Source of the DNA: a virus
Lineage: Duplodnaviria > Heunggongvirae > Uroviricota > Caudoviricetes
Reading direction: 5' to 3' (one strand)
DNA: 15,256 nucleotides
Virus record (IMG/VR): IMGVR_UViG_2526164646_000014
Shown here one piece after another: positions 1 to 15,256 of the stretch (positions are counted from its first letter, which is position 1; the number at the start of each line of letters is the position of its first letter). The notes beneath the pieces are model-generated. The model had not been told where the DNA came from. It searched no databases and was given only the letters and a program-made list of their open reading frames with translations. The position numbers and the translations under genes are program-made.

Positions 1-48
1 TTATACCCCGCAGGGGTCATAACATGCTTGACAACTTAATAGGGGCAC

Positions 49-738
49 GTTACTCTCCGGACTCCGCACCGCCGTGTTCTTCGGTTCAAGTCCCAACATC
101 CGGGCGAACTGGCGTGTTTCATTAGCCCGGTAGCATGAACCATTATCCGTCAGCCACTCCACTGGAGACGACGGAAGATCGTTGCCGAAGCGGCGTTCCA
201 CCGCTCCCAGCATGACGTCCTGTACTGTTTCACTGTTGAAGCCGCCGGTAGTCACCGCCCAGTGCAGTGCCTCACGATCACAGCAGTCCAGCGCGAACGT
301 GACACGCAGTCTCTCTCCGTTATCACAGCAGAACTCGAACCCGTCAGAGCACCATCGCTGATTGCTTTCTTTCACGGCCACTCTGCCTGTATGTGCCCGT
401 TTCGATGGCGGTACAGCAGGTTTTCGCTCAAGCAACAGCGCATTCTGGCGCATGAGCCGGTAAACACGTTTGGCATTGATCGCAGGCATACCATCAAGTT
501 CTGCCTGTCTGCGAAGCAGCGCCCATACCCGACGATAACCATACGTGGGCAGCTCTCCGATAACATGGTGTATACGGAGAAGCACATCCGTATCATCAGT
601 GTGACGACTGCGGCGGCCATCCATCCAGTCATCGGTTCGTCTGAGAATGACGTGCAACTGCGCACGCGACACCCGGAGACAACGGCTGACTAAGCTTACT
701 CCCCATCCCCGGGCAATAAGGGCGCGTGCGCTATCCAC
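49..738 (-). pseudogene. insD: IS2 orfB transposase InsD, 3'-truncated (about 230 of about 301 aa retained)
   Basis: Translation [14 protein letters not shown]...[10 protein letters not shown] then diverges ([15 protein letters not shown]-stop); the C-terminal part of the DDE domain is missing. Confidence 0.8.
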
Positions 739-1061
739 TTTTTTGCCCGTCCATATTCAACGGCTTCTTTGAGGAGTTCATTTTCCATCGTTTTCTTGCC
801 GAGCAGGCGCTGGAGTTCTTTAATCTGCTTCATGGCGGCAGCAAGTTCAGAGGCAGGAACAACCTGTTCTCCGGCGGCCACAGCAGTAAGACTTCCTTCC
901 TGGTATTGCTTACGCCAGAGAAATAACTGGCTGGCTGCTACACCATGTTGCCGGGCAACGAGGGAGACCGTCATCCCCGGTTCAAAGCTCTGCTGAACAA
1001 TTGCGATCTTTTCCTGTGTGGTACGCCGTCTGCGTTTCTCCGGCCCTAAGACATCAATCAT
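696..1061 (-). CDS. insC: IS2 orfA transposase subunit InsC (121 aa, HTH)
   Basis: Starts [24 protein letters not shown]..., ATG at 1061..1059 on the minus strand; the track ORF 696..1106 carries a 15-codon N-terminal extension that runs into the inverted repeat. Confidence 0.85.
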
Positions 1062-1152
1062 CTGTTCTCCAATGACTAGTCTAAAAACTAGTATTAAGAC
1101 TATCACTTAAATAAGTGATACTGGTTGTCTGGAGATTCAGGGGGCCAGTCTA

Positions 1153-1893
1153 GATGCCAACACAAAGGCAACTAATAAAGATACAGATAAAGATCTAAAA
1201 ACAGATCTAACCCATCCCAAACCCTTCCCTTCCGGAAGGGAGTTTCGGGATTTTGTGGCTGGAGTGCTTGAGGGGAGATTATCTGGCGGTACTGCAGCGG
1301 AATTTTGTAATTCTGCGGTGGTTGCGTTGCAGGCTGCTGGCCTGGATGTCTGTCGTGAGTATCCGGTGCCAGAGCGTGGTGACGGTTGCGGAGGGCGGAT
1401 TGATATCGTCGTGACTGACAGGAACGGTGTCCGGTGTGGGATCGAGCTTGACCGAAATTCTCCGCGACAGAAATCACTGCTCAAAATCGGTGCTGTTGAA
1501 ACCGGGATATGTGTCTTGCGGCGCAGTGATATCGCAAGGCACACCGAGCAGGGAATTCTGGTTATCGGTGGGGCTGTTCGCCAGAAAAAATTTGACCCGT
1601 TGTCAGTTGATCTGCCCGACTGGTTGCCAGAAACACTCTGGCATGAGTGGGTCCAGTTCAGGCAGGCATTGCGAAAACCGATTCGAACGGAGCTGGGCGC
1701 TAACGGGGCGATACGGGAACTGGAAAAATTCCGTCAGCAGGGTTTTACACCTGAGCAGGTGATTCGACACAGCATCGCCAATGAATACCAGGGTCTGTTC
1801 GCGCCGAAAGGTGTTCGGCCTGAGACGTTGCTCCGACAGGTTAACACCGTCTCGTTGCCGGACAGTGCGATCCCGCTAGGCTTCAGGGGGTAA
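1153..1893 (+). pseudogene. Phage replication-initiation protein fragment (lambda O / Rac YdaU-like C-terminal part), 5'-truncated by IS2
   Basis: Reading frame is open from the IS2 junction at 1153 with no start codon until GTG at 1255; sits directly upstream of the DnaC-like gene as in Rac ydaU-ydaV (recalled gene order). Confidence 0.6.
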
Positions 1894-1899
1894 CAGACC

Positions 1900-2646
1900 A
1901 TGAAAAATATTGCGACAGGAGGCGTTCTGGAGCGTATCCGCAGACTGACCCCACCACATGTAACCGCCCCATTCAGAACGGTTGCGGAGTGGCGCGAGTG
2001 GCAACTTGCTGAAGGCCAGAAACGTTGCGAGGAGATCAACCGCCTGAATCGTCAGTTGCGGGTGGAAAAAATCCTGAACCGCTCCGGCATCCAGCCGTTG
2101 CACCGGAAGTGTTCGTTTGCGAATTACCGGGCGCAGAACGACGGTCAGCGACATGCACTGAGTCAGGCGAAATCCATAGCTGACGAACTGATGACAGGCT
2201 GTACGAATTTTGTGTTCAGCGGTAAGCCCGGCACCGGAAAAAATCATCTTGCAGCCGCGATTGGCAACCGGCTGATGGCGAAGGGGCGTAGCGTGATTAT
2301 CGTCACCGTGTCCGATGTCATGAGCGTGTTGCATGAGAGCTACGACAACGGCAAATCCGGTGAAAAATTTTTACAGGAGCTTTGTGGTGTTGACCTGCTG
2401 GTCCTGGATGAAATTGGCATGCAGCGGGATACGAAAAACGAGCAGGTGGTACTGAACCAGATTGTTGATCGCCGGACGGCATCGTTACGCGGTGTGGGGA
2501 TGCTGACAAATATTAACCATGCAGCGATGAATACACTTCTCGGCGAGCGGGTGATGGATCGCATGGTCATGAACGGCGGGCGCTGGGTTAATTTTAACTG
2601 GGAGAGCTGGCGTCCGAATGTTAGCCATTCGAGGGTTGTTAAGTAG
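1900..2646 (+). CDS. DnaC-like helicase loader / replication ATPase (AAA+)
   Basis: Walker A FSGKPGTGKNHLAAA and Walker B DLLVLDEIG in the translation; ATG at 1900 follows the upstream stop at 1891..1893; resembles Rac YdaV from memory. Confidence 0.85.
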   Translation: MKNIATGGVLERIRRLTPPHVTAPFRTVAEWREWQLAEGQKRCEEINRLNRQLRVEKILNRSGIQPLHRKCSFANYRAQNDGQRHALSQAKSIADELMTGCTNFVFSGKPGTGKNHLAAAIGNRLMAKGRSVIIVTVSDVMSVLHESYDNGKSGEKFLQELCGVDLLVLDEIGMQRDTKNEQVVLNQIVDRRTASLRGVGMLTNINHAAMNTLLGERVMDRMVMNGGRWVNFNWESWRPNVSHSRVVK

Positions 2647-2660
2647 TTTCAGGAGGATTT

Positions 2661-3083
2661 ATGGCGAAACCTTTTACTCCCGAACAGCGGGAAGAACTGA
2701 AGACGCGAATTGTGGAACTCGTGCATCAGGACGGTCGGGTCACGATTCGGCAGTTGTCCGATGAAACAGGTATCAGTCGTGCGTCTGTCGGTCGCTTATG
2801 CATAGAACTGGTCGCAAGTGGTGATGTATATAATTCTGGCTACGGCTTATTCCCGTCTGAACAGGCTCGCAAGGACTGGCAAAGCGCCCGCAAAAAACTC
2901 TCGAGAGTAAAGGTGAGGAAACCGGTTGTTGTTGATCCGGACCTTATCTGGTCATTACCTGACGGAGAAATACGCCGCTACGACAGGCGCCTGAATATAA
3001 TCTGTCGCGAGTGCCGGAAGAGCGAAGCTATGCAGCGTGTACTGGCTTTCTATCAGGGTAATTTTCAGGAGGCGATACTGTGA
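2661..3083 (+). CDS. Hypothetical phage protein, possible winged-helix DNA-binding fold
   Basis: 140-aa ORF with AGGAGG Shine-Dalgarno at 2651..2656; HTH-like stretch VTIRQLSDETGISRASVGRL. Confidence 0.6.
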   Translation: MAKPFTPEQREELKTRIVELVHQDGRVTIRQLSDETGISRASVGRLCIELVASGDVYNSGYGLFPSEQARKDWQSARKKLSRVKVRKPVVVDPDLIWSLPDGEIRRYDRRLNIICRECRKSEAMQRVLAFYQGNFQEAIL

Positions 3084-3497
3084 ATGAAATTAGCTATCAG
3101 GCTTCAATTACCGCTGGCATTCGCATCAAAGGAGAGGAGCATGGAAATAAAACCAGAAGATGAGTTAAGCAATATCGTTTTATTTCCGATAAAAGAGGAT
3201 GACCCTCGTAATCAGGTTAATTTTCTTTATAAGCCATCGGAAAGACCATATTGCCATCACGCCTCTGTACGGGTTGACGAAAAAGAGCGTCAGGTCCGCT
3301 GTAAAATCTGCGGTGCGGTTGTGGAGCCGTTTGACTGGATGCTCTCTGTGGCAAAAAGAGAAACCAGACTGGCAGATGATGTAAGGCTATTGCGCCAGGA
3401 GGAACAGGAAAGGCGGAGAAATATAGAAAAGCTGATACAGATTGAGCGTAACGCGAAAGCGCGGATACGCAGGGCGACAAAATCCAGAACTGAATAA
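3084..3497 (+). CDS. Hypothetical phage protein with C-HH...C-x2-C zinc-ribbon-like motif (alternative start 3141)
   Basis: ATG 3084 abuts the upstream stop (TGAATG); internal ATG 3141 has a stronger SD (ggagaggag, 3131..3139). C-terminal half is coiled-coil-like and basic. Confidence 0.55.
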   Translation: MKLAIRLQLPLAFASKERSMEIKPEDELSNIVLFPIKEDDPRNQVNFLYKPSERPYCHHASVRVDEKERQVRCKICGAVVEPFDWMLSVAKRETRLADDVRLLRQEEQERRRNIEKLIQIERNAKARIRRATKSRTE

Positions 3498-3808
3498 TTA
3501 AATTTAGCACTGTTAAAAATTTAATCCTTAACCGGAGGGATTTCTGCACCCTCAAATCATCAGGAGACCGCCCGAAAGGGCGGTAATGAATGGTTACATT
3601 ATTTAGAAAAAATATCCGCGAAAGAGTAGAACAACAGAATTCCTGTTTCTCATTCTGTTTATCGTGTTGATGACACCGATATCCCCGCAAATTTTTGTCT
3701 GGATAATCGGAAAAATAATTGAGCCAGTTATTGAATTGTATAACGACGTGGTATGGGCGTCATTCAACACACTGCACAATAAAATTAATCCGTATAAGGA
3801 AAGCTGAT

Positions 3809-4174
3809 ATGGCACTGACGAAAAAACAACGTGCAGAACTGCGCATGAAGTTCGGTGGTCGCTGCGCTTATTGCGGCTGCGAACTTGGCGAAAAGTGGCA
3901 TGCAGACCATGTAAAACCGGTCATTCGTTTTGATGGAAATATGCTTCACCAGGAACGTGACGATATATCCAACATGGTACCAGAATGCCACCCATGCAAT
4001 CTGCACAAGCATTGCAGTAGCCTGGAAGATTATCGACGAATTATCAGTGATGGTCGTCGTGAATTCCTTGCGTCCGGGAAAGGCAAAGCGCTGGTTCGTA
4101 TGGGATTGGTTGAAATGAAATCTGACCCGGTTGTGTTCTGGTTTGAAAAATATCAAGAAGGGGCTACGGCATGA
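3809..4174 (+). CDS. HNH endonuclease
   Basis: HNH signature in translation: CAYCGCEL...HADHVKP...NMVPECHPCNLHK; SD aagga at 3796..3800; the track ORF from 3719 is a 5' over-extension. Confidence 0.8.
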   Translation: MALTKKQRAELRMKFGGRCAYCGCELGEKWHADHVKPVIRFDGNMLHQERDDISNMVPECHPCNLHKHCSSLEDYRRIISDGRREFLASGKGKALVRMGLVEMKSDPVVFWFEKYQEGATA

Positions 4175-4836
4175 CTACTATTACCAAAGAGCGACTGCAA
4201 TGGCTGGCTAACATTTCTGGCCGCGATGATATTGACGATATAGACGGCGGTGAAATTCGTGAACTGGCGCTTATCGCTCTGGCATCACTGGAAGCAGAGC
4301 CTGTAGCGGAATGCATTGTTGAAGATGGGGGCATGTGTATTGACGGGTTCGGTGAGTATGTGGGTCACTCGCTGCCTGATGGAATGCATGAGCTTTATGC
4401 TGCCCCGCGAATGCGACAACCTGATGGATGGAAAGCCGTAGCTGTAGCGTGGAAGGTGACGTTTACTCAAGTTGACCAGGAATCTAATACGTTCACTGCT
4501 ATATATTTTTACAAAGCGGAAGTTGAGCGTTGGGTACGACTGCATAAAGCATGTGATTTTCGGGCAGATATAACACCGCTTTACGCAGCGCCGGCAGTGC
4601 CGGTTGCAGTAAACGACGACATGGCTTACGCATTCCATCACGCACTGTCAGATTCATCGCTTGGCTCTGATGAAATCGAAGAAATTAAAACCGGTTTGCG
4701 TGCTGCCTTTGCCAACGTCACTATCCAACCAGAGCCGATAGTGCCGGATGAAATCGGGCCAAACGATAGTAATACGTTTGATTATGTTGATGGCTGGAAC
4801 GCCTGCCGCGCTGCCATGCTTAAGGGAGATAAATAA
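4171..4836 (+). CDS. Hypothetical phage protein (acidic, 221 aa)
   Basis: ATGA overlap with the HNH stop (4171..4174) indicates translational coupling; no motif recognised. Confidence 0.55.
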   Translation: MTTITKERLQWLANISGRDDIDDIDGGEIRELALIALASLEAEPVAECIVEDGGMCIDGFGEYVGHSLPDGMHELYAAPRMRQPDGWKAVAVAWKVTFTQVDQESNTFTAIYFYKAEVERWVRLHKACDFRADITPLYAAPAVPVAVNDDMAYAFHHALSDSSLGSDEIEEIKTGLRAAFANVTIQPEPIVPDEIGPNDSNTFDYVDGWNACRAAMLKGDK

Positions 4837-5201
4837 TGATTAATCGAACCAAACTGGAGCACATTCTCGAATATGCCAGGCAGCAGAAATGTATTGGGCA
4901 ACTTTGTAAAATTCCACCAGGAGATATGGTTGAAATCGTGGAAATGGCCATGCGTAAGGCTGGCAACTCTCCGGTAACTCTGGCTGGCTGGATAAGCTGT
5001 AGTGATGCAGTTCCTGCTGAATATTGCGATGTGATTCTTCTCGATGATCTCGGGAATGTATTCCCCGGTTCCTGGGATAAGGTTTTTTGCCCCACTCGTG
5101 GCGGGAATAAGATGGCTTTTGTGGACAAAGACGGCGTTGAAGTAGAGAGCTCAACTCACTGGATGCCGCTACCGGAACCACCGCAGGAGGTGAATCAATG
5201 A
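4836..5201 (+). CDS. DUF551-like phage protein
   Basis: TAATG overlap with the upstream gene; C-terminal ...STHWMPLPEPPQ resembles the DUF551 signature recalled from lambdoid nin regions. Confidence 0.6.
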   Translation: MINRTKLEHILEYARQQKCIGQLCKIPPGDMVEIVEMAMRKAGNSPVTLAGWISCSDAVPAEYCDVILLDDLGNVFPGSWDKVFCPTRGGNKMAFVDKDGVEVESSTHWMPLPEPPQEVNQ

Positions 5202-5281
5202 CCTGGCCTGAGGCATTCACCACGGTAGGAATTGCGATGGCGGTGGCGCTGGTGGTGTATTCGATTTGCCGTTGGGGTTAA
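5198..5281 (+). CDS. 27-aa small hydrophobic peptide (single predicted transmembrane helix)
   Basis: ATG 5198 overlaps the upstream stop (ATGA); AGGAGG at 5185..5190 with 7-nt spacing; MTWPEAFTTVGIAMAVALVVYSICRWG; intrinsic terminator follows. Too short for the supplied ORF track. Confidence 0.5.
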   Translation: MTWPEAFTTVGIAMAVALVVYSICRWG

Positions 5282-5288
5282 CAAACAA

Positions 5289-5318
5289 AAACCCCGGATT
5301 GATGGTCCGGGGTTTTTG
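5289..5318 (+). terminator. Rho-independent terminator
   Basis: Stem acccccgga / tccgggg(t) at 5292..5299 and 5306..5313 followed by TTTTT. Confidence 0.8.
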
Positions 5319-5655
5319 AAGGAAACAAAACAGAAACAGCAATTGCCGTTACCTGTTGTTACCATGGCAAGTAAACGTATCTCAGGCGAGCGCATTGCGC
5401 CGTTCTGACGCAGATAAATTAGCCTGGATAGAAGGTGCTGGCAATAAAAAATAGCGTTTTCTTATCGGTATCGGTAAGATTGCTGCGGGTGCTTGAGGCT
5501 GTCTGCCTCGGGCATGCCACTGTAAGGCAGACAGAGAAAAGCCCCAGTTAACATTACGCGTCCTGCAAGACGCTTAACATTAATCTGAGGCCCAATCTAT
5601 GTCTCACAAATGTAGGTTAGCCTCTTACGTGCCGAAAGGCAAGGAGAAGCAGGCT

Positions 5656-5811
5656 ATGAAGCAGCAAAAGGCGATGTTAATCGCCCTGATCGTCATCTGT
5701 TTAACCGTCATAGTGACGGCACTGGTAACGAGGAAAGACCTCTGCGAGGTACGAATCCGAACCGGCCAGACGGAGGTCGCTGTCTTCACAGCTTACGAAC
5801 CTGAGGAGTAA
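5656..5811 (+). CDS. hokD: Hok/Gef-family type I toxin (51 aa), HokD/RelF-like
   Basis: MKQQKAMLIALIVICLTVIVTALVTRKDLCEVRIRTGQTEVAVFTAYEPEE matches the Hok architecture (TM helix then conserved C..R..G..EVA.F.AYE); SD aaggag at 5641..5646, 9 nt before the ATG. The track ORF from 5599 is an in-frame 5' extension. Confidence 0.85.
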   Translation: MKQQKAMLIALIVICLTVIVTALVTRKDLCEVRIRTGQTEVAVFTAYEPEE

Positions 5812-5880
5812 GAGACCAGGCGGGGGAGAAATCCCTCGCCACCTCTCATGTGTCAGGCATCCTCAACGCACCCGCACTAA

Positions 5881-5902
5881 ACCCGCTTTGGCGGGTTTTT
5901 TG
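5881..5902 (+). terminator. Rho-independent terminator downstream of hok
   Basis: cccgc-tttg-gcggg hairpin (5883..5895) followed by a T6 tract. Confidence 0.75.
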
Positions 5903-6046
5903 TTGCGTGCTGAATACGCAGGGTGAAAAATAACCATATATTTGATTATATACACAACAAAAATAAAAGTCATTGTACTTGCACATTAAACAATCAAATA
6001 TACGGCGTGAAATAAATATTTATCAGATTAATATTTTTGTCTCTAT

Positions 6047-6298
6047 GTGGATATAACCGTTTGTACTTATAAACCTGGGGGCATCGTGGAAAAAATAAAG
6101 AAACTATTTAGTAGCAAATACGCAGTCATACGTCGTGATGACCTGTCAGTTATAGTCGAAATGGATTACTTCCCTGAAACCCCAAAATCAATAATGTATC
6201 GTAATGGTCGAAAGGCAATTTTTTTACCGATGAGGGTAAGTGACATTATGGGAAATGATAAACTGCTGGATGAATTGCGAGTCAGAGCATCCTGTTAG
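6047..6298 (+). CDS. rem: Rem-like small prophage protein (83 aa)
   Basis: ORF with GTG start and no clear SD; position right after hok matches the Qin prophage order hokD-rem-ydfU in E. coli K-12 (recalled). Start uncertain. Confidence 0.45.
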   Translation: MDITVCTYKPGGIVEKIKKLFSSKYAVIRRDDLSVIVEMDYFPETPKSIMYRNGRKAIFLPMRVSDIMGNDKLLDELRVRASC

Positions 6299-6315
6299 TA
6301 GGTAATGACTCCAAC

Positions 6316-6819
6316 TTACTGATAGTGTTTTATGTTCAGATAATGCCCGATGACCTTGTCATGCAGCTCCACCGATTTTGAGAACGACAGTGACTTCCGT
6401 ACCAGCCTTGCCAGATGTTGTCTCAGATTCAGATTATGTCGCTCAATGCGCTGAGTGTAACGCTTGCTGATAACGTGCAGCTTTCCCTTCAGGCGTGATT
6501 CATACAGCGGCCAGCCATCCGTCATCCATACCACGACCTCAAAGGCCGACAGCAGGCTCAGAAGACGCTCCAGTGTGGCCAGAGTGCGTTCACCGAAGAC
6601 GTGCGCCACAACCGTCCTCCGTATCCTGTCATACGCGTAAAACAGCCAGCGCTGACGTGATTTAGCACCGACGTAGCCCCAATGTTCGTCCATTTCAGCG
6701 CAGACAATCACATCACTGCCCGGTTGTATGCGCGAGGTTACCGACTGCGGCCTGAGTTTTTTAAGTGACGTAAAACCGTGTTGAGGCCAACGCCCATAAT
6801 GCGTGCACTGGCGCGACAT
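6316..6819 (-). CDS. insB: IS1 InsB (fused to InsA by frameshifting to give the transposase)
   Basis: 167-aa ORF overlapping insA in the -1 frame; matches recalled InsB. Confidence 0.9.
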
Positions 6820-7013
6820 CCGACGCCATTCATGGCCATATCAATGATTTTCTGGTGCGTACCGGGCTGAGAGGCGGTGTAAGTGAACTGTAGTTGCCAT
6901 GTTTTACGGCAATGAGAGCAGAGATAGCGCTGATGTCCGGCAGTGCTTTTGCCGTTACGCACCACGCCTTCAGTAGCGGAGCAGGAAGGACATCTGATGG
7001 AAATGGAAGCCAC
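6738..7013 (-). CDS. insA: IS1 InsA
   Basis: [42 protein letters not shown]... (91 aa). Confidence 0.9.
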
Positions 7014-7146
7014 GCAAGCACCTTAAAATCACCATCATACACTAAATCAGTAAGTTGGCAGCATTACCCTGTTAGTATTGGCATTAATTCTGGTATACTA
7101 CATAACGGGCTGAACACCCATTCTACTGCGCCAGCGGAGAACTACG

Positions 7147-7746
7147 ATGGCGCATATACAACTGGTCAAACAAACCTCTTCCGGATTACTTCTCCCGGCG
7201 ACGCCGGAGAGTTGCGATTTTTTGCATCAAATCAAAATAGGTGAGTGGATACACGCAGACTTTAAGCGTGTGCGTAACTACGCATTCCACAAGCGTTTTT
7301 TCAAACTCCTGCAACTGGGATTTGATTACTGGACTCCGGTCGGTGGGGCGATCACGCCTCGCGAACGAAAACTGGTATCAGGCTTCGTTGATTACCTGTG
7401 CGAATCAGTAGGTCGGGAACACACTCCAGCCCTGAGTGATGCCGCAGAGCAATACCTTAATACAGTTGCGACATGCAGAACCCGGGATACGGCATTGCTA
7501 AAGTCGTTTGACGCTTTCCGCGAGTGGGTAACCATTCAGGCCGGATTTTACACCGAGCATATTTATCCTGATGGTAGTCGTGGGCGCAGGGCAAAATCTA
7601 TCGCATTTGCGAACATGGACGAAACCGAGTTTCAGCAGGTTTATAAATCTGTACTGAATGTGCTGTGGAACTGGATCCTGTTCCGTAAATTTTCCTCTCC
7701 GGAGGAAGTCGAAAATGTGGCCGCGCAGTTACTGGAGTTTGCGTAA
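7147..7746 (+). CDS. DUF1367-like phage protein (YdfU-like)
   Basis: 199-aa ORF; ggag SD at 7134..7137; position between rem and Q as in Qin (recalled). Confidence 0.6.
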   Translation: MAHIQLVKQTSSGLLLPATPESCDFLHQIKIGEWIHADFKRVRNYAFHKRFFKLLQLGFDYWTPVGGAITPRERKLVSGFVDYLCESVGREHTPALSDAAEQYLNTVATCRTRDTALLKSFDAFREWVTIQAGFYTEHIYPDGSRGRRAKSIAFANMDETEFQQVYKSVLNVLWNWILFRKFSSPEEVENVAAQLLEFA

Positions 7747-8036
7747 TGGTGGATTTACGTAAAGCGGCGCGGGGGCAGATGTGCACCGTCAGAATTCCTG
7801 GCTACTGCAATCACAATCCCGAAACTTCTGTGCTGGCGCATTACAGGCTGGCGGGGACGTGCGGAACAGCGACAAAACCACACGATATGCAGGCAGCGAT
7901 TGCCTGTAGCTCATGCCACGATTTAATCGACGGGCGGGTAAAAACCAGCGATTACACCAAAGAAGAATTACGCCTGATGCATGCAGAAGGTGTTTTTCGC
8001 ACACAAGAAATCTGGAGAAAGGAAGGTTATTTATGA
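7746..8036 (+). CDS. DUF1364-like cysteine-rich protein (YbcO-like putative nuclease)
   Basis: 96 aa with cysteines in pairs (C..C, C...C, CSSCHD); TAATG overlap with the upstream gene. Confidence 0.6.
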   Translation: MVDLRKAARGQMCTVRIPGYCNHNPETSVLAHYRLAGTCGTATKPHDMQAAIACSSCHDLIDGRVKTSDYTKEELRLMHAEGVFRTQEIWRKEGYL

Positions 8037-8587
8037 TTTACCCAACAAATACAGGCAAAAGCGGGGAACACCTTCGTCTCACCACGCTGGAAAGTGTCTG
8101 GATTCAGGGAAAACTGCGCATGTGGGGGCGCTGGTCGTATATTGGCGGCGGTAAGACGGGAAATATGTTTAACCAGTTGCTGGCATCCAAAAAATTGACG
8201 AAAACAGCCGTCAATGAAGCCCTGCGCAGGATGAAAAAAGCGGGAATAGAGAAACCTGAGCTGGAAGCGTTTTTGCGAGAGATGATCAATGGCAAGCAAA
8301 AGACCTGGCTGGCGCATTGTACTGATGCAGAGGCGTTATGTATTGATAGAGTCATAAGTGAGGTGCTGGCAGAGCATCCTGGATTGATTAGTGTCCTCCG
8401 GCAACGGTATGAAGGGCGGGGGATGACTAAGCGTAAAATGGCTGAATTGCTGAATGACGCACACCCTGAGTGGTGTTTCCGGACGTGCTGCAGTCGGGTA
8501 GATGTATGGCTAAATCTTGCTGAATATATGCTCTATCTACCGATGCGTGATGCATTCTCTTCCGGGGATCTAAAAACCGTTTGTTGA
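8033..8587 (+). CDS. Late-gene antiterminator Q-like protein (184 aa)
   Basis: ATGA overlap with the upstream gene; SD aaggaagg upstream of 8033; stop codon embedded in a strong promoter followed by a short leader and intrinsic terminator (the Q-qut-pR'-tR' arrangement). Track ORF from 7913 is an overlapping 5' extension. Confidence 0.6.
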   Translation: MIYPTNTGKSGEHLRLTTLESVWIQGKLRMWGRWSYIGGGKTGNMFNQLLASKKLTKTAVNEALRRMKKAGIEKPELEAFLREMINGKQKTWLAHCTDAEALCIDRVISEVLAEHPGLISVLRQRYEGRGMTKRKMAELLNDAHPEWCFRTCCSRVDVWLNLAEYMLYLPMRDAFSSGDLKTVC

Positions 8588-8613
8588 CTCAATCTGTTAT
8601 CCGGGGCTATATT
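8584..8613 (+). promoter_or_regulatory. pR'-like late promoter (TTGACT-18 bp-TATATT)
   Basis: -35 TTGACT at 8584..8589 and -10 TATATT at 8608..8613, immediately after Q. Confidence 0.5.
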
Positions 8614-8674
8614 CCTCACGCGCCAGCAAAATCTGGCGTCGGGATTGGCGTCCCGGATGTTTACGGAGCGATAT

Positions 8675-8697
8675 GAGACGCGCCCGCGTCTTTTTTC
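8675..8697 (+). terminator. tR'-like intrinsic terminator
   Basis: gacgc-gccc-gcgtc hairpin (8677..8690) followed by TTTTTT (8691..8696). Confidence 0.75.
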
Positions 8698-8974
8698 ATA
8701 TCGTTTGCACAGTCACATTCGCGATTTATGGCGGGCTGTGTGGGGGAGCCGAAAGGCTCGCCGGTTTCCGTACCCGGTTACGCCAACCCTGCACAGTTCG
8801 CCACCAGTTCGATTGGCGTCGTCGGTGGCGATAATTTCCAAATGTACGGAGTTATCGTTATGACCACTCAAATCTCTGTTGAAACTCTCTCCCCGATCAC
8901 CCATAACCAGTGAGGTAGCCTGAGTTTAACGGACACTCCTTCCTGAAATAGAATGGCATCAGAAGGAGCTAATA

Positions 8975-9277
8975 ATGAGCAGAAAAACCCAACGTTACTC
9001 TAAAGAGTTCAAAGCCGAAGCTGTCAGAACGGTTCTTGAAAATCAACTTTCGATCAGTGAAGGCGCTTCCCGATTATCCCTTCCTGAAGACACTTTAGGA
9101 CAATGGGTTACCGCCGCCAGAAAAGGGCTCGGTACTCCTGGTTCCCGCACGGTGGCTGAACTGGAATCTGAAATTCTGCAACTGCGTAAGGCGTTAAATG
9201 AAGCTCGCCTTGAGCGAGATATATTAAAAAAAGCAACAGCGTATTTTGCACAGGAGTCGCTGAAAAATACGCGTTAA
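8975..9277 (+). CDS. IS600 OrfA (HTH plus leucine zipper)
   Basis: MSRKTQRYSKEFKAEAVRTV...LERDILKKATAYFAQESLKNTR. Confidence 0.85.
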   Translation: MSRKTQRYSKEFKAEAVRTVLENQLSISEGASRLSLPEDTLGQWVTAARKGLGTPGSRTVAELESEILQLRKALNEARLERDILKKATAYFAQESLKNTR

Positions 9278-9312
9278 TCGAACAATGGCGACAACAATTT
9301 CCCATTGAAGCG

Positions 9313-10131
9313 ATGTGTCAGGTATTTGGTGTATCCAGGAGCGGTTATTACAACTGGGTACAGCATGAACCCTCAGACAGAAAACAAAGTGATGAGCGGC
9401 TAAAACTGGAGATTAAGGTGGCACATATCCGCACTCGCGAAACATATGGAACCCGGCGGCTCCAGACGGAGCTGGCAGAGAATGGCATCATCGTTGGTCG
9501 TGACCGACTGGCACGTCTTCGTAAGGAGCTGAGGCTACGCTGTAAGCAGAAACGCAAGTTCAGAGCGACTACGAACCCGAACCACAATCTGCCAGTTGCG
9601 CCAAATCTGCTGAACCAGACGTTCGCTCCTACAGCACCAAATCAGGTCTGGGTGGCGGACCTGACGTATGTTGCCACACAGGAGGGATGGTTGTACCTCG
9701 CTGGCATCAAAGATGTTTATACGTGCGAAATTGTCGGCTACGCCATGGGAGAGCGCATGACAAAAGAGCTGACAGGTAAAGCCCTGTTTATGGCGCTCAG
9801 GAGCCAGCGCCCACCTGCCGGGCTAATCCACCACTCTGATCGAGGTTCACAGTACTGCGCATACGATTACCGGGTCATACAGGAGCAGTCTGGTCTGAAA
9901 ACATCAATGTCGCGTAAAGGTAACTGTTACGACAACGCTCCGATGGAAAGCTTCTGGGGAACGCTGAAAAATGAGAGCCTGAGCCACTATCGTTTTAATA
10001 ACCGGGATGAAGCCATCTCAGTAATACGGGAATACATTGAGATTTTCTACAATCGTCAGCGTCGTCACTCTCGTCTGGGGAATATCTCCCCGGCAGCCTT
10101 CAGGGAAAAATATCATCAGATGACTGCTTAA
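9313..10131 (+). CDS. IS600 OrfB (DDE transposase catalytic domain; expressed as OrfAB by -1 frameshift)
   Basis: 272-aa ORF in the -1 frame relative to orfA, with IS3-family DDE-region sequence (WVADLTYV..., HHSDRGSQY). Confidence 0.85.
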   Translation: MCQVFGVSRSGYYNWVQHEPSDRKQSDERLKLEIKVAHIRTRETYGTRRLQTELAENGIIVGRDRLARLRKELRLRCKQKRKFRATTNPNHNLPVAPNLLNQTFAPTAPNQVWVADLTYVATQEGWLYLAGIKDVYTCEIVGYAMGERMTKELTGKALFMALRSQRPPAGLIHHSDRGSQYCAYDYRVIQEQSGLKTSMSRKGNCYDNAPMESFWGTLKNESLSHYRFNNRDEAISVIREYIEIFYNRQRRHSRLGNISPAAFREKYHQMTA

Positions 10132-10779
10132 AAAAAGAACAAATGGTAGTGTCCGCTATTGCCAGTACACCTCACAGATTCCTGTTATTACCACCGAACT
10201 TTTGGCGCAGCTTTACGGCACTGAGCCGGTGCGTATTCGCCAGAATCATCATGAGAACAAAGTACGCTTCGTTGAAGGGAAACACTTTTTCAAAGTTGTT
10301 GGTAATGACCTTAAAGAATTGCGGGTCGCTTTAAACTACTCACAAAATCCAGTTTCACCCAAAGCCCGCTCCCTCATCCTCTGGACAGAACGAGGCGCAG
10401 CACGCCACGGCAAAATGCTCGAAACCGATCAGGCGTGGGATGTGTTCGAAAAACTGGAAGACTGCTATTTCAGTCAAAGGGATCCGTCAACGCCAGTTTC
10501 ATGCCAGAAAAGTTACGACACGCGAGTTCTCTGTTATCAGAGAGGCGGTGTCACTGTTTCCACAATTCAGTTACGGGATGATGATATTGTTATTTCCCTT
10601 GAGTCATGGCTGGAACTGGCGAGAGCCAATGGTTGGTTTGTTGTTCGCAGAGATAAACTGGTGGAAAGGTTGATGCAGCTTTAAAAAAGTTCTTGCATTT
10701 TTGCACATAAACTGCTTCAATTCCGGTAAGCTTCGCAAAGCTGTATCGCGAGGCGAATAGCAGACATGGACACTTGAAA

Positions 10780-10805
10780 GAACCCGCTTTATGCGGGTTT
10801 TTTTG
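10780..10805 (+). terminator. Rho-independent terminator after the ORF6N gene
   Basis: acccgc-tttat-gcgggt hairpin followed by T7 tract. Confidence 0.75.
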
Positions 10806-10854
10806 TGCCTGAAAAATGGCACAGGGCGTTAAACGCGCTGGTGGTCAGATGAGT

Positions 10855-10883
10855 TTGCAGATGTGATGACATATGGTTATTAT
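10855..10883 (+). promoter_or_regulatory. Candidate sigma70 promoter for the tRNA cluster (TTGCAG-17 bp-TATTAT)
   Basis: -35 at 10855..10860 and -10 at 10878..10883, placing the start about 3 nt before the first tRNA 5' end. Confidence 0.45.
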
Positions 10884-10892
10884 TCTGCCTCC

Positions 10893-10969
10893 GGCCCTTT
10901 AGCTCAGTTGGTCAGAGCGAGCGACTCATAATCGCCAGGTCGCTGGTTCAAGTCCAGCAAGGGCCACCA
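10893..10969 (+). tRNA. tRNA-Ile2 (anticodon CAU, lysidine type; formally could be Met)
   Basis: Hand-folded cloverleaf: acceptor GGCCCTT/AAGGGCC, anticodon loop CTCATAA (CAT at 10927..10929), T-loop TTCAAGT, encoded CCA; close to recalled E. coli ileX. Confidence 0.8.
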
Positions 10970-10970
10970 A

Positions 10971-11047
10971 CCACCACTAGCTCATCCGGATAGAGCATCA
11001 ACCTTCTAAGTTGACGGTGCGAGGTTCGAGTCCTCGGTGGTGGGCCA
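10971..11047 (+). tRNA. tRNA-Arg (anticodon UCU)
   Basis: Acceptor CCACCAC/GTGGTGG (unusual C1:G72), anticodon loop CTTCTAA (TCT at 11005..11007), T-arm CGAGG-TTCGAGT-CCTCG, encoded CCA. Confidence 0.75.
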
Positions 11048-11049
11048 GC

Positions 11050-11125
<76 letters not shown>

Positions 11126-11128
11126 TAT

Positions 11129-11203
<75 letters not shown>

Positions 11204-12274
11204 TGACCTTTCTTAAAGTACTCCAACCTACTGAATCCTAAGGGATACGGCTTTAAGCCTCCTTGCAGAGTTACTTACTGTAACCCACTGTGTAACCCTC
11301 TCAGGGCATACAGACATATGATTCAGCTATCCAGTAGTCACAAACTTCCAGCAGTCTACTATCTCTACCAGCGTAACGGCGTCTACTACTTCCGTCTTAG
11401 GGTCAGACAATCAAACAATGATAGAATGACCTCAATATCATTACGGACCAAGGATAGACGCACCGCTATGGCTTACTCAAGGCACATAAAGGCAGCACTC
11501 AAGGCAATACACGCAGACAGACCCAACGCTACCTACGAGGAAATGAGGGAACACCTTAAGGACATCGCTGAGTGTGAACTGTCTATGGGCCGTTCAGATC
11601 TCTTTGAGCCTGACATGAGGGATATCTACCGGGACCAATACGGAGAACTTGGTGAGAGCCTTACCGATGCTCTGGCTAGTGAGCCGCTAAGCATTGACCA
11701 GCATCGTTACATCAATGAGGCCCTGAAGGTGCTAAAAGCCTGTATGAGGCGTATCGAAGCGGGAGACAGTCAGCCTCTGATAGATTACGTCGATCTTTTT
11801 AATGATATTGATAGGCAAGATAACCAAGCAGACTCTGTGTCCCTATCTGTTAATGCTCCAGAAGTAAAACCAGAAGTTACGCCTAGCATTACCATAGCGA
11901 GCCTCTTTGAGCAATACGAAGCGGAGAACTATCAGAACTGGAAGCCTGCAACCTTAAGGGAAAACAAGGCGTCACACGCTGCGTTAATCGAAATATTCGA
12001 CCATCTGGGTCTCAATGCAGACGCTAACAGGGCTGACATGCTTAGGGTCCGTGATGTGCTCCAGCAGTTACCTAGGAACCGTAAGCAGCGCTTCAAGGAT
12101 GTCCCACTTGCTGACCTGTTGAGCCGTGAAGATAAGACAGATTGTCTGGATGTCGTTACCATCAACAACAAGTATCTTATTAAGATGGCTGCTGTCTTTA
12201 GGTGGGCTGTGCGCAATGACTTGATTAAAAAGAACATGACTGAGGGTCTGGAGCTTAAAGTCCCTCTGAAGTGG

Positions 12275-13441
<1,167 letters not shown>

Positions 13442-14259
13442 TGGAGCACCTGTGTTGTTCTGAGGTGAGCATATCACCTCTGTTCAGGTGGCCAAATTCA
13501 GTGTGCCACTTCACTCAGCGTAAAGCCTCAGGGGCCCGTAACGCCTTCTCTACGGAGCAGGTGGGGCAACTACTGGTCGCAGCTAAGGCATACTCTCAGA
13601 AGACCTCTGGTAAGCCGTATCATTATTATGTTACCGCCTTGGCTGCTATCACTGGGGCGAGACTCAATGAAATAGCCCAACTACAGGTCAAAGACGTCAG
13701 GACCACTGAGGCGGGAACCGTTTATATTCATATCAATGAAGACGATAGTAGTCTACCCGGTAAGAGCATCAAGAACGCTCATAGTGACCGCTGTGTGCCT
13801 CTGGTCGATGGGGCCTATGGTTTTATATTGGCTGACTTTATGGCGCTTGTAGAGACCCGTAGAGGCGCTGACGGTGATGACGCTATGGTGTTCGATGGTC
13901 TGCGTCTCATGAAGAACGGTTACGGTGAGCAGGTGAGTAAATGGTTTAATCGGACGTTGTTGCCTAAAGTCCTCGTAGACCGTAGCGGCTTAGCGTTTCA
14001 CTCGTTTAGACATACAGTTGCGACCCAGTTAAAACAACATGGGGTCGAGTTGGCGTATGCACAGGCGATCATGGGGCATAGTTCAGGGTCTATTACGTAC
14101 GACCGTTATGCTAAAGAGGTCGAGGTTGATAGGCTGGTCAATGTGATGGCTGATGTTTATAAGGAGACCTAGAGGAGACCATAGTCTAGGATGACACTTA
14201 CTACAGACCTGTGTGGTCATGTTTTTGACTCATAGTTTTCTCTACTTGTCAAGGATAAT

Positions 14260-14282
14260 TAATACGACTCACTATAGGGAGA
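14260..14282 (+). promoter_or_regulatory. Perfect T7 RNA polymerase class III promoter consensus (TAATACGACTCACTATAGGGAGA), +1 G at 14277
   Basis: Exact 23/23 match to the T7 -17..+6 consensus read directly from the sequence; points rightward toward the repeat region and the Rha-like gene. Confidence 0.85.
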
Positions 14283-14480
14283 AGGGACACAAAAAGTTTT
14301 CTCTTCTAGGACAACTAACCGTAACTTATCGCATCCTTTCAGGGGCGGGATGACCAATTACAGACACCAAGCGTTCTACTTAAAGTGAATGCTTCCTGTG
14401 TGCTCTGGGTCAGTCGATAAGTGAATAGCAATAAGACACAATCATCTTAATTATGGTCTCTAGTCCCTACAGGGGCTTAA

Positions 14481-14565
14481 CTTAAAGTTAACTTAAAGAC
14501 ACAATTAAAGATTAACTTATAGTATTACTTAAAGTTAACTTAAAGACACAATTAGAGATTAACTT
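14481..14565. repeat. AT-rich tandem duplication (38-bp unit cttaaagttaacttaaagacacaatta[a/g]agattaactt, period 47 bp) inside a ~140-bp AT-rich tract rich in TTAAAG
   Basis: Copies at 14481..14518 and 14528..14565 differ at one position; additional TTAAAG / ATTAAAGA motifs extend to about 14615. Confidence 0.8.
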
Positions 14566-14666
14566 TAAGTATTAAATAAAAGATTTAATTAAAGACCAAT
14601 TAAAGATTAACTCTAAGGGAATACCTTAAGGGGTGATGATATTTATAATAATCAATCACCAAACCT

Positions 14667-14743
14667 ATAGGTCTTCTCTAGGGTCTCTCTATAGGTCTTC
14701 TCTATGGTCTCTCTATAGGTCTCTCTAGGGTCTCCTCTAGGCA
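14667..14743 (+). repeat. Iteron array B: about 6 direct copies of a 12-bp unit (A/G)GGTCT(C/T)TCTCTA
   Basis: aggtcttctcta gggtctctctat aggtcttctctat ggtctctctat aggtctctct agggtctcctctagg, read directly. Confidence 0.8.
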
Positions 14744-14760
14744 TTACCCCCAGAAGCTAA

Positions 14761-14800
14761 CTCTATGGCCCTCTATGGTCCTCTATGGTCCTCTATGGCC
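14761..14800 (+). repeat. Iteron array C: 4 perfect tandem 10-bp units CTCTATGG(C/T)C
   Basis: ctctatggcc ctctatggtc ctctatggtc ctctatggcc. Confidence 0.85.
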
Positions 14801-14847
14801 CTGTACGTCATTCTTTAGGATGCCCTGTAGTTTCGTATAGCCTGATG

Positions 14848-14892
14848 CCTAGAGAGACCCTAGAGAGACCCTAGAGTGGCTCCTAGAGAGAC
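14848..14892 (-). repeat. Iteron array D: 4 copies of CCTAGAGAGAC (reverse complement of the array B unit)
   Basis: cctagagagac cctagagagac cctagagtggct cctagagagac; reverse complement GTCTCTCTAGG matches array B units. Confidence 0.8.
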
Positions 14893-15055
14893 CCTCCCAG
14901 TAGCTCCGCACAGCTACATCGTCATCATCATAGTATTCAATCTCAAAGTCATTCTGTTTGCATCCTGTTGTCCTGCTGGTCTCCCTTCGCTTGGGGACTT
15001 TGAGTAGGTCAGTGGGGGTGCGACTTCAGGGTGCAAACAAAAAGGAAATCAAGCG

Positions 15056-15228
15056 ATGTCTCAACAACCACAACAACCACAACAACCACAACAACCACAA
15101 CAAGAAATCAGCATCATTAACCTCGACCAGCTTGTGTCCATGACCTCAGTTGAAATTGCTGAGCTGACAGGCAAGGAGCACCGAAATGTCCTTCGTGATA
15201 TTCGTAAGATGCTCGAAGAACTTAACGC
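15056..15228 (+). pseudogene. Phage regulatory protein Rha-like (N-terminal 57 codons), truncated by IS1
   Basis: SD agga at 15043..15046; MSQQPQQPQQPQQPQQEISIINLDQLVSMTSVEIAELTGKEHRNVLRDIRKMLEELNA then the IS1 end; the SVEIAELTGKEHRNVLRDIRK stretch resembles the Rha family N-terminus (recalled). Confidence 0.6.
15062..15103 (+). repeat. In-frame 9-bp tandem repeat (CAACAACCA x4.7) encoding (QQP)n
   Basis: caacaacca repeated, read directly in the Rha-like ORF. Confidence 0.9.
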
Positions 15229-15256
15229 GGGTAATGCTGCCAACTTACTGATTTAG
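15229..15256 (+). mobile_element. IS1, terminal 28 bp of a second copy (runs off the window), inverted relative to the copy at 6301..7068
   Basis: GGTAATGCTGCCAACTTACTGATTTAG is identical to the end of the first copy at 7068..7042 (reverse complement). Confidence 0.85.

Follow-up and report, generated by a model that had tools for sequence, protein, structure and literature searches.

A string of overlapping genes at positions 3809-5281 of a 15,256-nt stretch of viral DNA (IMG/VR record IMGVR_UViG_2526164646_000014; the whole stretch is referred to here as the window) is very likely a part of a decayed lambda-like prophage in which early accessory genes, most probably of the ordinary exo-xis/nin type, have been shuffled independently of one another, and not a co-operating defence system. 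We showed that each gene in the string, and each 35-80-residue module of its 221-aa protein, is an independent unit. Recombination swaps these units among prophages, the exchanges falling on gene boundaries and on the conserved linkers EAEPVA, LYAAP, CRAAML and PLPEPPQEV, and the four-gene combination found in the window is one among dozens.

Layout and prophage setting

Shigella flexneri chromosomes match the window at 99.8-99.96% identity, and insertions of IS1 and IS3-family elements interrupt it. The element that carries the string is a Rac/lambdoid (lambda-like) cryptic prophage of S. flexneri, decayed and riddled with insertion sequences. A DnaC-like ATPase (1900-2646) lies on the replication-gene side of the string and is followed by DUF977 and a zinc-ribbon protein; beyond the string are hok/sok, DUF1367, YbcO, a DUF1133/Q-like gene and tRNAs. 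The sok RNA that adjoins the string has an Rfam match of 118 bits. The string is part of the early-right (PR-type) operon, with the replication genes on one side and hok/Q on the other, which is also the position of the lambda nin region between the replication genes and Q. Like that region (NinG/Rap), it consists of small, tightly packed, overlapping and dispensable genes, and both include a zinc-finger nuclease-like protein.

Four overlapping ORFs on the same strand, forming a single polycistronic string closed by a terminator, had been described in the sequence-only reading, and this layout was confirmed from the sequence. The HNH gene and the gene of the 221-aa protein overlap at ATGA (4171-4174), the latter and the DUF551 gene at TAATG (4834-4838), and the DUF551 gene and the 27-aa ORF at ATGA (5198-5201). 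A purine-rich Shine-Dalgarno sequence of its own precedes each ORF by 6-9 nt. The four are all real genes; three of them have strong family matches (the HNH protein to phrog_2118 at 4e-55, the 221-aa protein to phrog_60 at 2e-21 and the DUF551 protein to PF04448 at 3e-19), and minus-strand ORFs throughout the region returned no family matches. The earlier domain calls (HNH, DUF551 and a small membrane peptide) were correct. Its four-gene extent holds for the ORFs themselves, but the string begins one gene further upstream, with a DUF4014 gene at 3590-3807. Overlapping joints are the rule in this region and are found whatever gene comes next, so they do not mark a functional unit.

The DUF4014 gene (plus strand) is the first of the string and is frameshifted here; in relatives its product is a 72-aa small membrane protein. 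It matches PF13198 (Pfam) with 56.5 bits in the post-frameshift frame, across profile residues 26-71, and phrog_1832 at 6e-27. Alignment to FDAARGOS_944 placed the break at a 1-base deletion that turns A7 into A6 at 3607-3612. Of 37 loci, 36 have A7, while the window has A6; the gene may truly be a pseudogene here, or the missing base may be a sequencing error in the homopolymer. The stop codon (TGA, 3805-3807) is followed by the ATG of the HNH gene 1 nt beyond, and at the same joint unrelated genes are found in Stx phage 933W and phage Bas106. In 933W, the DUF4014 gene is placed between exo and xis, next to orf60a/63/61, and in Stx phage ArgO145 it also belongs to the early-left operon, amid ead/Ea22-like genes. 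A literature search on DUF4014 returned nothing.

Predicted hairpins stand at both ends of the string. Directly 5' of the DUF4014 start is a GC-rich hairpin with a 7-bp stem and a GAAA loop, without a U-run (3567-3585, plus strand); the 46-nt stretch around it (3555-3600) folds at -19.7 kcal/mol (z = -5.1), and the hairpin sequence is kept in an E. coli relative. The string is closed by a bidirectional intrinsic-terminator-like hairpin on both strands (5286-5318), made up of an A-run, a 10-bp GC-rich stem and a U-run. Together with U5 it folds at -23.7 kcal/mol (z = -4.0), with none of 200 shuffles equally stable, and on the minus strand, too, it has the form of a terminator. Where the 27-aa ORF occurs elsewhere, this terminator is swapped for others or missing. 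A crude consensus scan of 2500-6400, which could miss a weak or non-sigma-70 promoter active in a lysogen, predicted no sigma-70-like promoter on the plus strand. All four ORFs are unbroken in approximately 1000 Shigella contigs despite the decay of the prophage; this could reflect selection, and recent clonal descent explains it equally well.

The four genes and their relatives

The HNH gene (3809-4174, plus strand) encodes a stand-alone zinc-finger HNH (beta-beta-alpha-Me) endonuclease of 121 aa that belongs to PF01844 (23.3 bits against a cut-off of 21.4). Residues C19, C22, D33, H34, N55, C60, C63, N64 and K67 are invariant among 17 relatives from many genera. When an HNH profile was searched against the PDB, the closest solved structure was 4H9D (2e-6), an HNH protein of Geobacter metallireducens that is 112 aa long and thus similar in size (112-121 aa). 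The zinc-finger beta-beta-alpha-Me core CxxC...DH...N...CxxCN is common to the window's protein, 4H9D and the small HNHs of the HK97 gp74 type, whereas a distinctive conserved C-terminal tail, PVVFWFEKYQ, sets the window's HNH apart from them. Enzymes of the gp74 type adjoin the terminase and help in cos cleavage. Assignment to this terminase-associated type was rejected, as the more intact relative L001 has the HNH gene (10311-10676) approximately 9 kb ahead of the terminase (19262-21362), and the Q gene, tRNAs and lysis cassette separate the two. Assignment to NinG/Rap (PF05766) was also rejected (18.8 bits against a cut-off of 25.4, E = 0.0016); the zinc-finger/HNH segment alone aligns. In a Pectobacterium relative, the protein encoded right after the HNH has an N-terminus that we take, by eye, to be NinG-type zinc-finger-like, which suggests that HNH and NinG may coexist and not substitute for one another. 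A search of the literature on an HNH in the exo-xis region returned nothing relevant.

The 221-aa protein (4171-4836, plus strand) is modular and draws on the Ea22-like/DUF551/DUF550 accessory pool. Its modules A (residues 1-46), B (47-82), C (87-136) and D (137-219) are joined by EAEPVA and LYAAP linkers. No Pfam family was matched at E <= 0.1, and PHROG matches are partial and fall module by module (phrog_60, 12449, 5117, 660, 17148 and 3323). Among the best 120 of 3310 matches, only segments of the protein are represented, in varied combinations that are often fused to DUF551 or Ead_Ea22. Single proteins combine modules A and D with DUF551, A and B with other modules, or an Ea22 coiled coil with B and D. 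The AF2 model has a mean pLDDT of 47.8, with residues 91-138 alone moderately confident, and PDB sequence searches with the 221-aa and DUF551 proteins found nothing.

Ea22 proteins have been described as mosaics of a common N-terminus and coiled coil with swapped C-terminal domains, including DUF551, and as tetrameric and pro-lysogenic (PMC10834534, PMC7093339). The lambda/Stx exo-xis Ea22 family (IPR025153) likewise comprises early-operon accessory genes of lambdoid phages, and it has in common with the window's protein an extreme mosaicism in which the N-terminal part is shared and small C-terminal domains are exchangeable. Relatives of the 221-aa protein have PF13935 or PF04448 fused to modules B and D. 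An Ead/Ea22-like (PF13935) identity of the 221-aa protein itself was, however, rejected, since modules B and D alone are shared with PF13935 proteins such as P0094 and P0113. Unlike Ea22, the protein has neither the Ead_Ea22 signature nor a predicted long coiled coil, and the window's genes are on the PR side, in the position equivalent to nin, and not between exo and xis.

The DUF551 ORF (4836-5201, plus strand) encodes 121 aa, with a helical N-terminal module at residues 1-45 and the DUF551 domain at 51-117. It belongs to PF04448 (69.9 bits against a cut-off of 22, E = 3.4e-19), with residues 51-117 covering the entire 68-position profile, and it matches phrog_924 at 7e-43. AF2 predicts a small beta-rich fold for the domain (pLDDT ~83), for which a structural search returned no significant neighbours. 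YfdS of the E. coli K-12 cryptic prophage CPS-53 is also a DUF551 protein (PMC4776307). The two have the domain and a location in an early cluster of a cryptic prophage in common, but sharing at the protein level is limited to the domain, and the yfdQRST context (DUF2303 and the HD-domain, DnaA-binding YfdR) is missing here.

The last gene of the string (5198-5281, plus strand) encodes a predicted single-pass membrane peptide of 27 aa, MTWPEAFTTVGIAMAVALVVYSICRWG, in which residues 7-23 form a hydrophobic core (Kyte-Doolittle mean 2.1). Its Shine-Dalgarno sequence, AGGAGG, is strong. Of 5426 complete E. coli genomes, 1290 (24%) have the ORF, and 1285 have it at a minimum of 80% coverage; it is also found in Shigella and Stx phages, yet RefSeq almost never annotates the peptide and has missed it in more than 1000 genomes. 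Contexts were sampled independently of the HNH gene by a degenerate DNA pattern in which residues 14-27 were fixed, so that variation in the C-terminal half is under-sampled. Across 105 distinct contexts, the ORF is intact in 98 and overlaps the upstream ORF by ATGA in 97. In a separate comparison of copies, its codon variants comprised 17 synonymous and 11 nonsynonymous changes. Where the upstream gene differs, blocks of homology start precisely at the ATG of the 27-aa ORF. The HNH gene is found upstream in only 12 of 71 contexts of this HNH-independent sample, and the 27-aa ORF is the last gene ahead of hok in 48 of 86. These sequence comparisons identify the 27-aa ORF as a genuine gene, conserved under purifying selection and largely independent of the HNH gene; it is the only item in the string that is new, and mildly so.

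Searches of the PHROG and PADLOC collections with the peptide gave no match, and its sequence was not found in the literature searched. Membership of Hok/Gef or of another known family of small membrane toxins or peptides was rejected, the nearest matches (Pfam DUF883_C, E = 0.042; NCBIfam KdpF, E = 0.024) being far under the cut-offs. A leader-peptide or attenuation role was rejected as the main explanation, because it is the amino acid sequence that is conserved, and many copies lack the downstream terminator or have another in its place.

Co-inheritance and alternative explanations

The sequence-only reading had proposed that the four genes might form an anti-phage or superinfection-exclusion locus, which was not borne out: the genes are not co-inherited, and the partners of the HNH are not conserved across genera. 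Among the 5426 complete E. coli genomes, searched at a minimum of 80% coverage of each query, the HNH gene was found in 385, the window's alleles of the 221-aa and DUF551 genes in two each, and the whole string in two. Downstream of an HNH gene that is at least 95% identical, 72 loci display 30 different ORF architectures. Across 39 loci from many genera, including Serratia, Yersinia, Pantoea, Edwardsiella, Acinetobacter and Pseudomonas, no conserved partner gene of the HNH was found. In about a quarter of the distant HNH relatives, the next gene belongs to the modular protein family, which leaves room for a loose functional link between the HNH and that family.

As a defence system, the string would comprise the HNH as effector, the 221-aa and DUF551 proteins as sensors or adaptors and the 27-aa peptide as membrane component. 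The prophage accessory region adjoining hok/sok, the presence of a nuclease and a membrane peptide in one operon, the Kiwa and toxin-antitoxin cargo directly downstream in relatives, and the weak matches of the HNH motif to PtuB and PDC-M01B are all in keeping with this idea. We nevertheless consider it very improbable, given the lack of co-inheritance in E. coli genomes, the diversity of downstream architectures, the scarcity of the HNH ahead of the 27-aa ORF, and the location of the string, with no promoter of its own predicted, within a lytic early operon. Scans of every product against PADLOC, NCBIfam, Pfam and PHROG agree with the earlier observation that sensor and ATPase domains are absent. 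The suggested searches against defence models returned weak matches to the HNH motif only: PADLOC has no match for three of the four proteins (best E = 0.034 for the 221-aa protein, none for the DUF551 protein or the 27-aa peptide), and its PtuB model (PDLC00315) aligns at 3.6e-7 with the HNH motif alone, at profile positions 20-88, the alignable region being some 70 residues of a 227-position profile. The NCBIfam retron-HNH model TIGR02646 scored 19.9 against a cut-off of 52.15, and direct PDB sequence searches with the HNH gave marginal PtuB matches (9L7P and 9NNB, E ~0.1-0.4). Assignment to Septu PtuB or a retron-associated HNH was rejected, as neither a PtuA ATPase nor a retron or reverse transcriptase is found among the neighbours. 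The same search recovered a complete Kiwa system in the adjacent interval of the relative L003 (strain CEA224S, 4992-6631; KwaA, 1e-101; KwaB, 1.5e-159), which served as a positive control. The idea of an accessory hotspot thus applies to the neighbouring interval in relatives, where the gap between the 27-aa ORF and hok holds Kiwa, toxin-antitoxin pairs (ParE/RelE-like and Fic/Doc-like) or an antirepressor, but that gap is empty in the window.

Two further explanations assign a role to a single gene. The HNH could be a selfish, free-standing homing endonuclease that has inserted between the DUF4014 gene and the next gene and spreads through cleavage of HNH-less alleles, its neighbours being bystanders. 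Its presence or absence at a fixed joint 3' of DUF4014, its 95-100% identity in nearly all of 703 E. coli genomes between flanks that vary, the 85-100% protein-level identity of the flanking DUF4014, and the small size of a protein with an intact catalytic core would all fit. The same presence/absence pattern is, however, common to all other genes of the mosaic region and is therefore not specific evidence for homing. The 121-aa protein also has no recognisable extra DNA-binding domain of the sort typical of homing enzymes, no target site was identified, and HNH relatives from distant genera occupy many different contexts, so that we regard homing as unlikely. A slightly better, still doubtful, case can be made for the 27-aa peptide acting alone as a membrane-active phage factor, whether it serves in exclusion, modulates a host membrane protein or is a mildly depolarising toxin similar to those of type I systems. 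It is conserved as a module of its own, which at least three unrelated gene ends precede and at least four different sequences follow; the selection noted above (most replacements are conservative), its single hydrophobic span, its strong ribosome-binding site, its wide distribution and its frequent place just before hok point the same way. Against this, no known family of small proteins resembles it (the KdpF and DUF883_C matches are insignificant), its sequence was not found in the literature searched, and neither an antisense RNA nor a dedicated promoter is evident. It is similarly doubtful, though conceivable, that the peptide is a widespread functional small membrane protein of phages that annotation overlooks and that always ends the variable early string just ahead of the hok/defence-cargo hotspot, with a role of its own, for example in superinfection exclusion or in modulating, early in infection, the membrane potential or a host membrane protein. 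In a weaker variant of this reading, the stand-alone HNH co-operates in a loose way with the modular 'MTTITKE...EAEPVA' proteins, which come next to it in about a quarter of distant genera.

The preferred reading, that the string consists of independently shuffled early accessory genes, agrees better with the other possibility raised at the outset, namely an ordinary nin-region module, with the amendment that these genes are found in the exo-xis region of Stx phages as well. The sequence-only reading had named ubiquity in lambdoid nin regions, together with a known housekeeping function, as counting against a defence locus. This was borne out by half: lambdoid early regions do have the parts everywhere, but their function is not known to be a housekeeping one.

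Proposed function and implications

Under the preferred reading, the string would be transcribed only after induction or infection, through read-through from the early promoter. The stop/start overlaps would permit translational coupling without being necessary for it. By extrapolation from Ea22 and other exo-xis genes, the products may be dispensable modulators of early phage development. The HNH would act alone as a small, metal-dependent enzyme that nicks or cuts DNA, and the modular proteins could serve as oligomeric adaptors whose small binding domains, DUF551 among them, engage partners from the host or the phage; lambda Ea22 has been proposed to work in this way. The 27-aa peptide would insert in the inner membrane. 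The four genes would then not constitute a sensor-effector defence system.

These results leave the current understanding of phage biology unchanged. When genes of a prophage overlap stop-on-start and share a terminator, this by itself is no sign of a multi-component system. In this prophage family, defence cargo has its hotspot in the short stretch that separates the 27-aa ORF from hok. The Ea22/DUF551 pool illustrates shuffling at the level of domains, which proceeds module by module at conserved linkers.

Position and gene content of the string

Over 9-10 kb, the window is 99.8-99.96% identical to Shigella flexneri chromosomes, and its exact proteins can be found in about 1000 Shigella contigs. 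The gene order runs from an IS3-family transposase remnant and a YdaU-like fragment through a DnaC/YdaV-like ATPase (1900-2646), DUF977 (2661-3083) and a zinc-ribbon protein (3084-3497) to the string of small genes described here, which is followed by hok/sok, IS1, DUF1367, YbcO, a DUF1133/Q-like antiterminator (7913-8587), C4/isrK RNAs, an IS3-family element and four tRNAs. Since the prophage is interrupted by IS elements (at the left edge a transposase with an rve domain, 1-738, minus strand; IS1 between hok and DUF1367, 6316-6819, minus strand; and IS3-family orfA/orfB after the Q-like gene, 8975-10131, plus strand), it is defective, as is typical of Shigella. The more intact prophage of E. 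coli FDAARGOS_944 has Rac-type immunity genes upstream and lysis and terminase genes downstream; these flanks and the gene order in the window show that the prophage is a decayed one of the Rac/lambdoid type and that the string takes the nin-equivalent position in its early-right operon. The hok/sok type I toxin-antitoxin locus occupies 5487-5811 (Rfam sok, 118 bits at 5487-5661; Hok ORF ending at 5811), with a terminator at 5879-5898. Downstream of the DUF1133/Q-like gene, the C4 antisense RNA with its a1/b1 targets, isrK (Rfam 52-78 bits for these RNAs) and then the four tRNA genes, together at 8607-8808 and 10893-11200, resemble the antirepressor-control and tRNA island of Stx-like/Gifsy-like prophages.

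The sequence-only reading had described four overlapping ORFs closed by a terminator, and this layout is correct. On the plus strand, the HNH ORF (3809-4174, 121 aa), an unnamed ORF (4171-4836, 221 aa), the DUF551 ORF (4836-5201, 121 aa) and a short ORF (5198-5281, 27 aa) are joined through ATGA, TAATG and ATGA, and each start is preceded by a purine-rich Shine-Dalgarno sequence (AAGGAAAG, AAGGGG, AAGGGAG and AGGAGGT, respectively). Five bases past the last stop lies a terminator-like hairpin (5286-5318; A-run, 10-bp GC stem, U-run) with a folding energy of -23.7 kcal/mol (z = -4.0), which can be read as a terminator from the minus strand too. The ORFs on that strand in this region matched no phage family, and a crude consensus scan of 2500-6400 predicted no sigma-70-like promoter on the plus strand.

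The four-gene extent proved too short, however, as it missed a fifth member: a plus-strand DUF4014 gene (3590-3807) for a 72-aa membrane protein, whose stop lies one base ahead of the HNH ATG. Its frame is broken in the window by one lost A (A6 at 3607-3612 versus A7 in 36 of 37 related loci), while it is intact in 36 of the 37 loci that carry the sequence, other S. flexneri chromosomes included; either the gene is a pseudogene specific to this strain, or the homopolymer run was sequenced wrongly. Between a very stable GC hairpin closed by a GAAA loop (3567-3585) and the DUF4014 start codon lie 4 nt; the hairpin lacks a U-run, the 46-nt stretch around it (3555-3600) folds at -19.7 kcal/mol (z = -5.1), and it could serve in RNA processing, RNA stability or the control of translation. 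The zinc-ribbon protein (137 aa; phrog_1621 at 9.5e-56, with a weak TFIIB zinc-ribbon match) is retained ahead of the string in numerous relatives; in RefSeq and by gene callers its start is placed 19 codons further on, which shortens it to 118 aa.

Families and modularity of the products

Every larger gene of the string can be assigned to a known family with a name, under which RefSeq annotates it. The HNH protein exceeds the Pfam HNH cut-off (23.3 versus 21.4 bits) and matches phrog_2118 at 4e-55, and its nearest solved structure is 4H9D, a 112-aa stand-alone HNH (2e-6). Relatives in Enterobacter, Serratia, Yersinia, Pantoea, Edwardsiella, Pectobacterium, Acinetobacter, Pseudomonas and even Caldisericota MAGs retain CxxC...DH...N...CxxCN..K and a C-terminal PVVFWFEKYQ tail. 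The DUF551 protein combines a helical N-terminal module with the DUF551 domain (69.9 bits), modelled by AF2 as a small beta-rich fold (pLDDT about 83) for which no significant structural neighbour was found.

The 221-aa protein matched no Pfam family. With 3310 database matches it is nevertheless no orphan; the best 120 of these, compared locally, share segments of the protein and not the whole. Local alignment divides it into modules A (1-46), B (47-82), C (87-136) and D (137-219), bordered by the motifs EAEPVA, LYAAP and CRAAML. Among its relatives, P0095 (264 aa) joins A, D, a linker and DUF551 in a single protein, P0123 joins A, B and other modules, P0094 joins an Ea22 coiled coil with B and D, and P0085 has A and D alone. 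The protein is probably organized as beads on a string, with which the AF2 model agrees (mean pLDDT 47.8; moderate confidence for module C only). A mosaic build of this kind is known from the Ea22 proteins of phage lambda and the Stx phages, which have DUF551 as one interchangeable C-terminal domain (PMC10834534, PMC7093339). In some Shigella records the 221-aa protein goes by the name "valyl-tRNA synthetase", and relatives appear as "dTDP-6-deoxy-L-hexose 3-O-methyltransferase"; both are most likely propagated misannotations, since the profile searches run support neither.

Independent inheritance and a conserved membrane peptide

The four ORFs do not form a unit. By megablast at a minimum of 80% coverage of each query, the HNH gene was found in 385 of 5426 complete E. 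coli genomes and the 27-aa ORF in 1285, while the 221-aa gene, the DUF551 gene and the whole 1.8 kb each occurred in two. Among 72 viral and genomic loci with an HNH at least 95% identical, we observed 30 downstream ORF architectures, most commonly HNH, a 114-aa protein and the 27-aa ORF; the window-type architecture came second and consisted largely of Shigella clones. The ATGA overlap after HNH is retained almost whatever gene comes next, also in other genera, where a methyltransferase, a putative NinG-type zinc-finger protein, an IS element or unrelated genes follow. Clustering the neighbours of HNH relatives in 39 loci revealed no conserved partner. In Stx phage 933W, where DUF4014 lies in the exo-xis region beside orf60a/63/61, and in phage Bas106, unrelated genes follow DUF4014 at the identical 1-nt joint; Stx phage ArgO145 carries a DUF4014-HNH-X-peptide string among ead/Ea22-like genes of the early-left operon. 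Because architectures vary, HNH has no conserved partner and the DUF4014 joint varies in 933W and Bas106, the string genes are drawn from the accessory genes that lambdoid phages share in their early regions and exchange by recombination at gene borders. The overlaps mark such borders and are no evidence of cooperation, and this combination is one mosaic among dozens.

In the Pectobacterium polonicum locus (L028), a distant relative, just downstream of 6001-6375, HNH is followed by an ATGA-overlapping protein with a putative NinG/Rap-type N-terminal zinc finger; if this zinc finger reading holds, HNH and a NinG/Rap-type nuclease coexist there.

The 27-aa ORF, with one hydrophobic span (residues 7-23), is a real gene. 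Fifty-nine instances fall into 18 DNA versions, none of them disrupted; their codon variants are synonymous in 17 cases and nonsynonymous, mostly conservative, in 11, and where the upstream gene differs, DNA homology begins exactly at its ATG and ends at its stop or a few bases beyond. In an HNH-independent sample drawn by a degenerate pattern (105 distinct contexts), 98 copies were intact and 97 had an ATGA overlap onto the upstream ORF. Of 71 contexts in this sample, 12 had HNH upstream, 31 had DUF4014 upstream and 21 had a DUF551 domain directly upstream; hok followed within 1 kb in 48 of 86. At least three unrelated gene ends precede the ORF (...PLPEPPQEVNQ, ...ISVEDILR and ...AERVDRR) and at least four different sequences follow it; the terminator is therefore no part of its module. 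Profile searches (Pfam, PADLOC, PHROG, NCBIfam) gave no family match, the peptide does not occur in the literature searched, and RefSeq leaves it unannotated, the features under the match being the overlapping upstream gene only. In the string, only this conserved but unannotated membrane peptide is mildly new.

Defence signal, cargo and the likely role of the string

The sequence-only reading had raised an anti-phage role for the cassette as one possibility, and the searches speak against it. PADLOC returned only weak HNH-motif matches, to PtuB and PDC-M01B (best 3.6e-7, aligning 70 residues of a profile with 227 positions), and nothing for the 221-aa, DUF551 and 27-aa products; retron-HNH and IscB NCBIfam models scored far under their cut-offs. 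As the sequence-only reading had noted, no ATPase or sensor is present. With genes that are not co-inherited, a true defence system is highly improbable. The accompanying idea of an accessory hotspot holds for the adjoining interval but not for the cassette: E. coli CEA224S carries a complete Kiwa pair as an insertion in precisely the gap that separates the 27-aa ORF from hok (L003 4992-6631), detected by the same PADLOC library (KwaA 1e-101, KwaB 1.5e-159). At this place other relatives, in loci L002 (4210-4721), L110 (about 6053-6772) and L067 (3230-3778), have a toxin-antitoxin pair that looks ParE/RelE-like, a putative Fic/Doc-like pair or a putative antirepressor gene, labels taken from record annotation or reading of the ORFs. 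The interval from the 27-aa ORF, or its terminator, to hok is a cargo hotspot of this prophage family, empty in the window (5319-5486).

The presence/absence pattern of HNH would fit a selfish homing endonuclease, but every gene of the region has the identical pattern, and we consider this explanation unlikely. An autonomous function of the 27-aa peptide, itself compatible with our main explanation, is also unlikely. Quite likely, the genes form an ordinary mosaic accessory string and do not cooperate as a system. Such a string would be transcribed after induction, when transcripts from the early promoter read through into it. HNH alone could nick or cut DNA as a small metal-dependent enzyme, the modular proteins may be Ea22-type adaptors presenting small binding domains, and the 27-aa peptide would insert into the inner membrane. 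All products may be dispensable modulators of early development, as are exo-xis and nin genes.

Follow-up and report, generated by a model that had tools for sequence, protein, structure and literature searches.

An IS600-split ORF6N gene for a probable antirepressor behind an isrK/C4-type RNA leader in a decayed lambdoid prophage of Shigella flexneri

The window, by which we mean the whole 15,256-nucleotide stretch of DNA analysed here (IMG/VR virus record IMGVR_UViG_2526164646_000014), contains a lambdoid prophage of Shigella flexneri in a decayed state; behind the leader of its late operon, IS600 has inactivated a probable antirepressor gene. It is probable (we put it at roughly 0.78) that this leader carries an RNA-controlled antirepressor module of the isrK-anrP type known from Gifsy-1, the protein output of which was removed by the insertion. 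The relevant features are as follows.

8033..8587, + strand, Q-like antiterminator gene (184 aa with a PGAP-style start; a longer ORF runs from 7913)
8584..8613, + strand, promoter-like TTGACT-18-TATATT (promoter scan, 10/12 matches)
8607..8696, + strand, short leader RNA, isrK overlapping c4-a1b1, ending in the terminator at 8675-8692
8607-8659, + strand, c4-a1b1 target motif (Rfam RF03163, 52.2 bits; gathering score 46.7)
8620-8696, + strand, isrK (Rfam, 75.6 bits; gathering score 50)
8675-8692, + strand, terminator-like hairpin with T-run (tR' / isrK terminator; terminator scan)
8724..8808, + strand, C4-type antisense RNA (Rfam RF01695, 77.6 bits; gathering score 45; model positions 1-87, full)
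8812..8859, + strand, downstream target sites b2 and a2 (read from the sequence; self versus cross complementarity)
8860..8910, + strand, ORF6N gene 5' fragment, codons 1-17, the last codon being the left CAG copy
8911..10174, + strand, complete IS600 (IS3 family), 1264 bp (99.7-99.8% identity over the full length to annotated copies)
8975-9277, + strand, IS600 orfA (HTH_Tnp_1, E=2e-20)
9313-10131, + strand, IS600 orfB (rve, E=9e-26)
10175..10684, + strand, ORF6N gene 3' fragment, codons 18-185 and stop, beginning with the right CAG copy
10893..11203, + strand, four phage tRNA genes (CAU, Arg-UCU, Thr-UGU and Gly-UCC)

The inserted element was named IS600 in the original prediction, and the alignment bears this out with 99.8% identity over the full 1264 bp, the reference copies lying on virulence (pINV) plasmids of Shigella, where they are annotated as 'IS3-like element IS600 family transposase'. 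The element ends in TG...CA (TGAGGT...ACCTCA) with imperfect terminal inverted repeats, complementary at 20 of the 27 outermost positions. Its orfA and orfB lie in overlapping phases, with an A7 run (about 9226-9232) within the overlap region, and the transposase matches the NCBIfam model NF033516 (transpos_IS3) with 334 bits. A CAG duplication flanks the element, with the left copy at 8908-8910 and the right copy at 10175-10177. In an uninterrupted E. coli relative the empty site aligns as CCCATAACCAGATTCC and has one CAG only, which confirms both the 3-bp duplication and the hit on the 17th codon that had been proposed; IS600 is inserted directly after this codon (Gln, CAG). Since the first triplet of IS600 is an in-frame TGA, the leftover product is a 17-aa peptide. 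For the 3' fragment, the first in-frame start past the upstream stop is a TTG at 10202, and no obvious ribosome-binding site was seen in the sequence before it. Fusion of this fragment to IS600 orfB was considered and rejected, given that orfB ends at 10131 in a different frame and that, within IS600, the frame of the ORF6N gene is closed by a stop codon at about 10121-10123. A public gene call with a CTG start (L006, 186 aa) just begins from that stop. A full-length element of 1264 bp with a 3-bp duplication is what IS600 insertions in Shigella likewise present, and nothing about this one is unusual.

Joining 8860-8910 to 10178-10684 restores a gene of 558 nt, that is, 185 codons and a stop, one residue fewer than the 186 aa first given. 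The reconstructed protein matches the Pfam family ORF6N (PF10543, E=1.9e-19) over residues 12-96 with 70.1 bits, the gathering score being 27.8 bits, and it matches phrog_2379, 'anti-repressor', over residues 1-185 (E=1.2e-92); the profile search that had been suggested thus supports the ORF6N, antirepressor-like assignment. Its C-terminal half (residues 97-185) is matched by a PHROG of unknown function and by no Pfam family, and the NCBIfam search gave no model for this protein or for the Q-like one. To our knowledge, the antirepressor activity of ORF6N proteins has been established in few cases only. An intact protein of an E. coli prophage shares 98% identity with the reconstructed one. STM2616/AnrP of Gifsy-1 shares 56% identity with it over 184/187 residues (E=4e-65), the first 27 residues (MTTQISVETLSPITHNQIPVITTELLA) being identical in the two. 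By its position and this identity, the ORF6N gene is the orthologue of anrP. The repressor presumably targeted by its product does not lie within the window.

The gene preceding the split one encodes a protein of the Pfam family DUF1133 (E=5e-108; Phage_antitermQ is matched weakly) and of phrog_753, 'anti-termination protein Q-like' (E=1.4e-80). A protein identical to the 184-aa form was found in many Shigella-type chromosomes, and an exact-protein look-up returned no record for the 224-aa long form or for the 340-aa integrase fragment further downstream. The stop codon of the Q-like gene falls within the -35 hexamer of the following promoter. Most of the 37 distinct leaders in the alignment retain the -35 and -10 of this promoter along with the 3' half of its spacer. 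Presumably, this promoter is the equivalent of PisrK of Gifsy-1 and the pR' of the prophage. Its position suggests that Q acts on it; the same promoter core was also found behind non-Q genes in Stx phages, which counts against Q action on the promoter of the window. The split gene stands where the original prediction had placed it, immediately downstream of a Q-like gene, a promoter and a terminator. Its reading of the leader as just pR' and tR' holds for these two elements, and missed the isrK/c4-a1b1 and C4 RNAs that lie among them.

The 273 nt between the stop codon of Q and the ATG of the ORF6N gene contain matches to three Rfam families, c4-a1b1, isrK and C4 antisense RNA. In the short leader RNA, site b1 reads ATTGGCGTC and site a1 reads TTTACGGAG, and both are complementary to the loops of the C4 RNA, which has UUUCCGUAC as its loop a' and UACGCCAA as its single-stranded b'. 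Behind the C4 RNA, b2 (ATTGGCGTC) is located at about 8812-8820 (TTGGCGT) and a2 (GTACGGAG) at about 8845-8852 (GTACGGA(G)), the latter taking in the ribosome-binding site, a GGAG that precedes the ATG by 8 nt. The minimum free energy fold of the leader recovers the long C4 stem together with two inner hairpins (z = -5.5), and the C4 RNA found here matches STnc1160/'orf45' of Gifsy-1. Rfam also places isrK, c4-a1b1 and C4 ahead of the ORF6N genes of E. coli, of Gifsy-1 and of an Stx2a phage. The presence of isrK/c4-a1b1 and C4 in the leader therefore points to the ORF6N gene as the output of an RNA-controlled switch.

Leaders were gathered by aligning the 300 nt upstream of each gene together with looser patterns, a strict regular expression having recovered 20/91 loci. 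In a set of 32 distinct leaders, changes in the C4 loops are matched by changes in two target sites, of which one adjoins or overlaps the ribosome-binding site. Five b' classes were distinguished, each of which pairs with its own b1 and b2 over 7-8 nt; the complementarity of b' averages 7.2 within a leader, as against a mean of 2.9 and a maximum of 5 across leaders. The a' loop occurs in ten variants, each pairing with its own a2 over 6-9 nt beside or over the ribosome-binding site, whereas a1 pairs over just 3-8 nt in some classes, which is a weak point for the C4 model. Over the C4 RNA lies a small ORF of no fixed frame or length: it measures 14-45 aa or, as in the window, continues in frame into the ORF6N gene. 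No conserved small ORF between C4 and the ORF6N gene was found across the leaders. This inconstancy argues that the conserved unit is the RNA.

In the immI region of P1 and P7, a C4 antisense RNA controls icd-ant, the antirepressor being the regulated product. There, C4 is made from the transcript of its own target, a1/b1 precede it, and a2/b2 follow it where the first gene has its ribosome-binding site; the heteroimmunity of the two phages rests on specificity classes fixed by the loop sequences. The C4 RNA of the window belongs to the same Rfam family, with a1/b1 upstream, a2/b2 downstream and an antirepressor as output; here too C4 would come from the transcript that it targets, and the loop sequences set specificity classes. 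Different from P1/P7, no icd gene is apparent in the window, its antirepressor is an ORF6N protein, its module sits after Q in a lambdoid prophage, and an intrinsic terminator separates a1/b1 from C4, which would give a free short RNA (IsrK).

The closer counterpart is the isrK-orf45-anrP-isrJ locus of Gifsy-1 in Salmonella Typhimurium (Hershko-Shalev et al. 2016, PMC4825925). In Gifsy-1, PisrK drives transcription of anrP without its translation, IsrK supplied in trans raises anrP translation 140-fold, a processed RNA of about 80 nt (STnc1160) complementary to IsrK is reported, and expression of AnrP increases antQ mRNA, Ptac-anrP having been used in the induction assay of the phage (PMC4825925). 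The window and Gifsy-1 share the order of Q-like gene, promoter, isrK with its terminator, C4-like RNA, ORF6N gene and tRNA, and in both the Q stop and the ATG are spaced 273 nt apart. They differ in the Q family (DUF1133 in the window, phage 82-type in Gifsy-1) and in the specificity class of the a' loop and its a1/a2 targets (UUUCCGUAC in the window versus UCGGUGAU in Gifsy-1). The stop of orf45 overlaps the anrP start in Gifsy-1 (AUGA), whereas in the window an ATG at 8728 is in frame with the ORF6N gene with no stop between them, and could lengthen it by 44 codons. Unlike in Gifsy-1, no isrJ match was found after the ORF6N gene in the window, and the gene is split by IS600.

On the reading we prefer, the promoter abutting the Q gene would give a short terminated RNA (IsrK) bearing a1 and b1, and read-through transcripts, whether basal or arising via Q, would contain the C4-type RNA. 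The loop a' and the single strand b' of C4 would pair with a2 and b2 just before the antirepressor start, with a2 covering the GGAG, and through this pairing, within a transcript or between transcripts, the antirepressor would stay untranslated. Surplus IsrK, which offers the same sites as a1/b1, would act as a decoy and lift the block; it is this decoy logic of C4 and IsrK that we infer. The ORF6N protein could then oppose the prophage repressor, whereby early and Q transcription would rise and a positive loop would be closed. The present analysis itself shows IS600 with its flanking repeat, the ORF6N domain, the Rfam matches and the complementary, covarying sites; terminator read-through, activation by IsrK, the antQ response to AnrP and a processed RNA of 80 nt are borrowed from the Gifsy-1 experiments. 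With the gene ending after 17 codons at the first IS600 triplet, the switch is left without protein output, and its promoter, IsrK, C4 and target sites are all intact in the window.

The published model for Gifsy-1 invokes alternative structures within the transcript and translational coupling via orf45, with no C4-type antisense block, and the toxicity of IsrK was not relieved by constitutive STnc1160 (PMC4825925); both points speak against our preferred reading. It is possible, though we think it unlikely, that the leader of the window works by this cis-structural switch only, its resemblance to C4 reflecting ancestry without antisense function. In that case, an inactive fold would pair the middle of IsrK with the 3' part of orf45, IsrK acting in trans would displace it, and translation of orf45 would follow and carry over, by coupling, into the antirepressor gene. 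In Gifsy-1, this is backed by data from mutants and compensatory changes, by native gels and by coupling mutants (PMC4825925), and the b1/b' pairing found here is the same contact as the published helix b-I. However, the overlap of the orf45 stop with the ATG that coupling needs is seen only in two Gifsy-like leaders; elsewhere the small ORF either stops 21-90 nt short of the ATG or, as in the window, runs into the gene in frame. Moreover, a2 and b2 covary with the C4 loops in all classes, and a stable processed RNA of about 80 nt exists in Gifsy-1. A rather different proposal concerns the protein, which might bind DNA in some other role (superinfection exclusion, late-gene regulation or defence), its names having been carried over from distant relatives. 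Although the named domain match is limited to residues 12-96, the C-terminal half, residues 97-185, has no Pfam family and only a PHROG of unknown function, and NCBIfam offers no model for the protein, phrog_2379 is matched over the full protein length, and the Gifsy-1 orthologue raises antQ mRNA, the authors having induced the phage by its expression (PMC4825925). We consider such a role very unlikely.

Equally slim, in our view, is the probability that the ORF6N gene is a moron in the stx slot, accessory cargo under Q control that is expressed late and confers a host benefit or an add-on function, as the original prediction had supposed. It is true that the gene sits between a Q-like gene, with its promoter and terminator, and tRNA genes, both in the window and in the intact relative, and that a cassette with its own promoter and terminator which changes its genome position behaves like a moron. 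Against this, the family matches are all to phage transcription regulators (anti-repressor PHROGs), the orthologue AnrP is a phage regulatory protein that works on the phage's own circuit (PMC4825925), and a dedicated RNA control system travels and covaries with the gene. Through a comparison with Stx phages (933W-like, e.g. vB_EcoS_P27, and Stx2a phages such as LC616031), it was found that the leader and the first 17 codons are about 80% identical there; the promoter core is likewise shared, isrK and C4 are matched, and a gene with an ORF6N domain, annotated Ant, comes next. In contrast to the window, that ant cassette belongs to the early nin region, with ninE/dam on one side and roi/ninG on the other, and precedes Q by about 2.8 kb, while the Q-tRNA-stx slot is found apart from it, further downstream; the a' class and the C-terminal domains of the protein (121 aa, or P22_AR_C) are different as well. 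Across related phages the position is mixed: the cassette is upstream of Q in hundreds of Stx phage records, and in the relatives of the window and in Gifsy-1 it is found after Q/tR' and ahead of the lysis genes. A gene right after Q need not be toxin-like cargo, and here it is probably the antirepressor of an RNA switch of the kind characterised in Gifsy-1. The absence of Shiga toxin genes stated in the original prediction agrees with our scan, in which no Stx-like ORF was present in the window and the sizeable ORFs after 10684 were integrase pieces and IS transposase genes only.

The notion that the cargo series continues with the integrase finds no support. The homology to the intact prophage ends at 11203, the last base of tRNA-Gly, so that the four tRNA genes are the last shared part; beyond this point the intact relative carries holin, lysozyme and Rz genes. 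The CAU tRNA is assigned to Met by ARAGORN and to Ile in the annotation of the E. coli relative. The flank of the window, together with the integrase, matches the sequence after chromosomal glyU in another E. coli. The integrase was accordingly rejected as a phage gene; it belongs to a separate glyU-type island joined at the phage tRNA-Gly. This integrative element is itself interrupted by an IS.

The orphaned RNAs might still act in trans, since the promoter, IsrK and C4 are intact and leader classes, five or more for b and several for a, reassort between prophages. A class-specific 'RNA immunity', or cross-talk with co-resident or incoming lambdoid phages sharing the class, seems to us doubtful. 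If it were true, these RNAs could hold down or release the antirepressors of Stx phages, which share this b class, and IsrK, C4 and a2/b2 would constitute a three-part specificity code in lambdoid late/nin leaders, beyond Gifsy-1.

The genome of Shigella flexneri is known for IS expansion and prophage decay, and one more IS-inactivated prophage gene in it is by itself of little weight; the split gene is real but ordinary, and the switch type (IsrK/C4-AnrP) has already been described. The covarying a/b classes, the variable frame of orf45 and the Stx-phage cassette upstream of Q may be useful for re-examining the published switch and prophage cross-talk. No complete E. coli genome in the collection searched spans the IS600 junction. 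The same junctions are present in 5/6 complete chromosomes examined and also in IMG/VR contigs, and in a scan of genome contigs S. flexneri SFBU1023 was found to carry them, as was one record labelled 'E. coli'. A related leader in IMG/VR contigs carries a second, independent IS600 insertion, positioned in its isrK part.

The region 8584–10684 is an AnrP-type antirepressor gene inactivated by IS600 behind an intact IsrK/C4 RNA leader, and both this module and the decayed prophage around it are of already known kinds. After removal of IS600 and one copy of CAG, the reconstructed ORF has 558 nt and 185 codons; the 186 aa of the original prediction is one residue too many. The ORF6N domain assigned to it was recovered by profile search (Pfam, residues 12–96, E=1.9e-19), and phrog_2379 "anti-repressor" spans the whole reconstructed protein (E=1.2e-92); the absence of such a domain, which would have refuted the original prediction, is thus not what was found. 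The intact 185-aa ORF6N protein of a prophage in E. coli FDAARGOS_944 shares 98% identity with the reconstructed protein, and STM2616 (AnrP, the antirepressor of Salmonella phage Gifsy-1) shares 56%, the first 27 residues being the same. The elements of the module are as follows.

Features of the leader and the insertion in the window
8584–8613, promoter-like site TTGACT-18-TATATT (promoter scan)
8607–8659, c4-a1b1 (Rfam)
8620–8696, isrK (Rfam)
8675–8692, hairpin with T-run (terminator scan)
8724–8808, C4 antisense RNA (Rfam)
8911–10174, IS600, 1264 bp, with TG...CA ends and imperfect terminal inverted repeats

The IS600 copy codes for two proteins, one of 100 aa with HTH_Tnp_1 and one of 272 aa with an rve domain, the latter assigned to the IS3 family (NCBIfam), and is 99.7–99.8% identical over its full length to Shigella virulence-plasmid copies named "IS3-like element IS600 family transposase". 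It is flanked by CAG at 8908–8910 and 10175–10177, while the aligned uninterrupted E. coli relative reads ...CCCATAACCAGATTCC... with a single CAG; this empty site verifies the target duplication. The element lies after codon 17 of the ORF6N gene, and its first triplet is an in-frame TGA, so that the original start can yield a 17-aa peptide only. The original prediction described the insertion correctly in its element, duplication and codon position.

The Q protein is identical on many chromosomes of 4.4–4.6 Mb; the exact left IS600 junction was present in five of the six that were fetched, and both junctions in four. The same insertion occurs in three IMG/VR contigs (L045–L047), and Shigella flexneri SFBU1023 has the junction too, as does one record under the label E. 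coli; among 5426 complete E. coli genomes, no sequence spans it. This spread indicates that the insertion is an old, fixed allele of an S. flexneri lineage. A second, independent IS600 in the opposite orientation was seen in a related prophage (IMG/VR contigs L023, about 1980–2310, and L024, 1–283), lying within the a1 portion of the isrK leader, 194 nt upstream of the ORF6N start; hence one module of roughly 300 bp has been hit by IS600 on two separate occasions.

The stop codon of Q and the ATG of the ORF6N gene are 273 nt apart, and three Rfam families score above their gathering scores in this interval. The interval had been read as a pR'/tR' leader, and a promoter-like site and a terminator hairpin are indeed there; however, it also contains c4-a1b1, isrK and C4, and the 8584–8613 site and the 8675–8692 hairpin are at the same time the isrK promoter and terminator. 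The three families likewise precede ORF6N genes in the E. coli relative, Gifsy-1 and an Stx2a phage. isrK (RF01394) and c4-a1b1 (RF03163) overlap at 8607–8696 and in all three of these comparison loci, and appear to be one element described from two directions; a literature search found no paper connecting isrK with C4 or c4-a1b1.

Using the ORF6N protein as query, 80 related loci were gathered from IMG/VR, and the 300 nt preceding each gene were aligned. This left 37 different leaders, of which 32 belong to the C4 type. The single strand b' of C4 falls into five sequence classes, and in each class 7–8 nt are matched both by the cognate b1 within IsrK and by the cognate b2 that follows C4. The matches average 7.2 nt within a leader vs 2.9 nt across classes (maximum 5). 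The a' hairpin loop has about ten variants, each complementary over 6–9 nt to its own a2, which in C4-type leaders lies directly upstream of, or covers, the ribosome-binding site; in the window a2 is GUACGGAG, including GGAG 8 nt upstream of the ATG. From one prophage to another, a and b classes occur in reassorted combinations (leaders of loci L011–L090). These leaders are built like immI of P1/P7, C4 with target sites upstream and downstream. In that system, C4 RNA masks the ribosome-binding site of the gene that opens the antirepressor operon, and differences in its loops set immunity specificity.

Complementarity and covariation suggest that C4 would keep the antirepressor untranslated and that decoy sites in IsrK would relieve this block, the antirepressor protein then presumably feeding back on early and Q transcription. 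In the isrK-orf45-anrP locus of Gifsy-1, studied by Hershko-Shalev et al. (PMC4825925), anrP is transcribed from the isrK promoter without translation, and its translation rises 140-fold when IsrK is given in trans; STnc1160, of ~80 nt and complementary to IsrK, is cut from the read-through transcript; antQ mRNA increases upon AnrP expression, and the authors used AnrP for phage induction. The mechanism published there, a cis structural switch with coupling via orf45 (PMC4825925), is a live alternative for the details. The small ORF over C4 (orf45 in Gifsy-1) measures 14–45 aa depending on the leader, with no conserved reading frame; it ends 21–90 nt upstream of the gene in most leaders, overlaps the ATG in two Gifsy-like leaders only, and is fused in frame to the ORF6N gene in window-type leaders. 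Such changes of frame and length favour the RNA as the conserved unit. The orphaned RNAs of the window could conceivably still affect, in trans, further prophages that share their specificity class.

In L071, L075 and L077, the 300 nt upstream of the ORF6N start hold a different structured-looking leader with the core GGCTAATACAATACC..., which fails to align with the C4 type and may be another antisense RNA class. In the Stx2a phage locus L003, an Rfam sRNA-Xcc1 match (4764–4847, 75.7 bits) stands directly upstream of a second antirepressor gene (ORF6N + P22_AR_C, 4887–5561).

The gene had also been taken as cargo in the slot after Q, which holds for its position: the intact E. coli relative has the order Q-like gene, leader, ORF6N gene, four tRNAs, holin, lysozyme and Rz, and Gifsy-1 has Q, leader, anrP, isrJ, tRNA-Arg, gogA and holin. 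In contrast, Stx phages have the same cassette in the nin region, with ~80% identity up to and including codon 17. In vB_EcoS_P27 it lies between ninE and an Ant gene; roi, ninG, ninH and Q come next, and only after them the tRNAs and the toxin slot; in the Stx2a phage LC616031 it lies after dam, upstream of two more antirepressor genes, ninG and a 933W-type Q. The leader was found in 282 phage records, the majority from Stx-converting phages. The cassette is thus a portable regulatory unit that brings its own promoter, rather than a late-operon passenger akin to a toxin gene; the original observation is confirmed, and its interpretation is supported in part.

The four tRNAs of the window are 98.6% identical to those of the intact E. 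coli relative and are part of the prophage. The first (10893–10969) is Met (CAU) by ARAGORN and tRNA-Ile in the annotation of the 98.6%-identical E. coli locus, of the lysidine type like ileZ in Stx phages. Lysis genes are missing from the window. The integrase, by contrast, does not continue the cargo series as had been proposed. When window 11129–11320 was compared with the intact prophage (L001, 7963–8079) and the E. coli glyU locus (L004, 4972–5087), the phage tRNA-Gly(UCC) was the same as in the intact prophage to its last base, 11203, where homology ends; from 11204 the sequence is that of the chromosomal glyU (tRNA-Gly CCC) flank in E. coli 21AR0133, and this shared flank contains a site-specific integrase. 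The integrase therefore belongs to a different integrative element that meets the prophage at the tRNA, and it seems that a glyU-type island joined the prophage-borne tRNA gene by secondary-site integration or recombination. An ISEc52-like IS3 element (12267–13513, ~95% identity to ISEc52) splits the integrase into two pieces:

11318–12340, island integrase, first piece
13441–14172, island integrase, second piece

Two S. flexneri-type loci, L006 and L009, are the same apart from lacking this IS3 element, which is thus strain-specific. The prophage is a remnant that also bears IS1 and other IS copies; comparison with the intact prophage of E. coli shows IS1 as an insertion at 6301–7068, with a 70-aa ORF on one side and the DUF1367 gene on the other. 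The nin region contains a hok/sok-type toxin-antitoxin locus at 5487–5811 (Rfam sok match, 118 bits; Hok/Gef ORF, 5599–5811).

Follow-up and report, generated by a model that had tools for sequence, protein, structure and literature searches.

The window, that is, the whole 15,256-nt stretch of DNA analysed here, ends in the remains of a small integrative element inserted at a tRNA-Gly gene (Table 1). This tRNA gene is the last of a Met-Arg-Thr-Gly tRNA cluster inside an IS-riddled lambdoid prophage remnant, and the last 24 nt of its 3′ end (11180-11203) make up the att core. Downstream follow paired TGTAACC motifs; a tyrosine integrase gene split by an IS3-family element (1247 bp, with a 3-bp target duplication); a consensus T7 promoter 88 nt past the end of the integrase gene; a non-coding region comprising a leader, an AT-rich tract and several arrays of short repeats; and a fragment of a Rha-family gene, the IS1 sequence after which is also found in two related loci (L027 and L028). 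Only the tRNA-side att repeat is present in the window, the right repeat being missing because the right part of the island has been lost to IS1. Seven NCBI assemblies, reached via the 66-aa product of 15056-15256, are 100% identical over the integrase, the non-coding sequence and the beginning of the gene that follows, and most of them have an intact 534-aa integrase (intact in L027-L030). The element in the window is a degraded Shigella/E. coli copy of a T7 island, and since its integrase is split and its downstream gene truncated, any helper-related function has probably been lost in this Shigella copy.

Table 1. Coordinates of the tRNA target, genes, promoter, leader and repeats of the element in the window
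Feature	Position	Strand	Basis or remark
tRNA-Gly(tcc), integration target	11129..11203	+	ARAGORN
Paired TGTAACC motifs, 12 bp apart (11280/11292)	11280..11298	+	same pair near both ends of relatives
Tyrosine integrase gene, IS-split	11318..14172	+	Pfam Phage_integrase on a relative, E 2e-18
IS3-family element within integrase gene	12267..13513	-	ORFs 12275-13114 and 13191-13514; comparison with intact L027
Motif pair, two 11-bp units AGGAGACCTAG and AGGAGACCATAG	14162..14184	+	phage-sense; overlaps integrase stop; T7/T3 SRL position
T7 class III consensus promoter TAATACGACTCACTATAGGGAGA	14260..14282	+	exact 23 nt, 0 mismatches
Leader, candidate structured RNA made by T7 RNA polymerase	14323..14425	+	alignment and RNAalifold, compensatory changes
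TATGGTCTCT, single copy at left edge of AT-rich tract	14452..14461	+	in all relatives
AT-rich TTAAAG-repeat tract	14477..14612	+	2.9 x 47 bp (TRF)
Array B, CTATAGGTCTCT, 6.2 x 12 bp	14665..14741	-	CCTAGAG/CCTATAG-type units read on - strand
Array C, CTCTATGGYC, 4.2 x 10 bp	14761..14802	+	repeat finding
GATGCCCTGTAGTT	14819..14832	+	exact match to T3 just left of right terminal repeat
Array D, CCTAGAGAGAC, 4.3 x 11 bp	14848..14895	+	phage-sense
TGGTCTCCCT	14977..14986	+	most conserved non-coding part, upstream of first gene; invariant in all aligned relatives
Rha-family gene fragment	15056..15256	+	Pfam Phage_pRha, E 7e-10; IS1 end at ~15229

Related elements at ~92% identity occupy the tRNA-Gly gene beside actS in 263 of 5426 complete E. 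coli genomes. In these relatives, the islands span 4.2-4.4 kb between 23-bp direct repeats, the 23-nt tRNA tail TTCGATTCCCTTCGCCCGCTCCA recurring 4.2-4.4 kb downstream as attR, and they contain the integrase, 0.5-1.2 kb of non-coding sequence, a KilA-N protein (an assignment that scores just below the Pfam cutoff) and a 157-aa ORF. The last two are the genes that follow the promoter in the relatives, a place taken by the Rha-family fragment in the window. The complete 4.2-kb islands thus hold a T7-group promoter without a gene for the cognate RNA polymerase. Relatives of the integrase in 20 other Enterobacterales genomes are often accompanied by other types of T7-group promoter, a K11-type promoter in Klebsiella being one example, and there are promoters in other genera that match a phage of the respective host. 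The element belongs to the already described “T7 island” family of Chen & Schneider (2006), a kind of element that is experimentally untouched in the literature that we searched, in which we found no experiment showing that T7 islands replicate or are packaged and no later experimental work. One E. coli variant carries PD-T7-4 (RAZR) between integrase and promoter (padloc E 1.9e-101), a placement in line with a published statement on PD-T7-4, which “often overlaps an integrase gene” (PMC9519451), and fitting the reported activation of RAZR by the T3 and T7 portal proteins (PMC13017515).

Promoter, leader and AT-rich tract

The promoter matches the T7 promoters phi13, phi6.5, phi10 and phiOR at 100%, and all close relatives of the island have one to three exact T7 promoter copies each, sometimes as 118-bp tandem units. 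The leader that follows it is ~100 nt long and nearly invariant across Escherichia, Rouxiella, Klebsiella and Morganella; its alignment comprises eight loci from five lineages, namely the four named genera and one unclassified Enterobacteriaceae isolate. An Rfam search of 14100-15256 returned no family, and a scan for sigma-70 promoters and terminators gave results at chance level. Three IMG/VR contigs hold the leader, and because their identifiers are IMG genome-style, we read them as prophage calls from isolate genomes and not as evidence of virions.

The AT-rich tract starts ~195 nt downstream of the transcription start, after the leader. Its BLAST matches fall in T3-like phages at ~6.2 kb, in the gap between genes 1 and 1.1, and the local alignment with T3-like sequence scores 63, compared with 17.9 +/- 3.1 for shuffles; the tract aligns more weakly with the T7 primary origin and with the T7 phiOL region, and it contains primase pentamers. 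In T7, the gap between genes 1 and 1.1 is the primary origin, which consists of tandem phage promoters and an AT-rich region. Judged by these alignments, the tract and the AT-rich part of the primary replication origin of T3 and T7 are homologous, and on account of this homology the segment from promoter to AT-rich tract would be a mimic of a phage promoter plus origin. It does not look like a plasmid-type iteron origin, since the 4.2-kb islands encode no initiator.

Repeats on both sides of the promoter

The end of the integrase gene carries a motif that the sequence-only reading had singled out, and the description has held up in detail. AGGAGACC occurs on the + strand at 14162-14169 and 14173-14180, in tandem around the TAG stop of the integrase ORF (14170-14172), on the - strand at 14729-14736, and once more at 3562; these four matches compare with 0.29 expected, and none of 200 dinucleotide-preserving shuffles reached four. 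As had also been claimed, CCTAGAGGAGACC (14168-14180) and 14729-14741 are exact reverse complements of each other. If up to two mismatches are allowed, CCTAGAGGAGACC has two more copies, at 14670 and 14694, both in array B (expected 0.27; a count of four was seen in 0 of the 200 shuffles), and a repeat search extends the inverted match to 17 nt (14168-14184 and 14725-14741, 94% complementary, spacing 540 nt). The motif and the downstream arrays do form one repeat family, and the bracketing of the T7 promoter and the AT-rich tract, with the motif inverted relative to array B, recurs in seven E. coli relatives.

What unites the four arrays of the window (the pair at 14162-14184, B, C and D) is a short shared core. 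The heptamer CCTAGAG is found eight times in the 15.3-kb window, five times on the + and three times on the - strand, always within these arrays, in the non-coding 14168-14888; the left pair and array D lie on the promoter strand, and array B, with three exact heptamers, is inverted. CCTAGAG adjoins a GAGACC/GGTCTC core, and the core pattern TA[TG]?GG[TC]C occurs 16 times in 941 nt versus nine times in the other 14.1 kb (mean 1.9 and maximum 6 in shuffles). Two single copies of the core, at 14452 and 14977, do not vary in any relative, even in the two without arrays; the former, TATGGTCTCT, is kept in all E. coli relatives, with L005 and L039, the array-less ones, included, and also in L007 and L009. 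In the transcript, array D is predicted to pair with array B. An ORF that runs from 14636 through array B was considered as a coding sequence; it is not conserved, and because changes in the number of 10-bp copies shift its frame, we take it not to be coding. At ~14951-14971, ATTCTGTT and ATCCTGTT come close to ATCTGTT, the sequence at which T7 RNA polymerase pauses.

The arrays vary a great deal among relatives. E. coli relatives carry, immediately past the integrase stop, an array of 2-12.5 units of 13 bp, GATGACCATAGGC, always on one strand and opposite to most of the downstream copies (seven relatives); this unit is without CCTAGAG and matches the T7 SRL unit poorly. Further downstream, the same relatives have single copies of B and D and 2.5-3.5 copies of C, and since B and D are single there, the arrays of the window appear to be expansions of ancestral single units. 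A near-identical locus (L042) has seven units of B, three of C, three of D and two AT units, another (L034) has one AT unit fewer, and in two more (L040 and L041) the promoter unit is present three times. Throughout the 11 loci of the window lineage the left pair stays the same, while B, C and D vary. Two E. coli relatives (L005 and L039) have no arrays; in most other genera arrays are missing or made of unrelated units. A Lonsdalea island (L010) has four copies of a unit, CCTGAGAGGA, that is inverted relative to array C; the reverse complement of CCTGAGAGGA, namely GGTCCTCTCA, is almost the array C unit GGTCCTCTAT of the window. Unit sequence, unit length (10-13 bp) and unit number (0-12.5) all differ among close relatives; array copy number is unstable even between near-identical strains, and the array position immediately past the integrase stop has been kept in the relatives.

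A likely counterpart of these repeats lies at the genome ends of the T7 group. Sixteen of the 22 + strand copies of CCTAAAG in T7 fall within the first 340 or the last 270 nt, a pattern shared by T3, and the clustered T7 copies constitute the terminal repeat and the flanking SRL and SRR arrays. To our knowledge, no function has been established for SRL and SRR in T7. In the island, 14870-14895 (CCTAGAGTGGCT-CCTAGAGAGACCCT, in array D) matches T3 CCTAAAGTGGTTGCCTAAAGAGACCCT, the last SRR repeats before the right terminal repeat, at 23 of 27 positions (z 7.7); array B aligns with T7 SRL once the latter is reverse-complemented (z 4.9); and the 14-mer GATGCCCTGTAGTT is common to the window and the T3 right end. 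Island-unit 10-mers, with two mismatches allowed, are densest in T7 at 1-450 and 39450-39900 (12 and 8-9 per 300 bp, mean 2.4), a comparison for which the Poisson test is anti-conservative, since the T7 ends are themselves repetitive. Geometry agrees as well: the heptamer of the motif pair is on the promoter strand and precedes the promoter by 92 nt, the last SRL heptamer lies 55 nt (T7) or 97 nt (T3) upstream of phiOL, and the SRL period of T7, 13 bp, is also that of the left unit in E. coli islands. The similarities are short and become visible in targeted comparisons only. BLAST of 14800-14960 against all phages gave chance matches only; megablast of the region against phages gave no match, and more distant BLAST returned the promoter and the AT-rich tract only; and in IMG/VR, exact copies of the array strings are confined to island-bearing contigs and one metagenome contig (L043), with no recognised phage among them. 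No terminal repeat or cleavage site came to light in the island. One candidate, a T3-like end TCATAGT..TCAA..CAAAG at 14928, 32 nt after array D (34 nt in T3), was set aside as it is absent from the E. coli relatives. By these comparisons, the island repeats probably resemble the genome-end repeats of T3 and T7.

Possible roles of the repeats

How, then, might the motif at the integrase stop be understood? Our preferred reading, to which we give a probability of roughly 40%, is that it is the integrase-proximal, SRL-like repeat of a T7-island control region that mimics the non-coding signals of a helper phage. The control region would be built from T7-group modules, namely a phage promoter, an origin-like AT-rich tract and SRL/SRR-like repeats. 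Upon infection by a T7-like phage, the phage RNA polymerase would fire the island promoter at 14260, and the ensuing transcription would both express the downstream genes and prime replication in the AT-rich tract. Through the repeats on its flanks, the amplified island DNA would then resemble the end of a helper genome, for end processing or packaging. In T7, a polymerase that pauses at the concatemer junction is the starting point of packaging (PMC3276506). The likeliest role of the repeats would thus be that of a cis signal mimicking helper genome ends. Set against this reading are the family members in which the arrays are lacking or can be dispensed with (L005, L039 and most other genera), the copy numbers that differ between nearly identical strains, which argue against strong constraint, and the left unit of E. 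coli, GATGACCATAGGC, which is without CCTAGAG.

The sequence-only reading had taken the inverted copies for arm-type or other site-specific recombination sites, and the arrangement is an inviting one: a promoter is bracketed by inverted copies with a tyrosine recombinase gene adjacent, much as in FimB/FimE-type switches, in which inverted repeats surround a promoter next to the recombinase gene. Whether as integrase arm-type sites or as inverted repeats of an invertible promoter switch, this role is rejected as exceedingly improbable. Arm-type sites would have to act on an att core 1.8-3 kb away from the motif (2.96 kb in the window, ~1.77 kb in relatives with an intact integrase), and the positions expected of arms, at both island ends, are held by other sequences, the (C)TGTAACC pairs, which lie ~100 bp inside attL and ~75-95 bp inside attR (L001, L004, L005, L006 and L035) and, by position, are likely candidates for the arm-type sites of the integrase. 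As for a switch, no inversion of the promoter segment was seen among ~20 related loci inspected, all of which show one orientation, and in the E. coli relatives the left repeats are no exact inversions of the right ones. The earlier interpretation as a whole is therefore partly supported, in that its description of the repeats stands and its recombination sites do not.

Considering how unstable the arrays are, it is possible, if somewhat doubtful, that the repeats are neutral minisatellites, by-products of slipped-strand or unequal-crossover duplication, or captured relics of phage ends, with no present function. Every repeated feature of the region varies, from the promoter unit (1-3 x 118 bp) and the AT unit (2-3 x 47 bp) to arrays B, C and D, AATCAATACG (1-3 copies) and CAACAACCA inside the Rha gene; some arrays are without the shared core, L005 and L039 have no arrays, and TGGCC and TGGTC variants stand together within arrays. 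Mere slippage accords poorly, however, with one core that is common to five arrays in two orientations and at conserved positions, with single core copies that are invariant in all relatives, even the array-less ones, with the near-identical 10-bp unit of the Lonsdalea island, or with a left pair that has stayed constant in 11 loci of the window lineage while B, C and D vary. Alternatively, the repeats could be iterons, bound by the KilA-N or Rha-family protein of the island so as to organise an origin or promoter, as in SaPI/PICI satellites, in which iterons lie on both sides of the AT-rich origin. The island repeats flank the AT-rich tract with near-helical periods of 10-13 bp, the first downstream gene is of the KilA-N or the Rha family, domains which we take to be DNA-binding, and the lineage with the Rha gene has GGTCTC-type units where the KilA-N lineage has GATGACCATAGGC-type units. 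That covariation comes from two lineages only and is inseparable from shared ancestry, though, and the core is common to lineages with different families of downstream protein; with unit sequence, length and number not fixed and copy number unstable, and with no initiator, helicase or primase gene in the complete 4.2-4.4 kb islands, we consider iterons quite improbable.

A further thought is that the repeats are clusters of sites for the helper gene 4 primase (GGGTC, TGGTC and GTGTC), placed on opposite strands around the origin and priming outward. Such sites number 23 per kb in the non-coding region versus 6.3 per kb in the whole window (3.7-fold), both invariant single core copies read TGGTC on the + strand, and the left array on the - strand and arrays B and C on the + strand would suit forks leaving the origin. 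Yet many units read AGGTC or TGGCC, which from T7 biochemistry are not T7 primase sites, array D and the pre-promoter array of E. coli are on the “wrong” strand, the islands of other genera show weak enrichment and no strand bias, and tandem arrays are not called for by the T7 origin model, all of which makes primase sites very doubtful as the explanation.

Implications and comparison with known systems

The main value of these results is corrective: the repeat should not be taken for an arm site of the integrase, and the copy in the window is decayed. Beyond that lies a bolder idea, which we regard as rather unlikely, that virulent T7-like phages have true satellites in the T7 islands, which would rely on cis mimicry for nearly everything, the CCTAGAG arrays included. 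If this were true, the helper promoter, the primary origin and the repeats of the concatemer junction would all have been copied, with no need for any replication or packaging protein of the island; infection would transcribe, amplify and possibly package the island; the end-processing or packaging machinery of the helper would read the CCTAGAG arrays, the pair at the integrase stop being one of them; and the rapid changes in array copy number would tune the interaction with the helper or escape from it. Some T7 island copies carry, in RAZR (PD-T7-4), an anti-T7 defence gene. The origin copy and the end-like repeats offer concrete cis elements, through which the question of whether T7 has a satellite becomes directly testable.

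T7 islands are said, in the 2006 account, to measure 4-13 kb, to end in short direct repeats of 17-24 bp, one copy of which lies within a tRNA gene, and to occur in enterobacteria including Shigella and E. coli; they were reportedly predicted to depend on T7-like phages. The present element is alike in its tRNA-adjacent tyrosine integrase followed by T7-like promoters without an RNA polymerase gene, and in the few small, phage-related, non-structural genes after the promoters. It differs in that the window copy has a single promoter instead of a tandem set (the three of L040 and L041 being closer to the description), is truncated by IS1, has a split integrase, and sits at a tRNA-Gly gene within a prophage remnant.

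Compared with the T7 primary origin, in which phi1.1A and phi1.1B precede the AT-rich region, the islands likewise have one to three T7 promoters and then an aligning TTAAAG-type tract with primase pentamers in it, but the island tract is triplicated and lies ~195 nt away and not directly after the promoter. The likeness to SRL and SRR of T7 and T3 consists in heptamer-based repeats with a period of ~11-13 bp near a phage promoter and an AT-rich tract, the left pair having the orientation of SRL and a distance from the promoter similar to that of SRL from phiOL. Unlike the phage repeats, those of the island are built on CCTAGAG, one base off the phage CCTAAAG, include an inverted array (B) where the phage copies are all on one strand, and are far less stable in copy number. 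Finally, the islands share with SaPI/PICI and with PICMI, the minimalist satellites of virulent phages (PMC10803314), a small size, an integrase, a proposed dependence on a helper, repeats that flank an AT-rich region and the lack of structural genes. They differ from both in having no replication initiator or primase gene of their own and in signals that appear to copy the promoter and origin of the helper instead of serving as targets of an island protein.

Leader and island promoters

On the 3′ side of the T7 promoter lies a leader of about 100 nt that is nearly invariant among Escherichia, Rouxiella, Klebsiella and Morganella islands, as judged by comparing the window with the related loci L001, L005, L039, L007, L008, L009 and L014. 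RNAalifold predicts a three-way structure for the leader, and the pairing of its closing helix, ACTTATCG/CGATAAGT, is kept in Klebsiella despite a double change from U:A to C:G. Since the leader has no match in Rfam, it may represent an undescribed structured RNA produced by the phage polymerase.

The specificity of the island promoter tracks the host (L008, L022, L024 and the Lonsdalea locus L010), with a K11-type promoter, AATTAGGGCACACTATAGGGAGA, in the Klebsiella island and a T3-like one, AATTAACCCACACTATAGGGAGA, in those of Kluyvera and Proteus. An extra, degenerate promoter, CAATACGACTTACTAATAGGAGA, occurs in E. coli relatives (L001 16411, L004 8057, L006 7507); its 5′ end is a 10-bp unit, AATCAATACG, present there in one to three tandem copies. 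The window lacks the segment that holds this promoter.

Integration site, cargo and insertion sequences

The island targets tRNA-Gly(tcc), the final member of a Met-Arg-Thr-Gly tRNA cluster located 3′ of lambdoid prophage remnant genes. In the E. coli relatives, integration is at the chromosomal tRNA-Gly adjoining actS; the sites differ, and the window's island thus resides inside a prophage.

Between integrase and T7 promoter, the E. coli 33-6 locus (L005) carries as island cargo the anti-T7 defence gene PD-T7-4 (RAZR; L005 6358-6999), which overlaps the integrase stop by 8 nt, and in L039 the same slot holds another ORF of 201 aa. Insertion sequences are dense in the window, a density that probably suits a Shigella-like genome.

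Features of the window discussed here, with coordinates
Feature	Position	Remark
IS2/IS3- and IS1-type transposase ORFs	1-1106, 6316-7013, 8975-10131	further elements, in prophage part
Prophage remnant genes	7147-10684	NinB/NinE-like, YbcO, Q-antiterminator-like
tRNA cluster	10893-11203	
IS3-family element	12267-13513	splits integrase
Leader	14323-14425	
Region containing arrays B to D	14655-14905	
TCATAGTATTCAATCTCAAAG	14928-14950	
ATTCTGTT and ATCCTGTT	14951-14971	
CAACAACCA repeat	15062-15103	4.7 copies
IS1 end	15229-15256	truncates Rha gene

Arrays B and D and the sequence beyond them

Array B is complementary to array D, and their pairing in the T7-polymerase transcript is predicted to yield a long hairpin of very high stability (-106.5 kcal/mol, z -6.2), whose loop would contain array C. 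Such a hairpin could serve as an RNase III substrate. The hairpin is confined to the window's lineage, because in the E. coli relatives both arrays are single-copy and pair only slightly.

Further downstream, the CAACAACCA repeat gives the Rha-family protein a run of QQP at its N-terminus; the near-identical locus L042 has 3 copies of this repeat. Closer to array D, ATTCTGTT and ATCCTGTT read as near matches of ATCTGTT, the pause signal for T7 polymerase. The preceding TCATAGTATTCAATCTCAAAG, for which conservation is absent among the E. coli relatives, resembles the left end of the T3 genome, TCTCATAGTTCAAGAACCCAAAG; in T3 this end lies 34 nt past the last of the CCTAAAG-type repeats, and in the window TCATAGTATTCAATCTCAAAG lies 32 nt past array D.

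Follow-up and report, generated by a model that had tools for sequence, protein, structure and literature searches.

The window analysed here, 15,256 nt of a virus record (IMGVR_UViG_2526164646_000014, Caudoviricetes), contains a sequence identical to a consensus promoter of the bacteriophage T7 RNA polymerase. This raises the question of whether the promoter is natural and, if it is, to what kind of element it belongs. As the original prediction had stated, TAATACGACTCACTATAGGGAGA agrees with the T7 class III/phiOR consensus at 23 of 23 positions. The predicted transcription start is the G at 14277. The sequence occurs once in the window; no second site within three mismatches was found elsewhere in the window, and none of 200 dinucleotide shuffles of the window matched it, which bears out the view that a chance match is very unlikely. 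It is 100% identical to the promoters phi9, phi10 and phi13 of the T7 genome. When the flanks are included, the top match in the T7 genome is phiOR (42 nt at 86%), and phiOR and phi1.1A are the best flank-inclusive T7 matches. The promoter begins 88 nt past the stop codon of an integrase gene (14170–14172) and is directed toward a series of repeats and a Rha-type open reading frame at 15056; both the distance and the direction had been described correctly. A scan for sigma-70 promoters and intrinsic terminators gave nothing over background.

The 23-mer is also the standard laboratory promoter, and a scan of one genome per species found it in just four records, three of which are tiny contigs that are vector-derived, with the promoter in a CMV-T7-polylinker context, and that provided a contamination control. 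These contigs (L004, L005 and L006; loci are designated by L numbers throughout) come from public draft assemblies of Pseudoalteromonas caenipelagi, Pseudomonas schmalbachii and Proteiniclasticum aestuarii, and share an identical CMV-promoter/T7-promoter/polylinker/Kozak-ORF cassette, that is, mammalian expression-vector contamination. The fourth record is the chromosome of Klebsiella pneumoniae ATCC 13883. A laboratory promoter introduced by vector contamination or assembly chimerism was weighed for the window as well. Unlike those of L004–L006, the window flanks contain no polylinker, lacO, CMV or other vector parts, in agreement with the original description of them as not vector-like. Moreover, positions 13516–15058 of the window are 92–97% identical in nucleotide sequence to syntenic islands at a tRNA-Gly gene of complete E. 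coli chromosomes. Of 5426 complete E. coli genomes, 91 contain the 288-nt non-coding stretch around the promoter, in each case on the chromosome; in total, at least 91 complete E. coli chromosomes, the K. pneumoniae ATCC 13883 chromosome and ~24 metagenome contigs hold the same promoter in the same setting. Independent complete chromosomes carry the exact promoter at this locus (one copy in L001, two in L002), and each of the nine islands sampled contains one or more T7 promoters that match exactly or nearly so. Chimerism and contamination, which had been named as grounds on which the observation would fall, are excluded by this comparison, and we rejected an origin from a vector or a chimera, whose probability we consider negligible, because the locus is common to 91 complete genomes and vector parts are absent. 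The promoter had further been placed in a chromosomal prophage. The chromosomal part of that description holds, as the 91 complete genomes demonstrate; the prophage part does not, because the promoter lies in the tRNA-Gly island and not in its lambdoid neighbor.

The promoter is conserved far beyond its surroundings. In an alignment of 19 T7-type copies from 12 loci, 3 of the 23 promoter columns are variable, while 60 of 60 and 40 of 40 columns vary in the two flanks, and the near-invariant copies come from four unrelated flank contexts. That the promoter columns are nearly fixed while all flank columns vary indicates selection on the promoter itself. The ~120-bp unit that contains the promoter is present in tandem in close relatives, with three copies in L014 and L016, which carry the same allele as the window, and two in L002 and L008. 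Based on these comparisons, the window promoter is probably a natural, T7-polymerase-dependent promoter of a known island family.

To judge from alignment with these relatives, what the window holds of the island is a 1.7-kb relic whose integrase gene is truncated by IS911 and whose Rha gene is truncated by IS1 (Table 1).

Table 1 Features of the island relic and of the adjoining insertion-sequence ends in the window
Feature	Coordinates	Strand	Basis or remark
IS911 (IS3-family) end, not island	13400-13513	-	99% identity to IS911 of Shigella phages Sf6 and SfII
Island tyrosine integrase, 3' fragment	13514-14172	+	Pfam Phage_integrase, E=6e-19
Promoter unit, ~120 bp, one copy in the window	14188-14307	+	Comparison with relatives
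Exact T7 consensus (class III/phiOR) promoter TAATACGACTCACTATAGGGAGA	14260-14282	+	Promoter positions -17 to +6
Conserved transcribed block CTAACCGTAACTTATCGCATCCTTTCAGGGGCGGGATGACC...GGGTCAGTCGATAAGTGAATAGC	14315-14429	+	Kept in E. coli-type and Klebsiella-type islands
AT-rich block with ACTTAAAG/ATTAAAGA repeats, 76% A+T	14465-14630	+	TRF arrays 14477-14612
Hairpin GGTGATGATATTTATAATAATCAATCACC, preceded by CTCTAAGG	14632-14660		Kept in L001, L002, L007 and metagenome islands
Three 10-12-nt tandem-repeat arrays CTATAGGTCTCT, CTCTATGGCC and CCTAGAGAGAC	14665-14895		TRF
Conserved leader just upstream of the first promoter-driven gene	14938-15055	+	Comparison of islands
Rha-family regulator gene, 5' fragment	15056-15229	+	Pfam Phage_pRha, E=7e-10, profile positions 1-31 of 91
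IS1 terminal inverted repeat, not island; the window ends within it	15230-15256		Match to IS1 end in L001

The island segment between the two insertion sequences (13514–15229) is nearly identical to L014–L016. Alignment to L015, which keeps an intact integrase gene, places the left break at 13513/13514; what remains in the window encodes the C-terminal 218 aa with the catalytic domain, and the N-terminal ~320 aa of a protein that has 529–548 aa in full-length homologues are gone. At the other end, the Rha fragment opens with a CAACAACCA (QQP) repeat at 15062–15103 and belongs to a gene whose full-length homologue in L008 encodes 234 aa. The junction at 15229/15230 recurs in L015, which runs on into IS1, and the IS1 end in the window differs from that in L001 by one substitution in 30 nt. 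The promoter, an origin-like block and the leader are intact in the relic. Two features of complete islands described below are absent: a motif resembling the T7 concatemer junction is missing because the IS911 deletion removed that part of the integrase gene, and the terminal direct repeats are missing because IS elements replaced both ends of the island. The relic would at most be transcribed, and perhaps replicated in situ, and is predicted to be unable to move by itself.

Positions 1–13400 of the window comprise a lambdoid-type prophage segment followed by IS3-family elements, and the genes of the segment (replication and Nin-region genes, including DUF1367, ORF6N and Ea22-like ones) are those annotated in E. 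coli relatives. We considered whether the island is part of this neighboring prophage and rejected it, because positions 1–13400 are joined to the relic only through IS911. The left 13.4 kb is unrelated to the island, so the prophage context is a coincidence of IS-mediated rearrangement. Separately, repeat copy numbers were found to differ between the window and the near-identical L015, by 18 nt in the CAACAACCA (QQP) repeat, by a 47-nt unit in the AT-rich block and by 10–12-nt units elsewhere; the number of promoter units ranges from one to three among the window, L014 and L016.

Complete islands are 4.2–6.9 kb long and are integrated at tRNA-Gly(CCC), adjoining actS. The 3' end of the tRNA is directly repeated at their borders, with CCCTTCGCCCGCTCCA at both ends in eight complete homologues, and all of their genes lie on one strand. 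The order begins with a tyrosine integrase of 529–548 aa, which a DUF4145 gene overlaps in some islands, followed by short tandem repeats and one to four T7-group promoters. It continues with the conserved transcribed block, the AT-rich repeats with the hairpin, further short repeats and the conserved leader, and ends with a KilA-N, Rha or distant-Rha gene, variable cargo and attR. Searches with Pfam, PHROGs and PADLOC identified solely the integrase, DUF4145/RAZR, KilA-N, Rha, DUF6971 and uncharacterised proteins among the island products; the KilA-N proteins gave weak PADLOC matches to PD-T4-2_B. The cargo consists of a 157-aa uncharacterised protein, or of DUF6971 together with an uncharacterised protein of 373–402 aa. 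The latter pair recurs downstream of the promoters in L013:6738–8370, L007:8922–10610 and L008:8434–10056, and its 373–402-aa member has no Pfam, PADLOC or PHROGs match; it is a candidate for an uncharacterised anti-phage or helper-interference module. Polymerase, replication, capsid and conjugation genes were found in none of the islands, no polymerase was seen among the proteins of the sampled islands, and no open reading frame of the window exceeds 340 aa. As no cognate polymerase is encoded nearby, the promoter should depend on a T7-like phage.

The promoter arrays vary among islands. Some islands carry the T7 promoter alone, others combine it with TAATACGACTCACTAAAGGGAGA (T7/T3-like), and Klebsiella islands as well as some E. 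coli islands carry promoters of the AATTAGGGCACACTATAGGGAGA type, with or without the T7 promoter. The AATTAGGGCACACTATAGGGAGA-type promoters match those annotated in Klebsiella phage K11, and one T7 promoter and three such K11-type promoters are found together in the island of K. pneumoniae ATCC 13883. The ~24 metagenome islands likewise carry varying arrays, which in L039 and L052 have decayed (e.g., TAATACGACTCAGTATGGGGAGA) while the integrase reading frame is intact.

Downstream of the promoter, the islands share several non-coding elements. The conserved transcribed block served as the probe with which the ~24 further islands were recovered. The predicted fold of this 5' transcript block is not compelling (z = −1.9), and a search of Rfam returned one sub-threshold chance match and nothing more. 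The AT-rich block that follows was compared with T7-type origins by local alignment, with dinucleotide shuffles as the background; against the AT-rich part of the origin it scored z = 9.1 for phage IME15 and z = 6.5 for T7 (5900–6010). Its matches in the phage database fall between gene 1 and gene 1.1, right after the tandem promoters. By this comparison, the block significantly resembles the AT-rich part of the T7-type primary replication origin, and in L001 and L002 a degenerate second promoter with the upstream context of phi1.1A is present. The corresponding block of Klebsiella-type islands showed no preferential match to Klebsiella phages and gave weak matches only. Similarity between the hairpin and T7 39327–39352, downstream of phiOR, was borderline (z = 5.0, equal to the best shuffle).

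Every unit of the 10–12-nt repeats contains a recognition pentamer of the T7 primase (GGGTC, TGGTC or GTGTC). Such pentamers occur at 24 per kb in 14173–15055, with a z-score of 9.0 that the repeats inflate, and at 24–26 per kb in E. coli-type islands (z about 9–12, equally repeat-inflated), against ~8 per kb in T7; the pentamer-rich repeat regions of relatives include L001:8667–9645 and L002:8667–9881. Pentamer enrichment is absent from the Klebsiella-type island. The leader contains an extended hairpin at 14960–15021 with 24 predicted pairs, two of which show compensatory changes. This hairpin is kept in L001, L002, L007, L031 and L039 although the gene that follows differs (Rha, KilA-N or a 163-aa protein), and could serve in RNA processing or regulation.

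A further likeness to T7 lies within the integrase gene. Each complete island has exactly one ATCTGTT on the + strand, located inside this gene. In Klebsiella-type islands the surrounding sequence, CTCTGTGTCCCT|ATCTGTTA, is identical to T7 over 20 of 20 nt and over 30 of 35 nt when extended; in T7 it corresponds to the mature right end of the DNA and the sequence next to it in concatemers. ATCTGTT itself is the strictly conserved core of the class II pause/termination signal of T7 RNA polymerase and is present at the T7 junction (10.1101/2021.01.11.426313; 10.64898/2026.02.12.705533). The motif has the same orientation as the promoters and falls in a variable linker of the integrase reading frame (L007:5275–5296 and L001:7551–7575, and also in L013, L010 and L012). 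A 51-mer around it matches 671 records of T7-like phages, and among the matches listed, the annotated ones sit at the ends of annotated terminal repeats. In E. coli variants with T7 promoters only, the motif is reduced to CTATCTGTTAG, which has no phage match, and the islands resembled neither the left end of the T7 genome nor its terminal repeat more closely than chance would give. In a synonymous-site test, the seven-codon window of the motif ranked 41 of 541, a result that is only suggestive and is partly circular because the sequences were selected by the motif itself; coding constraint may contribute to its conservation. In L039, as an anecdotal case, ATCTGTT has been lost through a synonymous GTT-to-GTA change in an island whose promoters have decayed too. 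Since the motif lies upstream of the promoters in the integrated state, a polymerase that started from them would reach it only on a circle or a concatemer.

The DUF4145 gene of many variants is a full-length match to PADLOC PD-T7-4 (E=2e-100). PD-T7-4, since renamed RAZR, is an RNase that acts by abortive infection and is triggered by the T7 portal protein (PMC13017515); according to Vassallo et al. (PMC9519451), it "often overlaps an integrase gene". Neither of these RAZR papers (PMC9519451, PMC13017515) mentions adjacent T7 promoters. In many island variants, RAZR directly follows and overlaps the integrase gene and lies just upstream of the T7/K11 promoter array (L010:4257–4886, L012:4247–4888, L013:4153–4785 and L007:6397–7029); the variant in the window has no RAZR. 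Because RAZR is upstream of the promoters, they cannot drive it on the integrated island.

The islands have also moved. K. pneumoniae ATCC 13883 and E. coli 22F46 share a 6.4-kb island at 95.9% identity, whereas their chromosomal flanks are 77.6% identical on the left and unrelated on the right. An island identity so far above that of the flanks indicates a recent site-specific transfer between genera, in an element that lacks conjugation genes. An attP junction, circular or tandem, had no match in the metagenome and viral contigs, and all ~24 metagenome islands are embedded in a chromosome. The island core was matched in only three viral contigs, with IS911 adjoining the island in two; from their sequence context these look like islands within host DNA, not free virion DNA. 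As a separate observation, the island of E. coli 23S01245-7 stands in tandem behind an integrative element with CbtA/YeeU, RadC and antirestriction genes (L012:1–2620). The two elements share the tRNA-derived att core, which indicates repeated use of the same attachment site.

Starting from the observed anatomy, conservation, homology to T7 cis-elements and mobility of the islands, we infer dependence on T7 RNA polymerase, transcription, replication, excision and packaging, which would proceed as follows. The promoter would act as the induction switch of the island and would be silent in an uninfected cell. A T7-like phage would make its polymerase and shut off host transcription, so that the island would be strongly transcribed from its T7-type promoters and the Rha or KilA-N protein and the cargo would be expressed. 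The promoters could also prime replication by the phage replisome at the AT-rich block, as in the T7 origin. If the island DNA were circular or concatemeric, transcription would run into the junction motif, where pausing of the polymerase and cleavage by the phage terminase could initiate packaging. Packaging of island concatemers would turn the island into a satellite and, at the same time, a carrier of anti-T7 immunity. We consider it possible, with less than even confidence, that the islands at tRNA-Gly parasitise virulent T7-group phages as true satellites. Without replication or packaging genes of their own, they would be switched on, amplified and packaged solely by means of helper-polymerase promoters, a T7-type origin and a concatemer junction, and would deliver RAZR-type immunity across genera.

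The same islands could be read purely as defence islands whose spread is not mediated by phages. The promoters would then serve only as a sensor of the phage polymerase that drives toxic or anti-phage genes. Phage polymerase and replisome may in addition be titrated by the promoters and the origin-like block, and transfer would take other routes. Many variants do hold RAZR/PD-T7-4, which is proven to act against T7 by abortive infection, the genes behind the first one differ between islands as they do in defence hotspots, and the weak PD-T4-2_B matches of the KilA-N proteins and the lack of encapsidated or circular forms among the metagenome and viral contigs point the same way. A defence role by itself leaves unexplained the exact 20-nt copy of the T7 genome end and concatemer junction, as well as the intact integrase, the att sites and the intergenus transfer of 6.4 kb without conjugation genes; moreover, RAZR, being upstream of the promoters, is not driven by them when integrated. 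We give defence without phage-mediated spread a slightly lower probability than the satellite reading, and defence and satellite lifestyles are not mutually exclusive. That three kinds of T7-type cis-element adjoin an integrase could also be understood if the islands had decayed from a temperate T7-like phage and the cis-elements were left over; Pseudomonas putida has a comparable T7-like prophage. The att boundaries of complete islands are clean, their gene set is very small and constant, and T7-like polymerase, replication, capsid or tail genes were found in none of ~35 island copies. In addition, the cis-elements are arranged unlike those of T7 (the junction, for instance, lies inside the integrase reading frame), T7 and K11 specificities coexist in one island although no single phage would need both, and an intact unit was transferred between genera. 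These observations make a phage remnant highly improbable.

Compared with the T7 origins (phi1.1A/phi1.1B and phiOR), the islands have the same succession of one or more promoters, sometimes in tandem, and an AT-rich block of the TTAAAG type, with promoter flanks nearest to those of phiOR and phi1.1A and with abundant primase pentamers. They differ in that the AT-rich block is ~190 nt downstream of the promoter instead of adjacent to it, has been expanded by tandem duplication and, as a candidate origin, sits in a bacterial island. The junction motif agrees with the T7 concatemer junction in its 20-nt identity, in its orientation relative to the promoters and in the T that precedes ATCTGTT, as in the published signal; unlike the T7 junction, it lies within the coding sequence of the integrase, has no terminal repeat or left end, and is degenerate in some variants. 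RAZR is expressed from its own promoter in published work; in the islands it lies upstream of T7 promoters. Like known phage satellites (P4-like elements, PICI, PLE and the minimal vibrio PICMI), the islands are small and integrase-bearing, would be silent until a specific helper infects, would use helper functions and carry anti-phage cargo, and they may be packaged as concatemers in the manner of PICMI. Marker genes of P4-like elements, PICI, cfPICI and PLE (e.g., alpA/pri-rep/terS, psu/delta/sid) were not found among the island proteins with Pfam, PHROGs and PADLOC. Unlike known satellites, the islands have no replication genes of their own, their helper would be a virulent T7-type phage, and induction would occur through promoters for the helper polymerase and not through an anti-repressor. 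We know of no demonstrated satellite of T7-type virulent coliphages.

An island family of this kind was reportedly described in silico by Chen and Schneider (Nucleic Acids Res 2006, 34:1133; PMID 16493139). They are said to have found 12 islands of 4–13 kb in nine enteropathogens. These islands reportedly had two to three T7-like promoters in tandem downstream of a tyrosine integrase, direct repeats at their ends, a small number of phage-related genes, none of them structural, and no polymerase gene, and they are said to have been proposed as satellite phages activated by a T7-like polymerase. The features derived here agree with that description, so this kind of island was already known. The window shares with those islands a promoter without a polymerase gene, a same-strand integrase directly upstream and homology to complete islands; it differs from them in having a single promoter and in being truncated by IS elements. 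The literature that we searched contained no experimental follow-up of islands with T7-like promoters. Further observations made here are a quantified similarity to the T7 origin, the 20-nt junction copy in the integrase gene, the linkage to RAZR, which post-dates the 2006 description, and a 96%-identical island in two genera.

The weight of the window itself is modest, as it holds a dead member of a family that in silico work described in 2006. Clinical strains of E. coli, Shigella and Klebsiella with natural promoters of the T7 and K11 types may respond unexpectedly to therapeutic T7-like phages or to T7 expression systems. For the family as a whole, a sharp and testable hypothesis of a T7 satellite arises from the likeness to the T7 origin, the junction motif and the linkage to RAZR. 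If it is true, a 4-kb element that operates on helper cis-signals alone would be the most minimal satellite known, and its spread would account for the movement of T7-specific immunity genes, RAZR among them, from host to host.

Follow-up and report, generated by a model that had tools for sequence, protein, structure and literature searches.

An AT-rich YTAAAG repeat array 3′ of a T7 promoter in a family of chromosomal islands, a candidate part of a T7-type origin

The island and its control region

The window (the whole stretch of DNA analyzed, 15,256 nt) was E. coli/Shigella chromosome, occupied up to approximately 11.2 kb by a lambdoid prophage of the Rac-like kind that contained many insertion sequences. 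The rest contained part of an integrative island, and it is in this chromosomal element, not in a T7-like phage, that the AT-rich tract studied here was located. The features of the island are as follows.

11129-11203, + strand: tRNA-Gly(TCC) gene, last of the prophage tRNA cluster and integration site of the island, on its attL side (ARAGORN)
11318-12266, + strand: N-terminal part of a tyrosine integrase gene, cut by an insertion sequence (ORF 11318-12340)
11833-11851, + strand: 19-mer of the terminal-repeat end and concatemer junction, CTCTGTGTCCCT followed by ATCTGTT, inside the integrase coding sequence (exact match)
12267-13513, no strand assigned: IS3-family insertion in the integrase gene, foreign to the island (blastn against islands L026 and L024; IS annotations)
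13514-14172, + strand: C-terminal part of the integrase gene, including the catalytic-tyrosine region (ORF 13441-14172)
14260-14282, + strand: exact T7 class III-type promoter TAATACGACTCACTATAGGGAGA (23/23), with +1 at 14277
14310-14440, + strand: conserved block of approximately 105-130 nt between promoter and tract, with the core CATCCTTTCAGGGGCGGGATG at 14332-14352 (conservation across several genera)
14476-14615, + strand: the tract, a YTAAAG array of 23/47-nt units and candidate for the AT-rich, readily melting half of an origin of the T7 type (repeats, composition, T7 and K11 alignments)
14630-14660, + strand: GGGGTGATGAT...ATCACC inverted repeat, immediately 3′ of the tract (pattern search)
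14665-14895, + strand: three short-repeat arrays, CTATAGGTCTCT (six units), CTCTATGGYC (four units) and inverted CCTAGAGAGAC (four units)
14948-15042, + strand: conserved leader GTCATTCTGTTTGCATCCTGT...CTGCTGGTCTCCCTT, with an inverted repeat (14952-14972 / 15022-15042)
15056-15256, + strand: Rha-family regulator gene, of which the N-terminal 66 aa are left, with an IS1 end at approximately 15228-15256 (Pfam Phage_pRha, E = 7e-10)

The sequence right after the tRNA-Gly(TCC) gene, tgacctttcttaaagta..., matched the attL-to-integrase spacer of related islands, and attL was the only one of the att sites present in the window. Except for the insertion of approximately 1.25 kb, the window was collinear with the uninterrupted integrase gene of island L026; the orthologous integrase of island L004 was matched by Pfam Phage_integrase. 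The rha gene of L026 showed the identical truncation, followed by IS1 genes. Because both integrase and rha are cut by insertion sequences, the island copy in the window is probably no longer mobile.

Promoter and tract were contained in approximately 880 bp of noncoding DNA between integrase and rha. With three mismatches allowed, the T7 promoter was matched nowhere else in the window (0 expected), and its flanks were closest to those of phiOR (42 nt at 86% vs. T7 39209-39250). The tract did not directly adjoin the promoter, starting 199 nt past its +1. The block between the two was kept in E. coli, Klebsiella, Rouxiella, Morganella, Edaphovirga, and metagenome copies. RNAalifold gave it an outer helix (ACTTATCG/CGATAAGT) with compensatory changes in L004 and L034, and the block may be a structured RNA transcribed by the phage polymerase; a search of Rfam returned no credible family for it. 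Scans of the region for host promoters and terminators gave matches at chance level only.

The pattern GTGAT-N(4-30)-ATCAC occurred once each in the window, the Klebsiella locus, T7 (39330), and K11 (40609); T3 and KP32 had it in their right ends as well. All of the phage copies were located between phiOR and gene 19.5. As a hairpin, the GGTGAT...ATCACC repeat was thermodynamically weak (z -1.2 to -1.7); it is therefore treated as a conserved sequence motif and is not equated with the published T7 "M-hairpin". The units of the three arrays that follow contained T7 primase words and, as read from short motifs, seem to resemble the end of the T3/T7 terminal repeat (TCTCTATGTGTCCCT). The inverted repeat of the conserved leader extended to the ribosome-binding region of rha. 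In the alignment of the islands, the fixed frame consisted of a leader ending in CAGGGGC, the YTAAAG array, and then CTCTAAGGGAATACCTTAAGGGG-TGATGAT...ATCACC.

The size and composition first estimated for the tract (approximately 140 bp and approximately 80% A+T) were confirmed at 140 bp and 80.7%, compared with 50.8% in the whole window. It was the most A+T-rich 140 bp of the window (peak of 81.4% at 14477; the second peak was 76.4% at 5926). Tandem Repeats Finder reported a repeat at 14477-14612 with a period of 47, 2.9 copies, and 86% matches, in which shorter periods of 23 and 11 were nested. Two 47-nt copies, 14480-14526 and 14527-14573, differed by three mismatches, and the 38-bp unit previously described as duplicated with one mismatch was recovered inside this repeat as the longest one in the tract with no more than one mismatch (39 nt, 14480-14518). 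The reported abundance of TTAAAG and related words also held: TTAAAG occurred seven times (mean of 0.15 and maximum of 3 in 2000 composition shuffles), CTTAAAG four times, and ATTAAAGA three times. As a single strand, the tract folded at -17.1 kcal/mol vs. -8.4 ± 2.2 kcal/mol for shuffles. Primase words numbered three in the tract (GACAC twice and GACCA) and 21 in the 883 bp of noncoding DNA (z = 8.9). Their enrichment, although real in the E. coli islands, was driven by the repeats and was absent from the Klebsiella island, and it was dropped as main evidence.

The island family in Enterobacterales

Of 5426 complete E. coli genomes, 264 contained homologues of 13520-15256, in every case on the chromosome and next to a "site-specific integrase". 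The two E. coli islands inspected were 4.2-4.3 kb long, were flanked by 23-bp direct repeats corresponding to the 3′ end of tRNA-Gly(CCC), and encoded, besides the integrase, a KilA-N protein and one small protein, with repeats and promoters filling approximately 1 kb after the integrase gene. When the integrase was used as query, 20 further loci were recovered, in genera including Klebsiella, Pectobacterium, Proteus, Morganella, Citrobacter, Buttiauxella, Kluyvera, Serratia, Rouxiella, and Lonsdalea. Most of these were located at tRNA-Gly(CCC), with att repeats of 17-23 bp and sizes of 5.5-6.5 kb, and family members ranged from 4.2 to 6.5 kb. Outside E. coli, the family occurred in about 20 other Enterobacterales species.

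Nearly all islands had one to four ...CACTATAGGGAG promoters on the + strand, a few hundred base pairs 3′ of the integrase, and the specificity regions of these promoters varied with the host. K. pneumoniae ATCC 13883 carried an exact K11 promoter (23/23), a K11-type promoter (22/23), an exact T7 promoter, and a promoter of a fourth type; E. coli copies carried one, two, or three tandem T7 promoters. The position of the array, approximately 200-440 nt past the promoter, was kept in about half of 24 related islands. The number of array units varied: L026 was without the 47-nt duplication, and L001 and L002 were arranged otherwise. Unit number thus differed among strains, so the 47-nt duplication, as judged from these alignments, is strain-level copy-number variation of a conserved array. 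One clade of the family, made up of the Citrobacter, Buttiauxella, and Enterobacter islands and one E. coli/Shigella type, had promoters and the capsid gene described below, with no AT-rich array or inverted repeat; the tract is therefore dispensable in some members of the family.

In the larger islands, the gene order was integrase, a DUF4145 gene, the promoters and repeats, a Rha/KilA-N/Bro-N gene, a gene for approximately 68 aa, a DUF6971 gene, and a gene for 330-400 aa. The DUF4145 gene was the anti-T7 defense gene PD-T7-4 (E = 8e-99), which adjoined the integrase in these islands and was lacking from the island type of the window. PD-T7-4 has since been given the name RAZR, and the portal rings of T7 and T3 activate it (PMC13017515); term searches of that paper gave no hit for "integrase", "satellite", "mobile genetic", or "island", and the genomic surroundings of the gene are not discussed there. 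On these surroundings, the preprint reporting its discovery (10.1101/2022.05.12.491691) says only that it "often overlaps an integrase gene"; term searches of its main text found neither "T7 promoter" nor this island described as a satellite.

The product of the last gene, a 375-aa protein (402-aa ORF), matched nothing by sequence in PDB, Pfam, or PHROGs. In its AlphaFold model (pLDDT 62), all 50 fold matches listed were HK97-fold capsid or encapsulin shells (E about 1e-7, probability 1.0). The protein is accordingly best described as a predicted HK97-fold capsid protein, the confidence of the model being modest and the matches unanimous. Among the genes of the larger islands, no portal or terminase was recognizable beside the one capsid gene and the DUF6971 gene.

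One relative, L034, was 6,628 bp long with a terminal overlap of 141 bp, which implied a circle of 6,487 bp. It showed the order capsid gene, 45-aa membrane protein, pre-repeat/repeat start, and integrase, with no tRNA and no host flank, and L035, from a second sample, showed the same permutation. The exact pattern of an attP junction of the E. coli/Klebsiella type was absent from the metagenome contigs, and all 23 copies found in a metagenome scan for the conserved block were integrated or partial. When IMG/VR was searched for exact words from the block, the tract unit, and the array next to it, the same islands alone were recovered, in regions predicted in isolate genomes, and thus no evidence of virions.

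Similarity to T7-group origins and genome ends

The known T7 origins consist of a T7 promoter beside an AT-rich region, and transcripts from the promoter prime the phage DNA polymerase. The primary origin comprises phi1.1A/B and an AT-rich segment, and phiOL and phiOR are secondary origins. The tract was scanned over both strands of the complete T7 and K11 genomes by local alignment, with 500 dinucleotide shuffles. Its best matches in T7, all on the + strand, were the AT region of the primary origin (about 5901-6100, the AT segment downstream of phi1.1B), the region downstream of phiOL (about 351-550), the left short-repeat array SRL, and the region downstream of phi6.5. In K11, the best matches were downstream of phiOR, phi1.05, and phi6.5. 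Scores for the T7 primary origin and phiOL were 37-38 vs. 20-22 ± 3.8 for shuffles (about 4 sd) and were reached in no more than 2 of 500 shuffles; the score for SRL was 34 vs. 19 ± 3. The tract of the Klebsiella island gave an equal pattern, with a score of 49 at the T7 primary origin. The matched segments are the AT-richest parts of the T7 and K11 genomes, and composition adds to these scores. That the matches fall on the + strand throughout favors words shared in one orientation, among them AACTTAAAGA, TTAACTTTAAGAC, and GATTTAATTAAAGA. At the level of blastn, similarity to the T7 origins was weak (64-77% over 31-86 nt). A blastn search of 14100-15256 against 50,697 phage genomes matched the promoter only (Salmonella phage Vi06), and the tract was found in none of them.

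The T7 primary-origin layout proposed in the initial annotation was thus recovered in part. It resembles that of T7 origins in that an AT-rich segment containing CTTAAAG/CTTTAAG words lies 3′ of a phage promoter and on its strand, is similar to the segments at the primary origin and phiOL, and precedes a GGTGAT...ATCACC repeat, as at phiOR. Unlike in T7, where the AT-rich segment begins within about 20 nt of the promoter, the island tract is separated from it by a 199-nt spacer with the conserved, putatively structured block. The array is also tandemly expanded to 140 bp, and the setting is chromosomal and integrative.

Alignment with the ends of T7-family genomes gave similarity for some segments and not for others, and the tract resembled the end arrays in words only. 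Clusters of YTAAAG words on one strand were present in both: seven in 14451-14650, all on the + strand, compared with nine in T7 151-350 and five in T7 39651-39850. The tract scored above shuffles at SRL, as described, and had no similarity to the right short-repeat array SRR (score of 14 vs. 16.7 for shuffles). By place, the tract was not the counterpart of the phage end arrays that the short repeats had called to mind. It did not flank a terminal repeat and was approximately 2.6 kb from the junction motif; the terminal-repeat homologues of the island were located elsewhere, at 11833-11851 and, in relatives, near attR.

Near the right end, before attR, the islands contained a homologue of the pre-repeat and terminal-repeat start of T7, T3, and K11. 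The sequence of E. coli FT130, tttaaaatttCCCACAAAAATCTCAGcgtctatctaatagt...ttcccccata, corresponded to T7 at 39756, tttaaaatatACCATAAAAATCTGAGtgactatctcacagt...ttcccccata. FT130 and T7 matched over 72 nt at 74% (score of 47), and the Klebsiella island and T3 matched over 45 nt at 87% (score of 60), compared with about 18 ± 2.5 for shuffles in each case; z was above 10. In the window, just one exact copy of the 19-mer of the repeat end and junction was present (0.01 expected), located approximately 500 nt into the integrase gene. It was identical to T7 149-167 and to K11 170-188, where it overlaps the "concatemeric junction" feature (180-188); in T7, the concatemer junction is a polymerase pause site. 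The 19-mer was exact in islands L004, L006, L007, L025, L026, and L033 and near-exact in most other loci. Its core, TCCCTATCTGT, was kept in most integrase genes, whereas the flanking codons diverged. Promoters, repeat start, and junction motif were on one strand (+) throughout. Integration leaves the repeat-like sequence divided between both ends of the island, and excision would reunite it across attP.

A probable satellite of T7-like phages

What was observed directly comprises the features with their order and orientation, the homology to T7, T3, and K11, the distribution over the family, and one relative with a circular assembly. The module of promoter, AT-rich segment, and inverted repeat parallels the phage's own, differing in its spacer of approximately 200 nt and its expanded array. 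Very probably, the tract is part of the cis-acting sequences of an element that exploits T7-like phages. We favor, with confidence that is about evenly balanced, the reading in which it would serve as the AT-rich half of an origin of the T7 type, primed by the phage's RNA polymerase and amplifying the island on infection. Speaking against this reading are the spacer of 199 nt, a similarity that is weak and in part compositional, the clade lacking the tract, primase words whose enrichment is repeat-driven and does not extend to Klebsiella, the absence of an excised E. coli-type attP junction from the metagenome contigs, and IMG/VR hits confined to isolate-genome regions. The family as a whole is probably a satellite (parasite) of T7-like phages and is apparently undescribed. 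Full-text literature searches found no description of a natural T7 satellite or of these islands, an absence that is not proof of novelty.

From this arrangement we infer transcription, unwinding, priming, replication, infection-triggered excision, and packaging of the island in the following form. The RNA polymerase of the infecting phage would fire the island promoter, and transcription would enter the array (81% A+T), predicted to be the easiest melting place in the region. The transcript or the opened duplex would let the phage DNA polymerase and primase-helicase begin synthesis, as at T7 origins, and the excised island would be amplified into concatemers. Integration would split the end signals and excision would rejoin them across attP, so that the phage terminase could process and package the island by means of the pre-repeat, repeat-start, and repeat-end/junction signals. 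Processing of the T7 type would leave the ends TATCTAATAGT... and ...GTGTCCCT. Members of 6 kb may be packaged in island-encoded HK97-fold capsids, and members of 4 kb as multimers in helper capsids.

Packaging by such signals has precedents in constructed plasmids. A plasmid with the Pac signals is packaged into T7 heads, with gp18 recognizing PacB and gp19 cutting at PacC (PMC9860248), and plasmids with a T7 origin and the concatemer junction are packaged by T7 according to the title of Chung and Hinkle (1990).

A second reading of the tract draws on the same precedents. Together with the inverted repeat and the flanking arrays, it could be bound in a pacB-like manner by the small terminase of the helper, serving packaging or acting as a titration decoy ("phage growth interference"). 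The strand-specific YTAAAG clusters at the genome ends of the T7 group, the way in which the module mirrors the right-end region from phiOR to gene 19.5, and the true homologues of repeat start and repeat end/junction in the island are all consistent with this, as is the recognition of PacB in packaged Pac plasmids (PMC9860248). By its title, Tsuchida et al. (1996), cited in the same source, ties packaging-specificity sequences to growth interference. We nevertheless consider a terminase-binding array unlikely: the tract did not align with SRR, it lies away from the junction motif and not beside repeat-like sequence, and its best T7 matches were internal, at the primary origin, and at phiOL.

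The orientation of the promoters, all of which face the rha/kilA and capsid genes, would also suit a tract that is contained in a long 5′ leader transcribed by the polymerase of the phage, or a site array for Rha/KilA-N/Bro-N proteins, and that tunes the downstream genes. Compensatory changes in the block upstream of the tract, the conserved inverted repeat over the rha ribosome-binding region, and the better-than-shuffled fold of the single strand point in this direction. Against it, second promoters were often 3′ of the tract and nearer to the genes, Rfam gave no match, copy number is free to vary among strains, and the repeated word is that of T7 ends and origins and no obvious operator. 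A role in regulation of this kind is, in our judgment, rather improbable.

Decay of the island might account for the tract as a functionless, slippage-prone AT-rich spacer, possibly a silencer bound by H-NS. Two insertion sequences break the island of the window, repeat number differs among strains, and one clade is without the tract. Nevertheless, position, orientation, words, and flanking blocks were kept across several genera, and the matches to phage origin regions were strand-specific, which makes a functionless spacer quite improbable. An artifact (contamination by a pET-type cloning vector, the promoter of which is the same exact 23-nt T7 consensus, or a T7-like prophage fragment) was rejected as next to impossible, because the locus is chromosomal beside an integrase in the 264 E. 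coli genomes, recurs in the other Enterobacterales species with differing promoter specificities, matches T7 at the blastn level in promoters only, and has no plasmid matches for this part.

Returning to the origin reading, a broader joint version can be offered tentatively as a real possibility. The tract would be the replication origin of a so far undescribed family of satellites of T7-like virulent phages, in which promoters for the invader's polymerase would sense infection, with promoters for several phage types stacked in single islands. A structured leader RNA made by the phage and the array would prime replication in a manner like that of ColE1 RNA II. The repeat rejoined at attP, with its end/pause signal in the integrase frame, would direct packaging by the helper terminase into mini-capsids encoded by the island, and the islands would also deliver RAZR, an RNase directed against T7.

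The family has the general traits of phage satellites (its own integrase, att sites, small size, and absence of most virion genes), and helper genome-end signals are present. Like the T7 Pac and junction plasmids, which T7 packages into transducing particles (Chung and Hinkle 1990; PMC9860248), the islands are candidate small replicons with T7 promoter/origin and repeat/junction signals. Unlike those plasmids, they are natural, they add integrase, att sites, and regulators (and, in larger members, capsid and defense genes), and their repeat-like sequence extends over attP and a stretch of the integrase gene. PICMIs, according to the abstract of PMC10803314, are likewise very small satellites of virulent phages with few genes and are packaged as concatemers. 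They differ in belonging to Vibrionaceae, in their position beside fis, and in their other core genes; the islands occur in Enterobacterales at tRNA-Gly, with phage-polymerase promoters, T7-type end signals, and, in some, a capsid protein. The cf-PICIs also encode their own HK97-fold capsid protein. In contrast to cf-PICIs, which according to their abstract supply the whole set of capsid and packaging proteins themselves and borrow nothing but tails, the islands have one capsid gene with DUF6971 and are 2-3 times smaller.

T7 is the model virulent phage. If the proposed reading is true, a mobile element would detect and exploit a lytic phage in a new way, through borrowed promoters, origin layout, and genome-end signals, and the genomic home of the RAZR/PD-T7-4 defense gene would be explained. 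Natural T7-type origin and packaging signals would then be open to standard T7 genetics, and natural small vehicles for transduction by the T7 family would be suggested. Exact T7 and K11 promoters were present in many chromosomes of wild E. coli and Klebsiella, which concerns the use of "orthogonal" phage-polymerase expression in natural isolates.

T7 primase words and short-repeat arrays

Recognition words of the T7 primase (GGGTC, TGGTC, GTGTC) occurred 21 times in the 883 bp of window 14173-15055 (z = 8.9), and nearly all short-repeat families of this region contained one. The words were mostly on the minus strand to the left of approximately 14620 and all on the plus strand at 14681-14786. 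The Klebsiella island, unlike this region, showed no enrichment in T7 primase words. The following arrays were found:

14665-14895, three arrays: CTATAGGTCTCT (six units), CTCTATGGYC (four units) and inverted CCTAGAGAGAC (four units)

Together, these arrays form long imperfect inverted repeats, and their units resemble, at the level of a short motif, the end of the T3/T7 terminal repeat, TCTCT(A)TGTGTCCCT. In the island locus of Escherichia coli FT130 (L002), a tandem array of 13 GATGACCATAGGC units (12664-12832) lies immediately 3′ of the integrase stop codon; each unit bears one T7 primase word (minus strand), and the array is absent from the window.

Conserved block and rha leader

Three features lie downstream of the exact T7 promoter, the last of them within the N-terminal coding region of the regulator gene rha:

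14310-14440, conserved block of about 105-130 nt in the interval between the promoter and the AT-rich tract
14952-14972 / 15022-15042, inverted repeat within a leader that is conserved across genera
15062-15103, perfect CAACAACCA repeat (4.7 units) coding for the Q/P-rich N-terminus of the Rha-like protein

An outer helix, ACTTATCG/CGATAAGT, was predicted for the conserved block, with compensatory changes in two relatives. A comparison with Rfam gave no match for the block. The block may be a structured RNA transcribed by the phage polymerase. The leader inverted repeat pairs with the stretch immediately 5′ of the rha start codon, a position from which it could exert translational control. The sister copy of the island (L026) has fewer CAACAACCA units than the window.

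Junction motif, integration site and disruption

At 11833-11851 the integrase gene, translated here as …D S V S L S V N…, has the exact 19-mer CTCTGTGTCCCTATCTGTT. This sequence is that of the T7 and K11 terminal-repeat end plus concatemer junction, and across the island integrases it was kept at the DNA level, whereas the codons beside it diverged.

10893-11203, four tRNA genes clustered in the prophage (Met, Arg, Thr, Gly-TCC)
12267-13513, IS3-family element interrupting the island integrase gene
15228-15256, IS1 end truncating rha at the window edge

Insertion of the island at the final gene of this cluster, tRNA-Gly(TCC), places a putative T7 satellite inside a lambdoid prophage; most relatives instead occupy the chromosomal tRNA-Gly(CCC). 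Broken by two insertion sequences, the window copy is probably immobile. Within the prophage part, segment 5926-6065 (76% A+T) ranks second in A+T content across the window.

Related elements

The K. pneumoniae ATCC 13883 island (L004 6001-12281) is 6.4 kb long. It carries RAZR/PD-T7-4, DUF6971 and an HK97-fold capsid gene, together with four promoters of phage type, which cover three specificities: K11, T7 and one more. Directly 3′ of its inverted repeat, ACTCACAGTCCTCTGTGTCTCC looks like a repeat start joined to a repeat end. Two metagenome contigs (L034, 1-6628, and L035) carry a related element that assembles as a 6,487-bp circle. In this element, the gene of a 45-aa membrane protein is located immediately ahead of the pre-repeat motif, a position matching that of T7 gene 19.5.

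Follow-up and report, generated by a model that had tools for sequence, protein, structure and literature searches.

Copy-number-variable GGTC-core repeat arrays in the non-coding module of a putative T7 island

Three arrays of short abutting repeats lie close together in non-coding DNA towards the right end of the viral record analysed here (the whole 15,256-nt stretch is called the window), and they raise the question of which machinery, if any, they serve. Read from the letters alone, they had been proposed as a binding platform for a replication initiator, a partition protein, the arm domains of an integrase or packaging factors. Our preferred answer, to which we give somewhat better than even credence, is that they are recent variable-number tandem expansions of a GGTCTC-core motif pair in the non-coding module of a T7 island, and not iterons of an initiator encoded by that island.

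Tandem Repeats Finder (TRF) called three arrays in the module: at 14665-14739 with period 12 (6.2 copies, score 88; read as period 24, 92% match and score 127), at 14761-14802 with period 10 (4.2 copies, 93% match) and at 14848-14895 with period 11 (4.3 copies). The pattern GGTCTCTCTAKR matches six times, three on each strand, against 0.20 expected, all inside 14682-14893, and at least six matches arose in 0 of 200 shuffles; CTCTATGGYC matches five times against 0.02 expected, all inside 14700-14800. The arrays are far beyond chance, and they stand where the original prediction had placed them. Its unit counts held for the left array (six) and for the perfect units of the middle one (four), which runs on into a degenerate fifth; what had been taken as four inverted copies on the right are three perfect units and one variant (Table 1). 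The right-array unit CCTAGAGAGAC is the exact reverse complement of the left-array unit GGTCTCTCTAGG. Units of 10-13 nt abut with no unique spacers between them, so that the arrays are, as had been stated, not CRISPR. Neither pattern was found elsewhere in the window; a further inverted copy of the motif stands at the end of the integrase gene and takes part in an inverted pair of 17 nt with 94% complementarity. No feature is annotated at the array region in related loci, and the sole ORF of at least 60 aa near the arrays is a 61-aa TTG-start ORF at 14958-15143.

Table 1. Features of the island portion of the window, in window coordinates.
Feature	Position	Strand	Sequence, basis or remarks
tRNA-Gly(TCC)	11129..11203	+	ARAGORN; 3' end is the island attL
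Tyrosine integrase, split	11318..14172	+	Pfam; DUF6538 N-terminus and Phage_integrase
IS3-family transposase inside integrase	12275-13114	-	
Extra inverted copy of array motif	14164..14184	-	GAGACCTAGAGGAGACCATAG; at integrase stop codon; repeat-pair search
Perfect T7 class III promoter	14260..14282	+	TAATACGACTCACTATAGGGAGA; by sequence; 23 nt; directed at arrays and Rha-like gene
Conserved structured element, ~115 nt	14316..14430	+	in the promoter's predicted transcript; outer helix ACUUAUCGC/GUCGAUAAGU
AT-rich block	14477..14612 (AT-rich to 14650)	+	TTAACTTAAAG / TTAAAGAC heptamer-type repeats; T7-origin-like
Conserved AT-loop hairpin	14632..14660	+	GGTGATGATATTTATAATAATCAATCACC; left boundary of variable tract
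Left direct array	14665..14741	+	six abutting units GGTCT(T)CTCTA(K)(R), the last, GGTCTCCTCTAGG, ending at 14741
Middle direct array	14761..14810	+	four perfect CTCTATGG(C/T)C units (14761-14800) and a degenerate fifth to 14810
Right array	14848..14895	-	three perfect CCTAGAGAGAC units and one variant CCTAGAGTGGCT
Conserved leader before first promoter-driven gene	14935..15055	+	contains CAAAGTCATTCTGTTTGCATCCTGTTGTCCTGCTGGTCTCCCTT
Rha-like regulator gene	15056..15229	+	Pfam Phage_pRha, E = 7e-10; truncated by IS1
IS1 start (terminal inverted repeat)	15230..15256	+	window end falls inside IS1

Judged by its sequence, the 883-bp non-coding module that holds the arrays belongs to a T7 island, a small mobile element integrating at tRNA-Gly. 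Such islands combine a tyrosine integrase with promoters of T7-group phages and have no phage RNA polymerase gene; in the window, the island integrase lies directly upstream of a T7-group promoter in the same orientation, with no gene for the cognate polymerase in the annotation of matching records or among the ORFs selected for Pfam searches. T7 islands are named as a class of mobile elements in the literature (PMC2189734). Matching E. coli records, by their annotation, and Pfam searches with those selected ORFs show the rest of the window to consist of a lambdoid prophage, tRNA genes and IS elements. Tandem T7-like promoter regions in enterobacterial genomes, i.e. T7 islands, were reportedly described through sequence analysis by Chen and Schneider in 2006 (Nucleic Acids Res 34:1133).

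The tRNA-Gly(TCC) gene is the final one of a prophage-borne cluster (Met/Arg/Thr/Gly, 10893-11203), and 11181-11203 differ at three positions from the 23-nt att repeat of E. coli glyU islands; the tRNA-Gly/attL arrangement is the same in the related loci L011 and L012. Flanking direct repeats of 17-24 nt, from the tRNA-Gly 3' end, are both present in 13 related loci, while the window has the attL side and the right end lies beyond it. The window copy of the island is decayed. Its integrase, which is intact at 534-544 aa in homologues from related islands, is split by the IS3-family insertion into an N part from 11318 and a C part at 13441-14172. Its Rha-like gene, 242 aa in the full-length homologue of E. 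coli O26 and bearing an in-frame CAACAACCA repeat of 4.7 copies (15062-15103), is cut by IS1; L012 has the same Rha-like/IS1 junction, running on into InsA/InsB.

Related islands measure 4.1-6.4 kb, with integrase and att repeat, and the genes found among them are those for the integrase, RAZR/DUF4145, Rha or KilA-N, a small ORF, DUF6971 and an HK97-fold protein. Full-length islands encode this HK97-fold capsid-like protein, 329 aa long, and often also the anti-T7 RNase RAZR. Intact islands are carried, for example, by E. coli EC17CM13 and FT130, both of the T7-promoter type, by O26:H11 11368 and by K. pneumoniae ATCC 13883, which has K11 as well as T7 promoters. The small island proteins (DUF6971, the 63-76-aa ORF and a 157-aa ORF) had no informative family match. 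Among island-sized short metagenome and Logan contigs, no excised, circular or concatemeric form was found; candidates for free forms proved to be ordinary chromosomal fragments or contigs broken at the tRNA, without terminal overlap. The islands at large share with the window the integrase upstream of plus-strand T7-group promoters and the missing polymerase gene; they have short terminal direct repeats from tRNA-Gly, are a few kb long, occur across Enterobacterales and are mosaic between copies. The window copy differs in residing in a prophage-borne tRNA-Gly gene, in having a single promoter and in being broken by the two IS elements.

By local BLAST against T7, the promoter is 100% identical over 26-27 nt to phi13, phi6.5 and phi10, and matches phiOR over 42 nt at 86%. 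It is kept in relatives, in one to three tandem copies. In about 20 species the phage promoters of the islands lie on the plus strand, preceded by the integrase at a distance of 0.6-1.3 kb, and their specificity region varies with the host. In Klebsiella islands the promoter sequence is AATTAGGGCACACTATAGGGAGA, which phage K11 has in identical form as its annotated phi9, phi10 and phi13. The structured element that follows is near-identical in E. coli, Klebsiella, Rouxiella, Morganella and metagenomes. RNAalifold assigns it 26 pairs, four of them with compensatory changes, and pairing holds in 99.3% of cells, against at most 41% with the partners slid; an E-value-based Rfam scan of 14100-15256 gave no family, for this element as for the rest of the interval.

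The AT-rich block (TRF period 47, 2.9 copies, score 200) adjoins the arrays on their left. Its matches to T7-group phages in the phage collection are weak (E = 0.03-0.4) and fall beside phiOL and at the primary origin that follows gene 1; local BLAST against T7 alone adds matches at 5912-6008 and 414-484 (E = 0.004-0.3). In Teseptimavirus Tarrare the match falls exactly between gene 1 and gene 1.1, an interval that holds two tandem T7 promoters followed by a TTTAAG-rich block and that has the 16-mer AGAGATTAACTTTAAG in common with the island. The primary and secondary origins of T7 (phi1.1A/phi1.1B or phiOL/phiOR, then AT-rich DNA) resemble the island order of one to three tandem T7 promoters followed by a TTAAAG/TTTAAG-rich block, but in the island the AT-rich DNA comes about 195 nt downstream of the promoter, after the structured element, whereas in T7 it follows immediately, and the similarity is weak (best E in the phage collection, 0.03). 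Taken together, T7 promoter and AT-rich block have the look of a T7-type origin of replication; the view that the arrays sit in a cis-acting non-coding module, one beside such a segment, is supported. The hairpin that closes the AT-rich block is kept in E. coli-type and Klebsiella-type islands, and the arrays start 5 nt past it. The leader on their other side is kept in E. coli-type, Klebsiella-type and O26-type islands.

If the host is infected by a phage of T7 promoter specificity, the phage polymerase would be expected to initiate at 14260-14282 and head rightwards. It would read the structured element first and next the AT-rich heptamer block, which appears to share the design of T7 replication origins, a promoter with AT-rich DNA; the arrays would come after this, followed by the Rha-like gene and those further on. 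With a rightward promoter and this gene order, the arrays would lie in a phage-driven leader of about 780 nt, beyond the T7-type origin-like segment. Scanning between the T7 promoter and the Rha-like gene revealed neither a sigma-70-like promoter above chance nor a terminator.

E. coli (glyU) relatives with flanks 88-93% identical have a single copy of each outer motif, the right one degenerate and with a second T7-like promoter-like site after it, which the window lacks; the middle motif, CT(G/C)TA(T/C)GG(C/T)C, is present in relatives in one to four copies. The family member L013 lacks the arrays wholly, and units number from zero to seven among relatives. Counted as left/middle/right, the window has 6/4/4 units and L012 has 7/3/3, while in L010 the left array, which an IS cuts, keeps at least 5 and the other two have 3 and 4; L012 and L010 are near-identical sister copies; the difference is one unit per array, in surrounding sequence that is otherwise almost identical. 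Within 5,426 complete E. coli genomes, no place covered even 80% of the array query, the matches ending outside the arrays. Exact array 18-mers in IMG/VR were limited to the same island lineage, save single chance matches in coding DNA or unrelated repeats; the arrays are not, then, a widespread repetitive element family, an outcome that had been named as fatal to a platform. BLAST of the tract against 50,697 phage records returned nothing relevant, and matches of the whole module were to the promoter and the AT-rich block only.

Gain and loss of units thus generates and alters the arrays, and they are dispensable for membership of the island family; slipped-strand replication is the probable cause of the change. 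Variable repeats are not confined to this tract: GATGACCATAGGC occurs in 1-13 copies in the island family, a 118-bp promoter unit in one to three, and the in-frame 9-nt repeat of the Rha-like gene also varies in copy number. Because the arrays are single-copy or absent in relatives, vary in unit number, have no initiator and lie kilobases from att, we regard them as VNTRs and not as iterons or arm sites.

The older proposals, of classical iterons for an island initiator, a partition site or integrase arm-type sites, drew on the short abutting repeats beside an AT-rich region, and we now consider them very improbable. Iteron origins of plasmids, phages and PICIs do adjoin AT-rich DNA in the same way, but the island has no cognate initiator gene, and its units are shorter, abut without spacing and are conserved among relatives neither in number nor in sequence. 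Searches of Pfam, PHROGs, PADLOC and NCBIfam with island proteins gave no match to a Rep, primase or helicase family, and no ParA/ParB-like gene occurs in the islands examined; the initiator and partition proposals are both unsupported on this count. Arrays that are not conserved among relatives cannot, moreover, be an essential platform. As for the integrase, attL is 3.5 kb away from the arrays in the window and 2.2 kb away in L012; in the complete relative L001, 2.6 kb separate the equivalent position from attL and 1.7 kb separate it from attR. Arm sites would be expected within roughly 150 bp of the att core, so the arrays are too far away to be such sites.

A tentative alternative, possible but in our judgement well short of probable, is that the arrays are functional multiplied recognition sites for the machinery of a helper or target phage. 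This has two versions. (i) They would be sites of the T7 gene 4 primase-helicase (5'-GGGTC / TGGTC) on the displaced strand, starting the opposite strand of the T7-type origin; the primase site sequences and the T7 origin model come from the Richardson laboratory. (ii) They would mimic the short-repeat arrays flanking the terminal repeat of T7-group phages, for concatemer processing or packaging of the island. Canonical primase sites are about five times enriched in the tract, with five on the plus strand (left and middle arrays) and three on the minus strand (right array) within 246 nt, where 2000 mononucleotide shuffles averaged 1.4 and never exceeded 6, an enrichment confounded by the repeat nature of the tract; only half of the left-array units hold a canonical site, AGGTC not being one. 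The start of the arrays just past the hairpin of the origin-like block also favours this alternative, as does an expansion in the Klebsiella-type islands L044 and L045, in which a different unit with the same (A/G)GGTC core, CCCTTGGGT, multiplied independently at the identical position after the hairpin. Against it, the arrays are absent or single-copy in most family members, apparently intact ones included, and the searches of phage records and IMG/VR given above found them in no phage outside the island lineage, chance matches aside.

For the packaging version, the short-repeat arrays SRL and SRR are reportedly placed on either side of the T7 terminal repeat by Dunn and Studier (1983). Like the island repeats they occupy non-coding DNA, as groups of short, imperfectly repeated units close to phiOR and phiOL, and the AT-rich block of the island has heptamer-type units of the same TAAAGAC(A/C) kind. 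In the whole genomes of T7 and K11, plus-strand GGTCT reaches its highest density directly ahead of the right terminal repeat, and T7 also has AGACC clusters directly past the left one, an inverted topology as in the island arrays; the counts behind this parallel at the genome ends, 3 per 150 nt, are too small to weigh. The Klebsiella unit resembles repeats within the K11 and T7 terminal repeats, and since full-length islands encode an HK97-fold shell protein, some packaging signal is to be expected. The island module differs, however, in having no terminal-repeat-like sequence and in arrays that are perfect, of recent origin and of variable unit number; ATCTGTT, the pause signal at the T7 concatemer junction, does not occur in 14173-15256, and the tract matches the T7 and K11 terminal repeats by short words only.

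Direct and inverted copies of one 12-nt motif upstream of a Rha-family regulator gene, with a further copy at the left edge of the module, recall operators, at which the island's own Rha-like/KilA-N protein would exert feedback on the phage-driven transcript. We think this quite unlikely. Such arrays are missing from O26 and Klebsiella islands whose Rha-type gene and leader are the same, and E. coli relatives with a different gene (KilA-N) have the single-copy motifs too, so that motif and protein type do not co-vary; the arrays have also kept changing though IS1 destroyed the Rha-like gene in the window lineage.

The arrays might instead act as RNA, their long duplex in the phage-polymerase transcript being an RNase III processing or stabilising site, like the R sites of T7 mRNA, or a roadblock. 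As a single strand the tract is predicted to form a long imperfect hairpin (-106.5 kcal/mol, z = -6.2) whose stability none of 200 shuffles equalled, and it lies inside the terminator-free leader. The arms have moreover co-evolved: in the window lineage both changed, the left from GGTCTCCTCAAGG to GGTCTCTCTAGG and the right from CTCAGAGACC to CCTAGAGAGACC, with perfect complementarity kept. Since relatives show no unusual degree of structure at the corresponding place (z = -1.3), and the unit numbers of the two arms vary independently in sister copies, a role as RNA seems to us improbable.

We therefore return to variable-number expansion as the preferred reading. At most, the arrays probably modulate the module, e.g. 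by multiplying (G/T)GGTC sites or through the long hairpin in the transcript or displaced strand. Those of the window may now be drifting neutrally, as the IS3 and IS1 insertions in this island would allow. Three observations count against a purely neutral view: the independent GGTC-core expansion at the same spot in Klebsiella, which hints at selection for several copies or at least at a site-specific cause; the joint alteration of the arms with complementarity kept, which pure drift would not predict; and the enrichment of canonical T7 primase sites.

Small satellites of virulent phages have been described as PICMI (PMC10803314). T7 islands resemble these and the capsid-forming PICIs in being small integrative elements with an integrase, few genes and signals for a virulent helper, and full-length islands carry an HK97-fold gene. 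They differ in lacking terminase, portal and primase genes and in being controlled by phage-polymerase promoters and not by an anti-repressor; any induction, replication or packaging of T7 islands is hypothetical.

Taken alone, the arrays are an ordinary kind of hypervariable repeat, with a copy number that may serve as a typing marker for the carrier lineage, which the names given to the closest proteins suggest is probably Shigella; their value is as a pointer to the cis-acting core of the island family. The islands combine host-matched phage promoters, a T7-origin-like block and a structured element, often with RAZR and, in full-length copies, a capsid-fold protein. In the searchable literature we found no experimental test of T7 islands, and we know of no satellite of T7, the best-studied virulent phage. 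It is conceivable, though we would not call it likely, that virulent T7-group phages have true satellites in the T7 islands: the phage polymerase would switch the island on, the phage replisome would copy it via the promoter and AT-rich block, GGTC-core and heptamer arrays would offer primase and/or packaging signals in many copies, a shell for a genome of about 6 kb would be built or remodelled by the HK97-fold protein, portal-sensing RAZR would curb the helper, and the variable arrays would tune helper use. Were phage-dependent replication or transfer true, the islands would offer a simple model of virulent-phage parasitism in E. coli and Klebsiella, and a natural switch triggered by a phage polymerase.

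The three short-repeat arrays lie inside an 883-bp non-coding stretch (the module) between the 3' end of the tyrosine integrase gene and the Rha-like gene of an island, and the sequence itself, Tandem Repeats Finder and motif counts against expectation bore out all three where the original prediction had placed them. The left and right units are exact reverse complements of each other. In the 15-kb window, GGTCTCTCTAKR occurs 6 times (0.2 expected) and CTCTATGGYC 5 times (0.02 expected), and a pattern search found neither outside the arrays; exact-word searches of viral contigs also revealed no wider repetitive family. An extra inverted motif copy at 14164-14184 coincides with the integrase stop codon. 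Folded as a single strand, the tract gives a long, imperfectly paired hairpin (-106.5 kcal/mol, z = -6.2); that the arrays serve as an RNA hairpin is very improbable.

Features of the window's island and of related loci
Feature	Location	Strand	Remarks
IS3-family element	window 12275-13114	-	splits integrase
T7 class III promoter	window 14260-14282	+	perfect 23 nt; points right, in bacterial DNA
~115-nt segment	window 14316-14430	+	near-invariant across genera
AT-rich block	window 14477-14612		TTAACTTAAAG / TTAAAGAC repeats
Conserved hairpin	window 14632-14660		followed by arrays, then conserved 120-nt leader
Left array	window 14665-14741	+	six abutting units GGTCT(T)CTCTA(K)(R)
Middle array	window 14761-14800	+	four perfect CTCTATGG(C/T)C units; fifth, degenerate, to 14810
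Right array	window 14848-14895	-	CCTAGAGAGAC units, three perfect and one variant
Repeat in Rha-like gene	window 15062-15103		in-frame CAACAACCA x 4.7; QQP repeats at protein N-terminus
IS1 end	window 15230-15256		truncates Rha-like gene; window ends inside IS1 inverted repeat
GATGACCATAGGC x 13 array	L001 11679-11847		after integrase, E. coli EC17CM13
RAZR / PD-T7-4 (DUF4145 HEPN RNase)	L017 6609-7241; L038 5544-6203; L013 1839-2480
Capsid-like last gene	L038 11464-12453; L017 9614-10822; L024 9775-10761

Unit numbers of the left, middle and right arrays are 6, 4 and 4 in the window, 7, 3 and 3 in L012, and, in L010, where an IS cuts the left array, at least 5, 3 and 4; these two sister copies share the window's lineage, prophage site and IS1 junction, and are near-identical to it around the arrays. 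The E. coli relatives at the tRNA-Gly gene glyU, whose flanks are 88-93% identical, have each outer motif (..TATAGGTCTCCTCAAGG.. and ..GGCTCAGAGACCC..) only once, and between one and four middle units, while the tract is wholly missing in loci L013 and L016. Other repeats of the family also vary: GATGACCATAGGC is present in 1-13 copies, AATCAATACGA in 1-3, and the in-frame CAACAACCA of the Rha-like gene has two units fewer in L012 and none in the O26 homologue. The arrays behave as variable-number tandem repeats that change by gain and loss of units, an ordinary class of hypervariable repeat, and we lean towards reading them as recent, dispensable expansions within a phage-driven leader and origin-like region. 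Were they instead binding sites for a regulator that the island encodes, the motif might be expected to vary with the type of regulator downstream, and it does not: Rha-type islands of O26 and Klebsiella lack arrays, and single-copy motifs occur in KilA-N-type islands. We regard such binding as very improbable.

The arrays had been proposed as iteron-like platforms for replication initiators, partition proteins or integrase arm-binding domains. No protein of the islands examined matched a family of replication initiators, primases, helicases or partition proteins, and the arrays lie 2.2-3.5 kb from attL; in a complete relative, 1.7 kb separates the homologous position from attR. On these missing cognate genes, the att distance, the non-conservation among relatives and the abutting units of 10-13 nt, we rejected iterons, arm sites and a partition site; any of these in classical form is scarcely credible here.

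The promoter of the module is 100% identical to T7 phi13, phi6.5 and phi10 over 26-27 nt, with its longest match in the phiOR region, and relatives keep it as a 118-bp promoter unit in 1-3 tandem copies. Between it and the Rha-like gene we found no host terminator and no sigma-70-like promoter above chance, so that the arrays form part of a leader of ~780 nt, whose transcription would be expected from phage polymerase only. The 115-nt element that follows the promoter recurs at L017 7458-7574 and in related loci L018, L019, L023 and L039-L055. It has a predicted four-helix structure in which 99.3% of cells pair (slid controls: 41% at most); four pairs are changed on both sides, most of this signal coming from one split between two clades. 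It matches no Rfam family, and is a candidate for a structured RNA transcribed by phage polymerase or for structured single-stranded DNA.

The AT-rich block alone has weak matches in T7-group phages at two kinds of place: non-coding DNA immediately past phiOL, and the gap between genes 1 and 1.1 of Teseptimavirus Tarrare, in which a TTTAAG-rich block follows a tandem pair of T7 promoters. In T7 the primary origin lies in this gap. The block also aligned to T7 5912-6008 and 414-484, and its repeats resemble the T7 SRL heptamers. By established T7 biology, a T7 promoter and downstream AT-rich DNA suffice for phage-dependent initiation. In architecture and by weak sequence similarity, the block with its promoter resembles a T7 origin, which is a lead and not proof. 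From this anatomy and T7 biology, we infer how the whole module may work: phage polymerase would fire the promoter, the resulting transcript would prime or open the AT-rich block, and downstream island genes would be on in infected cells only.

The arrays could also be multiple copies of a site used by phage replication or packaging proteins, the latter among the binders named in the original prediction; we consider this possible but rather unlikely. In a Klebsiella-type lineage (L044/L045; L044, a metagenome island, on its reverse strand), (GGTCTCCTCACAGGTCATCCCTTG) x 3 and (GGTCATCCCTTG) x 4 directly follow the hairpin, where the window has its left array, and this independent array has the (A/G)GGTC core in common with it. 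Within the window lineage both arms were altered together, with perfect complementarity kept. Canonical T7 primase sites in the tract number five on the + and three on the - strand, ~5x background, although only half of the left units are canonical. The densest GGTCT windows genome-wide in T7 and K11 immediately precede the right terminal repeat, and AGACC clusters just past the left terminal repeat in T7, mirroring the inverted layout of the arrays, with small counts. Against mimicry of packaging signals, however, terminal-repeat-like sequence is lacking, the junction signal ATCTGTT is absent from the module, the array tract has no relevant phage matches, and exact array words in IMG/VR viral contigs are confined to the same island lineage, apart from chance matches.

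Related DNA is present in ~210 of 5,426 complete E. coli genomes, adjoining chromosomal glyU in every locus inspected. These islands of 4.1-4.3 kb lie between direct repeats of 23 nt that copy the 3' end of the tRNA; besides the non-coding module they contain genes for an integrase of 543 aa and for KilA-N. Relatives of the integrase were found throughout Enterobacterales; among representatives of 20 species most islands measure 5.5-6.4 kb, and nearly all carry + strand T7-group promoter-like 23-mers 0.6-1.3 kb 3' of the integrase. The promoter specificity region varies with host genus (loci L017-L036). In Klebsiella islands, AATTAGGGCACACTATAGGGAGA equals three annotated promoters of Klebsiella phage K11 (phi9, phi10 and phi13) and stands beside a T7-type promoter; AATTAACTATCACTATTGGGAGA is found in Pectobacterium, AATTAACCCACACTATAGGGAGA in Proteus and Kluyvera, and some islands combine two or three specificities. 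The family corresponds to the tandem T7-like-promoter islands, or "T7 islands", of Chen & Schneider (2006). The literature searched contained no experimental follow-up. Chen and Schneider are said to have proposed phage-dependent satellite-like elements.

The window's island, unlike the E. coli relatives at chromosomal glyU, adjoins a prophage-borne tRNA-Gly(TCC), the last of a Met/Arg/Thr/Gly tRNA cluster (10893-11203) in a lambdoid prophage, as also in the IMG/VR records L011 and L012. This copy is decayed, because its integrase is split by IS3 and its Rha-like gene cut by IS1; in L012 the same Rha-like/IS1 junction runs on into insA/insB. To go by how its nearest proteins are named, the carrier is probably Shigella. 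Ending inside an IS1 inverted repeat is a typical contig break of an IS-rich genome. Window 1-10800 contains genes of lambdoid prophage type (DUF1367, ORF6N, DUF1133, ydaV-like); a second transposase of the IS3 family lies at 9313-10131.

In many islands a DUF4145 gene directly after the integrase aligns with PD-T7-4 over the full length (E = 8e-99). It encodes RAZR, an RNase of abortive infection that the T7 and T3 portal activates (PMC13017515); the original PD-T7-4 screen remarked only on frequent overlap with an integrase gene (PMC9519451). RAZR is lacking in the window's island and in the 4.2-kb E. coli glyU islands, and in the latter repeat arrays take its place. Full-length islands end with a capsid-like gene (329-402 aa), outside the window, for which sequence gave no family assignment. 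Its AlphaFold model (pLDDT 66, pTM 0.66) has 111 Foldseek matches in the PDB at E <= 0.001, including encapsulins and phage major capsid proteins (E ~1e-8), with TM-scores of only 0.3-0.45; the top BFVD matches are capsid proteins, one from a T7-like Pseudomonas phage. Distant sequence relatives bear C-terminal Ig-like domains, as do many capsid proteins. At moderate model confidence, an HK97 capsid/encapsulin fold is predicted.

The island family is already known from sequence analysis, and the window copy is a new, decayed member of it. The main interest lies in the wider element, a candidate satellite or phage-triggered defence island keyed to T7-group phages.
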